From: Escherichia phage vB_EcoS_OddieOddie | Sequence record: OL539454.1 | Direction: 5' to 3' (one strand) | Length of the DNA stretch: 59,985 nt | Shown: in pieces, positions 1-59,985 of the stretch | How the letters are laid out: each line of letters begins with the position of its first letter | How positions within the stretch are numbered: position 1 is the stretch's first letter | Notes under the pieces: model-generated | Told to the model about the DNA's origin: nothing | The model's database searches: none | What the model saw: only the letters and a program-made list of their open reading frames with translations | Position numbers and translations under genes: made by a program

Positions 1-558
1 ATGAACGGGGCAAGTCAAGAGCAATATGATCGTGACTGGACGAACTATATCCAGTATGCAAATAGCTTGTCCGCTGACGAGATGGCAATACGTGACAAAG
101 TTGTTGCTGAGTATATGTTCGACTACAATTGGACTAACGCTTGCATGAGATGCGGGTTCAATGCTATGTTTGCACAGGAGCTTGGCCAACGCTTTGCCAC
201 GGACTGTTACGTTCGATGGAAGCTCAAGGAGATTGAAAGATCCCGTGTTCAACGTACTTCTGAGCAAGCTAACATTGAAGCAGACCTAGAGCGTCAGCAT
301 ATCATTGAAGCATTAAAACGTGAAGCTCATTATACAGGACCGGGATCTTCTCAAGCTGCTAGAGTAGCTGCATTGGGCAAGCTTGCACAAATTTATGATT
401 TGGATGCGCCCAAGAAGGCTAAAATTGATGTTACTAACAGAGGCGGCGTAATGATAGTCCCTGCTGTAGCAAATATTGACGAATGGGAAAAAACTGCATC
501 CGAGTCTCAACAACGACTAGTTAAAGAGACTGAAGATGGAGCTAAACCGACAACCTGA
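1..558 (+). CDS. putative terminase small subunit (first gene of packaging module)
   Basis: 185-aa ORF directly upstream of and overlapping the terminase large subunit gene; charged helical composition; call is by position only. Confidence 0.45.
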   Translation: MNGASQEQYDRDWTNYIQYANSLSADEMAIRDKVVAEYMFDYNWTNACMRCGFNAMFAQELGQRFATDCYVRWKLKEIERSRVQRTSEQANIEADLERQHIIEALKREAHYTGPGSSQAARVAALGKLAQIYDLDAPKKAKIDVTNRGGVMIVPAVANIDEWEKTASESQQRLVKETEDGAKPTT

Positions 559-2095
559 TAACATGCCGCGAGTAGTCTGGAAGCCACATCCAGGTTCACA
601 GACGCTCGCTTTATCCTGTCCTGCTGATATCATTTTATACCACGGTACTCGCGGTCCTGGAAAAACAGACTGCCAGCTTATGCGTTTCCGTAAGAATGTT
701 GGCGTAGGGTACGGTAAATTCTGGAAGGGTATTATATTCGACCGTGAATATAAAAACCTTGATGACCTTGTAACTAAGTCACAGCGTTGGTTTCCTGAAT
801 TTAAAGATGGTGCTAAATTCCTTAGCTCGAAGTCTGATTATAAATGGGTTTGGCCTACTGGGGAAGAATTGCTGTTCCGTGTTGCTTGCAAAGAAAAGGA
901 TTATTGGTCTTATCATGGTCACGAATACCCGTTTATCGGATGGAACGAATTAACAAAGTATCCGGACGGGCGTTTGTTTGAAGCAATGATGTCCTGTAAC
1001 CGTTCATCCTTCCTACCCGAAGATAATCCAATTATCAATCCGGACGGTACTGTTACATATTTACCAGACATTCCTCTGGAAGTGTTTGCTACCAGTAACC
1101 CGTTTGGTGCGGGGCATAACTGGGTTAAGAAACGCTTCATTGACGCTGCACCGATGGGTAAGATACTCAGGAAAACTACGCGAGTGTTTAACCCGCGGAC
1201 GCAGAAAGAGGAAGATGTGGTTACGACGCAATGTCATATCTTCGGATCTTACCGCGAGAACAAAAACCTGAGCCCGAAATATATTGCAGAGCTTATGTCC
1301 ATCACAGACCCGAACAAACGCGCTGCATGGTTGGGCGGTAGCTGGGATATCACCTCCGGTGGTATGTTCGATGATCTGTGGCGTAGCACTGTTCATAAAA
1401 TACGTCCATTTCCAATTCCTTCAAGCTGGAAGATTACACGTTCTTTCGACTGGGGTTCTTCAAAACCATTCTCTGTCGGCTGGTGGGCTATTAGTGATGG
1501 TTCGGATGTTGTACGTGAAGATGGTACTACATTCTCTACTGTTCGCGGTGACTTGTTCCGTATTAACGAATGGTACGGCACTAACGGTAAAACAAACGAA
1601 GGTCTACATTTGCTGGACTCAGAGATTGCAAGCGGTATACTGGAGCGGGAATTGGCCTGGGGTATACACGACCGTGTAGTTCCTGGACCTGCGGATAATT
1701 CTATTTGGGATCTGGAGAACAATAACTCTACCGCCGCAACAATGGCGAAGAAAATCCGTCTTAACGGCAAGCTGTATAACGGTATCCATTGGAAGAGAAG
1801 TGATAAATCTGCTGGGTCGCGTAAACGCGGATGGCAGAAAATGCGTGAGTTTCTTAAAGCTGCATTGCGGGAAGATGCAAACGGTAAACCTTTGCCGGGA
1901 CCACGTGAAAATCCAGCAATGTATGTTTTCGATAACTGCAATTATTTCTTTGAACTGGTTCCAAGTCTTCCGCGCGATGAAGTAGATCAGGACGACGTTG
2001 ATACGGAATGCGAAGACCATATGGGCGATGAAGTACGTTATATGGTTCTGGATCAAGCTGTTTATACAGGTGTTGGTAAAACTATCGGTATTTAA
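536..2095 (+). CDS. terminase large subunit
   Basis: 519-aa ORF with P-loop-like motif YHGTRGPGKTD near N-terminus; sits between small subunit candidate and portal. Confidence 0.8.
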   Translation: MELNRQPDNMPRVVWKPHPGSQTLALSCPADIILYHGTRGPGKTDCQLMRFRKNVGVGYGKFWKGIIFDREYKNLDDLVTKSQRWFPEFKDGAKFLSSKSDYKWVWPTGEELLFRVACKEKDYWSYHGHEYPFIGWNELTKYPDGRLFEAMMSCNRSSFLPEDNPIINPDGTVTYLPDIPLEVFATSNPFGAGHNWVKKRFIDAAPMGKILRKTTRVFNPRTQKEEDVVTTQCHIFGSYRENKNLSPKYIAELMSITDPNKRAAWLGGSWDITSGGMFDDLWRSTVHKIRPFPIPSSWKITRSFDWGSSKPFSVGWWAISDGSDVVREDGTTFSTVRGDLFRINEWYGTNGKTNEGLHLLDSEIASGILERELAWGIHDRVVPGPADNSIWDLENNNSTAATMAKKIRLNGKLYNGIHWKRSDKSAGSRKRGWQKMREFLKAALREDANGKPLPGPRENPAMYVFDNCNYFFELVPSLPRDEVDQDDVDTECEDHMGDEVRYMVLDQAVYTGVGKTIGI

Positions 2096-2106
2096 CTGGA
2101 GGGTAT

Positions 2107-3603
2107 ATGGGTATTGATGCAACTCACCCGCTATATGACAAGTGGAAGGATGCATGGGTTAAGTGCAACGACTGTTATGAGGGTGAAGATAAAATTAAGG
2201 AAGAAGGTGTTAAATATCTACCACCTTTAGCTTCCATGATTATTGATGGGATGAATAATCCTAATGATTTGGGCTTTCAACGTTGGCTCGCTTATCGCCT
2301 GCGTGCTAACTTCCCTGACGATTATTCAAGTGCGGTCACAAACAATTTAGGTCTGTTGCACCAGAAGCCACCTACAATCCAGCTTCCTCCTGAAATGGAG
2401 TACATGCGGGAGCTGTGTACTGCGGACGGTGAAGACATTATTGCTCTGCTACGTCGCATCAACGAAATGCAGTTAAAAAATGGACGTTTGGGCCTGCTGC
2501 TGGACTTGCCGAAAGGTGAGGATGTAAATAACAGACCTTATATTAGCGTTTATGATGCTTTATCCATTATCAACTGGGATGATGGTAAAGATGAATTAGG
2601 TAATATCAACTTGAACATGGTTGTTCTGGATGAAAGCGGTCCTGTACGTGTCAATCAGTTTGACTGGAAAGAAGAGAAGCGTTATCGCGTCCTGCAATTA
2701 GGCCCGATGGACACAGATGAAGTTGCAGGTGGGGCGGTCTACTCCCAGCATTTGTTTATCAACAATACCAATTATGATGAAGGGCAAATGATTGCTCCTT
2801 ATTATAAAGGTAACACGCTGGACGAAATACCTTTCCAGTTTGTCAATACAACAGATATTACACCAGCACCGGAAGCGCCTCCATTGTTGGGGCTAGCTAA
2901 CATCTGCCTAAGCATGTACCGAAGTGATGCTGATTACCGTCAGAGTCTGCATATGCAGGGGCAGGACACATTAGTTGTTGTTGGCGGCACTGGGGAGAAT
3001 GGAGATAAAGCCCCTCAGCGCATCGGTCCTGGAGCGGTCATTAACGTTGCTATTGGTGGTGACGCTAAATATGTAGGCGTTAGCGGTGACGGTTTGTCCG
3101 AGCAACGCCTTGCACTAGCAGCGGATAAACAAGAAGCTCAGATTAAAGCCGGGCAGATGGTGAACAACACCAAGAGCACGCAGGAATCAGGCGAAGCTAT
3201 GAAAACGCGTATTGCTGCGCGTACCGCTAGCCTGATTCGAATTGCGTATACTGGTGCGGCAGGTTTGGAAAACTTGCTGAAGGTTTGTGCTAAATGGATG
3301 GGTGCGGATCCCGAGAAGGTTGTGGTTAAGCCTAATCTTGAATTTACCAAGAGTATGTTCAATGGTCAGGACTTTGTTCAAATTATTGCTGCACGCAACC
3401 TTAAGGCTCCGATCAGCTTGCAGTCTATTCATGGCTGGCTTGTTGATCAGGGCTTAACCACACTAAGCTTTGAAGAAGAAATGGCAATTCTTGAAGAAGA
3501 GCTTAAGAAGTGGCCTCTGCCCGATGATGCTAAGGCTGATTTAAACGCAGAGCAGCAAGTAAACAAAGATCCTAAGGAAGACGACGCTTCCGATAAAGAA
3601 TAG
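2107..3603 (+). CDS. portal protein
   Basis: 498-aa ORF immediately after terminase, acidic C-terminus, SD GGAGGG upstream; synteny. Confidence 0.7.
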   Translation: MGIDATHPLYDKWKDAWVKCNDCYEGEDKIKEEGVKYLPPLASMIIDGMNNPNDLGFQRWLAYRLRANFPDDYSSAVTNNLGLLHQKPPTIQLPPEMEYMRELCTADGEDIIALLRRINEMQLKNGRLGLLLDLPKGEDVNNRPYISVYDALSIINWDDGKDELGNINLNMVVLDESGPVRVNQFDWKEEKRYRVLQLGPMDTDEVAGGAVYSQHLFINNTNYDEGQMIAPYYKGNTLDEIPFQFVNTTDITPAPEAPPLLGLANICLSMYRSDADYRQSLHMQGQDTLVVVGGTGENGDKAPQRIGPGAVINVAIGGDAKYVGVSGDGLSEQRLALAADKQEAQIKAGQMVNNTKSTQESGEAMKTRIAARTASLIRIAYTGAAGLENLLKVCAKWMGADPEKVVVKPNLEFTKSMFNGQDFVQIIAARNLKAPISLQSIHGWLVDQGLTTLSFEEEMAILEEELKKWPLPDDAKADLNAEQQVNKDPKEDDASDKE

Positions 3604-3698
3604 TTGCAACTTCCAAATTGATTGGTTTATATTAACGAACACGGGGCTGGGACGGCTCAGCCCCAAAAACGTCACACGGGTGACAACGGAGATAAGAA

Positions 3699-4571
3699 AT
3701 GAAAAAGAGTTCTGTAGCTATTAGTGTTGGTTTTGCTCTAATTAATCCACGCGCTCGCGGTGAAGGTGATGTGGAACTGGAATACGAATATGCATCTGCG
3801 GAAGAGATCCCGGCAGAGTTTGCTGCCCTTTACGCAGAGCAGGGTGGTAAATACGTTCTTGCAAAAGTTAAAGGTGTAGCACCTGCTGATAGCGTTCGTC
3901 GTCTGGAAAGTGCATTAGCAAAAGAACGTAACGATCATCGTCAGGTGAAGCAACAGATTAGCGCACTTGGACGTCCGGTTGAAGAAGTTCTTGCGGACCT
4001 TGATCGTATCCCTCAACTGGAAGCTGCCGCTAACGGTAAAGGTACTCCGGAAGACATCGAAAAGATGGTTAAAGCTCGTCTTGCGCCGCTTGAGCGCCAA
4101 TTGCAAACTGTTATCACCGAGCGTGACACGGTTAAGCAGGAAATTGAAGGCTACCGCACTCGCGAAACTAAAGCGAAGATTAAAGATGCAGTTATTGCCG
4201 CTGCTTCTGGTGCTAAATTGCGTCCATCTGCTATCGAAGACGCTGTAACTTATGCACAGTTGCAGATGACCGTCGACGAGAACGGCAATGTGGTTACGAA
4301 AGATGGGGCTGGTGTAACTCCATACCTAACTCCAGCGGATTGGCTTAACGAGATCCTCCCGAAACGTCCTCACTGGGTCGAGGGTTCTGCTGGTGGTGGT
4401 GCATCTGGTCCTGGCGCTGGAGGCCATCACGGTGAAGACCCATACAGTCACGACGGTTGGAACATCTCTAAGCAGATGAACCTCTGGAAAACTAACCAAT
4501 CTTTAGCTAAACGCTTAGCTGAAAAGAATGGCGTAGATCCGCTGAAGCCTGTACGTCCTGCTAAGAAATAA
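3699..4571 (+). CDS. putative scaffolding protein
   Basis: 290-aa charged, helical (K/E/A-rich) ORF between portal and capsid genes; synteny only. Confidence 0.45.
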   Translation: MKKSSVAISVGFALINPRARGEGDVELEYEYASAEEIPAEFAALYAEQGGKYVLAKVKGVAPADSVRRLESALAKERNDHRQVKQQISALGRPVEEVLADLDRIPQLEAAANGKGTPEDIEKMVKARLAPLERQLQTVITERDTVKQEIEGYRTRETKAKIKDAVIAAASGAKLRPSAIEDAVTYAQLQMTVDENGNVVTKDGAGVTPYLTPADWLNEILPKRPHWVEGSAGGGASGPGAGGHHGEDPYSHDGWNISKQMNLWKTNQSLAKRLAEKNGVDPLKPVRPAKK

Positions 4572-4693
4572 GTTGACATCCCGACGTCCCTGATGTTAAG
4601 TTTCAACACATCAGGGACACGGGTTCCTAAACAGCCTTCCACGGGGAAAGGCTACCAACAGTAAACAAATCAATCCTTTTCCTGGAGACAAGT

Positions 4694-5755
4694 ATGTCTA
4701 AATCTAAAATTATTCTACCATTTGGTCGTGGTGAAACTGACCTGACTCGTTTGAAGGATGTCATTGTCCCTGAGATCTTCACTGGTTATGTGCAGACGCA
4801 GACCGCTGAACTTTCTGCCCTGATCCAATCCGGTGCGGTTGTAATGGACGAGCGTTTATCTGCTAACCTTGCTGGTGCAGGTTTGACTTTTAACGAGCCG
4901 TTCTATAATGACCTGAAAGACGAAGACGAAGATATTGCGATCGATAAAGGTGCTCCGTCCAAACCGTCAAACATCACTACCGGATCTGAAGTTCAGGTTC
5001 GTATGAGTCGTTCAAAATCCTGGGGTTCTGCGGATCTGGTATCTGCTTTGATTGGTAACGACCCAATGACCGCTATCGGCAACCGCGTGTCTGCGTGGTG
5101 GGTTCGCCGTCTGCAAGCTGCATACATCGCAACCTGGAAAGGTGTATTTGCTAATGCGAAGAAATCCCATAACGACGATTTGACTTTCGATATTTCCGGT
5201 TCTTCGTTTGTAAACAACCAGACCAACTTTACCGCGTCTAACTTCATCAACGCAACGGCAACGATGGGTGATGCTGCTCGTGGTCTGACCATGATTATGG
5301 TACACTCTACCGTTCGTAACCGTATGCGTCAGTTGAACCTGATCGACTTCATTCCAGATGCTCGCGGTGAAACTCAGTTTGAGTATTATCAGGGTCTGCG
5401 TATTATTGAAGACGACTCCATGCCGCACGATCCGGCTACTGGTATCTTTGAAAGCTGGCTGTTCGGCCCGGGCGCGACTGCAATGGGTGCTGGTTCACCA
5501 AAAGTTCCGACCGCTGTGGTTCGTGACGAAGCTGCTAACAATGGCGCTGGTGAAGAAGTTCTTCACAACCGTGTTGAATGGATTCTGCATCCGGTCGGTC
5601 ATGCTTGGGCTGCTGCCCAAACTGCTAAAGGTGGTCCGTCTAACGCTGCTACCACTAACAACCTGGCCCATGAAGATTCCTGGCGTCGTGCGTTCCCTGA
5701 GCGCAAGCAGCTTAAAGTCGCACGCCTGATCACTCGTGAGTATCAGGGTTCCTAA
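4694..5755 (+). CDS. major capsid protein
   Basis: 353-aa ORF after scaffold candidate, followed by a strong terminator; synteny and size. Confidence 0.65.
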   Translation: MSKSKIILPFGRGETDLTRLKDVIVPEIFTGYVQTQTAELSALIQSGAVVMDERLSANLAGAGLTFNEPFYNDLKDEDEDIAIDKGAPSKPSNITTGSEVQVRMSRSKSWGSADLVSALIGNDPMTAIGNRVSAWWVRRLQAAYIATWKGVFANAKKSHNDDLTFDISGSSFVNNQTNFTASNFINATATMGDAARGLTMIMVHSTVRNRMRQLNLIDFIPDARGETQFEYYQGLRIIEDDSMPHDPATGIFESWLFGPGATAMGAGSPKVPTAVVRDEAANNGAGEEVLHNRVEWILHPVGHAWAAAQTAKGGPSNAATTNNLAHEDSWRRAFPERKQLKVARLITREYQGS

Positions 5756-5776
5756 GGCTTCACTCAACGCCGCGCT

Positions 5777-5802
5777 GTAGTATTTTGGGGACATTTATGT
5801 CC
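5777..5802 (+). terminator. rho-independent terminator after capsid gene
   Basis: GGGGACAT-TT-ATGTCCCC hairpin followed by TCTTTTTT. Confidence 0.6.
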
Positions 5803-5824
5803 CCTCTTTTTTAGGAGAACAACC

Positions 5825-6148
5825 ATGCGTTATCAACGTTATGAACGACATGACTTGATGGAAAAATCGTTGCAGGTGGAGCCAATTTCGATTACTCTCG
5901 ATCCTGCTAAGATTGACACCACAACTTCAGAAGTAAAGACGGTTACTGTTAAAATAAACTTTGTCCCAGGCGGAACTACAAACAAAGCGTATAGCGCGTC
6001 AGTTGACGGTTCCTCTGCTACAATTAAAGACAACGGGGACGGTACAATTACCGTGACCACAACCGCAAGTAGTGGTACTTCAAACTTGACAGTAACGTCC
6101 AAGGCAAAGGATAGTGTTACTGGTACATGTGTTATTAATGTGACCTAA
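5825..6148 (+). CDS. Ig-like domain protein (possible capsid decoration)
   Basis: 107-aa T/S/V-rich beta-type sequence (TVTVKINF...TITVTTTASSGTSNLTVTS) typical of bacterial Ig-like folds; follows capsid gene. Confidence 0.45.
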   Translation: MRYQRYERHDLMEKSLQVEPISITLDPAKIDTTTSEVKTVTVKINFVPGGTTNKAYSASVDGSSATIKDNGDGTITVTTTASSGTSNLTVTSKAKDSVTGTCVINVT

Positions 6149-6164
6149 AAATAAGGATTAAACA

Positions 6165-6818
6165 ATGAAGACATTAATTGAAGCATTGTTAGAACTTGAT
6201 CCGGATAACCCGAATCATTGGACCAGCGATGGCTTACCTAAAGTTGACGCTCTGCGTTTCGCTACCGCTAACCCGTCTTTAACCCGCGACGATATTACAA
6301 CTGCTGCTCCGCTGTTTACCCGCGATAACCGCGTGCTGGAAGAGCCAGAGCCAGTGGAACCTGTTAAATCTGCTGATCCAGTTTTACATGAAGCTGTCAA
6401 ACAGGAGAAAGCTCATGAAGAACAAAAGAAAGTCGCGGTTGCAACGATGCAAATCGAAGTTAAGATTAGCGAAGCACTGCGTGCTCTTCTGGAGCCGGAA
6501 AAAATCGGTGACACTTCCAGCTTAACCGATGAAGAACTGAAAGCGAAGCGTGAAAAGCTTAGCAATGTGGTTAAAGAGATTGCTGACACTAAGCACGCGC
6601 TGGAGCTTGCTATTGCCGACGTTCAAGCGGATCTGGATAAGATTATCGTTGAGCAGGAAAGTCGTCGTCCTAAGTCCGGTCTTACTGCAACTCAGATGTA
6701 TCTCGAGGCGCAGAAAAAACGTAAACCTGAAGACATGCTTTCTGACCATCGCTTCCAGAACCCTATCGACGATCCGGTTGCCCGTATGGTTGCACGTAAT
6801 ATGATGCGTCGAGGTTAA
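6165..6818 (+). CDS. hypothetical structural-module protein
   Basis: 217-aa ORF in late arm, SD upstream. Confidence 0.45.
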   Translation: MKTLIEALLELDPDNPNHWTSDGLPKVDALRFATANPSLTRDDITTAAPLFTRDNRVLEEPEPVEPVKSADPVLHEAVKQEKAHEEQKKVAVATMQIEVKISEALRALLEPEKIGDTSSLTDEELKAKREKLSNVVKEIADTKHALELAIADVQADLDKIIVEQESRRPKSGLTATQMYLEAQKKRKPEDMLSDHRFQNPIDDPVARMVARNMMRRG

Positions 6819-6956
6819 TCATGGAAATGAGCCATAGACAATATGTGTTGTGGCTCCTCCGACGTAATAGAAAACGGCGTCAAGAAGACGCCGTTTCTGT
6901 TCCTGAAGAAGGGCTCCCGCCACTTATCCCTACAACCATCGCAATGAGGAAGAAAG

Positions 6957-7463
6957 ATGGAGATTCCACTGATAGTTGAAGATGGTACTGGTGTATCTGA
7001 CGCCAACAGTTATGTGACCATTGAACAAGTCCGCATGTATGCCGCAATGCGAGGTATTGTACTTCCAAGTGAAGATGAAGATCTAAAGACAAAGATCTTC
7101 GACGCTATGGATTTTGTGGAAGGGTACGGTCAACGGTTTAAGGGTTACAAAATGGACCCACAGCAACCGCTAAATTGGCCACGCTACGGGGTGTTTGTGG
7201 ATGGGTTCGAGCTACCCCAAAGCCCTTTGCCAAAGGCGCTTATAAACGCGGTTTGCCAGCTTACAGCGGACTCTGCATCTGGCGGTCCTCTTAACGGTAA
7301 AACTACAGCATATGCAGTCAAAAGAACTAAAGTGGAAGGGCTTGAGATTGAATATGCAACTGGTAGTACCGCGCAATCCGGACCAGCAAAGACTTACGAT
7401 AAAGCAATGACGTTTTTATCACCTTTGCTGGGTTATCAAATGGGTAACAGGTTAATACGGTGA
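6957..7463 (+). CDS. putative head-tail connector/adaptor protein
   Basis: 168-aa ORF in conserved head-tail joining position; synteny only. Confidence 0.4.
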   Translation: MEIPLIVEDGTGVSDANSYVTIEQVRMYAAMRGIVLPSEDEDLKTKIFDAMDFVEGYGQRFKGYKMDPQQPLNWPRYGVFVDGFELPQSPLPKALINAVCQLTADSASGGPLNGKTTAYAVKRTKVEGLEIEYATGSTAQSGPAKTYDKAMTFLSPLLGYQMGNRLIR

Positions 7464-7466
7464 TTT

Positions 7467-7847
7467 ATGAGCTTTCCTTATGAGCAGTTAGTTGAAGCTG
7501 CAAAGCAAATGATCAACGACGCTGGCGTGAACTGTACCCTTGTGGTCATGGAAAAAGGAGAAGGTCAAGATGAGTGGGACGATCCTAGTGTTGAAAAACG
7601 CTACCCATTTATCGGAGCTTTTCTTTCTCCGAAGGAAAAAATGATCGGTGGGAGCCTTGTTGCTACTGGCGAATTGAAAGTCTTAACCTATCCAATGACT
7701 CCACCATTGACACGAGATAAAGCAATGACTGCACGCATTGAGCGTATGTCTCCTGATGGTGAGTTGGAAGTATGGACAATTAACGAGTTCGTTGATACAA
7801 GACCTGCTAATGTTTCTGTTCTTTATACTTTCAAGGTGACGCGATAA
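7467..7847 (+). CDS. putative head closure protein
   Basis: 126-aa ORF tightly packed after previous gene; synteny only. Confidence 0.35.
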   Translation: MSFPYEQLVEAAKQMINDAGVNCTLVVMEKGEGQDEWDDPSVEKRYPFIGAFLSPKEKMIGGSLVATGELKVLTYPMTPPLTRDKAMTARIERMSPDGELEVWTINEFVDTRPANVSVLYTFKVTR

Positions 7848-8254
7848 TGGGATTCGGAGCGGATATACGGCGTGCAAGTCAAAAGGTGCTTGTCCAGACT
7901 GGGGAGCAAGCCAAAAAGGTTGTTGTCAAGTTCACGGAGAATGTAATTCAGGATACTCCTGTTAAGACCGGACGTACAAAAGGCGGTTGGCGTTCATCCA
8001 TTGGTGCACCATATGCGACGGAAACTATCCGCCTCGATCCTACTGGGGAATTAGCTAAAGCGGAAGCTAGGGTTATCGTAAGACAGTTGCCAGATGATAA
8101 AGACTGGACTTTCTACTTTAGCAACTTAACCCCGTATGCTCCGAAACTTGAATATCTTGGTTGGTCGCAGCAAGCGCCAAATGGCATGGTGCGTATTAAC
8201 GTAGCGAAGCTACCAATGTTGATACGCCAAGCTATTGTAGAAGGAAAACTATAA
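7847..8254 (+). CDS. putative neck/tail completion protein
   Basis: 135-aa ORF, start overlaps upstream stop (ATGA-type coupling); synteny only. Confidence 0.35.
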   Translation: MGFGADIRRASQKVLVQTGEQAKKVVVKFTENVIQDTPVKTGRTKGGWRSSIGAPYATETIRLDPTGELAKAEARVIVRQLPDDKDWTFYFSNLTPYAPKLEYLGWSQQAPNGMVRINVAKLPMLIRQAIVEGKL

Positions 8255-8703
8255 TGCTGGGATACGATTTTATCAATGACGCATTTAATAAGATGCTACG
8301 CGAAGCCGTTGGACCGGATATAGGTATAGCGTGGAAGAACAAGAAGTTTACACCTAAAGCGAATCAGATGTGGTTAAAGGCAATCAATGCACCTGCATCT
8401 ACATACGCGGCAACGTTAGGTGACAACGGTCTGAATGAAATTCCAGGATTCTATCAAGTTACAGTGTACAGTCCGTTAAACACTGGAACGTCTAAACAGA
8501 ATCAAATCTTGGATTCCATTCGGAAAAAGTTTAAACTGGGCTTGCGTATCCCGTGCCCGGATGACCACACGATACGAATTGTCAGCTTAGACTTTTCGCA
8601 GGGTGGACAAACTTCGCTGAATAATTTTACCAGAGGCGGGGTTGAAGACAACTGGGACGTTAACTTTATTACAATCTATTGGTCGGCTCGTGAGCCGAGG
8701 TAA
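8254..8703 (+). CDS. putative tail terminator/completion protein
   Basis: 149-aa ORF immediately upstream of major tail protein; synteny only. Confidence 0.35.
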   Translation: MLGYDFINDAFNKMLREAVGPDIGIAWKNKKFTPKANQMWLKAINAPASTYAATLGDNGLNEIPGFYQVTVYSPLNTGTSKQNQILDSIRKKFKLGLRIPCPDDHTIRIVSLDFSQGGQTSLNNFTRGGVEDNWDVNFITIYWSAREPR

Positions 8704-8717
8704 GAGAGGATCTAAAT

Positions 8718-9641
8718 ATGGCTACAGGTTCACGTTATTCGTGTTATTACGTCAAAGAAGATGTGAGCAACACAACTCCAGCAAGCGCGAAGTTTACCCC
8801 GTTTCGTGTAACGAGTTCCGGTCTGGATATTAACATTGCGACGCTGGAGTCTGAAGAACTGCGTGATGACGCAGAAACCGCAGACTTCCGTCTTGGCGCT
8901 CGAAGCGTTGAAGGTACGGTAACAGGTGAAATGTCCTTCGGTACGTTTGACGACCTCATTGCGGCAGCACTGCGCGGTGAATGGCAGGACAACGTCCTTA
9001 AAGGTGGTATTGTTCGCCAGTCATTTACTTTTGTAGACTATAACGCAGATCTGCCATCAGGTAAATACACAATCTATCGCGGTTGTGAAGTTAACAGCAT
9101 GACTTTCTCATTGTCTGCTGAAAACATGACCACAGTAGAGTTCGGCATTGTTGGTCGCTCGATGGAAATTGCTGAATCACTTCCTGCTGGTGCTTCCATC
9201 AAAGCTCGTACAACTTCTTCACCGATGGACGGCTTCTCCGGTCGCTTGCTGGAAGGCGGTCAGGAGATTAGCGTTATTACGGAAATCGGTCTTACCGTTG
9301 AAAACGATATCTCTCCGCGCTTCGTTGTTGGCTCGAAGTTCTCCATTGAACCGTCTGCTGGTCGCCGTGCTGTAACTGGTACAGCTAACGTTTACTTCCT
9401 GGATAACAAACTGCGTAAGAAGTATCTGGACGAAGTGGAAACTTCAATCAAGTTTGATTTGATTGACCCAAGCAATCCGCAACAAAAATACACTGTGGAA
9501 ATCCCTCGCGTGAAATTCACAGAGGCTCCGCGTCCTATTGACGGTGAAGGCGATATCATGCTTAATATGGGCTACCGCGGATTGCTGGACCCAACAACCG
9601 CAAGTTCCATCAAAATTACCCGCGTTTTAGCGGCAGCATAA
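8718..9641 (+). CDS. major tail protein
   Basis: 307-aa ORF with strong SD, located just before the chaperone and tape measure genes. Confidence 0.55.
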   Translation: MATGSRYSCYYVKEDVSNTTPASAKFTPFRVTSSGLDINIATLESEELRDDAETADFRLGARSVEGTVTGEMSFGTFDDLIAAALRGEWQDNVLKGGIVRQSFTFVDYNADLPSGKYTIYRGCEVNSMTFSLSAENMTTVEFGIVGRSMEIAESLPAGASIKARTTSSPMDGFSGRLLEGGQEISVITEIGLTVENDISPRFVVGSKFSIEPSAGRRAVTGTANVYFLDNKLRKKYLDEVETSIKFDLIDPSNPQQKYTVEIPRVKFTEAPRPIDGEGDIMLNMGYRGLLDPTTASSIKITRVLAAA

Positions 9642-9650
9642 GGATAAGAA

Positions 9651-10058
9651 ATGACCGACACCAAAAAAGCCAAAGTTGCAGTAGCTAAAAGCTTCCGTGA
9701 TTTTAAAACTGTGAGCCGGGCAAATGATCCGGCAAACACTAAGCCTATGAATGTGGTTATTCCTGGTGTAGGCGACACTGGCGAAAAACTCTACATTCGT
9801 AGTCGCTACTGCACAGAGTATCGTGACGCAGAATTGAAAGCACAACGTCAACTGTTGGCACTTATGCAGGGTAAAGACGGTGAAGTAACGGATGCTATGA
9901 AGGAAGACATCCTTACCCGTTCACTGTGTAATCTTGTAGCAGGTTGGACGTTTGACGAGCCCCCAACTGTTGACAACGTGTTTGAGTTCTTAACGGAGAA
10001 CCCAACTGTCCGAGAAGACCTTAACGTATTTGCCGCTAAAGATAGTAATTTTTTCTAA
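9651..10058 (+). CDS. tail assembly chaperone (G-like)
   Basis: 135-aa acidic ORF immediately upstream of tape measure; ends at a slippery heptamer. Confidence 0.55.
   Translation: MTDTKKAKVAVAKSFRDFKTVSRANDPANTKPMNVVIPGVGDTGEKLYIRSRYCTEYRDAELKAQRQLLALMQGKDGEVTDAMKEDILTRSLCNLVAGWTFDEPPTVDNVFEFLTENPTVREDLNVFAAKDSNFF
10049..10055 (+). other. candidate -1 programmed ribosomal frameshift slippery site (T TTT TTC)
   Basis: Heptamer X XXY YYZ in the zero frame of the chaperone ORF, two codons before its stop; the -1 frame stays open to 10455. Confidence 0.5.
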
Positions 10059-10455
10059 AAGCGCGCAGACAGTTAATTGATAAGAAGATCCTCCAATGGG
10101 AACTAAATAGTAAAGTCCCCGGCGGGGGATCTTCTTTATTATCGCAACTGCAAAAGGTTGAGGAACAGTCTGGTAAGACGCCACCTAAGCTTAAAGAATA
10201 TCGGGAAAAGGAAATACCGATTTGCTTCGAATATCTATCTACTTTATTTGATGATATCTACACTGGAGGAGATTTTAGTTATACAGAATTGCACAGCTAT
10301 CAAGTGACAATGGGCTTACATCTTCAACCGTACGAATGCGAAATACTGCGGCAGCTATGGCTTGAAAAGCGCGTGTCAGAAGCTGAACAAAATGCTAAAC
10401 TCATGGAAAGTCAAATGCAAAATCAAAATAAAGGTAGAAGAAAAAGGAGAAGATA
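10049..10455 (+). CDS. frameshift extension of tail assembly chaperone (GT-like product)
   Basis: -1 frame is open for about 135 codons with no usable ATG until near its end, and stops immediately before the tape measure start at 10456. Confidence 0.45.
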
Positions 10456-13400
10456 ATGGCCGAAACCGCTTCGCTAGTAATCAGAGTTGACGCGAGAGGG
10501 ATTAGTACCGCGGACTCTATGTTGCGGAACTTAGCGCGTACAGGTGACACAGCGGAGCGGTCTGCTCAACGTGTTACCTCCAGCTATAAAACATTGTCTA
10601 ACACATCTAACGAACTTGCAACCGTCACAAGTCGTTTGGATGCTGCAATTGTAGGCATGATTAGCGTTGACACTATTAGCCGTGTTATATCGCTGTCTGA
10701 CTCCTGGACCATCCTTACCAACAAACTTGAACTGGCTCGTACGGGTAATGAAACCGTTGCGGATGCGCAGCAACGCGTGTTTGATATTGCCCAGCGGTCA
10801 CGTACAAGCTTGGAAGCGACTGCAACTCTGTACTCCCGTCTCCAGCGTGCGATGAAGAATACTGGTATGACTGGTATGGAGCTTGGACGTATCACGGAAA
10901 CAATTAACAAAGCAATGATTGTTTCCGGTGCAACATCCCATGAAGCAAGTGCTGCTCTTATTCAGTTTTCGCAAGCGATGGCATCCGGTGTTTTGCGCGG
11001 GGATGAATTCCGATCTGTTGCAGAACAGGCACCGCGCTTAACTCAAATCATGTCCGATTCGTTAGGCGTTACCATTGGACAATTGCGTGAGCTGGCGTAC
11101 AGCGGAAAGTTAACATCAGATGTGGTTATCAAATCGTTGTCTGGTGCTGCGGATACAATTGATAAAGAATTTAGCCGCACTATGCCAACGTTCAACCAGC
11201 AATGGACAGTTGCAACAAACAACCTGACTAAGTTTATGGGTGAATCCCAAAAGACTCAAGGTGCGGTTGCTGCATTGGGACAGACGTTTGTTGCATTATC
11301 CGAAAACTTAGGAACGGTTGTAACGGTTGGTTCAGCTTTAGCCACAGTGATTACCGCCCGTATCATTACGGCAATGCTTGCTAAGACTAAAGCGTCTATA
11401 GCTGCTGCAAAAGCATCTCAGATGGAAGCTGCACAAACTGCGGCAACTACGGCGGTGATGCAAAGCTCTATTGGCGTTACCGCACAGAAAGCGGCGGCGG
11501 ATCGTGCTGCTTCTCTTGCCGCGTTACAGGTCGCTCGCGGGTCATTAGCGGTTGCTAAGGGTACGGCAGCGGAAGCAGGTGCTCGTCTTGCGCTTATTAA
11601 TGCTACCCGTGCGCATTCTGCGGCAATTATGGCGGACGTACAAGCGCGGCAAGCGCTCAATGCTGCTCTTAACGCAACTGTACCAGCCGCAAGCCGGGCA
11701 GCTACAGCAATGAGCGTGCTACGCGGTGCTATGGGGTTAATTGGCGGTCCTGTTGGTGTAGCAATGCTGGCAGCGGGTGCAATTTATTCCTATAAAGCGT
11801 CGCTGGAAGCGGGTCGTGCGGAAAACAATCAGTTTGCAGATAGCGTTGATAGTGTACGCGAAAAACTGATGCAAATGACAGAAGCTCAGTTGGCAGCTAA
11901 CGCGGTCAAAGCTAGAGCAATCCTTCCTGAGCTTGAAGAGCAAATGAAGCGGGAACAGACCGCTTTAAAATCTGCAACAGAAACGCAAAAGTTCTACGAA
12001 GCACAATTAAAACGTCGAGCTGCATCCGGTCGAGATACTGCTAGTGCGGAAAAGAACTTACAGATTGCTACGGATAACGTCAAGCTAGCTGCTGAACGCG
12101 CGGAAGACGCACAACGTCGATATAACAATGTGCTTGAAATGACAAGCCCCGCTATAGAGAAAATAATCCCTCTAGCACGTCAGCTTGCTGCGGATATGAA
12201 GGCTGTCCTTAGCATTAAATCCGGTCCGTTAATTGACGAAAAAGTATTGGATCGCTTTAAAGGTCAACTCGGGGACGTTAACCGTGAGATTGATGTTAAC
12301 ACGGTTAAGGGCGCTGGTAATGCTCGCCAAGCTGCAATCCTTAGTGGACTGTACCAGACGCTGGGCAAGGATGCGGATACATACGGAAGTCTTATTCGCA
12401 AAGTAGCTATGGGGCAGGATGTTAGCTCTGAAGCAACAAGCGAATCCGCTAAAGAGCTTGTTAAATATGCTCAAGATTTAGCCCAAGCTCTTGGCAAAAA
12501 CTACGATCTTGAAGAAGCAGAGAGAAACCGGACTAAAGCTACAAAAGACGCTATTAAGGCAGATCAACAAAACGCTAAGGTTATTGACGATTTACGAAAC
12601 AAGCTTAACGAAGTAACCACAGGGGTTAAGGAAAACGCCAAAGCGAAAGCGCAAGCGGTGGCACTTAATAAGCTCAATGCGTCTGCAACGGCTGCGGAAA
12701 AAGCAGAAGTCGTTAGTCTTGCTGCTGCAATTTACGATGCAGAAGAAGCTCAAAAGAAACTGGACGAGCGTAAGAAGAATCGTAAGTTTGCTCAGGGTCT
12801 GTTAGATGAAGGTATGACAGACTACGCGCAAATCGAATACGAGATGCAAGAAAAGATTATGAAGCTTCACAGGGATCAACAAGCGGATGATCTTGAGCAT
12901 TATAAGCTCTACGAAGATGCAAAGACGCAAGTCCTGAAGAAAGCAAGTATGGAAAGAGAAAATCTGGATAAAGTTCTTATGAACCGAATGATATCCTTTT
13001 CTCAGGAATCCTTAGGCGTTATAATGGATGGACTGTCACAGGCTGTAAGCCAGCAGAACTTCTTTTATAAAGCTATGTTTGCAGCACAGAAAGCAATGCA
13101 AATCCCGTCAATCCTTGCCAACACGGAAACGGCAGCATCCGCGGCGCTTGCATGGGGTACACAGCAAGGCGGTGCCACAATGGGCGCAACTATGGCGGCT
13201 ATAGTGAAAACTATGGGTTATGCGTCAGCCGCTACTGTGGGTGGCTTAGCAATTGCTGGTATGGCTCACGACGGTATTGATAACGTTCCGCGTGAAGGTA
13301 CATGGTTGCTGGATAAGGGTGAACGTGTACTTAATGCTCCGTCTAATGACAAGTTAAATCGCTTCCTGGATAGCCAAGCTTCACAACAAGGTGGCGTGAA

Positions 13401-13572
13401 TATGTCCGGTGGTGTTAGCATTGTTCAGTATATCACGGTGCAAGGAAATGGCGATGCAGCACTCACACAAGCTATGCAAAAAGCAGCCCGTGATGGCGCT
13501 GAGCAGGGATATAATAAAGTTCTTAATGACTTTGCATCCCGAGGAACAATTCGTAGAACTGCAATGGGGTAA
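10456..13572 (+). CDS. tail tape measure protein
   Basis: 1038-aa ORF, Ala/Gln-rich helical, hydrophobic segments; follows chaperone pair. Confidence 0.8.
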   Translation: MAETASLVIRVDARGISTADSMLRNLARTGDTAERSAQRVTSSYKTLSNTSNELATVTSRLDAAIVGMISVDTISRVISLSDSWTILTNKLELARTGNETVADAQQRVFDIAQRSRTSLEATATLYSRLQRAMKNTGMTGMELGRITETINKAMIVSGATSHEASAALIQFSQAMASGVLRGDEFRSVAEQAPRLTQIMSDSLGVTIGQLRELAYSGKLTSDVVIKSLSGAADTIDKEFSRTMPTFNQQWTVATNNLTKFMGESQKTQGAVAALGQTFVALSENLGTVVTVGSALATVITARIITAMLAKTKASIAAAKASQMEAAQTAATTAVMQSSIGVTAQKAAADRAASLAALQVARGSLAVAKGTAAEAGARLALINATRAHSAAIMADVQARQALNAALNATVPAASRAATAMSVLRGAMGLIGGPVGVAMLAAGAIYSYKASLEAGRAENNQFADSVDSVREKLMQMTEAQLAANAVKARAILPELEEQMKREQTALKSATETQKFYEAQLKRRAASGRDTASAEKNLQIATDNVKLAAERAEDAQRRYNNVLEMTSPAIEKIIPLARQLAADMKAVLSIKSGPLIDEKVLDRFKGQLGDVNREIDVNTVKGAGNARQAAILSGLYQTLGKDADTYGSLIRKVAMGQDVSSEATSESAKELVKYAQDLAQALGKNYDLEEAERNRTKATKDAIKADQQNAKVIDDLRNKLNEVTTGVKENAKAKAQAVALNKLNASATAAEKAEVVSLAAAIYDAEEAQKKLDERKKNRKFAQGLLDEGMTDYAQIEYEMQEKIMKLHRDQQADDLEHYKLYEDAKTQVLKKASMERENLDKVLMNRMISFSQESLGVIMDGLSQAVSQQNFFYKAMFAAQKAMQIPSILANTETAASAALAWGTQQGGATMGATMAAIVKTMGYASAATVGGLAIAGMAHDGIDNVPREGTWLLDKGERVLNAPSNDKLNRFLDSQASQQGGVNMSGGVSIVQYITVQGNGDAALTQAMQKAARDGAEQGYNKVLNDFASRGTIRRTAMG

Positions 13573-13575
13573 TAT

Positions 13576-14160
13576 ATGCTCACTTGGCCCGAAGAAATTA
13601 GACCTTCCGAGATGGAATGGTATCTTGTTTCAAACTCTGTTGAATTTACAAGCCCCTTTAATGGGGCTTCACAAACTGTGTCCTATCCTGGGTCACGATG
13701 GGAAGCAACATTAACTTTCAGCAACTTAAATGACTGGCAATCCAGAAAGCTTGAATCGACATTAGCTAAGCTTGATGGTAAAGCTGGTCGAATTATGCTT
13801 CAAGATTTTGGTCGTTGGGGACGCGCACCGATTGGATCACCTGTGGTTAATGGTGCAAACAATACAGGGACAACTTTATCAACTAAAGGTTGGACTCCTA
13901 ACAGAAAGGTTCTATGGGAAGGGGATTACATCGCAGTAAATAACGAATTAAAATTAATAACCGAAGATGCGTGGAGCGATTCTTCTGGTAACGTGATTTT
14001 AAACATTGCTCCAATGTTAAGGACTATCCCGCCAAACGGGGCTAAAATTGAAACTCAAAAGCCACAAGGAGCTTTCCGTTTATCTGACAATACTAACGGA
14101 GTTAAGCGTCAACCAGCTTTTAATAATTCATTCACTTTAAAATTCTCGGAGGCGTTCTAA
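13576..14160 (+). CDS. minor tail protein (lambda M-like position)
   Basis: 194-aa ORF directly after tape measure; synteny only. Confidence 0.45.
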   Translation: MLTWPEEIRPSEMEWYLVSNSVEFTSPFNGASQTVSYPGSRWEATLTFSNLNDWQSRKLESTLAKLDGKAGRIMLQDFGRWGRAPIGSPVVNGANNTGTTLSTKGWTPNRKVLWEGDYIAVNNELKLITEDAWSDSSGNVILNIAPMLRTIPPNGAKIETQKPQGAFRLSDNTNGVKRQPAFNNSFTLKFSEAF

Positions 14161-14744
14161 TGCTATTCAGTCCTTTCAGCGATACGCTTCTTAATGCAAT
14201 GGAGCAGCCAAACGTTAGTCTTGTTCTTGCTGCGGAAATCGACTTTCCTTCTGGTGTAACGCGTGTACATACTGGGACAGGTGTTGTTGTTATTAACGGT
14301 CAAACGTTCCTGGGTGTTGGTACGCTTGGAGACGTAGGATCTGTAACAGAAGAAAACAGCACAAGCTCAAGCACAATGTCCATGGCGTTAAGCGGTCTGG
14401 ACATGAGTCTTGTCGGGGAAACGTTAAACGAAGAAGTTATCGGGCGCAATGTTGTTTGTTATATTGCGGTAATGAACGATCAAGGTAACGTTACCGCTGC
14501 CAATGTTTTATTTGAAGGTTTTATTACGGATACAGCGTTACAAGCAGGTCAACAGAATGCACTGAGTTATGTTATTTCCAACGTGTTTGAGCGTTGGTCA
14601 CAAGGTTTACCGGATCGCTATACGGATGAAAGTCAACAGCGTTTATATCCGGGCGACCGTTTCTTTAGATATATTGCACAAATGGCTGAACGTTCAATCT
14701 TTTGGGGGAGTAAAAAAGATGCGCCAGGGTTCTCCTATGAGTAA
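14160..14744 (+). CDS. minor tail protein (lambda L-like position)
   Basis: 194-aa ORF, translationally coupled to upstream gene; synteny only. Confidence 0.45.
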   Translation: MLFSPFSDTLLNAMEQPNVSLVLAAEIDFPSGVTRVHTGTGVVVINGQTFLGVGTLGDVGSVTEENSTSSSTMSMALSGLDMSLVGETLNEEVIGRNVVCYIAVMNDQGNVTAANVLFEGFITDTALQAGQQNALSYVISNVFERWSQGLPDRYTDESQQRLYPGDRFFRYIAQMAERSIFWGSKKDAPGFSYE

Positions 14745-15153
14745 GTTGCCAGGCTGGCAGACACGTTTATTAACCACAGTAAAGGAGTTGTCATCGACTC
14801 CTTTTTCTTGGGGTGAAAATGATTGCTGCACCTTCGCGGCAAAATGTGTTGATGCGCAATACGGAACAAATATCTACGAACAAGTCGCTGGAAAATATAG
14901 TACAGAGCTTGGAAGTAAAAAATTCACTATTGAAAGAGTTGGAACCGCTTACCTTCCATTGTTATTGGATACTTACCTCAGCGAACGCGTTGACAAGAAC
15001 TATGCGCAAAGAGGCGATGTGGTTACATTTGAGGGAGCATTGGGCTTAACTGCTGGCATATTATGGACTGGATATGTATGGGCTATGGGTCCGAACGGTG
15101 TGGAAACATTCCCGCTTAATAAGATCAAAATTACGGATATTTGGAGGGTCTAA
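14719..15153 (+). CDS. tail assembly protein (lambda K-like position)
   Basis: Longest ORF starts at 14569 but overlaps upstream gene; internal ATG at 14719 has SD GGGGAG; contains SWGENDCCTF cysteine motif. Confidence 0.4.
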   Translation: MRQGSPMSKLPGWQTRLLTTVKELSSTPFSWGENDCCTFAAKCVDAQYGTNIYEQVAGKYSTELGSKKFTIERVGTAYLPLLLDTYLSERVDKNYAQRGDVVTFEGALGLTAGILWTGYVWAMGPNGVETFPLNKIKITDIWRV

Positions 15154-18100
15154 TGCCACCAGCAATAATTGGAGCAGCGATAGCTTTAGGTGCGTCGGCG
15201 GCTGCTGCGGCTAGTATTATTTCGGCAACTACCGCTCTCGTTATCGGTATTGCTGCAACTGCGGCAGGTGCTCTTTTAACTAAGACACCAAATATGAACT
15301 TTGATGCTTACAAGGGGCAGCAAGAGCGTAAACAGGTTCTGCGTGCGGCTACAGCGTCACGTTCTGTTGTATATGGCACGACCGTAGCGTCCGGACTATT
15401 AGCATTTGCGGAGGAAGAAGCTGGAGATCAAGATGAAGGTGAATGGATGCATCTTGTTGTTGTTCTTGCTAGTCATAAATTGGAAGGTATTGAAACGATT
15501 TGGTTGGGTGATGACGGAATTGATTGGTTTGGTGAAAACGCTACTTGGGAGTTTCATAACGACCGTCAGACTGTTGACCCATTCATGTTAAGACATTGTC
15601 CTTCCTGGAAGGAGGATATGATTGGCAAGGGTATTGCATGGCTACGTTTAAGCTTAAAGTTTGATGCTGAAAAATTCCCATCCGGTTTGCCAAACGTCAA
15701 GGTGTTGAAAAAGGGACGTAGAGTCTATGACCCTCGTTCCGGTCAAACTGTCTTTAGCGATAACGCTGCTCTTGTTATTCTTGATTATTTCCGCACGTAT
15801 TTAAAGCGCAAGGACGAGAATATTAACTGGGACCAATTCAAGGAAGCTGCTAACATCTGCGATGAGTTTGTTACTAACGCAGATAGCACTACGGAGAGAC
15901 GCTACCGCATTAACGGTGAGTTTGAAGTGGATGAAGCACCTGCCAAAATCCTTGATGCTATGCTTGAAGCTTGCGGTGGGGAACTAACCTATATTGGCGG
16001 CAAACACGGTCTGTTAGTTGGTGCTTATTACGGTCCAGCTACCATGACTTTGGACGAAAGCTGCATTGCTGGGGATATTAAAATTATCCCTGAAACATCT
16101 TATAAAGAGCGCACCAATACCATTACAGGTACATTTGTCGACCCGAAGCAAACATACGCTGAAGCAGATTTTCCTCCAGTTGTGGTTAAGGAATGGGTGG
16201 AAAAAGATGGCGGCGAAATAACACAAGACATGGATTTCCGCTTTGTTACAAGTGAATATCAAGCTCAACGTCTTGCTAATATTATTTTACGTCGTAAGCG
16301 TGTTGGTCGAACAATTGAAGTGCCGTGTAACATGAAGGGGTATAAATTCCGCCCGGGCATGTATGTCGACGTGTCAATTTCAAATATTGGAATGAAAAAT
16401 GTTGAGATGCGCGTTACTAAATGGTCATTCGATCCTAAAGGTGGAATTAATCTTGTCCTTCGTCAAGACTTCCTGGAAATGTGGGACGATGCTATTGGTA
16501 AACCAATGGAGCGTCCGGATCTGGTAGACCTTCCGTCTGGTGCTATTGCTCAACCGCAAAACCTTCAGTATCAGGTATTGCAGATCAGCGATGTTGTGCA
16601 AGGTGTTTTAACATGGAGCAATATTGGACAGGTAGCGTATAACCGCGTAGCCGTGCGACAGGGAGGTACAACGGTTTGGACCGCACAAGTCCCTGGCCAA
16701 AACGTTCGCGTTACTGGGTTGCTGCGGGGCGCGTATACAGCGCATGTTCAAGCGGTAGCTTATAGCGGGGCAATATCGCCTGAAGCATATCTGGAATTTA
16801 ATATTCAGGCTCCGCCGCCACCAACATCTATTGAAGTACAACAGGGTTACTTTGCTATAAACCTGATCCCTAAATCTGCGGACATTGCAAACGTTAGCAC
16901 GCAGTATGATTTCTGGACTTCCGGTGAAACAAGATTGTCATCTGTGTCTACAGACGTTGTTGAGCGTGAAGCAACTCGTAAAGGTATGGGCACAACCTGG
17001 ACTTCGGAAGGTTTGAAAAATGACCACACTTATTACTGGTATGTGCGCACCATTAACGCTTTCGGATCATCTGCATTTGTAGAAGTAGCTGCATTGTGCT
17101 TTACAACAGCTACAGATTTGATGCCACAAATTGATTCTGAATTCAAGAAGACGGAGACTTATAAAGAGCTCACTACTGAAATCACAGGTGTTAAAGATGG
17201 AGTTACTCAGCTTAGCCAAACTGTAGTAGAAACTGAACAGCGTTTAAGTCAAAGCGTTAGCAATGTTCAACAAAGCGTTATCACTTTAGATGGTGTTGTT
17301 CAGGATCAGGGCGTTACCATTAATGAACAAGGACAGCTCATCGATGCACAGGGTAAGTTGATTGACACTCAAGGTAAGACTATTGAAACGGTTAGCGCGA
17401 CCGTGCAGGAGACAAGTAAAGCAGTTGTAGATCTGGAAGGTAATGTTAACGCTCAATGGGGTGCTAAAGTACAGGTAGATGGTAAAGGGCAAAAATACGT
17501 TGCTGGTATCCAGTTAGGTATGGAAGGGTCCGGTGGAGCTGTTCAGTCTTACTTCATGGTAAGCGCTAACAACTTTGCTATCTATAACCCGACAAATAGC
17601 GTAGCAGAACTAGCATTTGCTGTTAAGAACGGTCAAGTGTTCATGAAGGCTGCGTTTATTGAAAATGGTACTATTGACAGCGCTAAAATTTCAAATCAAA
17701 TTCAGTCAACAAACTACGCAAGCAATAGCGCGGGTTGGATGATTAACAAGAATGGTAGCGCTCAGTTTAACAACGTAACGATAAGGGGTACGGTATACGC
17801 CAACAACGGGTCTTTCACAGGTACAGTCAACGCCACAAGCGGTAAATTCAAGGGTACTGTGGAAGCTACCAGTTTTGTGGGTGATGTTGCGAATATGTGT
17901 GTCATTGCTGAGTCTGCAATACCAAACACACAAACTACAAGTTCAAGAACCTGGACAAAAACTTTCAAAGACTCATCCGGTTCAACATTATCTAAAGACT
18001 TTGTGTTGTTATTAAGTTATAGTTTAACTGCATATACATCAAATCAGGCAAGTCGTATAATTGTGACTGCTAACATAGGTGGAACATCAATTACAAGGAG

Positions 18101-18275
18101 GATTGAGCGAGCTGCCAATGGACCTGCGATGGATGTAACCATACCTTTAGCAGTGAAAGGAAAGACAGCGTCGAGCGTAACAATAAGCGTTAAGGAGGAG
18201 TATACGAACGTCTATGGGAGCTACTTGCGTCCGTCTGTAATATTAATGACTCGCGGAACTGGTAGTTGGTCGTAA
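15141..18275 (+). CDS. tail tip / host specificity protein (lambda J-like)
   Basis: 1044-aa ORF after minor tail genes; Ala/Gly-rich hydrophobic N-terminus, beta-rich middle, T/S/N-rich C-terminal region. Confidence 0.6.
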   Translation: MEGLMPPAIIGAAIALGASAAAAASIISATTALVIGIAATAAGALLTKTPNMNFDAYKGQQERKQVLRAATASRSVVYGTTVASGLLAFAEEEAGDQDEGEWMHLVVVLASHKLEGIETIWLGDDGIDWFGENATWEFHNDRQTVDPFMLRHCPSWKEDMIGKGIAWLRLSLKFDAEKFPSGLPNVKVLKKGRRVYDPRSGQTVFSDNAALVILDYFRTYLKRKDENINWDQFKEAANICDEFVTNADSTTERRYRINGEFEVDEAPAKILDAMLEACGGELTYIGGKHGLLVGAYYGPATMTLDESCIAGDIKIIPETSYKERTNTITGTFVDPKQTYAEADFPPVVVKEWVEKDGGEITQDMDFRFVTSEYQAQRLANIILRRKRVGRTIEVPCNMKGYKFRPGMYVDVSISNIGMKNVEMRVTKWSFDPKGGINLVLRQDFLEMWDDAIGKPMERPDLVDLPSGAIAQPQNLQYQVLQISDVVQGVLTWSNIGQVAYNRVAVRQGGTTVWTAQVPGQNVRVTGLLRGAYTAHVQAVAYSGAISPEAYLEFNIQAPPPPTSIEVQQGYFAINLIPKSADIANVSTQYDFWTSGETRLSSVSTDVVEREATRKGMGTTWTSEGLKNDHTYYWYVRTINAFGSSAFVEVAALCFTTATDLMPQIDSEFKKTETYKELTTEITGVKDGVTQLSQTVVETEQRLSQSVSNVQQSVITLDGVVQDQGVTINEQGQLIDAQGKLIDTQGKTIETVSATVQETSKAVVDLEGNVNAQWGAKVQVDGKGQKYVAGIQLGMEGSGGAVQSYFMVSANNFAIYNPTNSVAELAFAVKNGQVFMKAAFIENGTIDSAKISNQIQSTNYASNSAGWMINKNGSAQFNNVTIRGTVYANNGSFTGTVNATSGKFKGTVEATSFVGDVANMCVIAESAIPNTQTTSSRTWTKTFKDSSGSTLSKDFVLLLSYSLTAYTSNQASRIIVTANIGGTSITRRIERAANGPAMDVTIPLAVKGKTASSVTISVKEEYTNVYGSYLRPSVILMTRGTGSWS

Positions 18276-18282
18276 TAAATAA

Positions 18283-18310
18283 TTAACCCCTCAAACGAGG
18301 GGTTAATTTT
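18283..18310. terminator. bidirectional terminator between convergent genes
   Basis: TTAACCCCTC-AAAC-GAGGGGTTAA 10-bp stem with TTTT downstream and A-run upstream. Confidence 0.6.
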
Positions 18311-18543
18311 CAATAATCAATCACACAGTTTGAAGGTGAGCCAATTCGTCGGTATTCATGATCAATCTCATGGCACCATTGCCCAGTCATTGGAAGCTTT
18401 TCGGTATCATAAATCAAAGAACCGTTACCATCACGATCTAACGGTTTTGGAATAACGCCGGAATTAGGTTTACCAGTATTTAAACCGTTACCACATGCAG
18501 TGAGGGATAAAGTTAATGCCAGCATAGTTAAAGCGCGTTTCAT
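18310..18543 (-). CDS. small lipoprotein (candidate superinfection-exclusion factor)
   Basis: 77-aa minus-strand ORF inside the plus-strand tail module; N-terminal signal peptide with lipobox-like LTAC, then G/N/D-rich mature part. Confidence 0.55.
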   Translation of the reverse strand: MKRALTMLALTLSLTACGNGLNTGKPNSGVIPKPLDRDGNGSLIYDTEKLPMTGQWCHEIDHEYRRIGSPSNCVIDY

Positions 18544-18613
18544 TGGGCCTCCTTTGTGTTGTTGTCAAGGTTCAATTCTAATATACTTGTTGTGTTGAGT
18601 AAGTCAAATAAAT

Positions 18614-21600
18614 GTGGGAGATATTATGGCAACTCGTTTACGTGGTACTTTAGTTGATGGTTTAAATAAACCAATTGTCAACGCTACAGTTGCACTTTTA
18701 GCGAAAGGGAATAGCTTATTGGTATTGTCCGGTAGTGAAGCTATCTTTAAAACAAGCGCAACCGGAACATATGATATTACAGTCCAAACAGGCTATTACA
18801 AGGTTATTATCGGTCCGCAAGGTAGCGAGCCTTATAAAGCTGGTGAAATTGCTATTTACGCGGACAGTAAAGAAGGTACGCTCAATAACTATTTAACTTC
18901 CTGGGCACCGGAAGAGCTAACTCCGGAAGTCATTGCACAGGTTAAAGATTTAGTTTCACAAGCTGAGACAGCTAAGAATGCTTCTGCTACATCTGCAACT
19001 AAATCCGAGCAAGAACGCGTTAAAGCAGAGACTGCGGCTCAGAATGCTGTAAACACTGCTAACGGTATGAAAGCTTCTATTGGTTTGACTACTGCACCAA
19101 GACATGTTGCAGATATTACAGTCAACCCGTCATCATTCTTGGGTTTTATACGGATTTTACGGTCTAGTACAGTAGGTTATCCGGATATTGCGTCCTCAGA
19201 AAACGTATTAGCCGGTTTTGTTTCCGCTATGGATGGAACCCCTGGATTTATAGGTGTTTTTGTTGGAGACATGACCGGGACTATATATAGCTATAGATGG
19301 ATCAAGGACGTTGGCGTTACATGGTGGAAGCAGGTTAACTATTCTACTGTCAACAGATATACCCAGCTAAACGCAGAAACTAATTTTACAAACCAATTAG
19401 GTAATGCAAAACTCCTCATAGATAATAATAAAGTTTGGGGGGCATATGACAATGAAAATAAACGCTTCATACCTCTAGCAATAGCTCAAGGTGGTACAGG
19501 GGCGCTCACAGACGCGGATGCTCGTACAAACTTAAGACTTGGTTCTAACGATACACCTCAATTCAGAAACCTTAATCTTGTTACAGTAGCAGACTCCGCA
19601 CAAGCGCCTTCCGGCATTGTGAGCGGTTATTTAAATAATAGCTCTGGAGTTCAAAGATGTCGCTACCGCATATATTCTGAAATAAGAGGCGACAATAAAG
19701 CGTGGTTAACCTTACACCTTCAATCAGACACAGCAACAAATAAATATGCTGGTCTAAGCGTTGATGGTAATTTTCAAATCAATGGAAATTTTATTGGTAA
19801 TGCTTTGCAGTTGTCAGACGCTCCAAATTCCAGGATTAATCTACAGTTAGATCGTTTTTATCAAAGTGCTAACGAAACGGTTATTTATACTCCGTCTCGT
19901 CAAGCATATATGACAATTTCTAATAACAAGACTTGGGGCGCTTATGACGCGGAAGCTCAAAACTTCATTCCTTTACCTATTAATAGGGGAGGGACTGGTG
20001 CCCTAACAATATCCGACGCTAAGACTAATCTTCAAATTCCGTCTGTAGGTGGGGGTGATTGGTTAACTTATAACGCTCCTCCTGGCGTGGAAGCTGGAAA
20101 GTATTATCCAGTTATCATCGATATGGCATACAGTTCTTTATATGCTTCTGGTGCTTTTATAGATATAAAGACACGTTCTGCCGCTGGTGACGACCCAATG
20201 AACTGTTGCACTTTTAACGGATTTATTAGATGTGGTGGTTGGAGCGACCGAAAAGACGGCGGTTATGGTTACTTCAACAACTATGCAAAAAATGAAATTG
20301 CTATGAAATGTATTCTTTCTTCATCTAAAGATGCGGAAAGATACGTTGCAATATATGTTGAAGGTCGTGGTTTCCCTCTTCAATTGCGTGTCCCTGCATT
20401 CTGTGAAGTAACAGTACCAACATCAAACTTTACTTATAAAAATACGACCTATGCGTGGGGTACAGCTAACCCTGCAACGGATTCTGTAGCTATAAACACC
20501 TTATTTGATTTTTCATTAAACCGCGTTGGTTTTTACCAGGCCACGACAGAAGGTAATTATTATATCGGAAATGGGGAACGTATTGTTTTATCTAACGGAA
20601 TGTCTGTGGGCGAAGAGTTAAGTCTAACCACACCTAAAGTGTCTTTCAGTGGAACCATTGCTGCTGGTAACGGTGTCATTGCAGATGGAACATCTGTATC
20701 CAATGCTACTTTTTATAGTCGTTATCGTGTTGGTGACGTGATATATGACAGCGAGTTTCGCGCAAGTGAAAATGCTGGTCAAATTATAGTCCGCGATCCA
20801 ACGGGTGGGACTGCGCATCAATTCTTTAACTTCAATCTCAACGGGACATTCAGCGCTCCCGCTGGTTTGCTATCTTCTACTGGAGTAGATTGGAACGGTC
20901 AGATTAATACCGTCAATAAATTCTATGGGATTGCTGGACAAGTTAACACACCAGAAAACAATGTGGTTTATGGTGGTATACATGTTGGATTCAGCGGCAA
21001 CTATGCTTTCCAGATATGCGGAAGGAAAGGTAAATCCTTCTTCCGCACATTTGAAGCAGGAGTAGAAGGACAATGGCAACAATTAGTAACTAAAGGGAAC
21101 TACGGAGTTGGTCTAATTGGAACTTTTAAACCGGAAGATGGTTCAAGTGGTTTTTACACTGATTCCGATGGGGCAAATACTTGGTCGCCCGCTAACGGAG
21201 GGGGTTTTCAATCTTCGTATACTCAGCAGCGAATATTCCAATTTTGGATGACATCAAGCTCGCAGGGGTTTATTCGTTTTAACGATAGCGGTAACGCTCA
21301 AGCTTCTAAGACGGATAAACCTTGGACAACACTTCAAGCAGCTGGCACATCGGATATTAATTTCAAGCGTGTTCACGGAGTGATGGATACAGATGTTGCA
21401 TTGGATAACATAAGCAAGCTTGAATTTGTATACTTTAACTATCTGTCCGATGGTCCAGAGCGTGAAATCCGTAGGGGTGTCATTGCTCAACAGGCCCAGG
21501 AAGTTGATCCTGAATATGTGCATAGTGCTGAAACATCCGGGAAAATGACTTTGGATTCTAACCCATTGTTATTGGATGCATTAGCTGCAATACAATCCCT

Positions 21601-21712
21601 CAAGAAAAAGGATCAAGATAATAAAGACCGTATTAGTAAACTTGAAACTGAAGTTGAGGAACTTAAGACGTTAGTTGCTACGCTTGTTAATAAAGAGCAA
21701 CCATTACCATAA
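18614..21712 (+). CDS. tail fibre protein with C-terminal intramolecular chaperone-like domain
   Basis: 1032-aa ORF; two internal copies of a WGAYD...FIPL...GGTGALT...A(R/K)TNL motif; C-terminus has SDINFKR ... GVIAQQAQEVDPEYV followed by coiled coil. Confidence 0.65.
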   Translation: MGDIMATRLRGTLVDGLNKPIVNATVALLAKGNSLLVLSGSEAIFKTSATGTYDITVQTGYYKVIIGPQGSEPYKAGEIAIYADSKEGTLNNYLTSWAPEELTPEVIAQVKDLVSQAETAKNASATSATKSEQERVKAETAAQNAVNTANGMKASIGLTTAPRHVADITVNPSSFLGFIRILRSSTVGYPDIASSENVLAGFVSAMDGTPGFIGVFVGDMTGTIYSYRWIKDVGVTWWKQVNYSTVNRYTQLNAETNFTNQLGNAKLLIDNNKVWGAYDNENKRFIPLAIAQGGTGALTDADARTNLRLGSNDTPQFRNLNLVTVADSAQAPSGIVSGYLNNSSGVQRCRYRIYSEIRGDNKAWLTLHLQSDTATNKYAGLSVDGNFQINGNFIGNALQLSDAPNSRINLQLDRFYQSANETVIYTPSRQAYMTISNNKTWGAYDAEAQNFIPLPINRGGTGALTISDAKTNLQIPSVGGGDWLTYNAPPGVEAGKYYPVIIDMAYSSLYASGAFIDIKTRSAAGDDPMNCCTFNGFIRCGGWSDRKDGGYGYFNNYAKNEIAMKCILSSSKDAERYVAIYVEGRGFPLQLRVPAFCEVTVPTSNFTYKNTTYAWGTANPATDSVAINTLFDFSLNRVGFYQATTEGNYYIGNGERIVLSNGMSVGEELSLTTPKVSFSGTIAAGNGVIADGTSVSNATFYSRYRVGDVIYDSEFRASENAGQIIVRDPTGGTAHQFFNFNLNGTFSAPAGLLSSTGVDWNGQINTVNKFYGIAGQVNTPENNVVYGGIHVGFSGNYAFQICGRKGKSFFRTFEAGVEGQWQQLVTKGNYGVGLIGTFKPEDGSSGFYTDSDGANTWSPANGGGFQSSYTQQRIFQFWMTSSSQGFIRFNDSGNAQASKTDKPWTTLQAAGTSDINFKRVHGVMDTDVALDNISKLEFVYFNYLSDGPEREIRRGVIAQQAQEVDPEYVHSAETSGKMTLDSNPLLLDALAAIQSLKKKDQDNKDRISKLETEVEELKTLVATLVNKEQPLP

Positions 21713-21729
21713 CCACATCTAACTTCAAC

Positions 21730-21754
21730 AGCGCGTCTTCGGGCGCGCTTTTTA
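21730..21754 (+). terminator. rho-independent terminator after tail fibre gene
   Basis: AGCGCG-TCTTCGGG-CGCGCT hairpin followed by TTTTTATT. Confidence 0.55.
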
Positions 21755-21808
21755 TTGGCTGTCAATCCCAATTTATAAAATCTTTACATATGGATCATTG
21801 TAAAAAGC

Positions 21809-22591
21809 ATGTTAAGGGGTATGCTTTACTTCGTAACCAGTTGGTTACATCCGCTTAACAAATCCATATATGGAGATTTTCCTATGTCTGACATGACTCT
21901 TTTACCTACTAATCTCGGTGGCGACGGTTTCGGTGGTGAAGCTGGTGCGGCTGGTATCGGTGGCGCGATCGGTGGTTTAATTGGTTCCTGGATCGGTAAT
22001 GGTTGGGGTGGCAATGGTGGTTGGGGTGGTCGCGGTAACTTCGCTGGTCCGGTAGAAGTGCAAGCTTCTGTTGACACCAACGCAATTCTGCAGGCTATCA
22101 ACAACGGTACTCTTCAGACCATTCAGGGGCAGAACGGTACTAACCTGACTGTTGAGCGCTCTGCTGCTTCTACCTATAACGGCATCACTCAGCAGAACAC
22201 TCAGAACCTGCTGGCTTCCGTTCAGGGCTTCGCTGGTCTGAACACGCAAATTCAGGGCGGCACCAGCCAAGTGCTCGCGGCTCTGTGTAGCAACGAAGCG
22301 GCTAACATTACCCGTTCTTTCCAGGCCCAGTTAGCAGCCGAGAAGTGTTGCTGCGAAACCAACCTGAACATCGAGCGTCAAGCTGAAGCTACCCGTGCGC
22401 TGATCCGTGACCAGCACGCACAGGCGCAAGCAGTTCTGATCTGTGACCTGAAATCTCAGTTGCAGGAAGCTCGCTTTGCAAACTCTCAGTTGGCACAAAC
22501 GGCTGGTCTTACTTGTAAGATCAATCAGGTTGAGCAGTTAGTTAACTTTAAACTGCCAACTCCTCCAACTCCTCCGACTGGCTGCTGCTAA
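21809..22591 (+). CDS. glycine-rich / glutamine-rich protein of unknown function
   Basis: 260-aa ORF (possible true start at 21884); Gly/Trp-rich block GGNGGWGGRG then Q/A/N/T-rich region, Cys cluster and C-terminal PTPPTPPTGCC; bounded by terminator-like hairpins. Confidence 0.45.
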   Translation: MLRGMLYFVTSWLHPLNKSIYGDFPMSDMTLLPTNLGGDGFGGEAGAAGIGGAIGGLIGSWIGNGWGGNGGWGGRGNFAGPVEVQASVDTNAILQAINNGTLQTIQGQNGTNLTVERSAASTYNGITQQNTQNLLASVQGFAGLNTQIQGGTSQVLAALCSNEAANITRSFQAQLAAEKCCCETNLNIERQAEATRALIRDQHAQAQAVLICDLKSQLQEARFANSQLAQTAGLTCKINQVEQLVNFKLPTPPTPPTGCC

Positions 22592-22613
22592 TCGTTGAAG
22601 TGTGGTTAAACTA

Positions 22614-22648
22614 AAGCGCCTTTCGCTCCTCCGCTTGGGGCGCTTTTA
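22614..22648 (+). terminator. possible terminator
   Basis: AAGCGCC ... GGCGCTT inverted repeat followed by TTTTAA; long loop, so weak. Confidence 0.3.
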
Positions 22649-22662
22649 ACAGAGGTACTATC

Positions 22663-23031
22663 ATGAGCCACATTAAATTCGCAACGATGGGAATGCCACG
22701 GGTCAAATTGCCTAAGGTTGCTTTACCTCGCATTAGCGTAGGTGAGCACCACCATGAGCATGAGAAAGAGGAATATAAACATGCTCACTCTTATGCTCGA
22801 GATCATGAACATATGGCAGCTATGTCAAATGTTCTTGACCGGATGGAAGAACCTCCGCATACGTGGGCGGCGTACCACGACAAGCCCGGCGGTATGATGT
22901 CCATTGTTGAAATGGAATACCGCGAATTAATGGAGTGTAAGAAAGAAGGCGACCGCGCAGGGATCATGAAAGAGTTGACTGATCTTGCCGCAGCTTGTAC
23001 TTGCGCTCTTCAAAAAATGAAAGATATGTAA
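22663..23031 (+). CDS. histidine-rich hypothetical protein
   Basis: 122-aa ORF with strong SD; His/Glu cluster VGEHHHEHEKEEYKHAHSYARDHEH. Confidence 0.45.
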   Translation: MSHIKFATMGMPRVKLPKVALPRISVGEHHHEHEKEEYKHAHSYARDHEHMAAMSNVLDRMEEPPHTWAAYHDKPGGMMSIVEMEYRELMECKKEGDRAGIMKELTDLAAACTCALQKMKDM

Positions 23032-23046
23032 GAATAGGAAGCCGAC

Positions 23047-23577
23047 ATGCAAAACGTAAACGCAGGAATGGGCGTAACCCAGTTCAACGGGATGAAACCG
23101 AAAAACTCCATCAACATGGGCGGTGTTGATTGGACGTTACGTCGGGACGCTACCGATTCAACTACCATGTTCCCACACCAGAAGGTTAGCTGGCTTAATG
23201 CTGGCTGTGAACCTATGGGTGATGGAAGGGTTCATTACTGTTGGATTATGGGAGTGATACCGCCTACGCCGGGCACTATCGAACGACCCGTGAATGTGAT
23301 GTATGTCGGCTTCCACCAGTTTAAAATCACGATCGCTCCAAACTCCATTAGTCAGTCTGATCTTGATCGTATGCACGTTTACGTCAGCGATGGTACAGAC
23401 TTTGCAGGTGATTTTATTAATAAGTTTCTTGGCGTGCAACCGGAGCAACCTGTAGAAGCCCGCGAACATATTAGTCCGTGGCCACCAATGATTGATCAGG
23501 AAGTGTTGCAGCCAAAGACCGCTCAAACGGTCCCTCAGAAACCGGAGCAGAAGGTAAAACCAAATGACGAAGAATGA
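23047..23577 (+). CDS. hypothetical protein
   Basis: 176-aa ORF in late arm. Confidence 0.45.
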   Translation: MQNVNAGMGVTQFNGMKPKNSINMGGVDWTLRRDATDSTTMFPHQKVSWLNAGCEPMGDGRVHYCWIMGVIPPTPGTIERPVNVMYVGFHQFKITIAPNSISQSDLDRMHVYVSDGTDFAGDFINKFLGVQPEQPVEAREHISPWPPMIDQEVLQPKTAQTVPQKPEQKVKPNDEE

Positions 23578-23848
23578 AGGTATTGATAACGTTGTTGAAG
23601 GACTTTCTATTCGTGCTCATGTTATAGTCGATGAAGGTCATGATCAACTTACTATTATGAAATCCGCATTCAGCGATTTCAAGTCGCTTGGAAACTTAAG
23701 CGGATTAATGACCGTGGTGTCAACCGGAAAATTAACCCAGCAGCAAATCAGTCTGGCTCAGCGTATTGCTGTTAAAGTTATTGCGGTACTTGGGATGATT
23801 GAAGCTGAAAAGCTCAGTTCCAAGCAGGATAACGAAAGCGACCTTTAA
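23564..23848 (+). CDS. hypothetical protein
   Basis: 94-aa ORF overlapping upstream stop. Confidence 0.4.
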   Translation: MTKNEGIDNVVEGLSIRAHVIVDEGHDQLTIMKSAFSDFKSLGNLSGLMTVVSTGKLTQQQISLAQRIAVKVIAVLGMIEAEKLSSKQDNESDL

Positions 23849-23859
23849 GGAGGTCTACA

Positions 23860-24063
23860 ATGTGTGGTAATACTAACCGTTGCTGTCTAGGCAGTCCTGC
23901 AACACAAGCAGGTATACTTCAGGGGCAATTGGCTCAAGCAGCGTGTAATTGCAAAACTTTTCAACCAGTAGCGCCAACTCCTGTTTTTGTGAATGGTTTT
24001 GCACCGCCTGTTTTCAATACTTTTGGCGTATACCCATATGGTGCTTTCTTTCGTATATTCTAA
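23860..24063 (+). CDS. small cysteine-containing hypothetical protein
   Basis: 67-aa ORF with SD AAGGAGG; last gene of rightward arm. Confidence 0.4.
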   Translation: MCGNTNRCCLGSPATQAGILQGQLAQAACNCKTFQPVAPTPVFVNGFAPPVFNTFGVYPYGAFFRIF

Positions 24064-24065
24064 GA

Positions 24066-24096
24066 AGAGAAAAGGGGCAAAAGCCCCTTTCTTTAA
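24066..24096. terminator. bidirectional terminator at convergence of the two arms
   Basis: AAAGGGGC-AAAA-GCCCCTTT hairpin flanked by A-run and T-run. Confidence 0.65.
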
Positions 24097-24374
24097 CGCT
24101 TATGAAAAGCTGACAGGATTGCAAGTGTTACAGCACCCAATCCGACGACGGTAGCATAAGTAAGTTGGTGTTGAACTTTAACAAAACCGTAATAGGTGCT
24201 AGGGATCTCCACAATCCCAAACGCCATAGCAAAGCTGGTTCCAACCAGTGCGACAGCAAGGGCGCGTAATAACGCCCTGCTCATTGCTGTGAAACCTTTC
24301 TCGTTACTGTCTCCAGTCATTATAACCACAATAATAAGAAACAGTGCAACAATTACTAGCAGGTATTCCATCAA
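24093..24374 (-). CDS. small membrane protein
   Basis: 93-aa ORF with about three hydrophobic helices. Confidence 0.45.
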   Translation of the reverse strand: MMEYLLVIVALFLIIVVIMTGDSNEKGFTAMSRALLRALAVALVGTSFAMAFGIVEIPSTYYGFVKVQHQLTYATVVGLGAVTLAILSAFHKR

Positions 24375-24577
24375 CGTCTTCTCCGGTACATGTATTGATC
24401 ATAAGTAGTCGCAATAATAGTGACTGGCCAGCAAGCGAGTATGCATAGAAGACTCACAATCTTCTCCCAACGTTTCTTATAGGCTAGCGCATAATCATAG
24501 TTATTCCAACAAAAGAAATAAGTCATTGCTGCAATCACAGCACCAATAATAAAATAAATAACTACATATTCATTCAT
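24371..24577 (-). CDS. small membrane protein
   Basis: 68-aa ORF with two hydrophobic segments and basic C-terminus. Confidence 0.45.
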   Translation of the reverse strand: MNEYVVIYFIIGAVIAAMTYFFCWNNYDYALAYKKRWEKIVSLLCILACWPVTIIATTYDQYMYRRRR

Positions 24578-24765
24578 TTAGTAAACTCCCATTCTAAAGT
24601 ATTACGATAGCTTGATGGTACATAACGCCCAGGACGAGGATCAAAACTTTTAACGGAAAATTCTAAAGTTGCTGCGCTATACAACTGAACCTTTTGCCCG
24701 TCCCACGGTCCACCAATTAGCTTAAAAGTCTGTCTGTAACCTTTTGCTGCTCTAGCCATATTCAC
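24574..24765 (-). CDS. hypothetical protein
   Basis: 63-aa ORF, coupled to neighbours. Confidence 0.4.
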   Translation of the reverse strand: MNMARAAKGYRQTFKLIGGPWDGQKVQLYSAATLEFSVKSFDPRPGRYVPSSYRNTLEWEFTK

Positions 24766-24801
24766 TCCTTAAAATACCCGCGCGAACGCGGGTATTATTT
24801 A

Positions 24802-25008
24802 TTACGCTTCCGGTGATTCCGGAGTTGGCTCATCTGGAACAACAATAACGTCCGCTAAAACTTTCAACGCTTCTTGTTGCTCCGCTGTCATATTATTCCA
24901 GTAATAGACGTGAATGTAAACTACTGGTTTGTCACCATGTTGCCACGGTTCGCGACTTACTACATCCACACCTAAATCGCTTGCTACGCTCTTTTCTTTA
25001 CCAGCCAT
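24802..25008 (-). CDS. hypothetical protein
   Basis: 68-aa acidic ORF. Confidence 0.4.
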   Translation of the reverse strand: MAGKEKSVASDLGVDVVSREPWQHGDKPVVYIHVYYWNNMTAEQQEALKVLADVIVVPDEPTPESPEA

Positions 25009-25041
25009 GCTAATGTACCCCTTTAAGGTTTTTACACGCGG

Positions 25042-25335
25042 CTAGCCCCCAAAAGTACCCCTATGATCAAGGGTTCTAATGCGCTGCTCCAGCCAACGTG
25101 CGTTCTTTTCAAAATGTTTATTGGTACGCGCTGCTTTGCACGCATCAATAATACCTAACTCACATCCAAGCTGCGTTTGTCCCATCACGTAAGAATGAGT
25201 TAACATGCTGGATACAAGGTCTTCACATTGTAACTTAATAGGATGGTCTTGGCATAGTTTCTTTGCTGCATCTTTTAAATCCACAGCTTGGACACCAGGT
25301 GCTATCAGCAAAGTTACGAGTAATAAACGTTTCAT
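25042..25335 (-). CDS. secreted/periplasmic small protein
   Basis: 97-aa ORF with N-terminal signal peptide MKRLLLVTLLIAPGVQA and four cysteines. Confidence 0.45.
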   Translation of the reverse strand: MKRLLLVTLLIAPGVQAVDLKDAAKKLCQDHPIKLQCEDLVSSMLTHSYVMGQTQLGCELGIIDACKAARTNKHFEKNARWLEQRIRTLDHRGTFGG

Positions 25336-25691
25336 TATGCTTTCCCTTTACGACATAAGGCTTGAAGTTCCAGAAGCGCATCAATGTCTTCCTGTGGAGT
25401 TACACCAACGTGAATTGGATATTTAGCGCGACATTCGTAGCCAACGTCAACAGTGTGGTCAATGTAGCCGTAAACACATCCACCAATAACAGTGAAGATA
25501 AGCGCAACAATCATTGTAAGGTATTTGCCTTGTTTGCGTTCTTCATTTTGTTTATTAAGCTGACGGTTAAGTTCCACCGCGTCGATTTTACCTTTGTTGT
25601 AATCGTCTACTAAGCTCATTTTGCATCTCCTCTTGTTGTATGCATATATTAAAACAGACCCGCGAAGGGTCTGCAAGTAGAATTTAGGCAT
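25335..25691 (-). CDS. membrane-anchored hypothetical protein
   Basis: 118-aa ORF with one central hydrophobic helix. Confidence 0.4.
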   Translation of the reverse strand: MPKFYLQTLRGSVLIYAYNKRRCKMSLVDDYNKGKIDAVELNRQLNKQNEERKQGKYLTMIVALIFTVIGGCVYGYIDHTVDVGYECRAKYPIHVGVTPQEDIDALLELQALCRKGKA

Positions 25692-27723
25692 ATCCCATGT
25701 CTTCGAGATACTTCTCTGCTTTAGCTATATAAGCATCATAATCTATGTCGTCCGGTATTTTATCCGGTAGCGTCATGATTGGGACACCTCCCGCGCTACC
25801 AGCTACACGGTTGCCCGAGTTAGCATAGATTATTTCGGGAGTTTCTTCATTGGTGCTTAAATACCAGCGTACAACCTTACCCAAAAATTCGCCATTCCAT
25901 ACCGCGCCACCTTTCACCGCACGTAGGATAATGAATTTTCTAATATCGTTGCAATTGCGTATAGTACGAGAAACAGGCGTACCGTGGGCCAGGCATTCGC
26001 ATACAGCTTCCATGATAATTTCACCCGTACAGTTCTTTTGAAGTCCCGTCTTAGCAAACCAGCCTTTACGTTTGATTTCAACATTTCCTTCCTCATCAGG
26101 TTCTTTTACTGCAACATAGTTATTGACGTTAGCACTGTACAGCTTGTCATAGTAGTTGGATTCCATTTCAAAGCCTGTCACAGACTCCCACCACTTGATC
26201 ATGTTATCAACGAAGCCCTGCATGTGGTCAGGATACTTAACCACAATACCATCCGTGTTAGCAGAAATTACTTTAACACCGTTCAGCTCGAATGCTTCAA
26301 TAAGCATTAACAGGGATAGCTGTCCGGTGATAGTTACCTGTATCAATAATTGCGGCGCGTACAATACGGACCACATTGAACCCAATTTACCAAACGATCC
26401 GTTGATAACGATCTTCAGCGTGTTGGCTGTGTTCTTGTCCCCTGAGTGCTTAGCCGCAATACGACGGTCTACAATGCTTTTATAAACACGAAGAAACGCT
26501 GGTCCCAACTGCTCAGGGTATAAGCCCTGATTAAGAATAATTGAAGGGTAATAGGACGTTACGTCAATGTCCCGCTTCTTAATACCTGGCTCTTTACCGT
26601 GACCAGCACACTCTTCGGAGCTATGCAAACCGCCAATACCCATACGGTAGACACCGTCCGCAATCTTGATCTCCAGGCCTGATAACGCTGGGGGCAAGCT
26701 AACGCCACCGTTATCGCTAACAACAAAGCGGCAGTCCCGAACAATATCCAAAACACTATTCATCAGAGGTGTTTGAAAACGAATAAAGTCCGGTATGTTA
26801 TATGCATATTTAGTTCCAGGATAAACTTGTGGACGCTGCGGACGCACGCCCGTTAACGCTTGAATTTCGTGTTTAATCACGTCTTCTGCAATCTGCGCAT
26901 CAGAACGTGAACGCAGATCCACACCGTATTCTTGCGACATAATTTCACGAAGATGTAAAGGTTCCTGTAATGCAATAAAACATTCTTCCGTCTGTACAAG
27001 GTCGTTAATACAGTACCAGCGTACAATCAACATCTGGTCCTGCGTCAGCATTGTATTTGGCTTGAACGGTAAATCCTGCATACGGCGAGTATGTACACGT
27101 CCGCCATATTGTTTCAAACCACCGGACCCAGGCAGCACTTCCATAATATCAATGTGGTTAACGTTCTGCATACGCTTAAGGCGGTAACTCTTCAACACAT
27201 CAGAAGGACGCCAGTCTTCCACGATTATCTTATCGGTTGCATCTTTAAGCTGAGCATTAGAGCATCCGTTAAGCGCAAGCGTAGCAATGGGCATATCGTA
27301 CCCGTTGCCGTTAAAGCTCACGATAAGGAAGTTTATCATTACCCAGTTAAGTAACAAGCAATTTAAACTACAACCGTGATACATTTCGAAATAGACAACT
27401 TTCTTAGTCCTTACTCCGCGGAATGCGATCAAGAAGTAGTTTGGATAACATTCGATATCGTATACAAGCGGTTCGCGGTTAATCCATGCTTGAATAAGTT
27501 CATCCTGTGTATACAGGTTGTATTGGAAGTTCCGCGCTTCCTCAAGGTTAGGCAAATAATCCGGGCGCTCCCAAGTGCGCTCCGGCGGTAAACGTTTAAC
27601 TTTTTCTTTCTTTGCTTTTGGCTCAGGCGGTAAGTCCTGCCAAAAGAAACCAATAGCATCTGTCCGCATTAGACACGTTCTCCAATTAATACACCGCGAA
27701 GATTTTCCCCAAAGAATGCGCAA
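25684..27723 (-). CDS. family B DNA polymerase with 3'-5' exonuclease motifs
   Basis: 679-aa ORF; exo-I-like YDIECYP; motif A-like DVTSYYPSII; motif B-like KIVINGSFGKLG; motif C-like SANTDGIVV. Confidence 0.7.
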   Translation of the reverse strand: MRILWGKSSRCINWRTCLMRTDAIGFFWQDLPPEPKAKKEKVKRLPPERTWERPDYLPNLEEARNFQYNLYTQDELIQAWINREPLVYDIECYPNYFLIAFRGVRTKKVVYFEMYHGCSLNCLLLNWVMINFLIVSFNGNGYDMPIATLALNGCSNAQLKDATDKIIVEDWRPSDVLKSYRLKRMQNVNHIDIMEVLPGSGGLKQYGGRVHTRRMQDLPFKPNTMLTQDQMLIVRWYCINDLVQTEECFIALQEPLHLREIMSQEYGVDLRSRSDAQIAEDVIKHEIQALTGVRPQRPQVYPGTKYAYNIPDFIRFQTPLMNSVLDIVRDCRFVVSDNGGVSLPPALSGLEIKIADGVYRMGIGGLHSSEECAGHGKEPGIKKRDIDVTSYYPSIILNQGLYPEQLGPAFLRVYKSIVDRRIAAKHSGDKNTANTLKIVINGSFGKLGSMWSVLYAPQLLIQVTITGQLSLLMLIEAFELNGVKVISANTDGIVVKYPDHMQGFVDNMIKWWESVTGFEMESNYYDKLYSANVNNYVAVKEPDEEGNVEIKRKGWFAKTGLQKNCTGEIIMEAVCECLAHGTPVSRTIRNCNDIRKFIILRAVKGGAVWNGEFLGKVVRWYLSTNEETPEIIYANSGNRVAGSAGGVPIMTLPDKIPDDIDYDAYIAKAEKYLEDMGYA

Positions 27724-28622
27724 GGTTGCGGATATAAACTAAAGTCCGCAGTCTTAACCACATTTTCGAGTAATAACAGGATGTCAATATTGTAAACTCC
27801 CGTTATTGATCTGTCCTGCAATACGAAGCTTGCACCTTCCGCATCATCGTAATGAGTACGCGCTAGACCGTTTTCAATATATACGCGAGGACGATCTTCT
27901 GCAAAAGGTTTAATTTTATGCAAACCCTCAAAAAGACCGGGATCAACAGGATGTGCATTGCATTGAACATTTAAAATACGACGTATATCAGGCCACTCCG
28001 CATCAATAAGCTGTGTTCGCAACCAGCGACCTTCCGGATAATGAAATGTTACATTGTTCTTACTAACCTGAATATGTGTCGGGTTAGCTTTAATGCGCAG
28101 TATTTCTTTAATAGCAACAGACGGTATTATGCAGTCAATAGGGAATTGATTACCAAACCAATATTCCGCAATGGTGACGTTATTTGTAGCAAACAGGCTA
28201 CCGTTATTAATCAGAATACCGCAAGCCCACGGGCGGGACGCATCCGAGCCTACAAACGGAGCAACAGACTTCACACCGTGTACGAAGCGAGCACCGTCTA
28301 TTTCGTATAACTCCCCTTCAGGGAATACGTGAGGCGTTTCCTTGTCAATGCAGCGTATAGCAACACGAAACGGTCCGGATTTGATATTAAGTTTACCGTT
28401 AGCCATCATTGTTAACTGTACGGTTTCGTCACAGTTTGAAATAGCTTTAATCATAGGTCCAGCTTCGGGCTTGCAATCAATATCCAGCTCAATAGGGCTA
28501 CCCAGTGCAATAACACCGTTAAATCCCTGTACCTGTCCATCACGAATAAGAAAGCTGGTAAGACCTTCTACCAGTTCCTTTTTAGCGACGGAGCCTTGAA
28601 CAAATTTAAGAGCGTCTAACAT
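27669..28622 (-). CDS. hypothetical protein (possibly sliding-clamp-like)
   Basis: 317-aa ORF between polymerase and dpdA; function not determinable by eye. Confidence 0.4.
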   Translation of the reverse strand: MLDALKFVQGSVAKKELVEGLTSFLIRDGQVQGFNGVIALGSPIELDIDCKPEAGPMIKAISNCDETVQLTMMANGKLNIKSGPFRVAIRCIDKETPHVFPEGELYEIDGARFVHGVKSVAPFVGSDASRPWACGILINNGSLFATNNVTIAEYWFGNQFPIDCIIPSVAIKEILRIKANPTHIQVSKNNVTFHYPEGRWLRTQLIDAEWPDIRRILNVQCNAHPVDPGLFEGLHKIKPFAEDRPRVYIENGLARTHYDDAEGASFVLQDRSITGVYNIDILLLLENVVKTADFSLYPQPCAFFGENLRGVLIGERV

Positions 28623-28849
28623 TAGCGGTCCTCGATTGCTCTAATTGTGGTTAAATCTAATTCACATGTTGGAGGGTATCCATAAAGTCCCATTTGTTTT
28701 CCTTGTGCATTAAACCATGTACCTGACGGATCCTGCCACTGCTTAGGTGTCTTGTGGAGAAATACTACTCTGTTTTCACCGTAATAATTAATTCTTACAC
28801 CTGTGTGAGTATATTTACGTTTACCTTTTGGTCTTCTTAAGTTAGCCAT
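28622..28849 (-). CDS. hypothetical protein
   Basis: 75-aa basic ORF. Confidence 0.4.
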   Translation of the reverse strand: MANLRRPKGKRKYTHTGVRINYYGENRVVFLHKTPKQWQDPSGTWFNAQGKQMGLYGYPPTCELDLTTIRAIEDR

Positions 28850-29769
28850 CAGAACAACTCCATTACACGATCACGGAATGTGCCGTCATGGGTAGCGTTA
28901 ATGTTTGCAGCAATTACACCATACGCCCATAAATTGAAGGCAGCACGTGATTCATAGATTGTTGATAAACGTTCGTAAGTGAAACCGTTTTGCTCAAGGT
29001 ATTTAAGGACAGCGTCTTGTTCAATTTCAGTTAATGTTGAAACATGCTTGCCAAAATGGTGGCGATCCGGTGACTTATCAGATACGCGCATTGGACCCCA
29101 CGGAGGAGTAACCACACTTCCAAACGCTGCCGCTTGAATCCAGGAGGAAGAGTCGCAGCTATACCACGGATAACGTTCCATAATGGTTGTGGACGTAATA
29201 CCAAACGCATGAAGTTTAATCTTAGCACGTCCGCTACCGTCGCAAATGTATTTGTCCCACATGCGGTCCAGCCAAGTTTTAAGCGTGTCCGTGGAACGCC
29301 CTACCATGCCCCCGATGGTGATATATTCGTAGTTCTTCATGTAGTATTCAAGATAGCGGAAGTCCTCCCCAAAGTGAAAGCAAGGTAACGGTTTAGCACC
29401 GCGTGCTTCCATTTCAAGTTGGTTACGGTAGGTTTGCAACGGATCACCAATACCATCGAGCACTGACGCCATTACTGCGCCATCTTCTACACGAAGGATG
29501 TCTTTGTTGCGCTTAATGTATTCGCAGTATTCAACAATATCAATGTGAGCACCCAAAGAGTGCGCGGAGAATGCACCGGAGTCGAGAAACACTTTAGCCC
29601 CGTCAGCACGCATCTGATCAACATACTTTTGACGTCCAACGTAGTGGTATGATTCCAAAATATGGGGCAGATTGCGCGTGATATTTTTCTCATGCTCGGA
29701 CAGCTTTTCATAACGCTGCTGGCCGGGCATATATCCGTTTGTGTAAACTGCTGCCATAAAAACGTTCAT
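28849..29769 (-). CDS. dpdA: tRNA-guanine transglycosylase-like DNA-modifying enzyme (DpdA-like)
   Basis: 306-aa ORF with TGT-like nucleophile motif VFLDSGAFS; located beside folE/queD/queC/queE. Confidence 0.6.
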   Translation of the reverse strand: MNVFMAAVYTNGYMPGQQRYEKLSEHEKNITRNLPHILESYHYVGRQKYVDQMRADGAKVFLDSGAFSAHSLGAHIDIVEYCEYIKRNKDILRVEDGAVMASVLDGIGDPLQTYRNQLEMEARGAKPLPCFHFGEDFRYLEYYMKNYEYITIGGMVGRSTDTLKTWLDRMWDKYICDGSGRAKIKLHAFGITSTTIMERYPWYSCDSSSWIQAAAFGSVVTPPWGPMRVSDKSPDRHHFGKHVSTLTEIEQDAVLKYLEQNGFTYERLSTIYESRAAFNLWAYGVIAANINATHDGTFRDRVMELF

Positions 29770-29999
29770 TTTTGGAACGGTCCTCCAAACTGATCAATTA
29801 GTTCTAAAGTACGCCACACTTCATTAAATGCTTCGTCCGCTCGATGTTTAGCGTCAATAAGCTGCTGCTTTAAGATATTTGTAGGCGCATCATTCTGTAT
29901 TGCAGAGCAAGCATCCGCAGTACCTGCTTTAAGCTTGTAGAATGCAGCTTCTAAAATTAATTGTCTTGACATATTTTCCCCAATGACTAAAAAGCCCAT
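29766..29999 (-). CDS. hypothetical protein
   Basis: 77-aa ORF between dpdA and folE. Confidence 0.4.
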   Translation of the reverse strand: MGFLVIGENMSRQLILEAAFYKLKAGTADACSAIQNDAPTNILKQQLIDAKHRADEAFNEVWRTLELIDQFGGPFQK

Positions 30000-30043
30000 A
30001 CCAGTATTATGACCGATATGGGCTTGATCTGTAAAGCTATCTA

Positions 30044-30658
30044 TTATTTACAAGCTTCAAGGAACTCACGGCGCCATTCTTTACCAATATCGCTACCATG
30101 CTCCAGTTCTGTAGCGCCACGGAACGCTTTAGTAATAGTAGAGCTGCCGCATACCTGCTTAACACCGCGCGACTCCATGCACATATGCTTGGCGTCAATA
30201 TAAACACATACAGCTTTCGGGTTTAAATGCTCCTGAATAGCGTCTGCAATCTGGTTAGTAAGACGTTCCTGAACTTGCAGTCGACGACTAAAAGCATCCA
30301 CAACGCGAGACAGCTTACTAAGCCCAACGATCTTCCCATTGGGAACATAACCCACAACAGCATGACCGATAATAGGAGCCATGTGATGCTCACAATGACT
30401 GTATACAGGAATATCACGGACAATGACCATTTCATTGGTGTTTTCCGCTCCGTCCTCAAAGGTCTTAAACAACCCAGCAATATCTACATCATAACCGCCG
30501 AACCACGTCTGGTATGCTTTAGCAACACGTTCAGGAGTCTCTTCCAACCCAGGACGGAGTTCTGTTGAACCTTCAATATTTAAAAGTAATGAACTAATGG
30601 CAATTTTTACAGTATCTTTACGCATGGTTTGCAGTTTCCTTGTTGTTAATGTGGTCAT
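30044..30658 (-). CDS. folE: GTP cyclohydrolase I
   Basis: 204-aa ORF with SHCEHHMAPI and VGLSKLSRVVDAFSRRLQVQERLT signature. Confidence 0.8.
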   Translation of the reverse strand: MTTLTTRKLQTMRKDTVKIAISSLLLNIEGSTELRPGLEETPERVAKAYQTWFGGYDVDIAGLFKTFEDGAENTNEMVIVRDIPVYSHCEHHMAPIIGHAVVGYVPNGKIVGLSKLSRVVDAFSRRLQVQERLTNQIADAIQEHLNPKAVCVYIDAKHMCMESRGVKQVCGSSTITKAFRGATELEHGSDIGKEWRREFLEACK

Positions 30659-30660
30659 AC

Positions 30661-31152
30661 TTACAGGCTATAGTTTACGTGACATTTCGAAGTTTCTTCG
30701 ATGGTGCATTCTACAAGTTGAACACCATGTTCGTCAAGCAGTTGCGGTCCAATTACTTCAACCATATATGCAGCTAGGTTTTCGGCGGTAGGGTTGAACG
30801 GTAAAGATACCAGCGAGTTGTCAAAGTCCCTTACATCGTGACCCGTAGCTTCGTCACAAAGTTCAAGATCAACCTGAAGAGCTTTAATCAAAGGATCTTC
30901 TTCCCAGTGTAGGAATTTATGATCCCAATTATCTTCCAACCACTGGCAGAGCGTAGTTTTAACCACACTAAAATCGATAACTCGCCCAACGTCGTCCAGC
31001 AAAATACTATTGATTTCTTGCGACCCTTTTTTCGGTGCAACCTTAAAGTGAAACTTATAGTTGTGACCATGAAGGTGACGACACTTACTTTCATGACCCA
31101 CAACACGGTGACCAGCGCAAATTTCATGTGAACGAATTACTGTATAACTCAT
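30661..31152 (-). CDS. queD: 6-carboxy-5,6,7,8-tetrahydropterin synthase
   Basis: 163-aa ORF with CAGHRVVGH...CRHLHGHNYKF (Cys-His-Gly-His zinc motif). Confidence 0.75.
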   Translation of the reverse strand: MSYTVIRSHEICAGHRVVGHESKCRHLHGHNYKFHFKVAPKKGSQEINSILLDDVGRVIDFSVVKTTLCQWLEDNWDHKFLHWEEDPLIKALQVDLELCDEATGHDVRDFDNSLVSLPFNPTAENLAAYMVEVIGPQLLDEHGVQLVECTIEETSKCHVNYSL

Positions 31153-31766
31153 TTTAATACCTCTTTAGACTGTTCAATTTCTAACGCACGTTGCGCCGAC
31201 GCAATAATGTCTTTTAAGTCTTCTACCAGACTTTTATGACCGCGTTCGCCCGGCCGCAACGCTTTTTTGATTAAATGCTGCAAAGCTGGGTTCGTTGTTT
31301 CCCAGGCGGTAAGAACATCATACACATCTACAACAATTGAAGCAACATGCCCGTCAATATCTTTACCGCGGATAAGGCGCTGGTATTTGGTCAGACGGTT
31401 ATCTTCAGGATAGCTCTGGTAACGTGCTTCTGGAACCGTCATTGCAATTTCCATCACTTCTTTAAACTCGTGCTCGGTTATCGGACCTTCGCTAGCTTGC
31501 TTGGCATAATCCTCCGCAACGATATATCGCCAAGATATAACTGAATCCCTTTCTAACGGTATTACGTTATCACAGGATTTTTTATACCAGTCCCATCCTT
31601 GCTTATGGTTTTTCTTAAGAGAACCGTCAGCTAATTGAACTTCAAACTGCTCGTTTTGAAGAAAAATGGGCATCCCTTTTCCATCATGTTTGTGCCAGAT
31701 TTTATTAAGATTATCTTTCATTTTTACGCTCTCGCTGTACGTGAATGAACTTCGTAAACAACCCAA
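31149..31766 (-). CDS. hypothetical protein inside deazaguanine cluster
   Basis: 205-aa ORF between queD and the transporter gene; no motif recognised. Confidence 0.45.
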   Translation of the reverse strand: MGCLRSSFTYSESVKMKDNLNKIWHKHDGKGMPIFLQNEQFEVQLADGSLKKNHKQGWDWYKKSCDNVIPLERDSVISWRYIVAEDYAKQASEGPITEHEFKEVMEIAMTVPEARYQSYPEDNRLTKYQRLIRGKDIDGHVASIVVDVYDVLTAWETTNPALQHLIKKALRPGERGHKSLVEDLKDIIASAQRALEIEQSKEVLK

Positions 31767-32203
31767 AGGATGGCAGATGCTGTGAACTTACTTAAGCTCA
31801 TTGCTACCATTGATCCCGGATTAACAATACCTATAATACTTAAGAACACAATGGAGTCAATCGGTACAGCTACCAAAGAGCTGATAAATACTCGTTGATG
31901 GAAAGGCTTCTTAGTAATCGTATACACCGCGTAATCCGCAAACTCACTAAGTGCAAATGACGCAACGGATGCAACTACAACCGCAGGATCTCCGAACACC
32001 CAGCTAAGAATGCAACCGACAATCATTGCAGGGATAACGCCTTTGCCAGCGTTACGCTGTGCGTAGTCACGCAGGACGAAGATAATACCTACGAAGAAAG
32101 CCATCATGGGTACTACGCCAAGCGGCGTGTTAAGCATTGGAAGATAGGAAAAGCCCAGGTTTACGAATGTAATTGCAGCCAGATAAGCAACGATAAATTT
32201 CAT
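31724..32203 (-). CDS. queuosine-precursor transporter-like membrane protein (YhhQ/DUF165-like)
   Basis: 159-aa polytopic membrane protein in the que cluster; composition resembles YhhQ family. Confidence 0.45.
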   Translation of the reverse strand: MKFIVAYLAAITFVNLGFSYLPMLNTPLGVVPMMAFFVGIIFVLRDYAQRNAGKGVIPAMIVGCILSWVFGDPAVVVASVASFALSEFADYAVYTITKKPFHQRVFISSLVAVPIDSIVFLSIIGIVNPGSMVAMSLSKFTASAILWVVYEVHSRTARA

Positions 32204-32323
32204 ACTTTTGTTCTCCAGTTTTAACAGCGTTATTCGCTGGTTGTTGGGTTTAAAAGCTTTAGTAGTATAGTTGGGTTACCGCACCCTAAACAATAAGCTA
32301 GCGGTGCGGTTTTCGCGGTAAGA

Positions 32324-33031
32324 TCAAGCTTTGCTAATAAATTCGCTGTACCCTTTAGCACGGAGTTTACACGCCGGGCATTCCCCGCAACCATATCCCC
32401 AGTCATGCAGAGTGCGACGAACGCCGTTATAACACGTATGGGACTGTTCAATTACTGTGGTCAAGAAACCAACCTTATCCGCCAGCTCAAACGTTTCTGC
32501 TTTATTTAAACGCATAAGCGGTGTAACAAAATGGATATCAGTTTCATATCCAACGTTTAATGTAGCTTCAAGGAGATCAACAAACTGCTGACGACAATCC
32601 GGATAACCGCTATAGTCTGTTTCACATACGCCTGTAACCACATATCGGGCTCCAACCTTCTGCGCATAAGCGTGCGCGGTTGTCAGAAAAAGAGCATTAC
32701 GGTTTGGCACAAAACTTGCCGGAAGGTTACTGTGCTGTTCGTGATGTTCGTTAACATCACCTTCGTTCCCGATCAAAGCGCTATTACCGATCTGTTTCAA
32801 AGCTGGTAATTCAAAGACAACAAACGGGACATTGTGCTCTTTACAAATTTGATTAGCACAAGCCAGCTCAATGTTATGACGTTGACCGTATGCAAAACCA
32901 ATAGCGTAAACTTTATCATAGTTATTAAGCGCAAGACCTAGGCAAGTCACGCTATCCTGGCCGCCAGACAGGACGACAACGGCGGAGTTATGATTTTTTA
33001 CAGGGAATACCAGTTTATCTAATTTATTCAT
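32324..33031 (-). CDS. queC: 7-cyano-7-deazaguanine synthase
   Basis: 235-aa ORF with PP-loop VVLSGGQDSVTC and C-terminal zinc site CGECPACKLR. Confidence 0.8.
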   Translation of the reverse strand: MNKLDKLVFPVKNHNSAVVVLSGGQDSVTCLGLALNNYDKVYAIGFAYGQRHNIELACANQICKEHNVPFVVFELPALKQIGNSALIGNEGDVNEHHEQHSNLPASFVPNRNALFLTTAHAYAQKVGARYVVTGVCETDYSGYPDCRQQFVDLLEATLNVGYETDIHFVTPLMRLNKAETFELADKVGFLTTVIEQSHTCYNGVRRTLHDWGYGCGECPACKLRAKGYSEFISKA

Positions 33032-33032
33032 T

Positions 33033-33230
33033 TTAGAAACCTTTAAGGCTAATATTAAGGTTAACGACTACTTGTTCAACTACATCTTCACAGGTCATCT
33101 GACGCTTGTGAATTTCAAGTTCCGAATATATTTTCTTTGAAGCTGCGCGACACAGGGCATCATTCAATTCGTCTTGCAGACGTTGAATCTTCTGCATAAG
33201 CAGTATAGTTTCTTCATTCATCTTCCACAC
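33033..33230 (-). CDS. hypothetical protein
   Basis: 65-aa ORF between queC and queE. Confidence 0.35.
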   Translation of the reverse strand: MWKMNEETILLMQKIQRLQDELNDALCRAASKKIYSELEIHKRQMTCEDVVEQVVVNLNISLKGF

Positions 33231-33426
33231 CTTTAATATGACAAGGGTTGATTGTTACATTTGACATTACAATTGGATGATTACGTGCTCCAATTGTACT
33301 AACGTGATTAATATCTAATTCTACATGCACACCCTGCATAGTAGCATGAGCAATTGCAGAATTAAGTTTTTCAACCAGCTCAGTGATCATTTCCTGATGC
33401 TGTTTCGCTTCTTCCAAAGTGATCAT
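33214..33426 (-). CDS. hypothetical protein
   Basis: 70-aa ORF between queC and queE. Confidence 0.35.
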   Translation of the reverse strand: MITLEEAKQHQEMITELVEKLNSAIAHATMQGVHVELDINHVSTIGARNHPIVMSNVTINPCHIKGVEDE

Positions 33427-33681
33427 TTAAACCTCCGTTAATGTTTGAGTCCAGTCTAAGCCTTCAAGGTCTACATCAGCTATTTCATCGTACTCGTAAG
33501 CTCCCGGATCTGCTGGCAGCCATCTATCAAATCGATGGCTGAGTTCTGGAGGAATTGCTTCATACCCCCAAACCTTCCCATCCTTGTCGGCTGCCAGATA
33601 ATCAACTCGACTTGGAACGGTTAAAGTGACACCACAAAAATTAACATCTTTAGTATGCACAACCTGACTTAACACACGCAT
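33427..33681 (-). CDS. hypothetical protein
   Basis: 84-aa acidic ORF, coupled to queE. Confidence 0.4.
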   Translation of the reverse strand: MRVLSQVVHTKDVNFCGVTLTVPSRVDYLAADKDGKVWGYEAIPPELSHRFDRWLPADPGAYEYDEIADVDLEGLDWTQTLTEV

Positions 33682-34388
33682 TATTCCACCCCGATATATT
33701 TGTGAACCTGAAGCTGCAACGTGTACCCGTGTTTCATACAGCTTTGGATAACGGCTTGGATGTTACTGTGGTTAAGATCTTCATCCTGCTCGTCCATTGG
33801 CTGTAAATATATCTTACCCTTGAACCCCTTCGGAGGTCTAGCGATAAATGGCGTAGCTTGATGATCTAATGCTTGAAGAGGTAAACCGTCTTCCACGTTT
33901 ACACAGCACGCTTTAAGTACATATTTAAATGCATTAGCGCGGTACAGCACAGAAGGATGAATCTTTGAAGTCTTAGGACTGCATACAATGACAGGTAGCT
34001 GGGAAAAGTTCTTAGGTAAAGGCATAGACCCATTAGTTTCGATTTGCACCAAATAGCCCCGCGATAACAGTTGTTCAATGAACGGGTTAATTTGCTGACG
34101 GAACGGTTCACCCCCAGTAATAACCACAAGTGAGGTGCTATTGCCTGATTCCAGCTTACGGCTTTCGATTAAACGCATGATATCAACAATGTGGTAAAGA
34201 GAACGACCAACAGTATAATCCGTGTCGCAGCCCGGGCATTGCAGGTTACATCCAGCAAGACGCACAAATACAGCAGGTTGGCCGCAGAACGGACCTTCAC
34301 CCTGAATGGTAGAGAATACCGAATGCACGTCTAAATACATATCGTTTTCTTTAGAACGAGACTCGGGAGCTTGTTGATTAATATCCAT
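33681..34388 (-). CDS. queE: 7-carboxy-7-deazaguanine synthase (radical SAM)
   Basis: 235-aa ORF with STIQGEGPFCGQPAVFVRLAGCNLQCPGCDTDY. Confidence 0.8.
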   Translation of the reverse strand: MDINQQAPESRSKENDMYLDVHSVFSTIQGEGPFCGQPAVFVRLAGCNLQCPGCDTDYTVGRSLYHIVDIMRLIESRKLESGNSTSLVVITGGEPFRQQINPFIEQLLSRGYLVQIETNGSMPLPKNFSQLPVIVCSPKTSKIHPSVLYRANAFKYVLKACCVNVEDGLPLQALDHQATPFIARPPKGFKGKIYLQPMDEQDEDLNHSNIQAVIQSCMKHGYTLQLQVHKYIGVE

Positions 34389-34457
34389 CTTAAATCCTCT
34401 AGTGAAAAAGAAAGCGCCTCATTGGGCGCCTTCATTATAACGTGATATGTTTTGATA

Positions 34458-35270
34458 TTACAAGCCGTTCAGGGCTTCCGGTACTGGTACAGGTACGCGA
34501 CCAGTCACACCATTAAATTTCTTCCAGCGTGCATACTGGGTTTTAACAGTATCTTCGTTCAGACCGTGACGACCAGCCAGGTTCAGAACATAAGAGATCG
34601 GGGCAGGCTGACCCAGCGTAGCGCTAATCTGGTCCATCAGAGCCCAAGCACGACCGCAGGAAGTTTCCGGTTGCGGACGGCGAACACCGTTCTGTTCCGG
34701 CATACGATTAGCTTCTTTTTCTTTCTCGCGGAGCTCTTTAGCGCGTGCTTTTTCCGCTTCTTTTTCTGCCTGTTTTGCAGCACGGATCTTGTCTTTGAAG
34801 CCTTTAATAGTAGCTTCCAGACCATCCACCAGACCCTGAGCAGAAGTTACAGCACCGGACAGGTCTTCACCTTTAGACTTCTTAACGACAGCTTTCAGCT
34901 CTTTCAGAGCTTCTTTAATGGTCTTCAGGTTTGCAGATCCCTGAGTTTCTGCTTCCGTGATCTGTTCAACAGTGCTTTCGTCGGTGACGGTAGCCAAAGA
35001 GTTTTTCAGGATTTCAGCAGCGTTAGCAATCGCATTAAATTTGTTTTCCGCTTCAGTGCGGATTTCAGCTTGTTTCTTTTCAGCGGCAGCTTTTTTCTCT
35101 GCTTCTTTTTTCTCTTTTGCTACGCGTGCAGCTTCAGCGGCAGCGGCTTTCTTAGCTTCTGCATCATTCACAGTAGCTTCTTTCTTTGCAGGTTTAGCAG
35201 ATTTTGCAGCGGCGGCAGCAGCGGCTGCGGCAGCAGCTTTTTTGTCTTCAATGTTGCTCATTCTCTTCAC
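34458..35270 (-). CDS. Lys/Ala-rich low-complexity protein (histone-like DNA-binding candidate)
   Basis: 270-aa ORF with 12-residue poly-Ala run and K/A/E repeats, then a non-repetitive C-terminal domain. Confidence 0.45.
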   Translation of the reverse strand: MKRMSNIEDKKAAAAAAAAAAAKSAKPAKKEATVNDAEAKKAAAAEAARVAKEKKEAEKKAAAEKKQAEIRTEAENKFNAIANAAEILKNSLATVTDESTVEQITEAETQGSANLKTIKEALKELKAVVKKSKGEDLSGAVTSAQGLVDGLEATIKGFKDKIRAAKQAEKEAEKARAKELREKEKEANRMPEQNGVRRPQPETSCGRAWALMDQISATLGQPAPISYVLNLAGRHGLNEDTVKTQYARWKKFNGVTGRVPVPVPEALNGL

Positions 35271-35388
35271 TCCGAATTGTTATGGGTTCGTTTGTTACCA
35301 ACGGGGTTAAATGTACCAAAGGATTTTGTGACACGCAACCCCTTATCTGAATATTTTTAAAAATATTTTTGATCAAGCTTAGAACTTA

Positions 35389-35883
35389 CTAACTCTTTGC
35401 CCCTCTGCCCGGTGTCCATGCGGCTTGCAATGCGGGTTGCTCACAAACGACCCTGGCACCGGAAATAATACCACCCTCCCGTTCAGCATCGTATTTGACA
35501 CGGGCAGGTTTCCAAAGTCCTTCATCCATTGACGGAACGTATTGTCCAATTTGAGGTGAGCAAAAGCCTTGGATATCGTATTCCACACAGAATTCGGCTT
35601 GTGCGCTGATTTGGGCGTGATCCAGGATTGTTTCTGGAAGTTGCGTAAAGTAATCAAACAAAATGCGCTCAACGATTTCCCGTTCATAAGGTGCAGCTCC
35701 TAAGTTTTCTGTCAAGTTAATATAAAGCATTTGAAGATCAACATCTCCAAGATCATGTAAATCGTCTACTGGTGTCACCAGTGTTGACTCAGGGCAACAA
35801 ATAATTCCAAGTTGGTGTAGTGTCAGCCAATTGGGATGCTTTGCCAAGAGTTCAAATTTATCTGTATCAATCAGGACGTACAT
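35389..35883 (-). CDS. hypothetical protein
   Basis: 164-aa ORF. Confidence 0.4.
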   Translation of the reverse strand: MYVLIDTDKFELLAKHPNWLTLHQLGIICCPESTLVTPVDDLHDLGDVDLQMLYINLTENLGAAPYEREIVERILFDYFTQLPETILDHAQISAQAEFCVEYDIQGFCSPQIGQYVPSMDEGLWKPARVKYDAEREGGIISGARVVCEQPALQAAWTPGRGAKS

Positions 35884-35942
35884 TGCAATCCCCTATAAAT
35901 AAGTAATGCCCCAATAGTAGGGGCATTAGATGTTGAAGTCAA

Positions 35943-37925
35943 TTAGAACGGAACGTAATCCGGATCATCTACTTGTACAGGGTTAACCACATTGTTCACC
36001 GTTATGCCTTGCGTATTCTGTGAAACAATATCATCCCAGCTCACATCATCATTATAGCTTGGACCTTCTGTTGTTCCATCCTGCCCGTATACTTTAACCT
36101 GAATAGCTTCGTCGTCCTGTGGTGCTTCAAACTTACCGAAACACGTACCATCATAATCATAGTTCAAAATCTCAGGCCATTTCTTATTGGTATGAACTTT
36201 GATGTATTTCGGCGTTTTGAGCATCGCAGCAACATCAAGGGCTTCTTCAATAGTTTGTGGTAAAGGAAGATGCGTCCTTTTCTTCCACCATGCAACCGCT
36301 TTACGACCAGCCCAGTCGCCATGCAGCAAAGCTACCCATTCGCTGAATATTTTACTACCGCAATAATAAGTCACCTTCATTGTTGGAGGTTTGGAGCTGT
36401 CATTGCGTTTAGTGTGCTTCGCATAAGTAACATGCGTAACTTTGAAGTCTTCAACTACCGGAATGTCCTGTTTGATCAGTGCTTCGGTACTTGCTGCCTT
36501 TTTAAGTTTCGTCTGGAACTTAAACTCATGACCGCAAAATCCTTCTTTAACATAATCCGTTCCACGTAGTCTAAATCCCTTCAAATATAATTGTTGAACT
36601 TGTTCCTGTGTAACGCTGTCCATAGGAATTGGTGCAAAGCCACCACAATAGCGAGCAGATGCATGATTATACGACCCGCACACATCGCATTCTTTAACCG
36701 GAGCAGTACCAGCACCTTTTTCGCCCGGGCGCTTGGGTTTAACAGGGTCGTTAATAGGGCCCAAACGACGCGTATTACCGCTGAAATCCAGTACAAGGCA
36801 GTTCTGCTTAGGGCTTGCTGCAATAGCTTGCAAGCGACCTTCCTGCGTGGAAAGATCAAAACCCTCCGCATATACCGGACGCGTACCGCGACCCAACATC
36901 TGAACCCATAGCACCGCCGAGGCAGTGGGGCGAAGCATGATAATTAGATCAAGCATCGGATGGTCGAACCCTGTGGTTAAGACGTTGTTGTTCGTCAGGG
37001 CTCGAAACTCTCCACGCTTGAATTTTTCAATAATTTCATCACGCTCTTTTGCATCAAGCTTTGAGTGAATACATCCGCAGCTAATACCCATATCGTTCAG
37101 CATATCACACGCATCTTTAGCGTGTTCAATACCAGAACAAAATATAAGCCAGCTTTGACGGTCTTCACCACATTCAATGGCTTCCTCAAGTGCGCGGAGT
37201 GTTGCGTCGTCGCGGTTCACCGCACTTTGCAGCTCACTCTGAATAAACTCACCGCCTCGTTTACCTACCCCGTTGATGTCCAGTTCCATCTTTGTACGCT
37301 TTGGCACAACTGGAAGTAAATAGCCTTGCTCCAGGAACCAGTTAAAGGCTTCAGGGGTAGTTGCATCAAACGTTACTTTATCAAATAAAGCATCATCGTC
37401 TTCGTTTTCCTTAACAATTGAGCCGTAACCCAGTCGGTAAGGTGTAGCGGTAAGACCGATAATTTTTAAATACGGGTTAACTTCACGCAATGCTGCAAAG
37501 AACTTCTTATACATTGTTGCATCACGCGGACTAATAAGGTGCGCTTCATCCACAAAGATTAGATCAACCTTGCCGAACTTTTTAGGATGCTTGGCAACAG
37601 ATGCAATCCCCGCAAATGTGATAAGATTATAAACTTCTTTACGCTTCAAACCTGCGCTGTAAATACCTGCTGGCGCTTCAGGCCAGACTTTCATTAATTT
37701 ATCATAGTTTTGTGCAATTAACTCTTTGACGTGAGTTAACATCATTACGCGCTGGTTTGGATACCATTTATAAAGCAGATCGAGGAACCCCGCGATAACG
37801 AGCGATTTTCCTGTCCCTGTTGGTAACAGGATTAAAGGGTTCCCCGCGTTACCCTTTTCAGCATCAAAATAGCGGAATACGCTATAAACTGCTTCCTGTT
37901 GATAATCGCGGAGCTGCATAATCAA
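35943..37925 (-). CDS. superfamily 2 DEAH-box DNA helicase
   Basis: 660-aa ORF; Walker A LLPTGTGKS, Walker B FVDEAHLI, C-terminal Cys cluster. Confidence 0.7.
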   Translation of the reverse strand: MIMQLRDYQQEAVYSVFRYFDAEKGNAGNPLILLPTGTGKSLVIAGFLDLLYKWYPNQRVMMLTHVKELIAQNYDKLMKVWPEAPAGIYSAGLKRKEVYNLITFAGIASVAKHPKKFGKVDLIFVDEAHLISPRDATMYKKFFAALREVNPYLKIIGLTATPYRLGYGSIVKENEDDDALFDKVTFDATTPEAFNWFLEQGYLLPVVPKRTKMELDINGVGKRGGEFIQSELQSAVNRDDATLRALEEAIECGEDRQSWLIFCSGIEHAKDACDMLNDMGISCGCIHSKLDAKERDEIIEKFKRGEFRALTNNNVLTTGFDHPMLDLIIMLRPTASAVLWVQMLGRGTRPVYAEGFDLSTQEGRLQAIAASPKQNCLVLDFSGNTRRLGPINDPVKPKRPGEKGAGTAPVKECDVCGSYNHASARYCGGFAPIPMDSVTQEQVQQLYLKGFRLRGTDYVKEGFCGHEFKFQTKLKKAASTEALIKQDIPVVEDFKVTHVTYAKHTKRNDSSKPPTMKVTYYCGSKIFSEWVALLHGDWAGRKAVAWWKKRTHLPLPQTIEEALDVAAMLKTPKYIKVHTNKKWPEILNYDYDGTCFGKFEAPQDDEAIQVKVYGQDGTTEGPSYNDDVSWDDIVSQNTQGITVNNVVNPVQVDDPDYVPF

Positions 37926-38830
37926 TCTTTCCCGTAATAGTTAGCTACTTGATAGTTTTGACAACCAACCTTCTGACCTTGCGTGTCCACTGACGCGGAA
38001 TGGAAATTGCAATACCATGTTCCATCATCTTTTGGCTCAAGAAATTGACATGTGCGACAGTTTACTTCCGGCATAGTTTTACGCCAGCACAATGAGGAAT
38101 GGTCGCACCATTTGCATTCGAAGAAGGTAGAGTCTTTGAATGCACGGTCAGGAATATCCGTAGCAATAGCAATCTGCACACCACGATCAATATACATGTC
38201 CGCAGTGACAGGATCAAATGGAATAATTTCTGCGTAAACTTCATCATCGTTCTTGTTTACAGCAAGATATAACGCTGCGCCAAGTCCAAGCTTTCGCATG
38301 TACACGTTCATCTGCACATAGTGCTCAGGTTTAGCTTCTTTGACACCTTTAGCTTTCAGCTTCTTGAAAGACTTATCGTTGTGGGTCTTCATTTCAGTAA
38401 GCACAGGCATCCCAGGCTGAACGTCCGGACAACCTATAACCACACCATCACAGGAACCGCCAAAGTGTCCGCCAGCTTCGCTGATACGGAACTGGTGTCC
38501 GTTTTCATCCTGCTGGTAGACCTGCATACCTGCCGCAAGAAGCATAGCAATGAAACGCGCTTCTTCCAGATGCCCGCGGTTAAATAGGCGGAGCTGGCGT
38601 CCATCGAACTCTTTACGCGTAGCCCAGCGATATCCGTAGAACAGCTTGCGAGCACATTGCTGTCCAATAAGGGAAGCGCCTAAGTGGCTGCGGTTTCCGC
38701 TTTCAGGGCGGTATGCGTCTTCAATTGTGGGAATAACTACGCCAAGATATTTACGGTAAGTCCCACCCTGATCTTTTTGCACACCGTCATTGATCGCTTG
38801 AAGTGTTTTTTCTGCAATATAAATAGCCAT
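37922..38830 (-). CDS. putative nuclease with C-terminal cysteine cluster (PD-(D/E)XK-type candidate)
   Basis: 302-aa ORF coupled to helicase; C-terminal CKWC...CRTC...C motif; nuclease call is tentative. Confidence 0.4.
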   Translation of the reverse strand: MAIYIAEKTLQAINDGVQKDQGGTYRKYLGVVIPTIEDAYRPESGNRSHLGASLIGQQCARKLFYGYRWATRKEFDGRQLRLFNRGHLEEARFIAMLLAAGMQVYQQDENGHQFRISEAGGHFGGSCDGVVIGCPDVQPGMPVLTEMKTHNDKSFKKLKAKGVKEAKPEHYVQMNVYMRKLGLGAALYLAVNKNDDEVYAEIIPFDPVTADMYIDRGVQIAIATDIPDRAFKDSTFFECKWCDHSSLCWRKTMPEVNCRTCQFLEPKDDGTWYCNFHSASVDTQGQKVGCQNYQVANYYGKD

Positions 38831-38895
38831 TGGAGTACCTTAGAAAAATAAGCCGTCTTTCGACGGCTTAGGGACACTACAGAGGGAGGGTTAAC

Positions 38896-39780
38896 TTACT
38901 GCTGCCACGGCGGGACTGCTGCTTGTGCCGGATGCGGTTCAGCTTGCTGCTGTGGCTGCGCTTGCTGCTGTGGTGCTGCTGCCTGGCCCGGCTGTGCTAC
39001 CTGCTGCGCCCACGGCTGCTGAGCTGCTTCCGGTGCTACTGGCTGTTGTACCGGAGCTTGCTGAACGGGCTGCTGCGGCGCTGCGTTTTGAGCAGGATTA
39101 TCCCACGGCTGCGGTGCTGCGTTCTGCCACGGTTGAGCTGCTGCGCCCTGCTGCGGTGCTGGTTGCTGCTGCACAGGTTGCTGAACTGGCTGCTGTTGCT
39201 GTACCGGAGCTTGCTGCTGTACAGGCGCTTGCTGTTGCTGAGCAAACGGGTTAGCTGCTGGCTGCTGTGGCGCTGCGCCCGGGAAAGTCGGTTGCTGTGC
39301 TGGCGCACCTGCACCAAACGGGTTAGCTACTGCTGGAGCACCCATTGATGGAGCCTCTGCTGCTTTTTCTGCATATTTAACCGGATCGTTGATGTTAGCG
39401 TAACCGTTAGGCTCGTTGCTGTCTTCATAACCTTCCTGAGAACGAACTTTCAGACGCAGGTTCAGCGGAATGTTATGCAATTGAGCAGGAGTATCCCAGC
39501 GAATTACACCAACTGCATGAGACAGAGCGCCCAGTTGCTCGTAAGCGATACGCACAGTATCTTCGTTGTCATTGATGACGTTATAACGAGCGAAGATTTT
39601 ACGACCTTTAGCAAAACCGTCAATGATGCTAAACGTTACCTGGATCGCCATACCGCCATTTTTGGTCGGTTTAAATTCAGATGCTTCAATTACTGCTTTA
39701 TACCAACCTTTCGGCAATGCGCCGTAAGAAGGTGCTTGATAGCTGCTCGCGTCAAAGTGGAAATTAGTTGGCATAGTCAT
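38896..39780 (-). CDS. putative ssDNA-binding protein with Gln/Pro/Ala-rich disordered tail
   Basis: 294-aa ORF; globular N-terminal domain then long QQQ/PVQQ/AP low-complexity region; upstream of a Sak4-like ATPase. Confidence 0.45.
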   Translation of the reverse strand: MTMPTNFHFDASSYQAPSYGALPKGWYKAVIEASEFKPTKNGGMAIQVTFSIIDGFAKGRKIFARYNVINDNEDTVRIAYEQLGALSHAVGVIRWDTPAQLHNIPLNLRLKVRSQEGYEDSNEPNGYANINDPVKYAEKAAEAPSMGAPAVANPFGAGAPAQQPTFPGAAPQQPAANPFAQQQQAPVQQQAPVQQQQPVQQPVQQQPAPQQGAAAQPWQNAAPQPWDNPAQNAAPQQPVQQAPVQQPVAPEAAQQPWAQQVAQPGQAAAPQQQAQPQQQAEPHPAQAAVPPWQQ

Positions 39781-40508
39781 TAGTTGATACCTTTCATTTT
39801 GTTGATAACAGAACCTAAGTGTGGGACTTCAACCGCATCTAAACGTCCCGAACGATCCTTAGCGATTGTATTAAAGTCCGGTTGAGTTTGCAAGTAACGA
39901 TATGAGTTACCTTGCTGATCCTTATTTACATTCAGACGAAACACTTCGTCGAAGAAGTAAGGGAGCATTTGCCCCAATTTGGACCCAGGCATAGATGGAG
40001 CATACGCGGTAACACCGGAGACTTCATCTTTGTCTTTGCCCATTTTAGCAGACATATAAACATGTTTGCCAGGAATATCGCGAAATTTACGGATCAGATC
40101 TTGCATCTTTTCAAGCAAAGTACCATAAGCTTGACGAGGATCTTTTGTTCCTTTTTTCGCATTGTTTAAACATTGTTCAGCAATTTCGCTCAAGCTGTCA
40201 AGCGCAATAGAATCGAAATACTGCTGGTTAGCTGGAGTTATACACCACTGATAAGCAGCTTCAACGTCCTCCAGACATTTAACTTCGATAACAGGAATGT
40301 CATAAACGATCGGCAATCCCATGTTACCATAAACGCGATTAAGGTTTTCCGCTGCAATAGATAACAGACCGGACTCTGCGCTGATCAAAATTGGTTTAGG
40401 TAGTGTGGCTACAAGGCTGGTTTTACCCATACCCGCTTCGCCGTAAACCAGAATTTTAACGCCTGTGTCTTGCACTACTTGTGAAGACATTTTAATTTCA
40501 ATGGCCAT
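39780..40508 (-). CDS. RecA-fold recombination ATPase (Sak4-like)
   Basis: 242-aa ORF with Walker A VYGEAGMGKTS; paired with the SSB-like gene. Confidence 0.55.
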   Translation of the reverse strand: MAIEIKMSSQVVQDTGVKILVYGEAGMGKTSLVATLPKPILISAESGLLSIAAENLNRVYGNMGLPIVYDIPVIEVKCLEDVEAAYQWCITPANQQYFDSIALDSLSEIAEQCLNNAKKGTKDPRQAYGTLLEKMQDLIRKFRDIPGKHVYMSAKMGKDKDEVSGVTAYAPSMPGSKLGQMLPYFFDEVFRLNVNKDQQGNSYRYLQTQPDFNTIAKDRSGRLDAVEVPHLGSVINKMKGIN

Positions 40509-40573
40509 TTAACGCCTCTCTTTTAAGTTCGTGCTCATTGTAACGTAATATACTTTGAACCCTCAATTACTTT

Positions 40574-41500
40574 TTAATCTAAAGCCTGATCAGTTTCATC
40601 GCGGAAATGCATAAAGTTAGCAAAACGCGGTTTATCTTTAACACCATGAGGGAAGTGTTTATATGAAATAGTCCGACCTTTAATCTTGTCAGGGTTATTC
40701 CAATAATAAATCTTATCCTCTTGCGTTAATTTACCAGGACTAACGTTGATTGTATTGCCCGTCTTAACGTCTTTACAAACAAGCGTCCCGATCATACCGT
40801 TAGGAACTTTATTTTCCTGATGTGAAGATCGTGTAGTCCTTCCCAGCTCGTTAACAGTAGCTTCATTAAGATTAGTTTCACCCTCAATAATATCGAGGAC
40901 AATAGCGTCTTCCTGAATAAAGCGTTTAATACGAAGATATCCACCTTCGCGAACTGTACCGCGCCCATGCTTATAAGGCTTTTCAGGATCGCGGATGATA
41001 ATACCTTCATAACCCATATCAAGCCAGATGTTTTCCCAGTAGAGCAGCTCTTGCAAAGACTTAACCACATACATCGGCACAACTTGCAGATCGAGCAATT
41101 CGCCTTTAGCGTGCTGTGTGGTTATAAAGTCTTTCATCATGTTGTAGCGTGCTTCATAGCCCAGCTCTGCAACACTTTCCGCGCACAGATCAAAGATGTG
41201 CCATTTCAGGAATGGTTCACCTTCAATTGTGTTTACCGCACTGGTTGTTTTACGGCACAGATCCGGGTCCGTTTCAACTCCTGCCGCAAGCTCACCATCA
41301 TAGCCCATGTATTGAGGACCGCTGAAAATCGCGCTTGTATGGCGGTTTTTAAACAGCTTTAAACTGCGCCCTACTATTTGCCCATCCGGATTTAAACCGC
41401 GCACACCGTCGATTTTGGGCAGTATGCAGCACGGAAACTTAATCTTTTCTTCAACCGCGTCAGTCGCTAAATGTGGTTTGAATGCCATTGTTAACCTCAT
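40574..41500 (-). CDS. ATP-dependent DNA ligase
   Basis: 308-aa ORF with adenylation motif I KIDGVRG near N-terminus. Confidence 0.65.
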   Translation of the reverse strand: MRLTMAFKPHLATDAVEEKIKFPCCILPKIDGVRGLNPDGQIVGRSLKLFKNRHTSAIFSGPQYMGYDGELAAGVETDPDLCRKTTSAVNTIEGEPFLKWHIFDLCAESVAELGYEARYNMMKDFITTQHAKGELLDLQVVPMYVVKSLQELLYWENIWLDMGYEGIIIRDPEKPYKHGRGTVREGGYLRIKRFIQEDAIVLDIIEGETNLNEATVNELGRTTRSSHQENKVPNGMIGTLVCKDVKTGNTINVSPGKLTQEDKIYYWNNPDKIKGRTISYKHFPHGVKDKPRFANFMHFRDETDQALD

Positions 41501-42120
41501 TCATAATAATCATGTTGATGGGAACTGCTGCGTATACCGCAACGTTCTAAAAGTATTGCAGCTTTTTGAGCTTTCTCTTTCATACGGGTATTACGGCGTA
41601 AATGTCCGCTACCCTTTTTAGGTCTGTTTTCCTTTTTCTTTGCTTCGGAAATAAGCTCTTTGCATTCCTGCAAACGGATCTTGCTTCTTTCCAATCGCAT
41701 AGCAGAACGCGCACGTTCATCACAAAATCTTTGAGCTTTGCTACGCTGGTCCTGATTACTTGTATGACCTTTAACGTGGCGAAACTCAATAGTAAGGTTA
41801 TATTTACGAAGTTGATCGTTCAACCATTTGAAAGCTGTACCTTCCTGTTCGCTTTTCCAGCTTGCCTCTTTATACACTTTAATAGCTGTTGAGCAATCTG
41901 TTTGCACAATTAAATGATCACCCGATTGAATTAAATTAGCTTTCAATCCTTCCCAAATGACATTACAAATTGCCATTGTTTCAGCTGCATTGTTATCCGG
42001 AGCACCGCGTAATGGGCCACCATTAGCATTATTTCCACGGTTACAGACTACCCATCCACCATATCCCGCGGCTTTTGTATTTGGGCAAAAACTTGCATCA
42101 GAAATAATTGTTACTCTCAT
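41497..42120 (-). CDS. RNase H-like protein
   Basis: 207-aa ORF with RNase HI-like acidic residues (ISDASF, ETMAI, QTDCSTAI) and HVKGHT. Confidence 0.45.
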   Translation of the reverse strand: MRVTIISDASFCPNTKAAGYGGWVVCNRGNNANGGPLRGAPDNNAAETMAICNVIWEGLKANLIQSGDHLIVQTDCSTAIKVYKEASWKSEQEGTAFKWLNDQLRKYNLTIEFRHVKGHTSNQDQRSKAQRFCDERARSAMRLERSKIRLQECKELISEAKKKENRPKKGSGHLRRNTRMKEKAQKAAILLERCGIRSSSHQHDYYE

Positions 42121-42164
42121 TGTTTTTCCTTAATAAAAAGGGGGTCGAAAGACCCCCTTGTAAG

Positions 42165-42395
42165 TTATGCAGGAATAGATTCTTCCGGTTCTTCAGGGAT
42201 CACGATTTCAATCTCTTCTTCATTTTGGAAGGTTAGACGGAAACCATCTCCTGGGCGCCCGAAAGCAAAGGTAAGGGCTATCGTATTATCCTGCTCGTAA
42301 TGACAGATACTTTCTACTTTCATTTCGTTACCGTAAAAGTCACGGTAAACCATTCCAGGAAGTGCATCAGTCGCTTTGATCTTTCTTACAGCCAT
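42165..42395 (-). CDS. hypothetical protein
   Basis: 76-aa ORF. Confidence 0.4.
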   Translation of the reverse strand: MAVRKIKATDALPGMVYRDFYGNEMKVESICHYEQDNTIALTFAFGRPGDGFRLTFQNEEEIEIVIPEEPEESIPA

Positions 42396-42407
42396 TATTC
42401 CCCCCGT

Positions 42408-43199
42408 TTATAATTTGTCTTTGAACTCTTCGATATATTTCTCAATCGGGTACTGTTTGCGTTTGAAACGATCAAACAAAATCTTAGCAGCTTTTACCTC
42501 CTCTTTATTCTCCTTATTTGCGCCCGGTACCATAAAGTCATGCCATGTGAAACCGTTCAGAGTATACATGTTTGCAATGTGTTTATTGTAACGGCTTTCC
42601 CAGTCTACACGCGGACCTTCCATTGTGCGCAAACCGCGTCCAAGAACTTGGTCATATACATCTTTCTGACGTTGTACAGCTTCACCATTATAAGGTCCGG
42701 TTTTAAACTCAACAACACTACCGTTAAGATCTGCACCATCTGCAAAATTTTGCAACAGAGTGTCAATAACGTCATTGAACGTCTGGACCATCACTTTTCC
42801 CTGAGCAATACCTGCCAAATAACCGACGTTTTCTTCACCGTACAACTCAATCAGTTCTTTCTTGGTCGCTTCTGCTTCTTTGATTGCGGACAAAGCCAAC
42901 ATCTGTTGTTCGAACATGTACTCCTGTTCCAGGAAGTGCGTATATCGCTCTTCATCCACTTTGCAGACAATCCATTTGTATTCAACATCCTTACTGAAGT
43001 CCGGATACTGATCTACTTCTACTACTTCCGTAGTGAAGAACTTGCCGTTGTATTGAATAACAACAGTATCACCAGGCTGCAATTGATCGCTTTCCAGAGC
43101 ACGGTAGGTATAAAGACGACCACCTGCTTCAAACTTAACTTTGACAGTTACAACACCTTTTAACAGGGCATGATAAGCTTTCTGAAATTCTTTACGCAT
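42408..43199 (-). CDS. hypothetical protein
   Basis: 263-aa ORF in replication arm. Confidence 0.45.
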   Translation of the reverse strand: MRKEFQKAYHALLKGVVTVKVKFEAGGRLYTYRALESDQLQPGDTVVIQYNGKFFTTEVVEVDQYPDFSKDVEYKWIVCKVDEERYTHFLEQEYMFEQQMLALSAIKEAEATKKELIELYGEENVGYLAGIAQGKVMVQTFNDVIDTLLQNFADGADLNGSVVEFKTGPYNGEAVQRQKDVYDQVLGRGLRTMEGPRVDWESRYNKHIANMYTLNGFTWHDFMVPGANKENKEEVKAAKILFDRFKRKQYPIEKYIEEFKDKL

Positions 43200-43240
43200 T
43201 TTAGTTTCCTCTTGGGCGGATACACCGCCCTTTGATATGG

Positions 43241-43651
43241 TTAGGCTTTGTTCGGAACAATTTCCAGAGATGCTGAACCAACTTTCGATTCAACGCACTG
43301 GTTGAAGACTGCCGCTTGTTCTGCTGTAAGTTTGCGCCAAGCTGCAACTTTCAATACAGGTTTATTTTCCACAAGCTGGTCAACGTTAACACCAACTTTA
43401 ATCAAATCACCCAGGATTCCGTTAAGGCTTGGAAGATCAATCTTACGATCAATCTTGTGGGTCATTTTCATAACCCCGCCAGTAATCTCAACTTTATTAG
43501 TCCCCTCAGACGGCGCTGGGAAATAGGACTTAATAATCTTATCACGGAGTGCTCGCTCACGAGCTTGCAGCTTCTGCAATTCCGCTTTAGTTTTATACCA
43601 CTCAATTACATCTGCTTCTGTTGCTTGTACTGCTTTATCTGCGTCGAACAT
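43241..43651 (-). CDS. hypothetical protein
   Basis: 136-aa ORF. Confidence 0.45.
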   Translation of the reverse strand: MFDADKAVQATEADVIEWYKTKAELQKLQARERALRDKIIKSYFPAPSEGTNKVEITGGVMKMTHKIDRKIDLPSLNGILGDLIKVGVNVDQLVENKPVLKVAAWRKLTAEQAAVFNQCVESKVGSASLEIVPNKA

Positions 43652-43912
43652 TTTTATATCCTCTGTGTTGTTTCGATGTAGCTATAGTAACACATCCATG
43701 TGTTTGGGCAAGACTCAATCTGTATCAATTAATCTTTTTAAACGGATTAGTAATCTAGCAACCTTCCTCCATTCAGCATCCTCCATTAATGGTGAAGGCT
43801 TATACGCTTCAGGTATCGGACAAGGTATATAGGGTTCCATGTCAGATATTACTTGCTTTGATAACTTTTTCTTCCGTTTACCCATAAATAGCCTATTTCA
43901 AATAGCGGCAAG

Positions 43913-44548
43913 TCATAATTGGATGCAAAGACACTTCTTCTCAGATGTAACCACATCAGTCGCAGGTACAAAGTTGTTGGACTGCTCGTCTCCAAGTTTC
44001 CACCCTTTGCCGTTACCCTTTTTAAGTTCGCCCGTACCAGTGGACCCAAAGCCATTAGCACCGCGCTCGGTTGTTTTAAGCTCGTCTACTTCTACCAGTT
44101 GCACGCAAGGCACCTTGATAAGCATAGCTTGCGCAATACGGTCACCATGACTAACAGTAAAGCCCCAATTGCTATCGATGGTAAGTTTGACCTTAACTTC
44201 CCCAGTGTAGTCGCTGTCAATAACGCCTACACAGTTAGCTAAGCGAACGTCATTTTTAAACCCGTGACCGCTACGGGAATACACCATAAGTGCATATCCT
44301 TTAGGGATATCAAATGCTAAACCTGTTCGGAATATGTAGTCACCTGAGAAAATAATTTGTTCACATCCATCTTCACTCTTAAGGTCCGCGTGCAGGTCAA
44401 AGCAAGCTGCCCCAGCACTAGCAAACACTGGCAGAATAGCGGTGTCCGTTAAGCGTTTTACCCATAGTGGTATTGTGCTTAATGCTGAGGCAAATTTTTC
44501 AACATCAATTGCATAAGAACTTTGTGTGGTATTTAATACGTCAGTCAT
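43913..44548 (-). CDS. dut: dUTP diphosphatase
   Basis: 211-aa ORF with dUTPase motifs SRSGHG, GVIDSDYTGEV, GDRIAQ, RGANGFGSTG. Confidence 0.8.
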   Translation of the reverse strand: MTDVLNTTQSSYAIDVEKFASALSTIPLWVKRLTDTAILPVFASAGAACFDLHADLKSEDGCEQIIFSGDYIFRTGLAFDIPKGYALMVYSRSGHGFKNDVRLANCVGVIDSDYTGEVKVKLTIDSNWGFTVSHGDRIAQAMLIKVPCVQLVEVDELKTTERGANGFGSTGTGELKKGNGKGWKLGDEQSNNFVPATDVVTSEKKCLCIQL

Positions 44549-44560
44549 AATTTCACCTTA

Positions 44561-45034
44561 TTAAGAATATGTACCTGTTTGAACAATGTGGCTAATAGCA
44601 TGTGCTCTGAAGATTTCTCTAAAATCTTCAAGCTCTATTGTAGCGCGAATCGGTTCCTTCTTGATATAATAATTGAACTCATTAATATCAAAGACGGAAG
44701 GATTCATACATATAACAACTTTCCAACCAGCTCTAGGAATCTTATACATTAAGACCGGAATTTTATTACATTCACGTGCAGACTTAACAGTTTGCTTCCA
44801 CCATGTATTAACAGCAAGAGTTGCATGGTTTTTAATCTCTACACAATATTGACAAGTGTTATCAATGTCCGCACCACCTACAGCCGATTGATTCTGTCGT
44901 CTTTGTGCGATAGGTTTAGGTGGTAAAGGTCTACCGATAAGCTCATGTACTTCAGCATAAATATCGTTGAAAAAATCACAAGCTTCTCGTTCCGCACGCT
45001 GACCCTTTTGTCGTATGTTAACCATGATTCGCAA
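44561..45034 (-). CDS. small PD-(D/E)XK-type nuclease candidate
   Basis: 157-aa ORF with GGADID ... VEIKN (D...ExK pattern). Confidence 0.4.
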   Translation of the reverse strand: MRIMVNIRQKGQRAEREACDFFNDIYAEVHELIGRPLPPKPIAQRRQNQSAVGGADIDNTCQYCVEIKNHATLAVNTWWKQTVKSARECNKIPVLMYKIPRAGWKVVICMNPSVFDINEFNYYIKKEPIRATIELEDFREIFRAHAISHIVQTGTYS

Positions 45035-45503
45035 ATTCCTTATGTAATTCTAATCTTTTAGACTTAACCCAACTTTTAGCAGATTGTAAACCTTCAGGTG
45101 TAAAATCAAAATATTTTGATACCAAAACACCTCTTACGTGTAGGTTTGCATAATAAACTTGGATACCGTTATGTTTTGCAATGGTGACGCATTTAACTCC
45201 TGTTTTTGAGTCTTTACGAATAACCATATTATAATTGTTCTGTGAACGATCTGCCAGTCTAAGATTTTCTATTCTGTTATCGTCTTTAACTCCATTAATA
45301 TGATCTATCACCATCCCTTCAGGTATAGGTCCGTTAAAGTATTGCCATATTAACCTGTGAGCAAAATAAAACCTCTTATCAATCTTGCCTTGAATATAAC
45401 CGTCCTGACGTTTTGTACCAAATGGTCTTTTATTATAGCCGTTTTTATTTCTTTGAAACAATTTACCGTCTATATAAATAAAGCGTTCGTTTACATTGAT
45501 CAT
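45018..45503 (-). CDS. HNH homing endonuclease
   Basis: 161-aa ORF with DHINGVKDDNRIENLRL HNH motif and AP2-like C-terminal region; preceded by a terminator-like hairpin. Confidence 0.7.
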   Translation of the reverse strand: MINVNERFIYIDGKLFQRNKNGYNKRPFGTKRQDGYIQGKIDKRFYFAHRLIWQYFNGPIPEGMVIDHINGVKDDNRIENLRLADRSQNNYNMVIRKDSKTGVKCVTIAKHNGIQVYYANLHVRGVLVSKYFDFTPEGLQSAKSWVKSKRLELHKEFANHG

Positions 45504-45550
45504 ATCGACCTCCTTTATATTATTTTAATATGAAGTCAAATCAACCTCAA

Positions 45551-45583
45551 TAAAAAAGCGCAACGTTTTCACGCTGCGCTTAG
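45551..45583 (-). terminator. possible leftward terminator upstream of HNH gene
   Basis: AGCGCAACG-TTTTCAC-CGCTGCGCT imperfect hairpin (8 of 9 pairs) with A-run on plus side (T-run for leftward transcript). Confidence 0.4.
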
Positions 45584-45886
45584 TTTAGATAAGGTACTTG
45601 ACTATTCAGCTTCCCCTATCACCGGTAAATTGTACAGCCTCGCCAAAGGCTGGTGACGGTTTGGTACATCTGGCGCCGTCGCGTTAAACATCGTTCACAT
45701 CGTTCAGTAAGTTGCGGGTTTATCCTGTTCGCTCCAGGAAGCCCAGCGAAAGTAGTTGCTGTAAGGAGGTACAGCTACCGCTTTCAAGGGCTTGAGTTAA
45801 GCATCGTTCACTAAGTTAATGTTGTTAAATTGTTAAACCTCGTTAACTGTGGTTATCTTAAAGGATGCAGTCTTGAATGGCAAGCT

Positions 45887-46204
45887 TCAATTTTGCGCGG
45901 TTCCCTTTGCCGCTTTTAGTGCTAAAGTACCATCATTTAACATCAACTCAAAACCTGTTACTTGATCGGTTGGAACAATAGGGTAATTCATAATAGCCAT
46001 GTGGATACGACACCCTCCATCACATTCGTCGATGTATTCACTACCCCAATAGTATAAATGACCATCTCTTCGAATATCCATTGCTGTAGGGAAATCTACA
46101 AGAATTCTTTTGATTTCTTTTCGTCCTTCTTTATGCAGATTAGTTTCAATACGGATAAGCTCCGCATAAATTGCTTCACAGATAGTATTTACAATTCCCA
46201 TCAT
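45887..46204 (-). CDS. hypothetical protein
   Basis: 105-aa ORF. Confidence 0.4.
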   Translation of the reverse strand: MMGIVNTICEAIYAELIRIETNLHKEGRKEIKRILVDFPTAMDIRRDGHLYYWGSEYIDECDGGCRIHMAIMNYPIVPTDQVTGFELMLNDGTLALKAAKGTAQN

Positions 46205-46572
46205 TTACCCCTTAAGTTTTGAATCATTCTATCGCAGGCAGCTTTTACAGAAGAGTTCTGCCAGTCTTCTTCAATTTGTGAAGGTTCTTCAGGCGAATAA
46301 GCAGCACTAATTAAACACTGATTATAACCTTCAATATAAGCCTGTTTTGCGGTATCTAATATTGCTTGTAAAGCAATATTAGATAATTGTTGATCCATCT
46401 CACACCTCACAGAATATACATAAACCAGAAGTAACCAGCTACGAAAATAGCACCCGCAAATAATTTTAAAAGCTCGAACATTGTTCCCTCCGTTAACTTT
46501 ATGCTGTAAGTATAGCAGGACTTGAGATGTATGCAACAACTTTAGACTTGAAATGCATCTATAAAATAGCAC
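46201..46572 (-). CDS. hypothetical protein
   Basis: 123-aa ORF coupled to downstream gene. Confidence 0.4.
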   Translation of the reverse strand: MLFYRCISSLKLLHTSQVLLYLQHKVNGGNNVRAFKIICGCYFRSWLLLVYVYSVRCEMDQQLSNIALQAILDTAKQAYIEGYNQCLISAAYSPEEPSQIEEDWQNSSVKAACDRMIQNLRGK

Positions 46573-46639
46573 GATTTGCCTTTACATCTGATCAGTCTAA
46601 CTGTACTATTAACTCATAAGCAAAACGGAGGATTACAAA

Positions 46640-46864
46640 ATGGTCATGCTGAATAAAGTATATAGCACAATGGGCGCGGATTATAAAGTTGTACGTCACC
46701 CGCGTACTGGCAAATTTGAAGCATATATCCGTCCAATGGGTGAAGGTTGGATGTATTACGGTACTTATGACGACGCTGAGCAAGCTTATGAAGAAGCGGA
46801 AAGTGCAGCGGAAGCATCCGAAATTATGGCAAGGTACGACGTCGATGATTACTATCTCAACTAA
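46640..46864 (+). CDS. small acidic hypothetical protein on the opposite strand
   Basis: 74-aa ORF with SD ACGGAGGA, promoter-like TTTACA-N17-TACTAT upstream, terminator immediately downstream. Confidence 0.45.
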   Translation: MVMLNKVYSTMGADYKVVRHPRTGKFEAYIRPMGEGWMYYGTYDDAEQAYEEAESAAEASEIMARYDVDDYYLN

Positions 46865-46865
46865 C

Positions 46866-46896
46866 AATAAAGGGCCTTTCGGCCCTTTATTTATTT
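46866..46896. terminator. bidirectional terminator
   Basis: AAGGGCC-TTTC-GGCCCTT hairpin with TATTTATTT downstream and A-run upstream; abuts the primase stop codon. Confidence 0.6.
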
Positions 46897-49227
46897 GCTT
46901 AAGTCTTTGAAAACACTCTCAATTGACTCGTCTATATACCATCCCAACCCCCTGAAATTACGCTTCAATGCATCCTCACGCGTAACCGGAACAAGCGCGC
47001 CCATGTCTACAAGTTGTTTGATAGTCAGGTCTGTCGCAGTACCTGCCCCCATCCTGTGATTCTTGAATGCTGCTAACCCGTAGGTTCTGCGTGTGATAGT
47101 TGCCTTCGGAATAATACCGTCAACTCGCAGCTCCTTACGATCACATGCAATTTTACCGCCAAGATAATCTTTGCAGACCTGACAGATAGCCTTCACACGC
47201 GTTTCATCATCACCGCCAATAGTACCTTTTTCCCATGCGTTGATCATGATATCCTGCCCATGCGTAACAAAATCTACCGCCCATTGCATGTGATTGGGCT
47301 GAACGACAGGATTGATCCAGTTTTCCCCCACTGCTAACAGGGAGGCAAGACGCAGAGCTTTAAGGTGTGCACGGTTCCACGGCTGACGAATTGCTTCGTC
47401 TTTAGTTGCGTTAATGTGTTCATCACATAACAAGTTAAACCCCCGTTCAATCCTTTCCGCTTCAGGGCTTAACTGGACGGTAACGGTCTGGAATTTTGCC
47501 ATTGTCACTAACGTGTGGTTAACGAGATGGCAGACCATGTCCTTTAATTGTTGCGGCATTGTGATTTCAGGATTTTCGTTTGCAGGAACACGATCCCCTT
47601 CATATTGCACAATGTGGAAACGGGACAAGAAACCGTCTTCCATCATTTCACGGGTTAACGCTTCAAAGAATGTGTCCGGTGTTGTTTCGCCCAGCACGCT
47701 GAACGCCACCCCTTCCATCGTTTTGGTATTGTTAGCCTTATCAGAATATCCGATACCGCCAACAACATCCATAGCACCAGATTTTTGATACACATCTGTG
47801 ATAGTTTGCTTCAGGGTGTAGTTTGCAGTGCCAGGTTGAGCTGTCGCCATACCTTTGATGGTTTTACCAAACTCACCGTTAATATTCACAAACGAAGTGT
47901 GATCCGCAAAACTTTTACGCAAGGCAGGACCGGAAGCATAGTTAGTCATATCTACAAACTCATGCACTTGCGGTAATTGCTCGCCTACTTGCTTACAGAT
48001 ATAACTAGGTCCAGCGTGAAGCATTTCTTTACCCACACCTGATCGAGCAATAAGCACAAAGTAACCGTTCAGCCCTGTGTTGGTGATAGTATTCCACACC
48101 TTGCCGCATACGCCGGATAAGAATGCTAACGATGCGGTGATTGCAATTTCTTTCACCGGACGCTGCGACGCCTTGTAGATATACTTCGCAAGCTCACCAG
48201 CAAGACCCGGCGGCCATTCAATAGCTGTTGCATCAATGGACGTGCTTTCAGCAACTACAATTTCACCGGACGGGCTGACTGTGGTTACAGGCATTTCCGT
48301 TACCTGCTGCATTGCACTGTGTGCGGCTTGCATACGGGCAGCGTAATCCCGCGCCAGCGCCGCTACGTTTTCCTGGGCAATACGCTCACGCTCCATGCGA
48401 CCGCGACACATACGCAAGCAACGGTCAATATGAACATTGTTCTTATTAGCCTTCTCACGTTTGCCCAGTGCACTGTAACGGAACAGACGGCGACATTGCT
48501 CATTACTTTCTGTGTAAAATGCATACATGGAAATAAGGGCAAGGTCTGCTTCAGACTGGGAAGGGAATCCCATTTCAACCCATTCGCCATTGAATAGGCG
48601 TGCATACTTATCCCCGTTGTCCGCTTCAAGTGCTCGCTGGTGAATAGTCGCATCGTCTTCTACCGGATCTTTTTCTACCAGTTCAATCTCATATGTCTTG
48701 CGCTGAAGATCAATTTCATTCACAAGCATAGTAAGATAATGATCACGTTCTGCAACTGGTTTGTTATAGACAGGATTACCCGTGCAGATAATAAAACGCT
48801 CCTGACTATAAACCTCGACACCATCACGTCGGCGACCTTTACCGATGTTCCCTCTTAACCACAGGTGGACGCCCAAGCCTGAGCGACTTACTTCGGTGTA
48901 AGTATCGAACGCAGTCATGATCTGTTCGAAGCGGCGCAACTGTTCCGGCGTCGTGTGCTTCTTGGGATCAGGCTCATTGGTTGCGTTCTTCACATCCAGG
49001 TCGATGCAGGTGAACGGGTCTTGCGCAGTAAGCACGAAGCCAATATAAGGTTTATTGAAATGAGCGGCGCAACCTTTAGCGGCTTCAAACGTCATAAGCA
49101 TATCCGGATCGGTAACGTCTGCCGCCATCAAACGTCCGATATCGTTGTCCCATACAAGCGGCTTTTTATCCGCATCGGCGACCGCCCATTGTGGAAAAGC
49201 TTTAATTTCAGCGGGAAACAGTTCCAT
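46891..49227 (-). CDS. primase-helicase (archaeo-eukaryotic primase-like N-terminus fused to ATPase)
   Basis: 778-aa ORF; primase-like SRSGLGVHLW motif; central P-loop-like ARSGVGKE. Confidence 0.6.
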   Translation of the reverse strand: MELFPAEIKAFPQWAVADADKKPLVWDNDIGRLMAADVTDPDMLMTFEAAKGCAAHFNKPYIGFVLTAQDPFTCIDLDVKNATNEPDPKKHTTPEQLRRFEQIMTAFDTYTEVSRSGLGVHLWLRGNIGKGRRRDGVEVYSQERFIICTGNPVYNKPVAERDHYLTMLVNEIDLQRKTYEIELVEKDPVEDDATIHQRALEADNGDKYARLFNGEWVEMGFPSQSEADLALISMYAFYTESNEQCRRLFRYSALGKREKANKNNVHIDRCLRMCRGRMERERIAQENVAALARDYAARMQAAHSAMQQVTEMPVTTVSPSGEIVVAESTSIDATAIEWPPGLAGELAKYIYKASQRPVKEIAITASLAFLSGVCGKVWNTITNTGLNGYFVLIARSGVGKEMLHAGPSYICKQVGEQLPQVHEFVDMTNYASGPALRKSFADHTSFVNINGEFGKTIKGMATAQPGTANYTLKQTITDVYQKSGAMDVVGGIGYSDKANNTKTMEGVAFSVLGETTPDTFFEALTREMMEDGFLSRFHIVQYEGDRVPANENPEITMPQQLKDMVCHLVNHTLVTMAKFQTVTVQLSPEAERIERGFNLLCDEHINATKDEAIRQPWNRAHLKALRLASLLAVGENWINPVVQPNHMQWAVDFVTHGQDIMINAWEKGTIGGDDETRVKAICQVCKDYLGGKIACDRKELRVDGIIPKATITRRTYGLAAFKNHRMGAGTATDLTIKQLVDMGALVPVTREDALKRNFRGLGWYIDESIESVFKDLSK

Positions 49228-49236
49228 TGCAGATCC

Positions 49237-49530
49237 TTACTTACAAGCTAGTTTTAACATGGATATAATTGCCGCCTTAATAGTATCAACTGTGTCCTGG
49301 ACTTCTTGCTTGGACGCAAATGTGTTAACATATTCCACGCTATCCAAAACTTTAATATATAAGATATAACCTTCACCTTCTACATGTTCAACAACATAAC
49401 CGTTGATGTCTAAAGACTTGCCAAAATAGTAACATGCAGATTTTGAATTAACCTTTTTCATAAAAGGATCAATTGTAGCCATAGATCTGTTTCCTCCGCC
49501 ATTCTTCGTATGCTGAATTATTTGCGTCAT
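49237..49530 (-). CDS. hypothetical protein
   Basis: 97-aa ORF. Confidence 0.4.
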   Translation of the reverse strand: MTQIIQHTKNGGGNRSMATIDPFMKKVNSKSACYYFGKSLDINGYVVEHVEGEGYILYIKVLDSVEYVNTFASKQEVQDTVDTIKAAIISMLKLACK

Positions 49531-49774
49531 ATACTTCGCAAGCGTCTTTCATGCTGTCATACAGTCCAAGGAAAGTTCGCCTTGTTTCTCCACCTGCATC
49601 CACCCATGTTAATCGGGCGAGCCATTTACCCGTTTTGTAATCGAAAGTAACGCCCTCACGCCCGCTCACATTCTCCCGAGGTACTCGAGGTTTCCGGCGT
49701 GCAAGCCCGCGCCCTTTGAAGTTGCTCCCCGGCACCGTGCGACACTTACGACCCACGACCAACCTCCGACACAA
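49469..49774 (-). CDS. AP2-domain-like DNA-binding protein
   Basis: Contains GVTFDYKTGKWLARLTWVDAGGETRRTFLGLYDSMKDACEVYDAN resembling AP2 fold; true start probably internal. Confidence 0.4.
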   Translation of the reverse strand: MCRRLVVGRKCRTVPGSNFKGRGLARRKPRVPRENVSGREGVTFDYKTGKWLARLTWVDAGGETRRTFLGLYDSMKDACEVYDANNSAYEEWRRKQIYGYN

Positions 49775-49961
49775 TCCGACCAGCGTGCAACATTAAGACA
49801 GGCTCTGCAACTTCGCGGACGTAAACGTACACATTAGCAATTTTAACTTCGCCAGGCAGCTTACCGCGCAGCGAACACAACTTGCGACGGCTAAGACCGA
49901 AGCGGTTTTCAATTTCTGATGTGGTTATGTATTTAAGATCAAATTCTTTTTGACAGTCCAT
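49746..49961 (-). CDS. hypothetical protein
   Basis: 71-aa ORF, first gene left of the AT-rich repeat region. Confidence 0.4.
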   Translation of the reverse strand: MDCQKEFDLKYITTSEIENRFGLSRRKLCSLRGKLPGEVKIANVYVYVREVAEPVLMLHAGRIVSEVGRGS

Positions 49962-50790
49962 ACCTACCTCCTAACAGCACTATACACAATCCATAGTAAT
50001 GCAGCCACAATTATTCCACCTGAAGTTATGATGTGAGCGGATTGTTAATATATAACCACATGTGAAGGAAAGTTTTGGGTAGGAATAGTTGGTGCTCCAC
50101 GGTTTGCGCAATGTGACCGAAAGTTTTGTGAGTTTTGCAAAGTTTTGCGAAGTTTTGTGGTGCCACTGTTGCTAAAAACTTTAATAAAAACAATAAGTTG
50201 GTGCAGTAAGTTTTTGCGTTTTGGGGTAAAACGCATTTTTTACCCTAACACCCAAATCCCGACTGTTAGTAAAAAACGTATATAAATCAATAGCATAGAT
50301 ACTAAATGAATAGTGGATGGAATGGGTAGAAATCCAAATGATGGAAGTGGAATAAATTATTCCTACTTGATAGAATAATGGAATCGGTACTCCAGAGCGC
50401 AAAAACCTAAAACTTTCAGTCAACAGGCTAAAAACGGATAGAAACTAAAAGTTAATAAGTAATACCATAAATATATATAAAATAAGGATTTATTATTAAT
50501 GTATATAGTACCTATTGGTATTATTTGAATGTTTTTGGGTCATTGTTAAAAAGTCCCAAAACTCACAAAAAGTGAAAGAATACAATTCGTGACAGGATTG
50601 TTAATGGAATATTGTGTATGGATATACAGTATTATTCCAGATTCCGGAATAATTGGAATAATGGAATAAATTATTGAACTATTGTGATCGGAAGGTATAT
50701 CAAGCTATAATGCGCTTAATCGCGGGATATTGGAGGAGGACTTTATTGCGCGGTTAACCGGACCAGTAGGAGGGCTGGCCCGGAAGTAGT
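49962..50790. promoter_or_regulatory. AT-rich repeat-dense noncoding region (candidate replication origin or regulatory hub)
   Basis: About 830 bp without a convincing ORF; contains tandem and dispersed short repeats. Confidence 0.5.
50121..50160. repeat. four tandem ~10-bp units containing AGTTTTG
   Basis: AAGTTTTGTG AGTTTTGCAA AGTTTTGCGA AGTTTTGTGG; further copies at 50071-50077 and inverted at 50555-50563. Confidence 0.7.
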
Positions 50791-51117
50791 TTAGAGTTGT
50801 ACAGGTGTGAAGTGGGCTAGCGTATCGTCGGACATGATACCCGACAGTTTTTCGTTTACCCAGTCGGACCAAATGCTATCCGGTTCCTGGCGGTGCACGA
50901 ACCAGATTTCGGATGTGCCTTCTTTGCGCATTGGTTGCACTTCTGCAAGGAACTTGTCCTGCATAAGGCGGGTGAAGCATACGCTGGTCATTGGAACCGG
51001 CTTTTCGTCTTTATTGTAATAAGGGACCAATATTTTATTCCCGAAGTCGGCAACTTCATAAACGGTTCCTTTTCGCAAGCCTCTGATGTCAGTGTAAGAG
51101 CGGATGAACGTTTTCAT
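50791..51117 (-). CDS. hypothetical protein
   Basis: 108-aa ORF. Confidence 0.45.
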   Translation of the reverse strand: MKTFIRSYTDIRGLRKGTVYEVADFGNKILVPYYNKDEKPVPMTSVCFTRLMQDKFLAEVQPMRKEGTSEIWFVHRQEPDSIWSDWVNEKLSGIMSDDTLAHFTPVQL

Positions 51118-51351
51118 GTTTATTTCCTTACGAACACAGAGCCGACGAATAATGTTGACTGAGTGGCAGCTTGCTCGATTAATTCGCCAACAAGCTGGGA
51201 CTGCGTTAGAGGCTTGAGGCCTTCTTTGGCGCGTGCTTCATTTACACGGCGCTGAAGGTCTTTTAGGTATTGAGTTGCGAAACTATCTAATTGCATTTTC
51301 TTATCCTTAGGGCTCCCGCAGAAGCCCGTCAGTGAACAGTGTGGTTATAGA

Positions 51352-51965
51352 TTATGCGTCCAGACCGTTATATTTGCGCCAGGCGTAGAACTGAATGGCT
51401 ACCGTAGTCCCGTTGTAAGAAGGCATTGCAGCTTTCATCTCTTTCAGCTCCGGCGTGCGGCCCAGTTCAGCTAAAAGTTTGTCGCCCATTGCCCACACTT
51501 CGGCAGTTTTTCCTTTCAGCGGCTTGCGAGCGCCATTTTTGAAATCACAGCGAGCAGCTTTTACATCCTGTTTTGGCGCGGCAGCTTTTGGCTCTTCAAT
51601 TTTGATTTCAGAAACCTGCGTGGCAGCTTTTGCGTGTTTCATATCTTTCTCTTCCTCCTGCTCCAGAGCTTCGAGGCAGCTTTTGACAATTTCCGGATTT
51701 ACCATCGGGCGCAGTACCGAGACGCTAGCAGCTGGCGCGGCGGTCGGTGCTGGGACTTTCTGCTCGGGCTTTTGAGCTTTTTCGTGATCGCGCAGCACCT
51801 GAAGCACTTCCTTCTCGATGATGTAAAAACCAATATCGTCCTGATGGATTAGCTGTTCGTGTGCATCGCGTGCAACCTGACCCCAGCGGGTCTTAAGGGC
51901 GCGGCGTGCATTCGTTTTCATGGTGTAGCGCATTTTGTCCTGTTCGCGGTGAGTTACTTTAGACA
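51352..51965 (-). CDS. hypothetical protein
   Basis: Longest ORF extends to 52011; ATG at 51965 has SD AGGAG; charged, helical. Confidence 0.45.
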
Positions 51966-52039
51966 TGGTATAGCTCCTTTCGTTAATATTAGTTTGCTTA
52001 TTACTGCCCACCGTAATGATGAGCAGTGTATAAGAAAAC

Positions 52040-52288
52040 TTATTGCACGATTGCTACGAAATCGGCGTTCGCGATACCCATACTTGCGAAAGCAACAATG
52101 CCATAGTCGGTGTCGTTGTCCGCGTTAAACGCTTTGAGGAACTGCTGTACCGCTGCTTTATGGTTAAGCGTTACGTCGATAGCATAGTCCCAGCTATAGA
52201 CTTTGCGCTTGCCAAAACCTTTAACTGCAATGCGTGCGCCTTTGGTGTTAGTTGGTGCCAAAAATTTGGTGACGATAGAAGTAGCCAT
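52040..52288 (-). CDS. hypothetical protein (first gene of leftward arm)
   Basis: 82-aa ORF with SD GAGGA. Confidence 0.45.
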   Translation of the reverse strand: MATSIVTKFLAPTNTKGARIAVKGFGKRKVYSWDYAIDVTLNHKAAVQQFLKAFNADNDTDYGIVAFASMGIANADFVAIVQ

Positions 52289-52751
52289 GATGTAATCCTC
52301 GTTTTGTTTAAGTTGACTTATTATTGCCCAGTCAGATCAACTAGGCAAGATATAAATCACTTAATTTGTACTAAATCGTATTCCTTGTAGATGTCGCTAA
52401 TGTACATATCGAACTGGCCCATTAAGAAGATTTCGGCCTCCTCCCAGCTTGGGGCAGATACATAACCAGCTATTTTACCGGACTCGAGTTCCACTAATTT
52501 GAATTCCATGATGCAACCCTTAATGTGGTTAAGCAGTATTGCTTTGTTGAAGTAATAATAGCCTTACATCGTGATATTGAATAGGCCAAAAGTGCTATTT
52601 TGATATTGTTTTGCATCTAATGAAAATTATGCTTGCCATGCATATTTAGCACTAATGGCCTAACTAACATCACATTATCTGGAGTATTCGCGCGGGCGCA
52701 CACATACATATAAAGCTGCCAAATATTTTTATAAAAAGATGCAAAAAGGTG

Positions 52752-52791
52752 TAGACACATGATCGGTCTAGCACTACTATATACACATACC
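52752..52791 (+). promoter_or_regulatory. candidate early promoter, copy 1
   Basis: TAGACA-CATGATCGGTCTAGCAC-TACTAT about 40 bp upstream of the 52829 gene. Confidence 0.4.
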
Positions 52792-52828
52792 GCAAGGGTA
52801 CTACAAATTAACTTAAAGGGTTCACATC

Positions 52829-53113
52829 ATGTCCATCGTTACTATGTCGTTCTTCGACCATTGCAATAACGAAAAACAAATTATCGTTAACCTGCAAAAA
52901 GGGTTGGTTGTTGCACGCAATGCTAACCGTCAATGCATCGCGCTAACCGATTTTGCTTTCCGCCTTAACGTGGACAACACCACCGCCAAAAATATCGTTC
53001 ACGATACAGCGATGGAAGCCGCTCATGCTGCGAAGGATAAAGGTATCCGTGCCGCACGCGAAATCATGCACAAAGCGCTCGGCATCACGTTCTTCATCGG
53101 CATTAAGGGGTAA
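52829..53113 (+). CDS. hypothetical early protein
   Basis: 94-aa ORF, first gene of rightward early arm. Confidence 0.45.
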   Translation: MSIVTMSFFDHCNNEKQIIVNLQKGLVVARNANRQCIALTDFAFRLNVDNTTAKNIVHDTAMEAAHAAKDKGIRAAREIMHKALGITFFIGIKG

Positions 53114-53259
53114 CTACTATGGCACGCAAATACACGCTTACACGCGCACAGCACGCGTTATTATTGCAGGTTATGCGCATGGAGTACGAAGAGACTACAT
53201 GGGCGCAGGCTATGCAAACTGGGCGCGAGTTCTACGCGCAATTAATAGCACAAAATGCC

Positions 53260-53300
53260 TAGACAACATGATCGGTCTGGTGGATACTACACACATCAAC
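53260..53300 (+). promoter_or_regulatory. candidate early promoter, copy 2
   Basis: TAGACAACATGATCGGTCTGG shares a 20-bp core with 52752-52772; upstream of ATG at 53321. Confidence 0.4.
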
Positions 53301-53320
53301 CAAACAACGGGGTAAACAAA

Positions 53321-53560
53321 ATGCGTAGTTTCAAATGTGTAAGCGTAAACGATAATGCTAAGGCTAGTGCTAAGGGTCTGTTCACAGTAGGTAAAGTGTA
53401 TGACTTCAACATGGAAAGTTATATACACATGACCCTCACGGGCGTAATGTTCGGCGACGTTGGTGCTGTACGCTGCGAGTTAAACAAGTACACGGAAAAG
53501 GAATATGCCCTTATCAGCCGCTACACGGGCGAGCCGTTAGCTGTGTTCCATGCAGCTTAA
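53321..53560 (+). CDS. hypothetical early protein
   Basis: 80 aa from the internal ATG of ORF 53255..53560, chosen because the repeated promoter-like element overlaps the longer 5' extension. Confidence 0.4.
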   Translation: MRSFKCVSVNDNAKASAKGLFTVGKVYDFNMESYIHMTLTGVMFGDVGAVRCELNKYTEKEYALISRYTGEPLAVFHAA

Positions 53561-53587
53561 GCTATAACGCACACAGCGCCACGCTAG

Positions 53588-53626
53588 CGAGCTAATGCAC
53601 AAAGGCAATGGTAATGCATTAGCTCG
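53588..53626. repeat. perfect 12-bp inverted repeat with 15-nt spacer
   Basis: CGAGCTAATGCA ... TGCATTAGCTCG. Confidence 0.7.
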
Positions 53627-53636
53627 GGCGAAACAG

Positions 53637-53706
53637 GCGCACAGCTTCGCGCACAGCTCGCACAGCGCACACCGACCCACGCAGGCCCAGCCGCGCGACC
53701 CGACCC
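53637..53706. repeat. GC-rich short tandem repeats
   Basis: GCGCACAGC-like units x3-4 followed by CGACCC x3. Confidence 0.65.
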
Positions 53707-53993
53707 ATCCTTTTCCAGGTACTTGGAGCGCTGGGCGTGCCCTGTCCATCCTGATAGTAAGTGCTTGTCTAAATCTCACCCATCACTTTACTATCCACCT
53801 ACATCCATGACCCCACCTACCTTCTTTTTGAATATATACAGCTCATTTCTTCTAAATATATGGATTTTGGTAGTAAATTCTGAGTCGTCAACGTATAATT
53901 CGTCTTGTAGCTTCTCCATAGCTACCATCTTTAAGCGATGCAACCAATTTCTAGTTAATCTCATCAGTTCCAGAGCATTTTCGGAGGTATTTA

Positions 53994-54244
53994 TGTGCGA
54001 CTCCAGTGCAAGCGCTACACCCAGCACCTCCAGCAATGTGGTTACAGAGGTAAATGCAATGCGATTAGGTCCATATCGCGGCTATTATGGTCGTGCTGCA
54101 TGGAATGACGCTACTCAACGTTTTGAAGGCTGGATTATCTGCCCGGAACGTGTTAAATTTCACTCCGTAAAAGAGAAAAATATCGTTCTTAATTTTCAAA
54201 AATGTGTCACTAAATATGTAGAGGAGCAAGAAGAATGCGTGTAG
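53994..54244 (+). CDS. hypothetical early protein
   Basis: ATG with SD GGAGG at 53994; upstream part of longest ORF lies in repeat block. Confidence 0.4.
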
Positions 54245-54531
54245 AAGAGATTGTTGAAGGTAAAGAGTATCGTTTGCTGACTGACATTGGTGGTGTTGGG
54301 TATACTCCGGATGGTGCAGCTTGTTTTAATGTCTTACCGCAAGCGGCAATTGTCACAGTTAATAAGGTTGTGACAAATTTATACACTACTTCGCCTGACG
54401 GCAATTGGCCACATGCGGTTATTGTCACCTTCGGTAAAGATGGCTATGTTGACCTTGAAGATGACGAAAATGACGCTTATGAAGTAAGTTATACCGGGCT
54501 TGTAAGTCCTAATTTCCTGGAGGAAGTATAA
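54235..54531 (+). CDS. hypothetical early protein
   Basis: 98-aa ORF, start overlaps upstream stop. Confidence 0.45.
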   Translation: MRVEEIVEGKEYRLLTDIGGVGYTPDGAACFNVLPQAAIVTVNKVVTNLYTTSPDGNWPHAVIVTFGKDGYVDLEDDENDAYEVSYTGLVSPNFLEEV

Positions 54532-54582
54532 TTATCAATCTATAATGGGCTCTACGGAGCCCTTAATTATCTGGAGGTTGTT

Positions 54583-54885
54583 ATGTTATATTTAGGTATG
54601 GACGAGACTGGACACGCAATCCCTTCCGTTGACGAGAAAACTAAACTGTATACCGAGTATTACGGTTTTGCTGTGCCCGTTGAACCTTGGACTAATTTTA
54701 TTGCTGTAGACGCAGATGGTAAAGTCCATTGCTATGACGCAAAACCTTCTTTCTATGAATCCGGTAAGCAATGGATGATGGGAATCTATGGACATCATGT
54801 CCGCTACTGCGGCGAGTTTGCTCTTGAAGGTGTAGACTGGCGCGATACACTGAAGGAAGTTAACCACTTTAAGTGTCAGCCATGA
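54583..54885 (+). CDS. hypothetical early protein
   Basis: 100-aa ORF with SD GGAGG. Confidence 0.45.
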   Translation: MLYLGMDETGHAIPSVDEKTKLYTEYYGFAVPVEPWTNFIAVDADGKVHCYDAKPSFYESGKQWMMGIYGHHVRYCGEFALEGVDWRDTLKEVNHFKCQP

Positions 54886-55095
54886 AAATTAGCATTGATT
54901 AGGCGTTATATTAGCCGCTTTTGTTGTATTTGCGATTGTAGAGTCCAAAGAAATGGAGCTGCAAAATTGTCAGCGTACTGGTAATAGTCGGGATGATATT
55001 ATCTGGCAATACATTTACGATGCAAAAGGTAATGTTGTGTCAACGTATCCTCAGGTTATTACTGAGTATGAATATAAATGTGATGACCGTAACAG

Positions 55096-55647
55096 GTGGA
55101 GATGATAATGAGCTGTCAAAAATGTAACGGAACGGGAATGGTTGATAGTGGTGGCGTTCAACCGTGGGGTGAACCTATTCTTGTGGAGTGTGATTGTTTA
55201 TATCGTGAGCGCGACGCTTGGGAACTGGATCAAGCTGGAGGTTATTACTCCCGTCATGTTATGGCAATGACCTCCGAAGGTTTGCACGGCAAAGGTGATA
55301 TTGCTGCGGAGCTGGGTTATCGCGATATGCGGATTGACCAGTTAGAAGCAGAATGGCGAGCTCAGGAAGAACGTGCTGAAAATGCTGAAACTAACCTTGT
55401 CGACATGCGTGCTGCTGAGCACGCTCTATCCGATTCTTATATTCGTTTGCGTCAAATTGTTGGTGCAATGAATCCGCCGGGCGTGACCAGCGAAGAGGTG
55501 TGGGCGCATACCGAGAAGAAGGCTCAAGAGTTGCGTGATCGCTGCGAAGCTCTGGAAGCTGTAGCAAAGGACTTCCTGCGTCGTAACGCTAACGGTCCGT
55601 TGTTCTATCGCGATCTGTATAACCGTTTTAAGGAGATTGTAAAATGA
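55096..55647 (+). CDS. zinc-ribbon protein with DnaJ-type CxxCxGxG motif
   Basis: 183-aa ORF; N-terminal CQKCNGTG plus ECDC, then coiled coil. Confidence 0.45.
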   Translation: MEMIMSCQKCNGTGMVDSGGVQPWGEPILVECDCLYRERDAWELDQAGGYYSRHVMAMTSEGLHGKGDIAAELGYRDMRIDQLEAEWRAQEERAENAETNLVDMRAAEHALSDSYIRLRQIVGAMNPPGVTSEEVWAHTEKKAQELRDRCEALEAVAKDFLRRNANGPLFYRDLYNRFKEIVK

Positions 55648-55913
55648 TTACTGCTCAAGAAGCCCGTGAATTAAGTGATAAGCTGGATATTAGTGAAGAT
55701 ATTGCAGTCATTAGTGATAGCATTCGCGCAGCTGCTACAAAGGGGTACAATAAAGTATTACTGGTAACTAAATACGGAGCTGTTGGTAATCCCGACACTC
55801 AAGACCCGACCACTATGAAGATTGCTAAATGGTTAGCTGATTCTGGTTTTACGGTATTATATTACCCTTCAATGGATCAACGCGACAACGAGCGTACTGA
55901 GGTGGCATGGTGA
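55644..55913 (+). CDS. hypothetical early protein
   Basis: 89-aa ORF. Confidence 0.4.
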   Translation: MITAQEARELSDKLDISEDIAVISDSIRAAATKGYNKVLLVTKYGAVGNPDTQDPTTMKIAKWLADSGFTVLYYPSMDQRDNERTEVAW

Positions 55914-55980
55914 TTGAAGAAAATATCAAATATTGGAAAGGCTTTATTGATGAAATGTTGAAACCATTGGTGAAGAAATA

Positions 55981-56373
55981 ATGCTATTAGTCGTCACCGG
56001 AGGTCGAGATTTTAAGCATGTGGATTATATTTATGCTCAACTGGATAAGCTGCATATGCAAAGAAGGATAACCACACTTCGCCACGGTGACGCTGACGGT
56101 GTTGACCGGATTTGTGCACATTGGGCGGAGCGCAACGGTATTACGACAGAAGCGTTCCCTGCCCCGTGGGACAATCTTTCCTTACCAAATACCAAGATAC
56201 GGTATAACGCCAAGGGTGCTTATAATGCACAAGCTGGCGCATACCGTAACCAATTAATGCTGGATACTGATCCTAAACCAGATCACGCTATTGTGTTTCC
56301 TGGCGGAGCTGGTACTATGGATATGTACAGACGGATTAAAGCATCCGGTATCCCTTACACATTAGCGGAGTAA
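55981..56373 (+). CDS. Rossmann-like hypothetical protein (possible SLOG/DUF2493-like)
   Basis: 130-aa ORF starting LLVVTGGRD, with HGDADGVD and FPGGAG motifs. Confidence 0.4.
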   Translation: MLLVVTGGRDFKHVDYIYAQLDKLHMQRRITTLRHGDADGVDRICAHWAERNGITTEAFPAPWDNLSLPNTKIRYNAKGAYNAQAGAYRNQLMLDTDPKPDHAIVFPGGAGTMDMYRRIKASGIPYTLAE

Positions 56374-56376
56374 ATA

Positions 56377-56847
56377 ATGGCTGACGTTAAAACTATTGTT
56401 GATGCAATGGACGAATCCAAAGACTGCCAACTGAAGAAGTCATTTGAAGTAAAACAGGTTACAGAAACTCAGTTAATAGCAAGATTCGCACGTCGTTGCG
56501 GCTTGGGACGCGGGAAAGACTGGAACGGGCTTATTGTTATGCCCACATCACAGATCCTTGTCTATGTCCGTAATGTTGTAGAAGATCTTTTGCGTCTTCA
56601 AATAGATATTGGTGACGTAGAAATTAACATGACTGCGAGCTCCACCATTGTGGTTAAATGGCAGTCGGGCGAGACACTTCGTTTGGAAGCGTGTCATTGT
56701 GCTAAGAGCTTACACCACCTGCGCGGTTGTCATTACCAGTTCGTTGGGTTTGTACATCCGCAAGGGTTAAGCGAGCGTACGGCGCTGGTAGCGCGTTTGC
56801 TGCTGCGTCCTTATAATAACGAGCCGGAAGTCATATACGAGGCATAA
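56377..56847 (+). CDS. hypothetical early protein
   Basis: 156-aa ORF. Confidence 0.45.
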   Translation: MADVKTIVDAMDESKDCQLKKSFEVKQVTETQLIARFARRCGLGRGKDWNGLIVMPTSQILVYVRNVVEDLLRLQIDIGDVEINMTASSTIVVKWQSGETLRLEACHCAKSLHHLRGCHYQFVGFVHPQGLSERTALVARLLLRPYNNEPEVIYEA

Positions 56848-56848
56848 G

Positions 56849-57055
56849 ATGGAAACTCCATTAGCTAAACAAATGATAGAGCGTGCGGATCGGGACGGTT
56901 TACCGGAACACCATGCTATGCGTCGAACTGCCCAAGTATTTGACGAAATCAGCGTTAAATATGCGATGGGTAAGAGCACGCCTAAAGATTTATTGGGTGC
57001 TTGGGCTCGCGCTCGACGCTGCTGGTGTAACTATACCGGAGAACCGCTTGTATGA
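56849..57055 (+). CDS. hypothetical early protein
   Basis: 68-aa ORF filling the gap between neighbours. Confidence 0.4.
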   Translation: METPLAKQMIERADRDGLPEHHAMRRTAQVFDEISVKYAMGKSTPKDLLGAWARARRCWCNYTGEPLV

Positions 57056-57474
57056 TAAAACACGTTAAACAGCCAACTTTAAATACATGCGTTTCTGCGT
57101 GTTTGGCAATGATCCTTAATAAACCTGTTGAGAAGGTCATTGAGGAATTTCATAGTCGTTATTATAACAACTGGGAAATCACTATCAGCGAATATTTGAC
57201 TAAAAACGGCGTCAAGCATCATTGTTCAGAAGGTGGTGGGCGTGAAACTTTGCATATGGGAGGTCTGTTCCTGTGCACAGTGCCAAGTCTTAATATTCCT
57301 GGCGCATTGCACCAGATTGTGATCGATATGACGGATCACAAGTTTATTGTGCACGATCCAATTAAAGGATGGGAAGGTAAAAAGTTCTATGTTGGTCCGG
57401 ATCAAGATCCTGAGGAACCTGGAGCTTTTATCATTCATACTTGGGTCAAAGACGTTGAAATCCTACCTTATTAA
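57052..57474 (+). CDS. papain-like cysteine peptidase, C39-like
   Basis: 140-aa ORF with N-terminal QPTLNTCVSACLAMIL resembling the C39 catalytic-Cys motif. Confidence 0.45.
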   Translation: MIKHVKQPTLNTCVSACLAMILNKPVEKVIEEFHSRYYNNWEITISEYLTKNGVKHHCSEGGGRETLHMGGLFLCTVPSLNIPGALHQIVIDMTDHKFIVHDPIKGWEGKKFYVGPDQDPEEPGAFIIHTWVKDVEILPY

Positions 57475-57536
57475 TTTTCTTGCTATCACATAACCCTTCA
57501 TTGTATTGTGTACCCATCGAATAAGAGGGGTACACA

Positions 57537-57722
57537 ATGACCAAACTATACGCCGGATTGTTTTTATTTGCGACGTTAATGTTCGCTGGGCTTTATACCT
57601 ATACAGTAGTCGAACAACCTTCCACGGTTATCCGAATCTTTGCAAGTACAGGGCTTTGCATCTGTCTTATTCTATTTGTTTTATGCATTGTTATTATCCA
57701 AGACCAAAGGAAAGTTAAATGA
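57537..57722 (+). CDS. small two-helix membrane protein
   Basis: 61-aa ORF with SD AGAGGGG; two hydrophobic helices and basic C-terminus. Confidence 0.45.
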   Translation: MTKLYAGLFLFATLMFAGLYTYTVVEQPSTVIRIFASTGLCICLILFVLCIVIIQDQRKVK

Positions 57723-58183
57723 CCACAATTGCGTTTGATGGAAAAGTATTAGCTGCGGACCGTGGCGTTATGCGCGGGGAAGCTGTGACTGCTTATAAGA
57801 AAGTTCATAGCGTGAATGGACATCGTGGACGGTTTTTACTGGGCTTGTGCGGTTTGACGGCATTTACCGATCAGGTGTTGCGTTATTTTAATAGCGCGGA
57901 ACCTGTTAAGTTCCCTGATATTAAACTTTACAGTAAAGATGATGATTACGGGCAAACTTGCGGTCTTGCTGTTACTCCGGAAGGCACTTGCCATTTTATT
58001 TATAATGATGGTACTTTGAGCGAACCCATGCTGGATGGATGGGGTTCGGAGGGTAGCGGTTGTGTGTTTGCCGCTGGTGCGTTGGCTGCTGGTGCGAGCG
58101 CAAGCGAAGCTATTGAGCTGGCTATTAAACATACTACATGCGCATTCCTGGGAGTTGACACAATATCGTTTGAGGGTTTTTAA
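57719..58183 (+). CDS. proteasome-beta/HslV-like Ntn-hydrolase candidate
   Basis: 154-aa ORF starting MTTIAFDGKVLAADRG, matching the N-terminal Thr signature of proteasome beta/HslV subunits; has GSEGSG glycine motif. Confidence 0.45.
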   Translation: MTTIAFDGKVLAADRGVMRGEAVTAYKKVHSVNGHRGRFLLGLCGLTAFTDQVLRYFNSAEPVKFPDIKLYSKDDDYGQTCGLAVTPEGTCHFIYNDGTLSEPMLDGWGSEGSGCVFAAGALAAGASASEAIELAIKHTTCAFLGVDTISFEGF

Positions 58184-58453
58184 ATGACTACATTCAGTCA
58201 CCTGATCCCACCTGCTTATATGAGCAAGGTAGTTGACCACGGGACGCATGTTGTAATTGGTGGCGAAATCTTTATCACAGATAACGAGGAAATCGCCATT
58301 GCAATTATTGACAGCACTCAGCCTGACTTTATGGTTATCCTGCAACACGAACCAGATCAGTTCACTTTTTACTCCAGTTACGGGGTCGACAAAGGTGGAC
58401 AAGATCTTGTTAAGTGGTACATTAACGAATGGTTTGAGCACTGTTCTATCTAG
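58184..58453 (+). CDS. hypothetical protein
   Basis: 89-aa ORF coupled to upstream gene. Confidence 0.4.
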   Translation: MTTFSHLIPPAYMSKVVDHGTHVVIGGEIFITDNEEIAIAIIDSTQPDFMVILQHEPDQFTFYSSYGVDKGGQDLVKWYINEWFEHCSI

Positions 58454-58526
58454 ATCAATTCTCCTTGCGCCGTATCAAGTTTCTCTGTTACCCTTCATGG
58501 GTTCATGTCAAGCGGAGGAACTCGAT

Positions 58527-58964
58527 ATGGCGCTTCAACCTCGTGGTATTCGTAACAACAATCCAGGAAATATTCGCTGGGGTGACAATTGGCAGGGTTT
58601 AGTACCTGTTGATAAACGAACCGATAAATCTTTTGCACAGTTTACGCAACCGATCTACGGTATTCGTGCTCTAGCTAAAGTCCTGACTAACTACACCAAA
58701 CGCGAAGGCTTACCCAATGTGGGTAAGAAAAATATTGATACTGTACGTGAAATTATCGCTCGCTGGGCACCGCCTAACGAAAACGATACGGAAGCGTATA
58801 TTCGCTCTGTTGCCAAAGCAATTGGTGTTGAACCTAACGATCCAATCAATGTCTTCGACAAGACGATAATGTCAGGTTTGGTAAAAGCAATCATTCGTCA
58901 TGAAAATGGCATGATGCCTTATACGGACGACGTAATTAACCGCGCTATTGCAATGGTACTTTAA
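58527..58964 (+). CDS. candidate endolysin (by position)
   Basis: ATG at 58527 with SD GGAGGA; conserved-looking RGIRNNNPGNIRWG motif; directly upstream of holin and spanin candidates; enzymatic class not identified. Confidence 0.35.
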   Translation: MALQPRGIRNNNPGNIRWGDNWQGLVPVDKRTDKSFAQFTQPIYGIRALAKVLTNYTKREGLPNVGKKNIDTVREIIARWAPPNENDTEAYIRSVAKAIGVEPNDPINVFDKTIMSGLVKAIIRHENGMMPYTDDVINRAIAMVL

Positions 58965-58967
58965 CTG

Positions 58968-59345
58968 ATGGGGCGTCAGCCCCTTTTTATTGGAGGGAAC
59001 ATGTTCAACTCATCGAACGAACATTGGGCAGTTCTAGCGGGGTTTGCGCTGATCTCCCTCATTGGGGGAGCTCTCGGTTACGTCATGCGTACAATTGACG
59101 CTGGTAAGAAGGTACGGATAAGCATTGCATGTCTTGAAGGTTTATCCGCCGCGTTCTTTGGCGTTATAATGTACGCGATCTACAGGGAGTTTAATATCAG
59201 CCTTTGGTTCGCTTTTGGCCTTGCTGGCCTATTCGCTTGGGCGGGTTCACGTGCTACGCTAAAAGCTCTAAAGTCGCTTCTAGCATCGCGGACAGGGATC
59301 AAACTCGACTCAGAGGACTGCAAACATGAAAATGATTCTAAATAA
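58968..59345 (+). CDS. holin-like membrane protein
   Basis: 125-aa ORF with about three hydrophobic helices and charged C-terminus. Confidence 0.45.
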   Translation: MGRQPLFIGGNMFNSSNEHWAVLAGFALISLIGGALGYVMRTIDAGKKVRISIACLEGLSAAFFGVIMYAIYREFNISLWFAFGLAGLFAWAGSRATLKALKSLLASRTGIKLDSEDCKHENDSK

Positions 59346-59802
59346 CTTCTTCAGTTTTATAAAAGCTAAGCCCCGTCTGTTTATCGAGTACCTGATGATC
59401 GGCGCGGTTGTGTTTTTATGCGGAGTGGCTGCTTACCTGTGGTCACAAAACGAGCTTAACAAATCAAATTTAAGCTTAGCTGAAGAACGTTTAACCGTTG
59501 TGGAGAAGGACAATGCTAAGCTGGGCGAAGCTGTTGTATTTCTTGCTGCACAAAGGGAGAAAGATACGGACTCTTTCAAGAAACTAACTTCTGCAATTCA
59601 GAACGAACAACATAACCACAAGTTGCTTCAGGACAAGTTGCAGACACTGGAGAAAAGCAATGCCGACGTCAAAGCTTATCTTAACGAGCGTATTCCTGAT
59701 GATTTGCGCAGGTTGCTCGACGCAGACTCAACCTCCTCCAGCCCCACAGATAGTGAAGGTAAGACTACCCGCACATCTACTGGTGGAATGTCGGGAAGTT
59801 GA
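59326..59802 (+). CDS. inner-membrane spanin (Rz-like)
   Basis: 158-aa ORF; N-terminal transmembrane helix followed by coiled-coil periplasmic region. Confidence 0.5.
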   Translation: MKMILNNFFSFIKAKPRLFIEYLMIGAVVFLCGVAAYLWSQNELNKSNLSLAEERLTVVEKDNAKLGEAVVFLAAQREKDTDSFKKLTSAIQNEQHNHKLLQDKLQTLEKSNADVKAYLNERIPDDLRRLLDADSTSSSPTDSEGKTTRTSTGGMSGS

Positions 59803-59965
59803 GAAAATTCCTTTGGTTTACACAAGAGATATTATCCGACGTTTACAGGATACAGAAACTGCTCTGACTGAATGTAAGCTAAGGGTTAAGGAAATCATAC
59901 GCTATGAAGCTGAAAATGTTTCGCTTGATTTTGTAGGATCAAGCAATTATATTCAGCCTAAATAG
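59660..59965 (+). CDS. outer-membrane lipoprotein spanin (Rz1-like), overlapping the Rz-like gene in another frame
   Basis: 101-aa ORF; signal peptide with lipobox-like ICAGC followed by proline-rich PPPAPQ. Confidence 0.5.
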   Translation: MPTSKLILTSVFLMICAGCSTQTQPPPAPQIVKVRLPAHLLVECREVEKIPLVYTRDIIRRLQDTETALTECKLRVKEIIRYEAENVSLDFVGSSNYIQPK

Positions 59966-59985
59966 CAATAAGAAGGGGAGCTTCC

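Follow-up and report, generated by a model that had tools for sequence, protein, structure and literature searches.

The DNA of the Escherichia phage CAjan carries dPreQ0 in place of ~32 % of G, with other 7-deazaguanine derivatives at <6 per 10^6 nt, and deletion of dpdA results in the loss of dPreQ0 and in mutant DNA which is fully digested (PMC6884629). The CAjan modification motifs are GA and GGC, deletion of folE or queC lowers modification 12-fold in mutants which remain viable, and deletion of yhhQ leaves modification unchanged (PMC7544227). Seuratvirus phages withstand both type I and type II restriction-modification systems in vivo (PMC8594841), and the dPreQ0 cluster is an already characterised and defining feature of the genus. 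Within the subfamily Queuovirinae, Pseudomonas phage iggy likewise encodes FolE, QueD, QueE, QueC and a DpdA inserting dPreQ0, with protection from restriction (PMC10484667), whereas the product in Nonagvirus 9g is 2′-deoxyarchaeosine (dG+) at ~25 % of G, not dPreQ0 (PMC10516641). The DpdA/DpdB/DpdC system of Salmonella Montevideo (PDB 7ui4) also inserts preQ0 in place of G into double-stranded DNA using a TIM-barrel TGT fold, although modification reaches <0.1 % of G compared to ~30 % for the phage type (PMC10516641).

We analysed a window of 59,985 nucleotides (OL539454.1) representing the complete ~60 kb genome of the Seuratvirus (Queuovirinae) Escherichia phage vB_EcoS_OddieOddie. Escherichia phages KS_A8, RCIP0359, KS_W4, Seurat and CAjan have 92–97 % nucleotide identity to the window, and complete Seuratvirus genomes align collinearly with it at 92–97 % nucleotide identity over 80–100 % of each third. 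From the opening base of queE at 34388 to the end of the dpdA stop codon at 28849, the minus strand encodes a TGT-fold DpdA, FolE, QueD, QueC and QueE, all intact with signature motifs; the boundaries proposed in a preliminary description of this DNA were exact. That description had listed these five genes, all of which were found far above chance by profile search, but made no mention of a yhhQ-like gene inside the cluster. The region is very likely to be a Seuratvirus (CAjan-type) 7-deazaguanine DNA hypermodification module with dPreQ0 as its product. OddieOddie and CAjan have genus-level genome similarity and share gene order and strand, a locus flanked by the helicase and the DNA polymerase clamp, a stand-alone QueC and the lack of QueF and Gat, and these genes are annotated in matching order in KurtStettler and CAjan. 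OddieOddie differs from CAjan in FolE (88 % identical), QueD (76 %) and orf205 (76 %), in an additional 324-nt ORF which CAjan has between queD and its orthologue of orf205, and in orf84, which is missing from CAjan. While the gene identities, motifs, fold, lack of further tailoring enzymes and protein identity to CAjan come from the window itself, the base chemistry, dependence on dpdA, folE and queC, motifs and restriction protection were demonstrated in other studies with proteins that are identical or nearly so, and by analogy OddieOddie would be expected to behave like CAjan. Guanine replacement and protection from restriction, as previously suggested for this DNA, have been shown in CAjan with an identical DpdA and 97–99 % identical QueC, QueE and YhhQ proteins (PMC6884629, PMC7544227). 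The finding is thus correct but ordinary, this being how CAjan and other Seuratvirus coliphages are known to resist restriction enzymes.

The first step from GTP to preQ0 is assigned to folE (30044..30658; this and all following features are on the minus strand), encoding a GTP cyclohydrolase I (PF01227, E 6e-63) above the cut-offs of three NCBIfam FolE models (208 bits against a cut-off of 174 for NF006825) and containing the zinc/catalytic motifs CEHH at residues 89–92 and HMCMESRG at 158–165. The 6-carboxy-5,6,7,8-tetrahydropterin synthase gene queD (30661..31152) encodes the motif CRHLHGH at residues 24–30; its product is above the Pfam gathering score (PF01242, E 1.9e-24) and matches the TIGR03367 QueD model with an E of 6e-19, under the model cut-off. 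The radical SAM enzyme 7-carboxy-7-deazaguanine synthase is encoded by queE (33681..34388), with the cluster motif CNLQCPGC at residues 47–54 and a match to phrog_2076 ‘QueE-like radical SAM’ (E 1.4e-68). Five QueE models are its best NCBIfam matches (E 8e-28 to 2e-20) but, as with QueD, all these scores lie under the equivalog cut-offs. The 7-cyano-7-deazaguanine (preQ0) synthase gene queC (32324..33031; PF06508, E 1.2e-74) encodes a stand-alone protein scoring 242 bits against the TIGR00364 cut-off of 150, with an SGGQDS PP-loop at residues 22–27 and a CGECPAC zinc motif at 215–221. The profile searches proposed earlier as a check bear out the gene assignments. QueE is 98.7 % and QueC 97–98 % (97.4 %) identical to the CAjan proteins. 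Identity of FolE to its counterparts in CAjan (87.6 %), KurtStettler and 9g is only 83–88 %, and that of QueD is 76–78 % over CAjan (75.6 %) and KurtStettler. The folE-queD-orf205 patch represents a divergent allele for which no catalogued phage exceeds 84 % nucleotide identity, although all catalytic motifs are intact. Local peculiarities of the locus are limited to this patch and the accessory orf84 (84 amino acids).

The 306-amino-acid product of the dpdA gene (28849..29769) is a DNA guanine transglycosylase assigned to the phage DpdA1 subfamily and predicted to exchange G for preQ0 in double-stranded DNA. It is 100 % identical in amino acid sequence to the DpdA of both CAjan and KurtStettler, and matched phrog_887 ‘queuine tRNA-ribosyltransferase’ in the PHROG profile search (E 8e-96). 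The Pfam TGT model did not detect it, the NCBIfam bacterial DpdA equivalog model gave 16.9 bits against a cut-off of 200, and a motif search of the protein did not find the TGT zinc motif. When its AlphaFold2 model (pLDDT 94.1, pTM 0.90) was searched against the PDB with Foldseek, all 50 matches listed were tRNA-guanine transglycosylases, each with a probability of 1.00, the best among those listed being arcTGT 1j2b_A (E 3.3e-6, TMq 0.59, TMt 0.34). arcTGT (PDB 1j2b/1iq8) also uses preQ0 as substrate, but acts on G15 of tRNA, is zinc-binding, has large C-terminal domains (576 compared to 306 amino acids) and shares ~15 % sequence identity. The motif VFLDSGAFS, previously described as the nucleophile motif, is present at residues 60–68, but its Asp63 is predicted to be the general acid/base and Asp206 (YSCDSSSW) the nucleophile. 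These single-residue roles derive from homology modelling and bacterial DpdA mutagenesis: Asp206 was modelled as nucleophile and Asp63 as base in CAjan DpdA (PMC7544227), and the substitutions D95A and D256A abolish bacterial DpdA activity (PMC10164549). The GGMV, HGFG and SxDSTSW segments of the DpdA1 profile align to bacterial DpdA 7ui4 at its experimentally validated nucleophile Asp256, while LDSGAF aligns to GDCGAF at Asp95, giving the two enzymes an equivalent catalytic aspartate pair. Catalytic residues of this ORF, a point raised by the preliminary description, are retained: D206 does not vary, and D63, D105, H132, G153, G154 and F189 are ≥90 % conserved, across homologues sharing as little as 29 % identity. 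The bacterial system differs in its conserved zinc motif, missing from phage DpdA, and in its DpdB ATPase partner, DpdC and restriction genes dpdD-K, which were not found in the phage ORFs scanned. The iggy DpdA targets GA only (~16.5 % of G), whereas the DpdA of the window is identical to the two-motif (GA, GGC) enzyme of CAjan.

No QueF, GATase, ArcS, DpdC or ParB-like domains were found in the cluster genes or in 38 other ORFs scanned (taken from position 24093 on among the minus- and right-arm ORFs, with lengths of 91–98 amino acids for the four smallest), in agreement with the earlier observation that a QueF-type reductase and an amidotransferase fusion are lacking. The 9g locus has the same layout adjoining the polymerase and encodes DpdA, FolE, QueD and QueE proteins 69 %, 83 %, 74 % and 63 % identical to those of OddieOddie, but its annotated cluster has no yhhQ-like gene and its QueC is a Gat-QueC fusion (471 amino acids). 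Only the QueC half of this fusion (residues 241–457) matches the window, with just 28 % identity, and the Gat half gave zero tblastn matches across it. Because the searches of the window yielded no homologue of QueF, Gat, ArcS, DpdC or DpdB, the inserted base should be preQ0.

The yhhQ-like gene (31724..32203) encodes a small membrane protein of 159 amino acids, labelled a preQ0 transporter in relatives and 98.7 % identical to the CAjan ‘putative preQ0 transporter’. It matched Pfam Vut_1 with an E of 1.9e-5 (25.5 bits, the gathering score being 27.2) and TIGR00697 with an E of 1.4e-4, and gave no significant BLASTP match to E. coli YhhQ, the similarity behind the YhhQ assignment being sub-threshold. 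The protein probably salvages preQ0. Five ORFs of the cluster are without assigned function. orf77 (29766..29999) encodes a small protein kept in Seuratviruses (phrog_20065, E 1.5e-41; 96 % identical to its CAjan orthologue) with no match in Pfam or NCBIfam. orf205 (31149..31766) matches phrog_23361 (E 1.2e-94) from residue 16 onward, and translation probably begins at the ATG at 31721, for a protein of 190 amino acids. It is 76–78 % identical to its CAjan (76 %) and KurtStettler orthologues and has no match in Pfam, NCBIfam or PDB. Its C-terminus also matches five other PHROGs, and the C-terminal domain (~90 amino acids) is kept at the same position in 9g gp07, the C-terminus of which is 46 % identical. 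The small proteins encoded by orf65 (33033..33230) and orf70 (33214..33426) are 92 % and 97 % identical to their CAjan orthologues. The CAjan record labels its orthologue of orf70 a ‘radical SAM domain-containing protein’, but 70 amino acids are too few for a radical SAM enzyme. orf84 (33427..33681; phrog_1972, E 4.8e-23) was not matched by tblastn in the loci of CAjan and KurtStettler but is found in 13 other Seuratvirus records, including Seurat, KS_A8, KS_W4 and slur01, at 97–99.7 % nucleotide identity. CAjan experiments are uninformative on orf84 because it is absent from that phage.

Nothing in the evidence contradicts the explanation of the locus as a dPreQ0 module. The preliminary description had allowed for preQ0 or a product of the neighbouring ORFs; the former stands, while another final base (dADG, dG+, dPreQ1, dCDG or an undescribed derivative) made by the unassigned ORFs or the divergent FolE/QueD allele is very unlikely. 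In favour of such a product are the five unassigned ORFs, the ≤84 % identity of the divergent patch, and the absence of orf84 from CAjan, the sole Seuratvirus found with a published nucleoside analysis. However, searches of the scanned ORFs detected no domain of a QueF, amidotransferase, ArcS, DpdC, methyltransferase or formyltransferase, the unassigned ORFs are 65–84 amino acids long or without enzymatic signature, and CAjan contains orthologues of all of them but orf84 yet has dPreQ0 only (PMC6884629). FolE and QueD moreover act upstream of preQ0 with catalytic motifs kept, and DpdA is the same protein as the preQ0-inserting CAjan enzyme.

The divergence of the folE-queD segment might also point to an inactive, decaying remnant, with DNA unmodified or modified from the host preQ0 pool only, and since CAjan folE and queC mutants are viable at 12-fold lower modification (PMC7544227), the synthesis genes could be under relaxed selection. 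We regard this as extremely improbable: all eleven ORFs are intact, closely packed and overlapping as in relatives, every catalytic motif is kept, and the divergence of FolE and QueD is comparable to that between functional genera, as the 9g identities indicate. That the target is tRNA, with a queuosine/archaeosine-type modification boosted to tune translation and the TGT-like protein a tRNA transglycosylase, would fit database names such as ‘queuine tRNA-ribosyltransferase’ and the closest structures, but has an almost negligible probability. DpdA comprises the catalytic barrel only, the C-terminal tRNA-binding domains being missing as its TMq of 0.59 against arcTGT is accompanied by a TMt of only 0.34; it also lacks the zinc subdomain motif, the window contains zero tRNA genes, and the identical CAjan enzyme is genetically needed for dPreQ0 in DNA (PMC6884629).

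In a dPreQ0 module of the CAjan type, phage FolE, QueD, QueE and QueC would make the free base preQ0 (7-cyano-7-deazaguanine) from GTP during infection, supplementing the host preQ0 pool, and additional preQ0 may be salvaged through the YhhQ-like membrane protein. DpdA, as a minimal TGT-superfamily enzyme with a TIM-barrel fold, would act on double-stranded phage DNA by flipping out the guanines of GA and GGC sites, and modification would therefore be post-replicative and sequence-specific. With Asp63 as the predicted general base, N9 of preQ0 would attack C1′, leaving 2′-deoxy-preQ0 in the DNA, where it would blunt type I and type II restriction. The expected coverage is ~28–32 % of Gs: GA and GGC sites account for 7,570 of the 26,717 Gs in the window (28.3 %, or 63,099 per 10^6 nt), and the dPreQ0 measured in CAjan amounts to 70,628 per 10^6 nt.

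The interval 28849-34388 is coding throughout on the minus strand and holds 11 tightly packed, in some cases overlapping ORFs, whose order along the window is 3′ to 5′ relative to their transcripts. These are the TGT-like protein DpdA of 306 amino acids (28849-29769), orf77 (29766-29999), FolE (30044-30658), QueD (30661-31152), orf205 (31149-31766, although translation probably begins at the ATG of 31721), a YhhQ-like membrane protein of 159 amino acids (31724-32203), QueC of 235 amino acids (32324-33031), orf65, orf70 and orf84 (jointly 33033-33681, with orf84, a match to phrog_1972, at 33427-33681) and QueE (33681-34388). Both ends of the cluster had been placed exactly in a preliminary description of this DNA, one on the stop codon of the TGT-like gene and the other on the queE start. 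The cluster is embedded in the replication module, flanked on one side by a superfamily II helicase (35943-37925) together with two small genes and on the other by a sliding-clamp-like protein (27669-28622) and the DNA polymerase (25684-27723).

The window is a complete Seuratvirus genome (Queuovirinae). Each third of it is collinear with the Escherichia phages KS_A8, RCIP0359, KS_W4, Seurat, SeppeHuegi and CAjan, with nucleotide identities to Seuratvirus relatives of 92-97 % over 80-100 % of each third and matches beginning at base 1 in several records. The cluster itself is matched by 57 phage records, 32 of which cover at least 80 % of it, and its gene order and content are annotated alike in KurtStettler (BASEL Bas22) and in CAjan, the reference phage in which the deoxynucleoside of 7-cyano-7-deazaguanine (dPreQ0) has been studied. 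Protein identity to CAjan is 100 % for both DpdA and the downstream neighbour orf75, 98.7 % for the YhhQ-like protein and for QueE, 97.4 % for QueC, 87.6 % for FolE, 76 % for orf205 and 75.6 % for QueD.

All four enzymes of preQ0 synthesis are encoded intact with their catalytic motifs kept, at 76-99 % identity to CAjan. FolE matches PF01227 (E = 6e-63) and passes the cut-offs of three NCBIfam FolE models, QueD, a PTPS-family protein, exceeds the gathering score of PF01242 (E = 1.9e-24), and QueC matches PF06508 (E = 1.2e-74) and scores 242 bits with TIGR00364, for which the cut-off is 150. For QueE the five best NCBIfam matches (E = 8e-28 to 2e-20) are QueE models throughout, under their strict equivalog cut-offs, and its PHROG match is phrog_2076, ‘QueE-like radical SAM’ (E = 1.4e-68). 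The five genes of the preliminary description are intact, its assignments of FolE, QueD, QueC and QueE are upheld by the Pfam, NCBIfam and PHROG profile searches, and the signature motifs it reported for these and for the TGT-like protein could all be located. These include CEHH and HMCMESRG in FolE, CRHLHGH in QueD, the CX3CX2C cluster motif of QueE as CNLQCPGC, and the SGGQDS PP-loop and CGECPAC in QueC.

The dpdA gene lies beside these synthesis genes, and its product, identical to the genetically validated CAjan protein, matches phrog_887 (E = 8e-96). A Pfam search of DpdA returned no family at E ≤ 0.01, the TGT model PF01702 failing to detect it, and the bacterial DpdA equivalog NF041059 scored 16.9 bits against a cut-off of 200. 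PDB sequence searches with the single sequence and with a shallow profile found nothing, and hhalign of the family profile against a single E. coli TGT sequence gave a probability of 5.7 %. As curated sequence models barely detect DpdA, its membership of the TGT superfamily was tested directly. The family is large, with 6,483 proteins at E ≤ 0.001 in a profile search of 1.84 billion representatives. Against the PDB, a profile of 61 diverse members aligned to the bacterial DpdA structure 7ui4_A (‘DNA-guanine transglycosylase’, Salmonella Montevideo) at only E = 0.16 but with sensible pairing of GGMV with GGMV, HGFG with HLLG, SVDSTSW with SIDSTTP and LDSGAF with GDCGAF. Residues D63 and D206 align to Asp95 and Asp256 of 7ui4_A (numbering that allows for a 20-residue tag), and alanine substitution at either of these abolishes the activity of the bacterial enzyme (PMC10164549). 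D206 is invariant in the 61 homologues, which extend down to 29 % identity, while D63, S64, D105, H132, G153, G154 and F189 are each present in at least 90 % of them and F67 is nearly invariant among closer homologues only. Both catalytic aspartates of TGTs are present in DpdA, as are the base-recognition Asp and His.

An AlphaFold2 model from 33 sequences of ~70 % identity (pLDDT 62.5, no significant Foldseek match in the PDB) was replaced by one from 83 sequences of 45-75 % identity, with a pLDDT of 94.1 and a pTM of 0.90. All 50 of the PDB matches listed by Foldseek for the second model are tRNA-guanine transglycosylases (probability 1.00, E = 3e-6 to 3e-4). The best match is the archaeal arcTGT 1j2b_A (E = 3.3e-6, TMq 0.59), although arcTGT has 576 amino acids whereas the 306 of the window protein make up the catalytic barrel only. 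The model has the (β/α)8 TIM-barrel fold of the TGT superfamily and, with fold and active site both in place, DpdA therefore falls within the definition of that superfamily, as predicted by the model and the active-site alignment and not by any curated sequence model. The structural Zn2+ motif CxCxxC...H is conserved in TGTs and in bacterial DpdA. It is absent from the window protein, the four cysteines of which (82, 130, 176 and 205) form no CxC or CxxC. In contrast to the bacterial Dpd restriction-modification system, the window DpdA is under the NF041059 cut-off, and the ORFs scanned contain neither a ParB-like DpdB domain nor a DpdC domain to accompany it; it works like a DpdA yet belongs to the phage DpdA1 subfamily and not the bacterial one.

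One detail of the preliminary description needs correction, as VFLDSGAFS had been taken for the nucleophile motif. Its aspartate, Asp63, is the predicted general acid/base and the predicted nucleophile is Asp206 in YSCDSSSW, roles based on the alignment to bacterial DpdA and on the published homology model of the identical CAjan protein, which assigns them in the same way (PMC7544227). Outside the window, DpdA1 homologues of ~600 amino acids (P0123, P0128, P0137, P0146, P0155 and P0180) carry an intein-like insert of ~315 amino acids whose first residue is Cys and whose last is Asn, with Ser next in the chain. Its insertion point, between YPW[YH] and SVDSSSW, precedes the predicted nucleophile Asp206 by two residues, and P0128 shows a weak LAGLIDADG match (E = 0.0018).

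Pfam searches of the cluster genes and of 38 other ORFs of the minus and right arms, located from 24093 on and with 91-98 amino acids in the four shortest, revealed no QueF, glutamine amidotransferase, ArcS, DpdC or ParB-like DpdB domain. ORFs of the structural arm (1-23848) are annotated in relatives as virion genes. Within the ORFs scanned we found no tailoring enzyme of the Gat-QueC, ArcS, QueF, DpdC, DpdM or DpdN type. A weak QueF-like match on FolE (E = 1.7e-5, below cut-off) was considered as a hidden reductase and rejected; it lies within the region matched by GTP_cyclohydroI. T-fold enzymes, among them QueF and GTP cyclohydrolase I, are known to be mutually related, and the match reflects this relatedness and no second enzyme. 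As a direct test, the translated dG+ cluster of the Nonagvirus phage 9g was searched by tblastn against the whole window. Residues 241-457 of the 9g Gat-QueC protein, its QueC half, match the window queC at 28 % identity, whereas residues 1-240, the Gat half, have no match anywhere in the window. Of the 418 positions in the phrog_1550 profile, the window QueC likewise covers 132-351 only and, unlike that of the Nonagvirus dG+ system, has no N-terminal Gat fused to it. The earlier statement that no QueF or amidotransferase was to be seen is thus borne out in the Pfam-scanned ORFs. With no tailoring domain and the Gat half unmatched, the genes present amount to the minimal FolE-QueD-QueE-QueC-DpdA set.

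Modified DNA has been measured in CAjan, where dPreQ0 amounts to 70,628 per 10^6 nt, or ~32 % of G, and dADG, dG+, dPreQ1 and dQ are each present at < 6 per 10^6 nt; deletion of dpdA abolished all modification and rendered the mutant DNA fully digestible (PMC6884629). Deletion of folE or queC lowered modification 12-fold, the remainder coming from host preQ0, deletion of yhhQ had no effect, and nanopore mapping placed the modification at GA and GGC (PMC7544227). Because the two DpdA proteins are identical, the same motifs should apply to the window phage. Counted over both strands, its genome has 26,717 Gs, and 6,530 GA plus 1,040 GGC sites account for 28.3 % of them; the 63,099 per 10^6 nt predicted from these motif counts is close to the CAjan measurement.

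Several genes of the cluster have no assigned role in this pathway. The small orf77, orf65 and orf70 are 92-97 % identical to their CAjan orthologues with no detectable domain, and the CAjan record label of orf70, ‘radical SAM domain-containing protein’, was rejected, as an ORF of 70 amino acids is too small for it and matches no radical SAM family. The accessory orf84 is missing in CAjan and KurtStettler, but Seurat, KS_A8, KS_W4, slur01 and others carry it with 97-99.7 % nucleotide identity. The YhhQ-like protein scores 25.5 bits with Vut_1 against a gathering score of 27.2 and 21.7 bits with TIGR00697 against 50.95, has 159 amino acids where the multi-pass YhhQ/Vut_1 queuosine-precursor transporters have about 220, and had no significant BLASTP match to E. 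coli YhhQ (E = 1.3). It is plausibly a putative preQ0 transporter with marginal similarity to true YhhQ. Searches of PDB, Pfam and NCBIfam gave no match for orf205, which belongs to phrog_23361 and has a C-terminal domain of ~90 amino acids that recurs in several PHROGs and is 46 % identical to 9g gp07, in an equivalent position. The CAjan yhhQ deletion is listed as 550 bp at position 31,850 (PMC7544227, Table 1) and the orf205 orthologue occupies 31513-32082 in the CAjan record. Should 31,850 be the left end, that deletion would also remove the 5′ part of the orf205 orthologue with modification unchanged, an overlap which we infer from the table and which the paper does not state.

The folE-queD-orf205 segment (30000-31800) has at most 84 % nucleotide identity to any of 50,697 phage records, whereas the genes flanking it (dpdA, yhhQ-like, queC and queE) have 97-100 % protein identity to CAjan. 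Within the cluster it forms a divergent allele, or recombination patch, with sharp boundaries. In relatives the same segment has assorted indels, CAjan having an additional ORF there and slur01 an endonuclease. The only local peculiarities, this allele and small accessory ORFs that are carried or lacking, are ordinary phage mosaicism.

The complete enzyme set, the DpdA fold with its catalytic residues, the lack of tailoring enzymes and the identity to CAjan proteins observed here support the interpretation first proposed, namely that preQ0 is made, inserted into DNA by DpdA and protective against restriction. The dPreQ0 product, the dependence on dpdA, folE and queC and the GA and GGC sites were established by others on identical or near-identical proteins (PMC6884629, PMC7544227), as was protection against restriction in vitro. 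That the unassigned ORFs make a different final base, through orf84 or the divergent folE-queD-orf205 patch, has no positive support and is very unlikely. There is an even slighter chance that this patch or orf84 gives chemistry, density or regulation unlike that of CAjan, which could for instance be a further dPreQ0 derivative from an as yet undescribed type of enzyme. The intact ORFs and motifs contradict an inactive remnant, which is barely credible, and a cluster directed at tRNA is contradicted by the domain architecture of DpdA and by CAjan genetics to the point where its probability is close to nil. On the dPreQ0 reading, DpdA would act by double displacement, Asp206 forming the covalent intermediate and Asp63 serving as acid/base. 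Modification would be post-replicative, DpdA would act independently of a DpdB-like ATPase and the window phage would behave like CAjan.

This system is already known in detail as the defining feature of the genus Seuratvirus, and the copy in the window includes a DpdA identical to the experimentally characterised one. It is textbook phage DNA hypermodification, and this copy adds no new principle. Beyond annotation the finding is of little weight: it marks the window as Seuratvirus, with dPreQ0 expected at GA and GGC. [quoted passage not shown] It should also partly resist Cas9 in vitro, as has been reported for a related phage (PMC10484667). Nanopore base-calling of this DNA will be disturbed, and its cloning and restriction mapping will be affected.

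Restriction sites in the window were compared with first-order Markov simulations from its own dinucleotide transitions. EcoKI sites, AAC(N6)GTGC, number 0 against 9.4 ± 2.9 expected, and those of PstI (1), KpnI (1), EcoRI (5) and HaeIII (GGCC, 46) are all far under expectation, while EcoRV (GATATC, 15 sites) and HindIII show no depletion and EcoP15I CAGCAG shows enrichment. As the Gs of EcoKI, PstI and KpnI sites are mostly outside GA and GGC contexts, avoidance may complement modification, although the pattern is not clean, with HindIII not avoided and HaeIII avoided despite the GGC in its site.

A promoter and terminator scan of the cluster gave 17 promoter-like sites against 13.2 ± 4.2 expected, which is not above chance. 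The single noteworthy feature stands at 34433-34410, immediately ahead of queE, and is a GC-rich hairpin of 9 bp that carries a T-run. It lies downstream of a sigma-70-like site, TTGTAA-18-TATAAT, in the same intergenic region (34410-34463, minus strand) and is probably the terminator of the upstream gene. The latter (34458-35270, minus strand), directly upstream of queE, encodes a low-complexity protein of 270 amino acids rich in Ala, Lys and Glu, with no Pfam match. It is 43 % identical to 9g gp09 and 87 % identical to a CAjan gene that is annotated as ‘transcriptional activator FtrA domain-containing protein’; the longer ORF on the plus strand (34452-35360) is the antisense shadow of this gene. 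An Rfam search at gathering thresholds yielded neither a preQ1 riboswitch nor any other RNA family, and no tRNA was detected by ARAGORN. Elsewhere in the window, a free-standing HNH endonuclease gene (45018-45503, minus strand; PF13392, E = 3.7e-23), probably a homing endonuclease, adjoins a PDDEXK nuclease (44561-45034) and a dUTPase (43913-44548), and a SLOG family protein of 130 amino acids related to YspA/cpYpsA (55981-56373, plus strand; PF10686, E = 5.9e-18) is encoded in the late or accessory region.

Follow-up and report, generated by a model that had tools for sequence, protein, structure and literature searches.

The question raised by this locus is what a small membrane protein, encoded among genes for 7-deazaguanine metabolism, might contribute to a phage. 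The DNA that we analyzed (59,985 nucleotides from Escherichia phage vB_EcoS_OddieOddie, record OL539454.1; hereafter the window) is the genome of a Seuratvirus (Queuovirinae), a coliphage of the CAjan/Seurat-like type. Over upwards of 90% of their length, positions 28800-34400 are ~92% identical at the nucleotide level to Seurat, CAjan, Skure, and about 30 other Escherichia phages. This region carries a run of minus-strand genes that encode, in order, QueE, two small ORFs, QueC, the YhhQ-like protein under study, a gp40-like protein, QueD, FolE, another small ORF, and DpdA. An earlier note, made from the letters of the sequence, had described a small polytopic membrane protein inside the que cluster, and had suggested that it is a YhhQ-family transporter through which the phage could import preQ0 or preQ1 from the medium in addition to synthesizing it.

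The neighboring genes, all on the minus strand, could be assigned with profile searches. The product of 33681-34388 is a QueE-like radical SAM enzyme that matched phrog_2076 (E 1.4e-68) and was below the thresholds of TIGR04322 and TIGR04508. QueC (7-cyano-7-deazaguanine synthase; 32324-33031), which is directly upstream of the YhhQ-like gene, matched Pfam QueC with an E of 1.2e-74 and TIGR00364 with 242 bits. On the other side, the gene directly downstream (31149-31721) is an orthologue of CAjan gp40 and matched phrog_23361 (E 1.2e-94). It probably starts at the ATG at 31721 and not at the TTG at 31766 given in the ORF list, because the first residue that the phrog_23361 match covers is number 16 of the listed ORF, and the annotated start of CAjan gp40 is the equivalent one. 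QueD (6-carboxytetrahydropterin synthase; 30661-31152) was recognized by Pfam PTPS (E 1.9e-24) and phrog_2389 (E 4.5e-57), and FolE (GTP cyclohydrolase I; 30044-30658) by Pfam GTP_cyclohydroI (E 6e-63) and NF006825 (208 bits). DpdA (DNA guanine transglycosylase; 28849-29769), the presumed consumer of an imported or synthesized base, matched phrog_887 (E 8e-96) and is the orthologue of CAjan gp35. There was no match to QueF above threshold in the window in searches with Pfam and NCBIfam. The YhhQ-like gene is physically clustered with 7-deazaguanine genes, lying between queC and queD in the same run as queE, folE, and dpdA.

The YhhQ-like gene itself (31724-32203, minus strand) encodes 159 amino acids, from an ATG at 32203 to a TAA at 31726-31724. 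Reading the sequence, we found a GGAG Shine-Dalgarno motif at 32213-32216 on the same strand, 9 nt from the ATG. The genes are packed closely, with only 2 nt between the stop codon and the next ATG (31721), and the G+C content of the gene is that of the window. Homologues were found by tblastn in 76 phage records, and the protein matched phrog_4899, a family of unknown function, with an E of 4e-48. When the gene was compared with four Seuratvirus orthologues, the ratios of synonymous to non-synonymous codon differences were 21:2, 32:1, 14:2, and 37:4. Because the differences are overwhelmingly synonymous, the analysis confirms that the ORF is a real gene under strong purifying selection.

This pattern bears on one explanation of the locus, namely that it holds a decaying, truncated, and non-functional remnant of a captured host yhhQ. 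Compared with E. coli YhhQ, the product is short by 62 residues, and its scores fall under curated family thresholds (see below), as might be expected of a remnant. However, purifying selection is strong, with a ratio of up to 37:4, the same short length is found in more than 100 homologues of 153-176 amino acids, and the shortening takes loops and termini and leaves the helices. We regard a remnant as scarcely credible; for a truncated pseudogene in particular, the pattern of conservation is effectively a refutation. Recent capture of the host gene was also rejected, as the phage protein has no significant BLASTP similarity to it.

The description of the product as a small polytopic membrane protein within the que cluster was borne out. 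Hydropathy analysis of the 159-residue protein gave six hydrophobic segments, at approximately residues 1-20, 28-44, 55-70, 73-95, 104-125, and 130-150. Positive charge is found in the loops at 45-54 and 98-104 and at the C-terminus, which by the positive-inside rule implies a predicted topology with both the N- and the C-terminus in the cytoplasm.

Is this membrane protein related to YhhQ? Searches with the single sequence gave borderline results. The Pfam family Vut_1 (PF02592) matched with 25.5 bits (E 1.9e-5), which is 1.7 bits short of the gathering score of 27.2, and the match spans only profile positions 58-140. The equivalog model TIGR00697 of NCBIfam ('queuosine precursor transporter') matched residues 70-128 only, with 21.7 bits (E 1.4e-4), which is well short of the cut-off of 50.95 bits. 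E. coli K-12 YhhQ could not be aligned significantly with the phage protein by BLASTP, so that profiles were needed. A phmmer search against the sequences in PDB returned only chance matches (E 0.14 and above), and judged by this search there is apparently no solved structure of a YhhQ-family protein. The BFVD search was uninformative: a single significant viral match had an unknown name, and a second was a 'putative vitamin uptake transporter'.

A database search recovered 118 homologues of the phage protein, most of them 153-176 amino acids long and encoded on phage-sized contigs, and a match to PF02592 had been precomputed for most of them. We made an alignment of 33 members of this short subfamily. 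All 33 matched PF02592 with E<0.01 (best, 4.7e-8); with this and the match of the phage protein itself, which is significant though below the gathering score, similarity to the DUF165/YhhQ family, the lack of which the earlier note had named as a refutation, is present. We then compared profiles with hhalign. The 33-member alignment matched a profile of E. coli-type YhhQ, built from 18 diverse representatives, with a probability of 92.4% and an E of 5.1e-7, aligning phage residues 3-129 with YhhQ residues 16-167. It matched a group of cellular PF02592 proteins of 187-193 amino acids, which had formed a more distant set among the results of the database search, even better (99.6% probability, E 8e-25), and this cellular group in turn matched the E. 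coli-type group with 96.4%.

These profile-profile comparisons settle the matter of homology. At the level of sequence, the phage protein is homologous to the PF02592/COG1738 (VUT, YhhQ/QPTR) superfamily, of which it is a divergent compact subfamily, and it is not an orthologue or equivalog of E. coli YhhQ. The YhhQ-like identity given in the earlier note held, then, as membership in the superfamily (hhalign), but did not hold as orthology with E. coli YhhQ (BLASTP and TIGR00697).

Eight residues are invariant in the 33-member alignment (N15, D46, R50, S79, D90, S108, D116, and F120), and hhalign aligned these with N28, D57, R61, S115, D126, S146, D154, and F158 of E. coli YhhQ, respectively. 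In the E. coli-type set, N28 and F158 vary hardly at all. The VUT/YhhQ family has no residue that is universally conserved (Zallot 2017, PMC5372724), and for this reason the conserved polar residues support membership and do not define it.

The predicted structure is consistent with this placement. An AF2 model of the phage protein, with the 33-member alignment as input, had a pLDDT of 84 and a pTM of 0.73. In order, the model has a helix (2-20), a beta-hairpin (23-32), a short helix, and helices at 38-70, 73-97, 101-124, and 129-158. A model of E. coli YhhQ (pLDDT 89) has the same order of elements; in addition, it has two inserts in loops, and its termini are longer. The modeled fold of the phage protein is thus that of the E. 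coli YhhQ model, a helix bundle like that of ECF S-components. With six segments, a cytoplasmic C-terminus, and the same predicted fold, the predicted topology agrees with that of the YhhQ family.

What might a protein of this kind do? Uptake of preQ0 in E. coli requires YhhQ (PMC5372724). E. coli K-12 is reported to be without an ECF module, so YhhQ needs to act alone there and is thought to do so (PMC5372724). From homology, predicted fold, and genomic context, we infer transport, its direction, and its substrate, and we consider it likely that the phage protein imports a free 7-deazaguanine base that feeds DpdA. The product would be a minimal inner-membrane protein of six segments, folded like a solitary ECF S-component, that picks up the free base on the outer side of the inner membrane and releases it into the cytoplasm. 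It would work alone, without an ATPase module, which is also the mode proposed for E. coli YhhQ. Import would supplement the preQ0 produced by the phage FolE-QueD-QueE-QueC, and DpdA would swap preQ0 for guanine in the phage DNA, giving dPreQ0 and thereby protection from restriction. The likeliest substrate is preQ0, because QueC is present, there is no QueF match above threshold, and dPreQ0 is found in CAjan DNA (PMC7544227). It is likeliest and not proven, since specificity varies within the family: preQ0 and preQ1 in E. coli, and queuine in Chlamydia (PMC11130926).

Genetic data are available from CAjan, in which the gene was named yhhQ and drawn as an alternative source of preQ0 (Kot 2020, PMC7544227). 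In BHI medium, a CAjan ΔyhhQ mutant had wild-type DNA modification, whereas modification was lost in ΔfolE and ΔqueC mutants and abolished by deletion of dpdA (gp35) (PMC7544227). The published ΔyhhQ allele (550 bp) also takes out the N-terminus of gp40 (PMC7544227). In Seuratviruses the function is auxiliary, and yhhQ was dispensable for modification in rich medium (PMC7544227).

The points that weigh against import can be stated together. The CAjan ΔyhhQ mutant has no modification phenotype (PMC7544227), there is no preQ1 riboswitch before the gene (see below), and the scores obtained with the single sequence are below cut-offs. In addition, BLASTP did not link the protein to E. coli YhhQ, the host has a YhhQ, preQ0 is already synthesized by the phage, and a census of phage genes saw no correlation between YhhQ homologues and pathway groups (Hutinet 2019, PMC6884629).

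Some of these points would suit a VUT-family carrier with a different substrate or direction, one that imports preQ1, queuine, or another purine-like base, exports the guanine released by DpdA, or balances or retains the large pool of preQ0 that the phage produces. Simple import does look redundant with a full preQ0 pathway in the phage and YhhQ in the host, and the unchanged modification in CAjan ΔyhhQ (PMC7544227) points the same way. Members of the family, which has no universally conserved residue, differ in specificity (PMC5372724, PMC11130926), and the only members that have been assayed are distant from the phage subfamily. On the other hand, QueC without QueF above threshold, together with the dPreQ0 in CAjan DNA, indicates that preQ0 is the base that DpdA uses, and the known members of the family are importers. 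We find a carrier of this sort rather unlikely, and return to it below with evidence from other viruses.

The gene is separated from queC by a spacer of 120 nt (32204-32323, minus strand) that hardly varies among Seuratviruses and has a stable hairpin at 32278-32310 (predicted RNA folding energy -28.1 kcal/mol, z -2.44). Compared with CAjan, L007, and L008, the spacer has 1-4 differences per 120 nt, mostly between the arms of the stem, and there are none in the 3' 70 nt. A scan for consensus sequences found no promoter or terminator in the spacer, and the counts around the YhhQ-like gene were no higher than in shuffled sequences. Control of YhhQ/QPTR genes by preQ1 riboswitches is frequent in bacteria but not obligatory; an Rfam scan of both strands of 28000-36000 gave no preQ1 riboswitch and nothing better than E 1.4. 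It is possible that the spacer is an internal promoter, a processing site, or a regulatory element.

If the protein supplies a base to DpdA, then genes for the two might be expected to occur together in other viruses. A scan of IMG/VR with the 33-member alignment gave 80 loci which, with three loci from cultured phages, made a set of 83 viral loci that carry the short subfamily. These were searched for DpdA, FolE, QueD, QueE, and QueC with iterated HMMs, which were used because tblastn with the DpdA and Que proteins of the window missed most of the DpdA homologues in environmental loci. The HMMs were built in this analysis and checked on samples, including comparisons with PHROGs, and the counts that follow are to be read with this in mind. 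A DpdA homologue was found in 71 of the 83 loci, and in 52 the dpdA gene was on the same strand as the transporter gene and no more than 600 nt downstream of it. The short DpdAs (~228 amino acids) of environmental loci match the same PHROG as the DpdA of the window (E about 1e-43).

The genes for preQ0 synthesis were distributed differently. The full preQ0 pathway, as in the window, was found in 18 of the 83 loci. In 47 loci (26 clusters at 90% identity), the transporter and DpdA were present without a preQ0 synthesis gene in the available stretch, which was often 6-10 kb on each side, environmental loci being fragments; other parts of those genomes may contain the synthesis genes. The same arrangement is seen in complete genomes of cultured phages. 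The genomes of Aoka (Arthrobacter), PS25B.1 (Vibrio), and BUCT006 (Vibrio) contain the transporter and DpdA, and six-frame HMM searches of these complete genomes, with the window as positive control, found no FolE, QueD, QueE, or QueC. The DpdA proteins of PS25B.1 and BUCT006 are not annotated as such in their records.

A third gene is frequently present. In 25 loci, there is an ORF of ~80 codons between the genes for the transporter and DpdA. A profile of this family matched the archaeosine synthase QueF-Like (PDB 5jyx) with an E of 1.5e-5 over nearly the full length, including the Cys-Pro motif, and Pfam scans of the ~80-residue ORFs gave no match to QueF. The family therefore appears QueF-like on the strength of one profile match. 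In Aoka, gp39 occupies the same position between the transporter and DpdA and passes the Pfam threshold for QueF. Five loci have a short QueC-like gene in place of the QueF-like ORF. QueF-family enzymes act on preQ0, either free or already within nucleic acid.

The tight association of the short subfamily with DpdA argues for a role in base salvage. A transporter coupled to an enzyme that inserts the base, and to an enzyme family that acts on preQ0, fits the prediction of salvage, above all where there are no synthesis genes. This also bears on the carrier with another substrate or direction described above: the cassettes of transporter and DpdA without synthesis genes need a supply of base, and the QueF-like partner suggests that the compound coming in is preQ0.

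The association takes other forms as well. An element in Shewanella has overlapping genes for a helicase, a TGT, and the transporter beside an integrase. In Rhizobium phages and some Vibrio phages that are like Queuovirinae, the homologue is ~6 kb away from the que genes, flanked by genes for SSB and a Cas4-like nuclease. This last placement could mean that the protein does something other than transport, such as superinfection exclusion, membrane remodeling, or a holin-like activity, and that its position in the que cluster is incidental. Such roles are common among small polytopic membrane proteins of phages, and the CAjan deletion gave no modification phenotype (PMC7544227). However, the subfamily has invariant polar residues within the membrane that match those of E. 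coli YhhQ, the predicted fold is that of a substrate-binding S-component, and the link to DpdA extends across unrelated phages (an actinophage, Vibrio podophage-like phages, and marine contigs). We judge a non-transport role to be very improbable.

Import of a base remains the preferred reading, and the survey of other viruses suggests how it might be generalized. It is a serious, still tentative possibility that the compact VUT proteins of ~160 amino acids are a virus-centered lineage that is coupled to DpdA and distinct from cellular YhhQ, and that they act in salvage-only DNA hypermodification cassettes of two or three genes, with DpdA and often with a mini QueF-like or short QueC-like enzyme. 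The Seuratvirus copy would then be a retained accessory of an ancestral module, and the lineage would seem to have been missed by a census published in 2019. That census reported that some phages encode homologues of YhhQ, with no correlation to pathway groups (Hutinet 2019, PMC6884629). In its Supplementary Data 1, the rows for CAjan, Seurat, and Greed contain no YhhQ accession (PMC6884629), which fits the failure of pairwise searches, and the short subfamily appears to be missing from the table. This may explain why no correlation was seen. YhhQ has also been reported from archaeal viruses (PMC8651126).

If the proposal is true, then phages without genes for preQ0 synthesis deazaguanylate their DNA with a base that is scavenged, either from the medium or from the host. 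Confirmation would make DNA deazaguanylation in many environmental phages dependent on scavenged base, and would tie phage anti-restriction to the environmental availability of queuosine precursors. For the window itself nothing in this is new; the wider interest is in the DpdA-coupled compact subfamily and the salvage-only cassettes. In summary, the feature at 31724-32203 is best described as a compact VUT/YhhQ-like membrane protein and putative importer of a 7-deazaguanine base, on the combined evidence of the ORF, Pfam, PHROGs, hhalign, the AF2 model, and selection.

The closest known counterpart is CAjan gp41 (YP_009196835), which has 98.7% amino acid identity to the phage protein, is equally long, and likewise lies between queC and gp40/queD. 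We found no difference of substance, and the window is another Seuratvirus isolate. Amino acid identity is 98.7-100% to genes annotated as 'preQ0 transporter' in CAjan, WildeMaa, Greed, and others; the annotation of CAjan gp41 is 'putative preQ0 transporter', and it is likewise used in Skure, Greed, WildeMaa, SeppeHuegi, and others. The location of CAjan yhhQ directly downstream of queC has also been described (Olsen 2023, PMC10484667). The reading as a preQ0 transporter is the published annotation, and the gene, its annotation, and the CAjan knockout were already known. The strategy that the earlier note had called unusual for a virus is accordingly not a novelty, being annotated in CAjan and many relatives and discussed in three publications (PMC7544227, PMC6884629, and PMC10484667).

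Among cellular proteins, the nearest relatives are the PF02592 proteins of 187-193 amino acids (P0097, P0108, and others), which carry the JGI name 'queuosine precursor transporter'. They share the motifs VLRD..QR, SEFAD.AVYT, and DSIVFL with the phage protein and have a longer N-terminus. No Q or Dpd genes were found near the gene for P0108 on its cellular contig of 762 kb. Compared with the solitary ECF-type S-components BtuM and BioY, and with the ECF S-components RibU, ThiT, FolT, and YkoE, whose substrates are vitamins and cofactors, the phage protein has only 8-16% sequence identity. Its likeness to ECF S-components is one of predicted fold and putative mode of action, not of family membership.

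The phage protein has 159 residues and E. coli YhhQ has 221. Four parts of YhhQ have no counterpart in the phage protein: an N-terminal extension (13 residues), an insert of 16 residues between hydrophobic segments three and four, another insert that precedes the last helix, and the tail at the C-terminus. Both proteins have a genomic link to 7-deazaguanine genes, and they differ in putative role, which is in DNA modification for the phage protein and in tRNA queuosine for E. coli YhhQ.

In the rows for CAjan, Greed and Seurat of Supplementary Data 1 in the 2019 census of phage deazaguanine genes (PMC6884629), accessions are given for DpdA, FolE, QueD, QueE and QueC, and the YhhQ column is empty for all three phages. 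From these rows, the compact VUT subfamily that includes the transporter of the window (31724-32203, minus strand) seems to have been missed by the PSI-BLAST search of that census.

We used iterated HMMs for DpdA and the preQ0 synthesis enzymes to analyze 83 viral loci carrying the compact VUT subfamily (80 from IMG/VR and three from cultured phages). A short DpdA of about 228 aa is encoded directly downstream of the transporter gene in 52 of these loci, and FolE, QueD, QueE and QueC all went undetected within the locus stretch searched in 47 of the 83. Examples of the cassette are found among IMG/VR loci L023-L085, as in L052 (9986-12566), and in Arthrobacter phage Aoka (L005, 29034-30518). 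The genes next to the L052 cassette encode a DUF7768/nucleoside 2-deoxyribosyltransferase-like protein and a DNA methylase of the N6/N4 type. Judged by gene content, the transporter and short DpdA look like a putative minimal "salvage-only" cassette for deazaguanine modification of DNA.

Three complete genomes of cultured phages have the transporter together with a DpdA homologue: Aoka and Vibrio phages PS25B.1 (L094) and BUCT006 (L095). No preQ0 synthesis genes were found across the whole genomes of these phages. The DpdA homologue of the two Vibrio phages is labelled only "hypothetical protein".

Between the transporter and DpdA, L052 (10458-10694) and 24 other loci encode a conserved ORF of about 80 aa. 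Invariant positions in the alignment of this family include Y4, C12, D15, E34, Q50-E51 and H70. The profile made from the alignment matches the archaeosine synthase QueF-Like (PDB 5jyx_A, E = 1.5e-5); single sequences of the family had no match to Pfam QueF in a Pfam scan. Aoka gp39, which occupies the same position between transporter and DpdA, scores above the Pfam QueF threshold (29.5 bits). The ~80-aa protein may be a mini QueF or QueF-L, with either imported preQ0 or the dPreQ0 of DNA as its substrate.

Other arrangements were also found. In five loci (L048, L060, L065, L071 and L072), the transporter gene is followed by a gene for a short, 182-aa PP-loop protein resembling QueC (phrog_1550, E = 1.5e-39) and then by dpdA, and no QueD, QueE or FolE was found near the cassette. 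Because a QueC-like enzyme is present without its usual upstream pathway, this variant suggests a different chemistry on an imported base. On a Shewanella sp. contig (L087/L088), genes encoding a helicase (DEAD/ResIII), a TGT-family protein of 302 aa (PF01702) and a VUT protein of 154 aa lie in a row, the second and third overlapping by 4 nt. This gene row is bordered by genes for an HTH repressor and for an integrase or transposase. It resembles a small Dpd-like mobile island or a module of a prophage. In Rhizobium phage RHEph06 (6968-7489) and Vibrio phage VpKK5 (7001-7489), the transporter homologue is flanked by genes for SSB and a Cas4-domain exonuclease, and queE is approximately 6 kb downstream. 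Where the transporter lies with respect to the que genes thus varies among Queuovirinae-like phages.

In the window, queC and yhhQ are separated by a 120-nt spacer (32204-32323). Among Seuratvirus relatives the spacer is conserved above the flanking coding sequence, with 1-4 changes per 120 nt versus 16-41 per 480 nt in yhhQ. It contains a stable hairpin (32278-32310; -28 kcal/mol, z = -2.4), and most of the changes fall between the stem arms. The spacer had no match in Rfam, and a consensus scan detected no promoter or terminator in it.

Directly downstream of the transporter is a gp40-like gene (phrog_23361; listed ORF 31149-31766, minus strand). Its product had no match in Pfam, and the C-terminal ~60-90 residues match several PHROGs labelled as unknown function. 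With the TTG listed as its start, the gene overlaps that of the transporter, but both the PHROG match and the annotation in CAjan favour ATG 31721 as the start. In public reads of a CAjan-like phage (SRA runs SRR14312197/199/200, L089-L091; protein P0095), codons 1-54 of yhhQ continue in the same reading frame into the last 112 residues of gp40. The underlying deletion is 550 bp, identical in size to that reported for the CAjan ΔyhhQ mutant, whose genome went from 59,670 to 59,120 bp (PMC7544227). In consequence, gp40, the adjacent gene, is also shortened in the published ΔyhhQ allele.

Follow-up and report, generated by a model that had tools for sequence, protein, structure and literature searches.

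The largest noncoding gap in the genome of the E. coli phage vB_EcoS_OddieOddie, a Seuratvirus (Queuovirinae), is probably (at a probability of roughly 0.65) a replication origin joined with the regulatory region of the replication operon. The origin would be of the iteron type, served by a PriRep-like primase-helicase and an accessory DNA-binding protein, with autoregulation built in. The gap spans positions 49962-50790 of the window (the whole stretch of DNA analyzed, 59,985 nucleotides; record OL539454.1), which is 1.4% of the genome length, and has a GC content of 35.2% compared to 44.5% genome-wide. The replication operon begins just downstream of it, and the 735 bp between the gap and the primase start codon contain three small genes. 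Small early-type genes lie on one side of the gap and replication genes on the other. The original prediction of an 830-bp AT-rich noncoding region inside the leftward arm was accurate. Its place in that arm is confirmed by the flanking genes, which are both on the - strand, and its noncoding nature by an alignment with Salmonella phage STP-SP5 (74% identity), in which the indels separating the conserved blocks (10, 21, 11, and 2 nt) do not keep to multiples of three, as well as by the absence of annotation in most relatives (none in the 96-98% identical phages). Open reading frames of up to 80 aa within the gap were rejected as genes on the same two grounds, the indels and the missing annotation. 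The elements of the gap are:

49962-50790 (no strand): whole noncoding region, predicted replication origin and replication-operon control region, based on its size as the largest gap, its GC content, and the indels.
50010-50037 (-): candidate sigma-70 promoter of the replication operon (CTCACA, 16 nt, then TG-n-AATAAT), by consensus match.
50033-50049 (+): copy 1 of GTGAGCGGATTGTTAAT, which overlaps the candidate - strand promoter at its -35; the second, copy 2, lies at 50589-50605.
50071-50077 (+): fifth direct AGTTTTG copy.
50120-50159 (+): tandem array of four AGTTTTG with a 9-10 bp period, of the iteron class linked to helicase allele A; kept in STP-SP5.
50204-50265 (no strand): central GTTTTTG/CGTTTTG copies and a GGGG...CCC hairpin-forming element; this G-run/C-run element has the same relative position in all phage types.
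50215-50235 (+): terminator-like hairpin.
50348-50384 (no strand): cassette-W repeats, palindrome TGGAATAAATTATTCC and GAATAATGGAAT; kept in STP-SP5, absent in S- and C-type phages.
50400-50406 and 50408-50414 (-): class-2 (AGTTTTG-type) iterons CAAAAAC and TAAAACT, left of the core; CTATAAAC/TATAAACT in the same columns of allele-B phages.
50410-50424: universally conserved AAACTTTCAGTCAAC, directly after the left class-2 iterons.
50467-50524 (no strand): invariant AT-rich core, candidate DNA-unwinding element, from duplex stability and conservation.
50531-50572 (no strand): class-2 iterons right of the core, an inverted pair of GTTTTTG (+, 50531-50537) and CAAAACT (-, 50557-50563) adjoined by CACAAAAAG; swapped in register for AGTTTATA / TATAAAT / AATAAAC in allele-B phages.
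50631-50671 (no strand): right-hand TGGAATAAT cluster, consisting of ATTATTCCA, its inverted partner, and then three direct copies with an 8-9 bp period.
50682-50711 (+): promoter-like site (TTGTGA, 18 nt, TATAAT), conserved in all types.

Short repeats are clustered in the gap beyond chance, as judged from enrichment counts and shuffles. AGTTTTG starts at 50071, 50122, 50131, 50141, and 50151 on the + strand (spacing 51, 9, 10, and 10) and, together with its inverted copy right of the core, accounts for 6 of the 17 copies in the genome. The only two exact genomic copies of GGATTGTTAAT are both in the gap (50039-50049 and 50595-50605), each inside a 17-nt repeat, GTGA(G/C)(C/A)GGATTGTTAAT. GGAATAAT/ATTATTCC was found at 50010, 50356, 50631, 50646, and 50655, with five of the ten genomic copies of GGAATAAT inside the gap, and the palindrome GGAATAAATTATTCC at 50349-50363. 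All of these repeats had been predicted from the sequence, to within 2 nt of where they lie, and they are strongly enriched. When the region was shuffled 2000 times with dinucleotides preserved, one 7-mer reached seven copies in 38 shuffles and two different 7-mers did so in a single shuffle. No clustering of the repeats was found at other promoter regions of the genome, so no regulon is apparent. The repeats were also followed into related genomes: in the STP-SP5 alignment they fall within conserved blocks while the spacers diverge, and in phages with the alternative helicase allele (B, below) those of the AGTTTTG type are replaced in register. Copy 1 of GTGAGCGGATTGTTAAT is perfectly conserved in STP-SP5 and copy 2 is degraded (GTGGCAGAAATGTTAAT). 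The original description of the repeats as iteron-like thus holds insofar as they are real and clustered, but they do not form one iteron set, since the gap contains at least two independently assorting families.

No other duplex in the 60-kb genome is as unstable as the core, whichever window size between 40 and 800 bp is used (z about 4.5), and the least stable 100 bp are at 50437-50537. The core is nearly identical in every iteron and cassette type, with the flanking DNA swapped on either side, and has class-2 iterons on the left (two, both - strand) and on the right (one + and one -). These properties make 50467-50524 a candidate for an easily melted DNA-unwinding element. The cumulative GC skew reaches its minimum near 50 kb, but this signal is confounded by the G-rich repeats and by transcription direction and was left out of the evidence. 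A cluster of DnaA boxes (TTATNCACA), as sought for a host DnaA-dependent origin, was absent from the gap (one 1-mismatch site, compared to 1.5 expected), and sites for IHF and Fis and 13-mer sites showed no enrichment there.

Both repeat families co-vary with genes of the adjacent operon, which include the following:

46891-49227 (-): primase-helicase, 778 aa, with an AEP primase-polymerase, an NrS-1-type helix bundle, a DUF3987 helicase, and a C-terminal region.
49237-49482 (-): 81-aa protein, third W-cassette gene, annotated in RCIP0359 and absent in STP-SP5.
49469-49756 (-): 95-aa protein whose N-terminal tail is basic and disordered, followed by a DNA-binding domain of AP2/ERF fold (aa 35-92).
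49746-49961 (-): 71-aa protein with a winged helix (phrog_11967, Seurat61 family), which may read the cassette repeats.

The class-2 repeats follow the helicase/C-terminal part of the primase-helicase (encoded by 46891 to about 48330), which exists as two alleles, A and B. Between alleles, residues 1-300 are about 100% identical and residues 300-778 are 38-82% identical, with the last ~150 aa forming the most diverged block (38-49%). AGTTTTG/GTTTTTG was found only in the gaps of phages with allele A, and AGTTTAT/GTTTATA takes its place in the gaps of allele-B phages; compared name by name, iteron type and helicase allele agreed in all 34 related phage records (18/18 for A, 16/16 for B). Measured from the core, the motifs of both kinds coincide in position and orientation (-73, -65, +58, +74/84, +93, and about -200). 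When four complete genomes were scanned, the A-versus-B partition of the iterons recurred only at 46.8-48.4 kb, in the helicase part, and at 50401-50575, in the origin flanks, apart from one 40-nt window that appeared at the most permissive setting. The segment at 52.35-53.95 kb groups the opposite way, which rules out genome-wide clade structure as the source of the association. Between the helicase part and the origin flanks lie the N-terminal part of the primase, with 94-96% nucleotide identity in every E. coli-phage comparator whether A or B, and a freely exchanged cassette; recombination therefore appears to have taken place between the two co-varying segments, which we take as support for an origin. 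The A/B split nevertheless goes back to what is essentially a single event in evolution, STP-SP5 being a diverged lineage of A, and because the two segments are 2-3 kb apart, physical linkage alone could maintain the association. The apparent match between iteron and initiator specificity is correlative only. The Hafnia phage yong3 carries B-like GTTTAT(A/G)G repeats and a helicase part that is no closer to A than to B, an observation that speaks neither for nor against an origin.

Outside the helicase part, the primase domain matches the SaPI5 PriRep5 (PDB 7OLA; phmmer E 7.9e-11, query residues 61-264) and also the NrS-1 primase. The PriRep5 match is limited to this domain, and the DUF3987 helicase part has no detectable similarity to PriRep5. 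A search of the last 160 aa against Pfam and PDB sequences gave no winged-helix match, and no match of any kind.

The second repeat family follows the exchangeable gene cassette between the gap and the primase, being TGGAATAAT here and CACTATA or CCCTATA elsewhere. Its assortment does not depend on the helicase allele: CACTATA is seen with either A or B, CCCTATA with B, and TGGAATAAT with A. Since a helicase part that is 99.6% identical accompanies TGGAATAAT in some phages and CACTATA in others, the primase-helicase was ruled out as reader of the cassette repeats. The right-hand TGGAATAAT cluster, in variable block 2 (50585-50667), precedes the promoter-like site of the + strand and is present in W-type phages, in STP-SP5, and, as a recombinant block, in Dru_SM1. 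A TGGAATAAT repeat also forms the extended -10 of the candidate - strand promoter, both hexamers of which are retained in STP-SP5, and the analogous operon promoter of SA126VB overlaps CACTAT iterons. The promoter of the replication operon is thus likely to overlap cassette repeats.

Every cassette encodes a Cox/Xis/MerR-type winged-helix protein, and the 71-aa protein is the only family common to all cassettes, with its gene found within about 750 bp upstream of the primase-helicase in 34 of 34 Seuratvirus records as well as in Vid5 and NP1. Its AlphaFold 2 model (pLDDT 84; E11-13, H14-21, H25-31, E38-41, E44-48, H49-59) has the beta-alpha-alpha-beta-beta topology of a winged helix and is nearest in fold to BldC, RacA, the RdfS excisionase, Rpp, and MerR-family DNA-binding domains (weak matches, E 0.15-1, TM about 0.5), and one or two of ten homologues gave marginal matches to Pfam HTH_17 and MerR. 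The recognition helix varies by repeat type (SRRKLCSLR, SRYKLCRNR, and SKFK(L/M)SR(M/I)R). Between this phage and STP-SP5, both of W type, the helix is identical and the protein is 82% identical overall (91% over a 64-residue tblastn match). The repeats are retained although the AP2 proteins of the two phages share only 26% identity. Depositors have labelled homologues of the 71-aa protein 'regulatory protein cox' in one case and 'redirecting packaging protein' in another. The 81-aa open reading frame was rejected as the Seurat61 homologue, which is the 71-aa frame, and no family match was found for it.

The 95-aa protein, found in W-type phages only and related to the C-terminus of an HNH-like protein of yong3, matches Pfam AP2 (PF00847) with an E of 2.5e-4 but at 21.7 bits, below the curated cut-off of 33.3, so that its sequence-level membership is marginal. 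Its model has the AP2 fold, in which a three-stranded sheet packs against a helix, and gave Foldseek probabilities of 1.00 to AtERF1 (1gcc; rmsd 2.1 A) and WRI1 (7wq5). An AP2-like domain that seemed by eye to lie at the C-terminus of phrog_27223 (250-270 aa, in CAjan/CSP1-type phages) was discarded at an hhalign probability of 0.1%. Deep searches for homologues of the 71-aa and 95-aa proteins returned close relatives only, and both structure models therefore rest on shallow alignments.

The anatomy of the region, the instability and invariance of its core, the two independent patterns of repeat-protein co-variation, and the folds of the two small proteins were all obtained by computation. Building on these, we propose that the primase-helicase would bind the (A/G)GTTTT(G/T) iterons on both sides of the core, and those further left including the tandem array, and would then melt the core, load itself there, and prime synthesis, so that replication would start within 49962-50790. 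The 71-aa protein would bind the second family, TGGAATAAT and possibly GTGAGCGGATTGTTAAT, and the AP2-fold protein may contribute. This second system would shape the origin complex and, because the cassette repeats overlap the operon promoter, would also autoregulate the replication genes. We infer both that these proteins bind the repeats at all and which protein is paired with which repeat. Of the two functions originally suggested for the region, an origin is thus favored by comparative evidence (the invariant and least stable core, the AGTTTTG repeats matched in register to the helicase allele in 34/34 records, a split found at essentially no other locus, and the co-variation of the cassette repeats), and a regulatory array is probably also present, given the overlap of cassette repeats with the candidate operon promoter.

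A purely transcriptional control region for the early-to-middle switch, made up of a terminator for early genes upstream, promoters of the replication operon and of a rightward transcript, and operator arrays for the phage's own Cox/MerR-like and AP2-type regulators, with replication starting elsewhere or without a fixed origin (e.g., by recombination-dependent initiation), appears unlikely but is the foremost of the rival explanations. Promoter-like sites on both strands, some of them conserved (TTGTGA-N18-TATAAT), the overlap of the operon promoter with cassette repeats here and in SA126VB, and the position of the gap between small early-type genes and replication genes would all fit such a region. 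So would the excisionase/MerR-type fold of the 71-aa protein and the cox label given to a homologue, as Cox/Xis/MerR-type winged-helix proteins are typically transcription or recombination factors, and these phages have recombination functions (in CAjan, an exonuclease and a 'DNA repair and recombination protein'). However, the number of promoter-like sites in the gap is not above that in shuffles (5 compared to 3.4 +/- 1.7), the repeats cluster at no other promoter region, and transcription alone leaves unexplained why the invariant center is the most meltable DNA of the genome and why the class-2 sites are re-coded in register with the helicase/C-terminal allele, the sole other locus with that partition. 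Noncoding RNAs, with the repeats as RNA structural or target-mimic elements, are a far less probable explanation. The conserved + strand promoter-like site precedes a + strand gene in STP-SP5, Dru_SM1, and SLUR76, but here it faces the 3' end of a - strand gene with no + strand gene after it, and the + strand terminator-like hairpin could be placed in the same scheme. Against this, the hairpin is not conserved in STP-SP5, for which reason it was dismissed as a functional terminator; neither an Rfam scan of the gap (E up to 5) nor a tRNA scan gave a match; and the left half of the gap is swapped wholesale between phages, leaving in common only short DNA motifs in both orientations, which fits protein-binding sites on duplex DNA rather than RNA.

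The mosaic structure of the locus could instead mean that it is a recombination hotspot or mosaic junction in which the repeats are incidental, as remnants or targets of homing endonucleases or as boundaries of module exchange. Its breakpoints are sharp (49227/8, 50400-50403, 50584/5, and 50667/8), HNH endonuclease genes are inserted nearby in five relatives (CAjan, SLUR76, Dru_SM1, SA126VB, and yong3), and the AP2-fold frame resembles the C-terminus of an HNH-like protein. We nevertheless regard this explanation as improbable: the repeats stand in conserved blocks between diverged spacers of a 74%-identical alignment, every allele type has the same layout of iteron clusters, central element, conserved linker, invariant AT core, and flanking inverted iterons, and the in-register re-coding of the sites points to selection on binding sites rather than to debris. 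A DNA packaging (pac/cos) or centromere-like site, with the winged-helix protein as a terminase-associated or partition factor, is more improbable still, about on a par with noncoding RNA. Pac sites typically have arrays of repeats within AT-rich DNA, one homologue of the 71-aa protein bears the packaging label, and its model weakly matches the PICI Rpp protein 6hn7; yet the terminase genes sit some 10 kb off, at the conventional start of the genome, all complete relatives begin at terS, the repeats co-vary with replication genes and not with terminase, and this virulent siphovirus has no partition genes in its annotation tables.

An origin at this site would be of a classical kind, as iterons beside an AT-rich region next to an initiator gene. 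A close parallel is found in the SaPIs (SaPI1, SaPIbov1, and SaPI5), in which the C-terminal winged helix of Rep reads iterons flanking an AT-rich region (PMC9371898). Shared features are the fused AEP primase-helicase with its PriRep5-like primase domain, short iterons of 6-8 nt in opposite orientations on both sides of the AT-rich region, an iteron sequence matched to the initiator-helicase allele, and the lack of DnaA boxes. The phage differs in being a virulent 60-kb element rather than a satellite, in the DUF3987 helicase part, and in its second repeat family, which assorts independently and goes with an accessory winged-helix cassette. In addition, the SaPI origin lies immediately downstream of rep, whereas the putative phage origin is upstream of the operon in the 830-bp gap, and a C-terminal winged helix in the phage protein is at most putative. 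Lambdoid ori/O modules likewise have iterons adjoining an AT-rich region, and their initiator and iterons co-vary and are exchangeable among mosaic relatives (e.g., PMC7466680). Their origin is inside the O gene, however, and O recruits the host DnaB via P, while the predicted phage origin is intergenic and would use the phage's own primase-helicase.

Satellite P4 offers another comparison, as the C-terminal domain of its alpha primase-helicase binds repeated octamers in two clusters (ori and crr), which resemble the left array and the core-flanking sites of the gap, and a small regulator, Cnr, modulates the system. Unlike the AEP primase here, that of alpha is of the Toprim type; P4 has unrelated iterons (TGTTCACC) and two sites separated by kilobases, and no exchangeable cassette is known in it. 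For the accessory system, the size and fold of the 71-aa protein and the 8-10 bp-spaced direct repeats overlapping a promoter recall P2 Cox, lambda Xis, and Streptomyces BldC, small winged-helix proteins that form head-to-tail polymers on tandem direct repeats, the kind of site bound by BldC and phage excisionases. These act in excision or transcription and not in a replication module, and no sequence-level membership of the 71-aa protein among them was found.

The proposed origin may go one step further and require two keys, in that the primase-helicase would read GTTTT(T/G) (allele A) or GTTTAT (allele B), a cassette protein would read the second family, and initiation would need both. We advance this extension as a tentative and rather doubtful one; in it, the cassette repeats would likely be read by the Cox/Xis-like winged-helix protein with the aid of AP2-fold or phrog_27223 partners. 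A literature search found no paper on the region or on a Seuratvirus/Nonagvirus origin, and to our knowledge no replication origin has been described in the Queuovirinae. These phages have 7-deazaguanine-modified DNA, are common among E. coli phages, and are represented in the BASEL reference collection. The origin model, with two predicted determinants of specificity and natural swaps of alleles, bears on how an AEP primase-helicase of the NrS-1/PriRep class locates its start site in a full-size virulent phage, on how initiator-iteron specificity evolves via single-position re-coding, and on why the locus is a mosaic hotspot, and it supplies a part list for engineering such phages or phage-dependent replicons. 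If two keys are indeed needed, swaps of cassette and allele would divide co-infecting phages, otherwise about 95% identical, into replication 'specificity groups' comparable to the incompatibility groups of plasmids or the immunity types of lambdoid phages, and selection to escape or avoid cross-use of the replication machinery would drive the mosaicism of the locus.

The noncoding gap at 49962-50790 is best explained, from the comparisons described here, as an iteron-type replication origin in which two recognition systems co-evolve and autoregulation is built in (probability roughly 0.65). The window spans all or nearly all of the genome of a Seuratvirus, an E. coli siphovirus in the subfamily Queuovirinae, and it starts, as do all complete relatives, at the small terminase gene. 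Its genes run rightward to ~24 kb, leftward from ~24 to 52.7 kb and then rightward to the end. The gap lies within the leftward block and is the longest noncoding stretch of the genome. Over 49000-52000, identity to phages RCIP0359 and KS_W4 is ~96%, and over the gap itself it is 98-99%. The gap yielded no Rfam match, no tRNA and no enrichment of host DnaA, IHF or Fis sites, and a literature search on it found no publication.

Features of the gap and its surroundings
46891-49227, - strand: 778-aa primase-helicase, last gene of the operon opened by the 71-aa ORF
49746-49961, - strand: 71-aa ORF, first gene of this short operon; its start codon bounds the gap
50037-50010, - strand: candidate operon promoter (CTCACA, 16 nt, TG-n-AATAAT), its -10 being a TGGAATAAT repeat
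~50400-50466 and 50525-50584: core-flanking DNA, two versions among relatives
50410-50424: short linker AAACTTTCAGTCAAC, present in all relatives
50467-50524: AT-rich core, present in all relatives
50585-50667: variable block
50682-50711, + strand: promoter-like site TTGTGA-N18-TATAAT, conserved in all relatives
50791-51117, - strand: 108-aa ORF; its stop codon bounds the gap

Every sequence feature listed in the original prediction was recovered. AGTTTTG starts on the + strand at 50071, 50122, 50131, 50141 and 50151, the last four forming a tandem array with 9-10 bp spacing, and one inverted copy lies at 50557. GGATTGTTAAT occurs exactly twice genome-wide (50039 and 50595), the gap holds five copies of GGAATAAT/ATTATTCC and the palindrome GGAATAAATTATTCC at 50349-50363, and its GC content is 35% vs 44.5% for the genome. 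With 1.4% of the genome, the gap contains half of the GGAATAAT and a third of the AGTTTTG copies; two 7-mer families at the observed multiplicity arose in 1/2000 dinucleotide-preserving shuffles. The gap is 74% identical to that of Salmonella phage STP-SP5. Because the repeats fall in conserved blocks, and the diverged spacers between them carry indels of 10, 21, 11 and 2 nt, this DNA is noncoding, with the repeats themselves under selection. As a separate observation, the 11 nt TGTGAGCGGAT at 50032-50042, within GTGAGCGGATTGTTAAT (50033-50049), also occur in the E. coli lac operator O1 (AATTGTGAGCGGATAACAATT). The TTGTTA that comes next is TAACAA of the operator in reverse complement. The element overlaps the -35 of the candidate operon promoter; the resemblance is probably coincidental.

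Comparison of 34 related records with a gap at the same place revealed a modular organization. The left 440 bp (49962 to ~50400) have been exchanged wholesale between phage groups, along with the genes between gap and primase-helicase (the cassette, types W, S and C). At all calculation windows of 40-800 bp, the least stable duplex of the 60-kb genome is formed by the 100 bp that surround the core (50437-50537; z ~4.5); next in rank are 45258-45558, close to a short gap between genes upstream of 45.6 kb, and 24545-24605, where the two arms converge.

Repeat motifs were counted in the gaps of twelve phages. AGTTTTG/GTTTTTG is present in the window, STP-SP5, CSP1, WildeMaa, SA126VB and Dru_SM1 and absent from KurtStettler, SeppeHuegi, CAjan, Seurat (save one stray GTTTTTG), SLUR76 and Hafnia phage yong3; the latter six carry AGTTTAT/GTTTATA, which the former lack. 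This split coincides with two primase-helicase alleles, A and B, which are ~100% identical over residues 1-300 (AEP primase and helix bundle) and 38-82% identical over residues 300-778 (DUF3987 helicase and C-terminal region), lowest in the last 150 residues. Matched name by name, a-type flanks occur in 18/18 allele-A records and b-type flanks in 16/16 allele-B records, an association between loci 2-3 kb apart that goes back to few independent evolutionary events. Measured from the core, both motifs lie at the same places and point the same way (-73 and -65 reverse; +58 forward; +74/+84 and +93 reverse; ~-200 forward), and the sites have therefore been re-coded in place, essentially from GTTTT(T/G) to GTTTAT.

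Clade structure was examined by scanning the window against four complete genomes (two A, two B). The window grouped with both A against both B phages only at 46.8-48.4 kb (helicase part) and 50401-50575 (core flanks), except for one 40-nt scan window at the loosest setting, and sided with the B phages at 52.35-53.95 kb. Recombination has thus scrambled the rest of the genome, with helicase part and core flanks staying paired across the conserved primase N-terminal segment and the exchangeable cassette that lie between them. At 52351-53950, around the divergent switch between the leftward and rightward arms, the window is close to CAjan and KurtStettler and differs from WildeMaa and SA126VB; since this reverses the primase-helicase grouping, it marks another mosaic module boundary.

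In the twelve gaps, a second repeat family tracks the cassette and not the helicase allele, so that the two repeat systems assort independently.

Cassette types, their repeats and the predicted recognition helix of the 71-aa protein
W (window group, STP-SP5): TGGAATAAT repeats; SRRKLCSLR
S (with allele A or allele B): CACTATA/ATAGTG; SKFK(L/M)SR(M/I)R
C (CAjan, Seurat): CCCTATA, ~12 copies; SRYKLCRNR
Dru_SM1: recombinant, S cassette plus a right-hand TGGAATAAT block
yong3: helix GRCTLTRIR

The 71-aa protein belongs to phrog_11967, the Seurat61 family. In 34/34 Seuratvirus records, as well as Vid5 and NP1, a member of this family is encoded no more than ~750 bp upstream of the gene for the primase-helicase. 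The AlphaFold model of the 71-aa protein is a winged helix (pLDDT 84). Among solved structures it comes closest to BldC, RacA, RdfS excisionase, MerR-family domains and a PICI Rpp protein, in each case with a weak E-value, as expected at 70 residues. Window and STP-SP5 have the same repeats and an identical predicted recognition helix. A second, 95-aa ORF combines a basic disordered tail with an AP2/ERF fold (Foldseek probability 1.00 to 1gcc and 7wq5). Its identity to the counterpart in STP-SP5 is only 26%, and it resembles the C-terminus of the yong3 HNH-like protein; it may therefore be an accessory factor or the remnant of an HNH/homing endonuclease gene. C and S cassettes encode a 250-270-aa protein, phrog_27223, in its place; an AP2-like C-terminus there was an impression without hhalign support.

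Several relatives show further variation, cited by our record handles (L numbers). At the same position, yong3 (L015, 4007-4713) has another type of repeat, (A/G)GTTTAT(A/G)G in tandem and joined to motifs that resemble CCCCTATA, and its cassette encodes the divergent winged-helix recognition helix and the HNH-like protein with the AP2-like C-terminus. Phages with allele A and an S cassette carry a AAAGTTTTTG-TAAT-CGCAAAAC-CTT-CGCAAAAC cluster immediately before the first gene of the cassette (WildeMaa L012, 1478-1517; CSP1 L006, 3138-3206), annotated as a 44-aa ORF in WildeMaa and as an N-terminal extension, from a TTG codon, of a 271-aa ORF in CSP1; these coding annotations are probably wrong. 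HNH/homing endonuclease genes have repeatedly inserted near the replication module of relatives (CAjan L005, 4216-4698; SLUR76 L014, 2186-2515; Dru_SM1 L013, 1-433; SA126VB L019, 46190-46702 and 42641-43147), and the window has none. TTGTGA-N18-TATAAT precedes a + strand gene in STP-SP5 (L004, 4283-4759), Dru_SM1 (L013, 2240-2569) and SLUR76 (L014, 2186-2515), an HNH endonuclease in the last. In the stretch 50682-50790 of the window, the site points at the 3' end of the 108-aa gene on the - strand, and behind it come a Shine-Dalgarno-like GGAGGAGG, an ORF of 3 codons and a hairpin (50758-50783); it could give an antisense or leader transcript.

The main rival, that the gap is purely a transcriptional control region, draws on the overlap of the cassette repeats with the candidate operon promoter in the window and of CACTAT iterons with a depositor-annotated promoter in SA126VB; promoter calls were consensus matches whose number did not exceed shuffle expectation. 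This overlap makes autoregulation of the replication genes by the cassette-repeat system likely. The original prediction had left the choice between origin and regulatory array open: modular layout and repeat co-variation argue for the origin, the regulatory array becomes a second function of the same region, and purely transcriptional control is unlikely. SaPI origins are served by a self-loading initiator-helicase, which uses its C-terminal winged helix to read iterons of 5-6 nt and needs neither DnaA nor a loader; each side of an AT-rich region has at least two iterons that point in opposite directions (PMC9371898). The layout of the gap matches this description. The AEP primase domain of the primase-helicase matches SaPI5 PriRep5 (7OLA, E 8e-11) and the NrS-1 primase-polymerase; sequence searches with its C-terminus gave no match. 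Under the origin reading, the Seuratvirus primase-helicase would bind the extra arrays on the left as well as the GTTTT(T/G) sites around the core; having melted the core, it would load itself and start priming. The second repeat family would be bound by a protein of the cassette, the winged helix being the most parsimonious candidate.

In the sister genus Nonagvirus, JenP2 has a gap of similar size (~830 bp; L008, 1-826, record 51501-52326) that contains an AT-rich stretch and TTTTCGC/TCACCGAAAA repeats. It lies ~3 kb upstream of the JenP2 primase, from which nine small genes separate it, and may be an equivalent origin. The gap described here would be the first origin proposed for the Queuovirinae, and its pairing of helicase-linked with cassette-linked repeats is unusual.

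Follow-up and report, generated by a model that had tools for sequence, protein, structure and literature searches.

Two probable sigma-70-type promoters upstream of consecutive rightward genes in a Seuratvirus genome

The rightward gene arm and its repeated element

The window analyzed here is the whole 59,985-nucleotide stretch of Escherichia phage vB_EcoS_OddieOddie (OL539454.1), a near-complete Seuratvirus genome of ~60 kb from the CAjan/Seurat-like E. coli siphophages. It shares 90-95% identity over 4 kb with 32 of the 34 matching phage records, nearly all of which are Seuratvirus; this genus belongs to the subfamily Queuovirinae and includes CAjan, Seurat and the BASEL phages Bas21-25. 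Structural genes occupy the + strand from position 1 to ~23.6 kb, and DNA-metabolism and 7-deazaguanine genes the - strand from ~25 to 52.5 kb. From 52.8 kb onward the + strand carries small genes and then, up to its end, lysis genes. The leftward arm begins with a gene start at 52509, the rightward arm with one at 52829, which places the first of the two elements described below (P1) in a 319-nt divergent intergenic region. The second element (P2) lies further to the right.

The first gene downstream of P1 encodes 94 residues (52829-53113, +, phrog_28005) and is followed by a 47-aa gene (53119-53262, +, phrog_37795), the 3' half of which, from 53170 on, belongs to the exchangeable cassette that carries P2. 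The gene downstream of P2 encodes 79 residues (53321-53560, +) with no family match; relatives have either of two other genes at this place, or lack the gene along with P2. A terminator-like hairpin at 54547-54562 is compatible with a short operon served by P1 and P2.

Immediately beyond the P2 gene is a stretch of ~430 nt (53561-53990) with no convincing + strand ORF. It contains a perfect hairpin with a 12-bp stem (53588-53599 / 53615-53626, z = -2.6, no U-run) and GCGCACAGC-like repeats, 7 of whose 12 matches in the window fall within 53144-53673, with 4 of these at 53637-53673. Local GC content reaches 65-69%, compared to 44.5% genome-wide, and a C-rich, G-poor tract follows at 53700-53850. 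Relatives show mosaicism in this stretch, which gave no Rfam match; candidates for its role are a Rho-dependent terminator, a non-coding RNA, iterons and a packaging site. Across the window, no known RNA families (Rfam) or tRNAs were detected.

An initial annotation of the sequence had noted a repeated, promoter-like element upstream of consecutive rightward genes, and the repeat is real. Copy 1 reads TAGACA-CATGATCGGTCT, that is TAGACACATGATCGGTCT, at 52752-52769 on the + strand, and copy 2 reads TAGACAACATGATCGGTCT at 53260-53278, also on the + strand. The gapped repeat pattern matches twice in the window, against 0.00 matches expected from 100 dinucleotide shuffles, and an exact 13-mer, ACATGATCGGTCT, is common to both copies (52757-52769 and 53266-53278). 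The similarity reaches further upstream, where a local alignment of 52741-52769 with 53248-53278 has 26 of 31 columns identical and scores 33, compared to 15.0 +/- 2.5 and a maximum of 28 in 2000 shuffles. Measured from the end of the core, the distance to the next start codon is 60 nt for P1 (ATG 52829) and 43 nt for P2 (ATG 53321), in agreement with the 40-60 bp given originally.

Mismatch and regex scans of the window, allowing up to 3 mismatches, gave no third copy above the chance background, and none of the 27 relatives that we compared carries more than two. Scanning IMG/VR for exact matches to the element yielded just 3 contigs, of which one is unrelated. Few further loci came from two IMG/VR scans anchored on proteins, and the distant loci among them lacked a TAGACA-N17 element.

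Anatomy of the two promoter-like elements

P1 has the layout of a sigma-70 promoter. Its -35 hexamer, TAGACA (52752-52757, +), matches TTGACA at 5 of 6 positions. This is followed by a 17-nt spacer, CATGATCGGTCTAGCAC (52758-52774), whose first part, 52758-52769, is the repeated core and contains GATC, and by the -10 hexamer TACTAT (52775-52780), with A at position 2 and T at position 6. Upstream of the -35 is an A/T-rich stretch (52721-52751) that is highly conserved in window-type relatives; in eleven relatives the block of homology begins at 52721. Within this stretch an A-tract at 52743-52747, about -44 to -40, resembles the proximal subsite of the UP-element consensus and may correspond to one. 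Judged from the distance to the -10, transcripts would start near A52787, giving a predicted leader of 52787-52828. This leader contains the Shine-Dalgarno sequence AAAGGG (52815-52820), with the ATG at 52829 coming 8 nt later, and is predicted by folding to be unstructured (z = +1.3). Its sequence is conserved among relatives as far as 52813, beyond which they have different genes.

The divergent region also carries a perfect 10-nt inverted repeat, TTTTGCATCT / AGATGCAAAA, at 52609-52618 and 52737-52746, which flanks its variable middle and places its right arm just upstream of the P1 -35. This repeat is probably not essential, since it is not conserved in KS_A8/CAjan-type alleles (AGTGCAAAA).

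P2 overlaps the end of the preceding gene: the 47-aa ORF terminates in a TAG (53260-53262) that is also the opening TAG of the -35 hexamer TAGACA (53260-53265, +). The P2 spacer, ACATGATCGGTCTGGTG (53266-53282), has one base more than that of P1 at its 5' end and one less at its 3' end; the indel is thus compensated and the spacer keeps 17 nt. At this spacing the -10 hexamer is GATACT (53283-53288). TACTA-type -10 sequences had been proposed for both elements, a description which is right for P1 but not for P2, where the overlapping TACTAC (53285-53290) lies 19 nt from the -35 and is missing the final T, making GATACT the better candidate. Phage yong3 has CATAAT exactly at the GATACT position, and the 17-nt register also aligns the bases past the two -10 hexamers (ATACACAT and ACACACAT). 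One metagenomic variant, GGTACT, would destroy the A at -11; it speaks weakly against the GATACT register and makes this assignment less certain than that of P1. The position of the -10 suggests a start near A53295 and a predicted leader of 53295-53320, which is unstructured in folding predictions and contains the Shine-Dalgarno sequence GGGG (53309-53312).

A longer ORF, running from ATG 53255 across P2, is annotated in KS_A8, SeppeHuegi, KS_W4, WildeMaa and SD04. In 6 of 16 sources, differences of 1-2 nt in leader length put this ORF out of frame with the gene that follows, and in yong3 it is interrupted by an in-frame stop codon. Thus P2 is non-coding and the true start of the gene is 53321. 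The leader itself is likewise non-coding, given a 1-nt indel among the relatives.

Both copies therefore combine a TTGACA-like -35, a TATAAT-like -10 with A at position 2 and T at position 6, and a spacer within 17 +/- 1 nt, and both match the sigma-70 consensus at 9 of 12 positions. Both are co-oriented with downstream genes that have Shine-Dalgarno sequences, and their hexamers and spacing are constrained among relatives, as described below. Consensus matches of this quality are only slightly commoner than chance (28, compared to 20.6 +/- 4.7 expected in 10 kb), and so the promoter case rests on the comparative data and not on matching alone. Genome-wide, promoter-like matches likewise occur at close to the chance level. 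A match to TTGACT-N17-TACTAT at 35904-35942 (-) turns out to be part of a strong terminator hairpin, whose stem and loop (TAATGCCCC TACTATT GGGGCATTA) supply it, which illustrates how unreliable consensus promoter matches are in this genome.

We consider it likely that the two copies are related, paralogous promoters of the sigma-70 type, read by host E. coli RNA polymerase across their 17-nt spacers. In this model, host E-sigma70 at P1 would start rightward transcription near 52787 into the 94-aa and 47-aa genes, and P2 would start or reinforce transcription near 53295 into the 79-aa gene. The spacer identity between P1 and P2 would then reflect shared descent or recent exchange between the promoters, in a direction that we can only suppose, and not a second function. 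This simple reading does not account for the non-consensus A at position 2 of the -35 (TAGACA, not TTGACA), which is invariant in the aligned copies. We also compared P1 and P2 with the sigma-70 promoters of coliphages without their own RNA polymerase (T5, T1, T7 A1-A3). These share the 5/6 match at the -35, the 17-nt spacer, A-11/T-7 and the upstream A-tract, and like P1 and P2 they precede small genes and are conserved only in hexamers and spacing. They differ in that the -35 of the window promoters is invariantly TAGACA rather than TTGACA, and in that the window promoters are predicted ones.

Constraint on the hexamers and turnover of the spacer

We compared the window to 27 relatives, giving 28 sources in total; these phages are close to one another and mosaic, and their copies therefore do not count as independent samples. 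TAGACA-N17-TACTATATA was found at the P1 position in 28 of 28 sources. Among the window-type P1 alleles (n = 21), the two hexamers showed no differences at all, and the spacer had a mean pairwise difference of 0.164 per site, with 8 of its 17 sites variable and its length always 17. Third codon positions in three neighboring genes showed 0.08-0.13 differences per site. The spacer thus turns over at or above the rate of third codon positions while the hexamers are fixed, indicating that the hexamers and their spacing are constrained, and not the 20-bp core. Allelic P1 spacers include CATGATCGGTCTAGCAC, TATGATCAATCTAACCC and CATGATCGATCTAGCGC. At P2, present in 15 of the 27 relatives, the -35 is invariant in 16 of 16 sequences including the window.

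The most divergent P1 alleles come from five Seurat-type phages, which have TAGATCAAGTCATGTCG-like spacers identical to that of the window at 5 of 17 positions. Between 52602 and 53102 of the window, BLAST detects no similarity to their flanks. Despite these diverged flanks, P1 retains the two hexamers, the spacing of 17 nt and the ATA that follows the -10; by our own arithmetic, the chance of finding the 15-base pattern in a 448-nt intergenic region is ~4e-7. A four-way alignment of the most divergent copies has TAGACA, A-11 and T-7 among the invariant columns of the promoter core. The conservation of P1 in these alignments is the signature expected of a sigma-70 promoter and the opposite of that expected of a sequence-specific site in the core.

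These comparisons bear on the suggestion that the repetition of a 20-bp core points to a dedicated class of promoter or to a binding site for a regulator, which is not supported. The repeated 18-19 bases consist of the -35 hexamer and 12-13 bases of spacer, and these spacer bases vary in orthologous P1 copies. The part of the element that had seemed striking is its least constrained part. Each genome has at most two copies, the second absent in 12 of 27 relatives. Neither the 20 neighboring proteins scanned nor the annotation of KS_A8 revealed a regulator, and the annotation also lists no sigma factor or RNA polymerase.

The more specific proposal, that the core is an operator at which a phage or host protein binds the dyad TAGAC-N9-GTCTA in the -35/spacer region and controls the two promoters jointly, in the manner of lambda repressor at PL/PR, could draw on several observations. 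The two promoters have an exact 13-mer in common, the non-consensus TAGACA is invariant, imperfect dyads are present in P1 (TAGAC-N9-GTCTA) and P2 (AGAC-N10-GTCT), and partial repression has been speculated for the divergent promoters of phage 9g (PMC4276943). However, the dyad spacing is unequal, with N9 in P1 and N10 in P2, and the half-site in the spacer varies among orthologs (GGTCT, AATCT, AGTCA, AGCCA) at or above the rate of third codon positions. In at least six relatives a diverged spacer at P1 occurs beside the standard spacer at P2, and in those phages the core is thus not common to both promoters.

The neighboring proteins likewise offer no recognizable candidate for such a regulator, though one might exist among the small proteins of unknown function. 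Pfam and PHROGs scans of 20 of them found only families of unknown function plus one YspA/SLOG domain, with no helix-turn-helix or other regulator domain, and the Pharokka annotation of the close relative KS_A8 contains no transcription regulator, RNA polymerase or sigma factor. The 82-aa leftward protein (52040-52288, -, phrog_3199) is 36% identical to 9g gp36 (L037, 4394-4639), which carries the note "TetR family transcription regulator"; neither this label nor a DNA-binding domain finds support in Pfam or in sequence searches of the PDB. PDB sequence searches with the 204-aa and 82-aa leftward proteins were uninformative. With the evidence on both sides considered, we regard an operator in the core as very unlikely.

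Further similarities to 9g and CAjan proteins were seen in this part of the genome. Phage 9g has a second paralog of gp36, gp34. Two window proteins, at 51358-51630 (-) and 34497-34760 (-), have a C-terminal domain in common with 9g gp37 (37% and 31% identity; phrog_22313), and one phrog_22313 member lies three genes from the divergent promoter region. The protein at 55981-56373 (+), called "putative DNA binding protein" in CAjan, matches the YspA/cpYpsA-related SLOG family (PF10686, E = 6e-18) and not a DNA-binding domain.

Two smaller features of the spacer recur among the alleles. GATC is retained in nearly all spacers and lost in two alleles, and a short dyad, (A)GAC-N9/10-GTC(T), recurs, being reduced to GAC/GTC or lost in other alleles. 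In view of both, a weak extra constraint on the spacer is conceivable. We found no case for regulation through Dam methylation at GATC, which is lost in these two alleles and is not depleted genome-wide (216 observed, compared to 203-229 expected). Alternative sigma factors, including sigma-S, find no support either, as the base at -13 varies among alleles when judged by eye.

A long conserved core upstream of genes is also reminiscent of T7-type or N4-type promoters, and 9g has a gene noted as a "potential sigma factor" (gp40), so that the element might be a promoter for a phage RNA polymerase or sigma factor, or else a structured DNA or RNA hairpin signal. This is largely refuted. The KS_A8 annotation lists neither enzyme nor factor, gp40 of 9g has no homolog in the window, and the core is not conserved among orthologs. 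The predicted folds of the two elements are no better than those of shuffled sequences (z = -1.2 and +0.05), and neither gave an Rfam match. We consider this explanation extremely unlikely.

The repeat could lastly be a functionless remnant of duplication, or chance, given that short repeats in two copies often arise by chance and that P2 is dispensable, being absent from 12 of the 27 relatives. Against this stand the zero matches expected in shuffled sequence and the invariance of hexamers and spacing where spacers and flanks have diverged, and we give this explanation next to no weight.

Mosaic junctions and comparison with other phages

The ends of BLAST blocks between the window and its relatives cluster at 52713/52721, 52813-52836, 53113, 53169-53178, 53323 and 53561/53564. 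The first of these lies just upstream of the A/T-rich stretch of P1, the second covers the end of the P1 leader and the start of the gene, 53323 falls at the ATG after P2, and 53561/53564 at the stop of the gene downstream of P2. The breakpoints thus gather where the promoter-leader modules and the P2 gene begin or end. Across the relatives, at least two different first genes follow P1 with its leader, and three genes follow P2 with its leader: the 79-aa MRSFKC..., a 52-61-aa MLILIMM... and a 156-aa MYNAI.... P2 and its gene form a cassette that is present in 15 of 27 relatives and absent in 12; in CAjan-type phages ~85 nt take the place of 53170-53563, which holds P2 and its gene.

P2 is almost identical in phages with very different P1 alleles, which suggests that the module has spread by recombination. 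A hybrid P1 in SA80RD (L030, about 1648-1690) combines window-type upstream and spacer sequence with a WildeMaa-type leader, with the junction at TACTATATA, the -10; it is direct evidence of recombination inside the promoter. No hybrid between P1 and P2 was found in the 27 relatives. We infer either a recent common origin of P2 and the window's P1 allele or an exchange of sequence between them. Each promoter and its leader behave as a conserved module at mosaic junctions, joined to different genes in different phages.

We compared these modules to the promoter-early stem-loops (PeSLs), the mobile regulatory cassettes of T4-type phages (Arbiol et al. 2010, PMC2839356; Comeau et al. 2014, PMC4122927). 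Like PeSLs, P1 and P2 are repeated sigma-70-like promoters in a variable, ORFan-rich region, with junctions of insertion, deletion and replacement at the modules. Unlike PeSLs, they have no stem-loop terminator, occur in two copies and not many, belong to a siphovirus and have yielded no recombinants between copies. It is worth asking whether the two copies serve mainly as substrates for recombination, as mobile regulatory cassettes that shuffle small genes in the manner of PeSLs, an idea which is compatible with their being promoters. The documented precedent in T4-type phages, the breakpoints at module edges, the alternative downstream genes of P1 and P2, the replacement in CAjan-type phages, the SA80RD junction at the P1 -10 and the near-identity of P2 beside very different P1 alleles all favor the idea. 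However, there are two copies and not dozens, neither copy is adjoined by a stem-loop or terminator, P1/P2 hybrids are absent from the 27 relatives, and phage mosaicism in general commonly places junctions where genes start or stop, with no need for a special cassette. We judge a mainly recombinational role to be unlikely.

The cassette of P2 and its gene also resembles a moron, as a unit that is present or absent between conserved neighbors and brings its own promoter. It differs from morons in having no closing terminator, in also replacing the 3' end of the 47-aa gene, and in residing in a virulent and not a temperate phage. A search for a terminator at the end of the cassette gave none, the hairpin at 53588-53626 being outside the cassette. 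Two bolder possibilities may be considered together: that TAGACA, GATC and the (A)GAC-N9/10-GTC(T) dyad mark a small regulon of an unrecognized factor, or that the modules are a siphovirus counterpart of PeSLs that drives cassette exchange in the ORFan region of Seuratvirus. We regard these as distinctly unlikely.

A related arrangement has been described for phage 9g (Nonagvirus, same subfamily), in which divergent promoters, Pl and Pr, were predicted in an intergenic region and the rightward arm was read as late (PMC4276943). Like Pl and Pr, P1 lies in a long non-coding region between a leftward DNA-metabolism arm and a rightward lysis/packaging arm, at the same genome position. In contrast, there is no sequence similarity, and the 9g rightward arm was interpreted as late and not early. 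The TAGACA-N17-TACTAT element is absent from the divergent region of 9g (L037, 5820-6240). That region has several copies of TATAGTA(A/G), which reads TACTATA on the other strand, and three ATACCAGGTA repeats.

The comparison with 9g affects how the genes downstream of P1 and P2 should be described. The initial annotation called them early, a label that is an assumption, since the equivalent 9g arm, with its lysis and morphogenesis genes, was read as late (PMC4276943). Our literature searches found no transcription data or transcriptome for a Seuratvirus, and initiation, strength and timing at P1 and P2 are predictions. In CAjan virion DNA, dPreQ0 replaces G in GA and GGC contexts (PMC7544227). 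If the phage of the window modifies its DNA as CAjan does, TAGACA, GATC and GATACT would each carry a modified G upon entry of the DNA into the cell.

Taken as probable sigma-70-type promoters, P1 and P2 are an ordinary feature, newly documented for the Seuratvirus group, and nothing in the finding challenges current understanding. They provide two well-supported promoter annotations for Seuratvirus genomes, which current records lack; the SA126VB record annotates other promoters and not P1. The start codon of the gene downstream of P2 is fixed at 53321. A repeated "core" between two promoters can be mere inherited spacer DNA. Finally, the promoter-leader modules mark junctions at which small genes are swapped, which makes them useful for reading mosaicism in these phages and for choosing sites for phage engineering.
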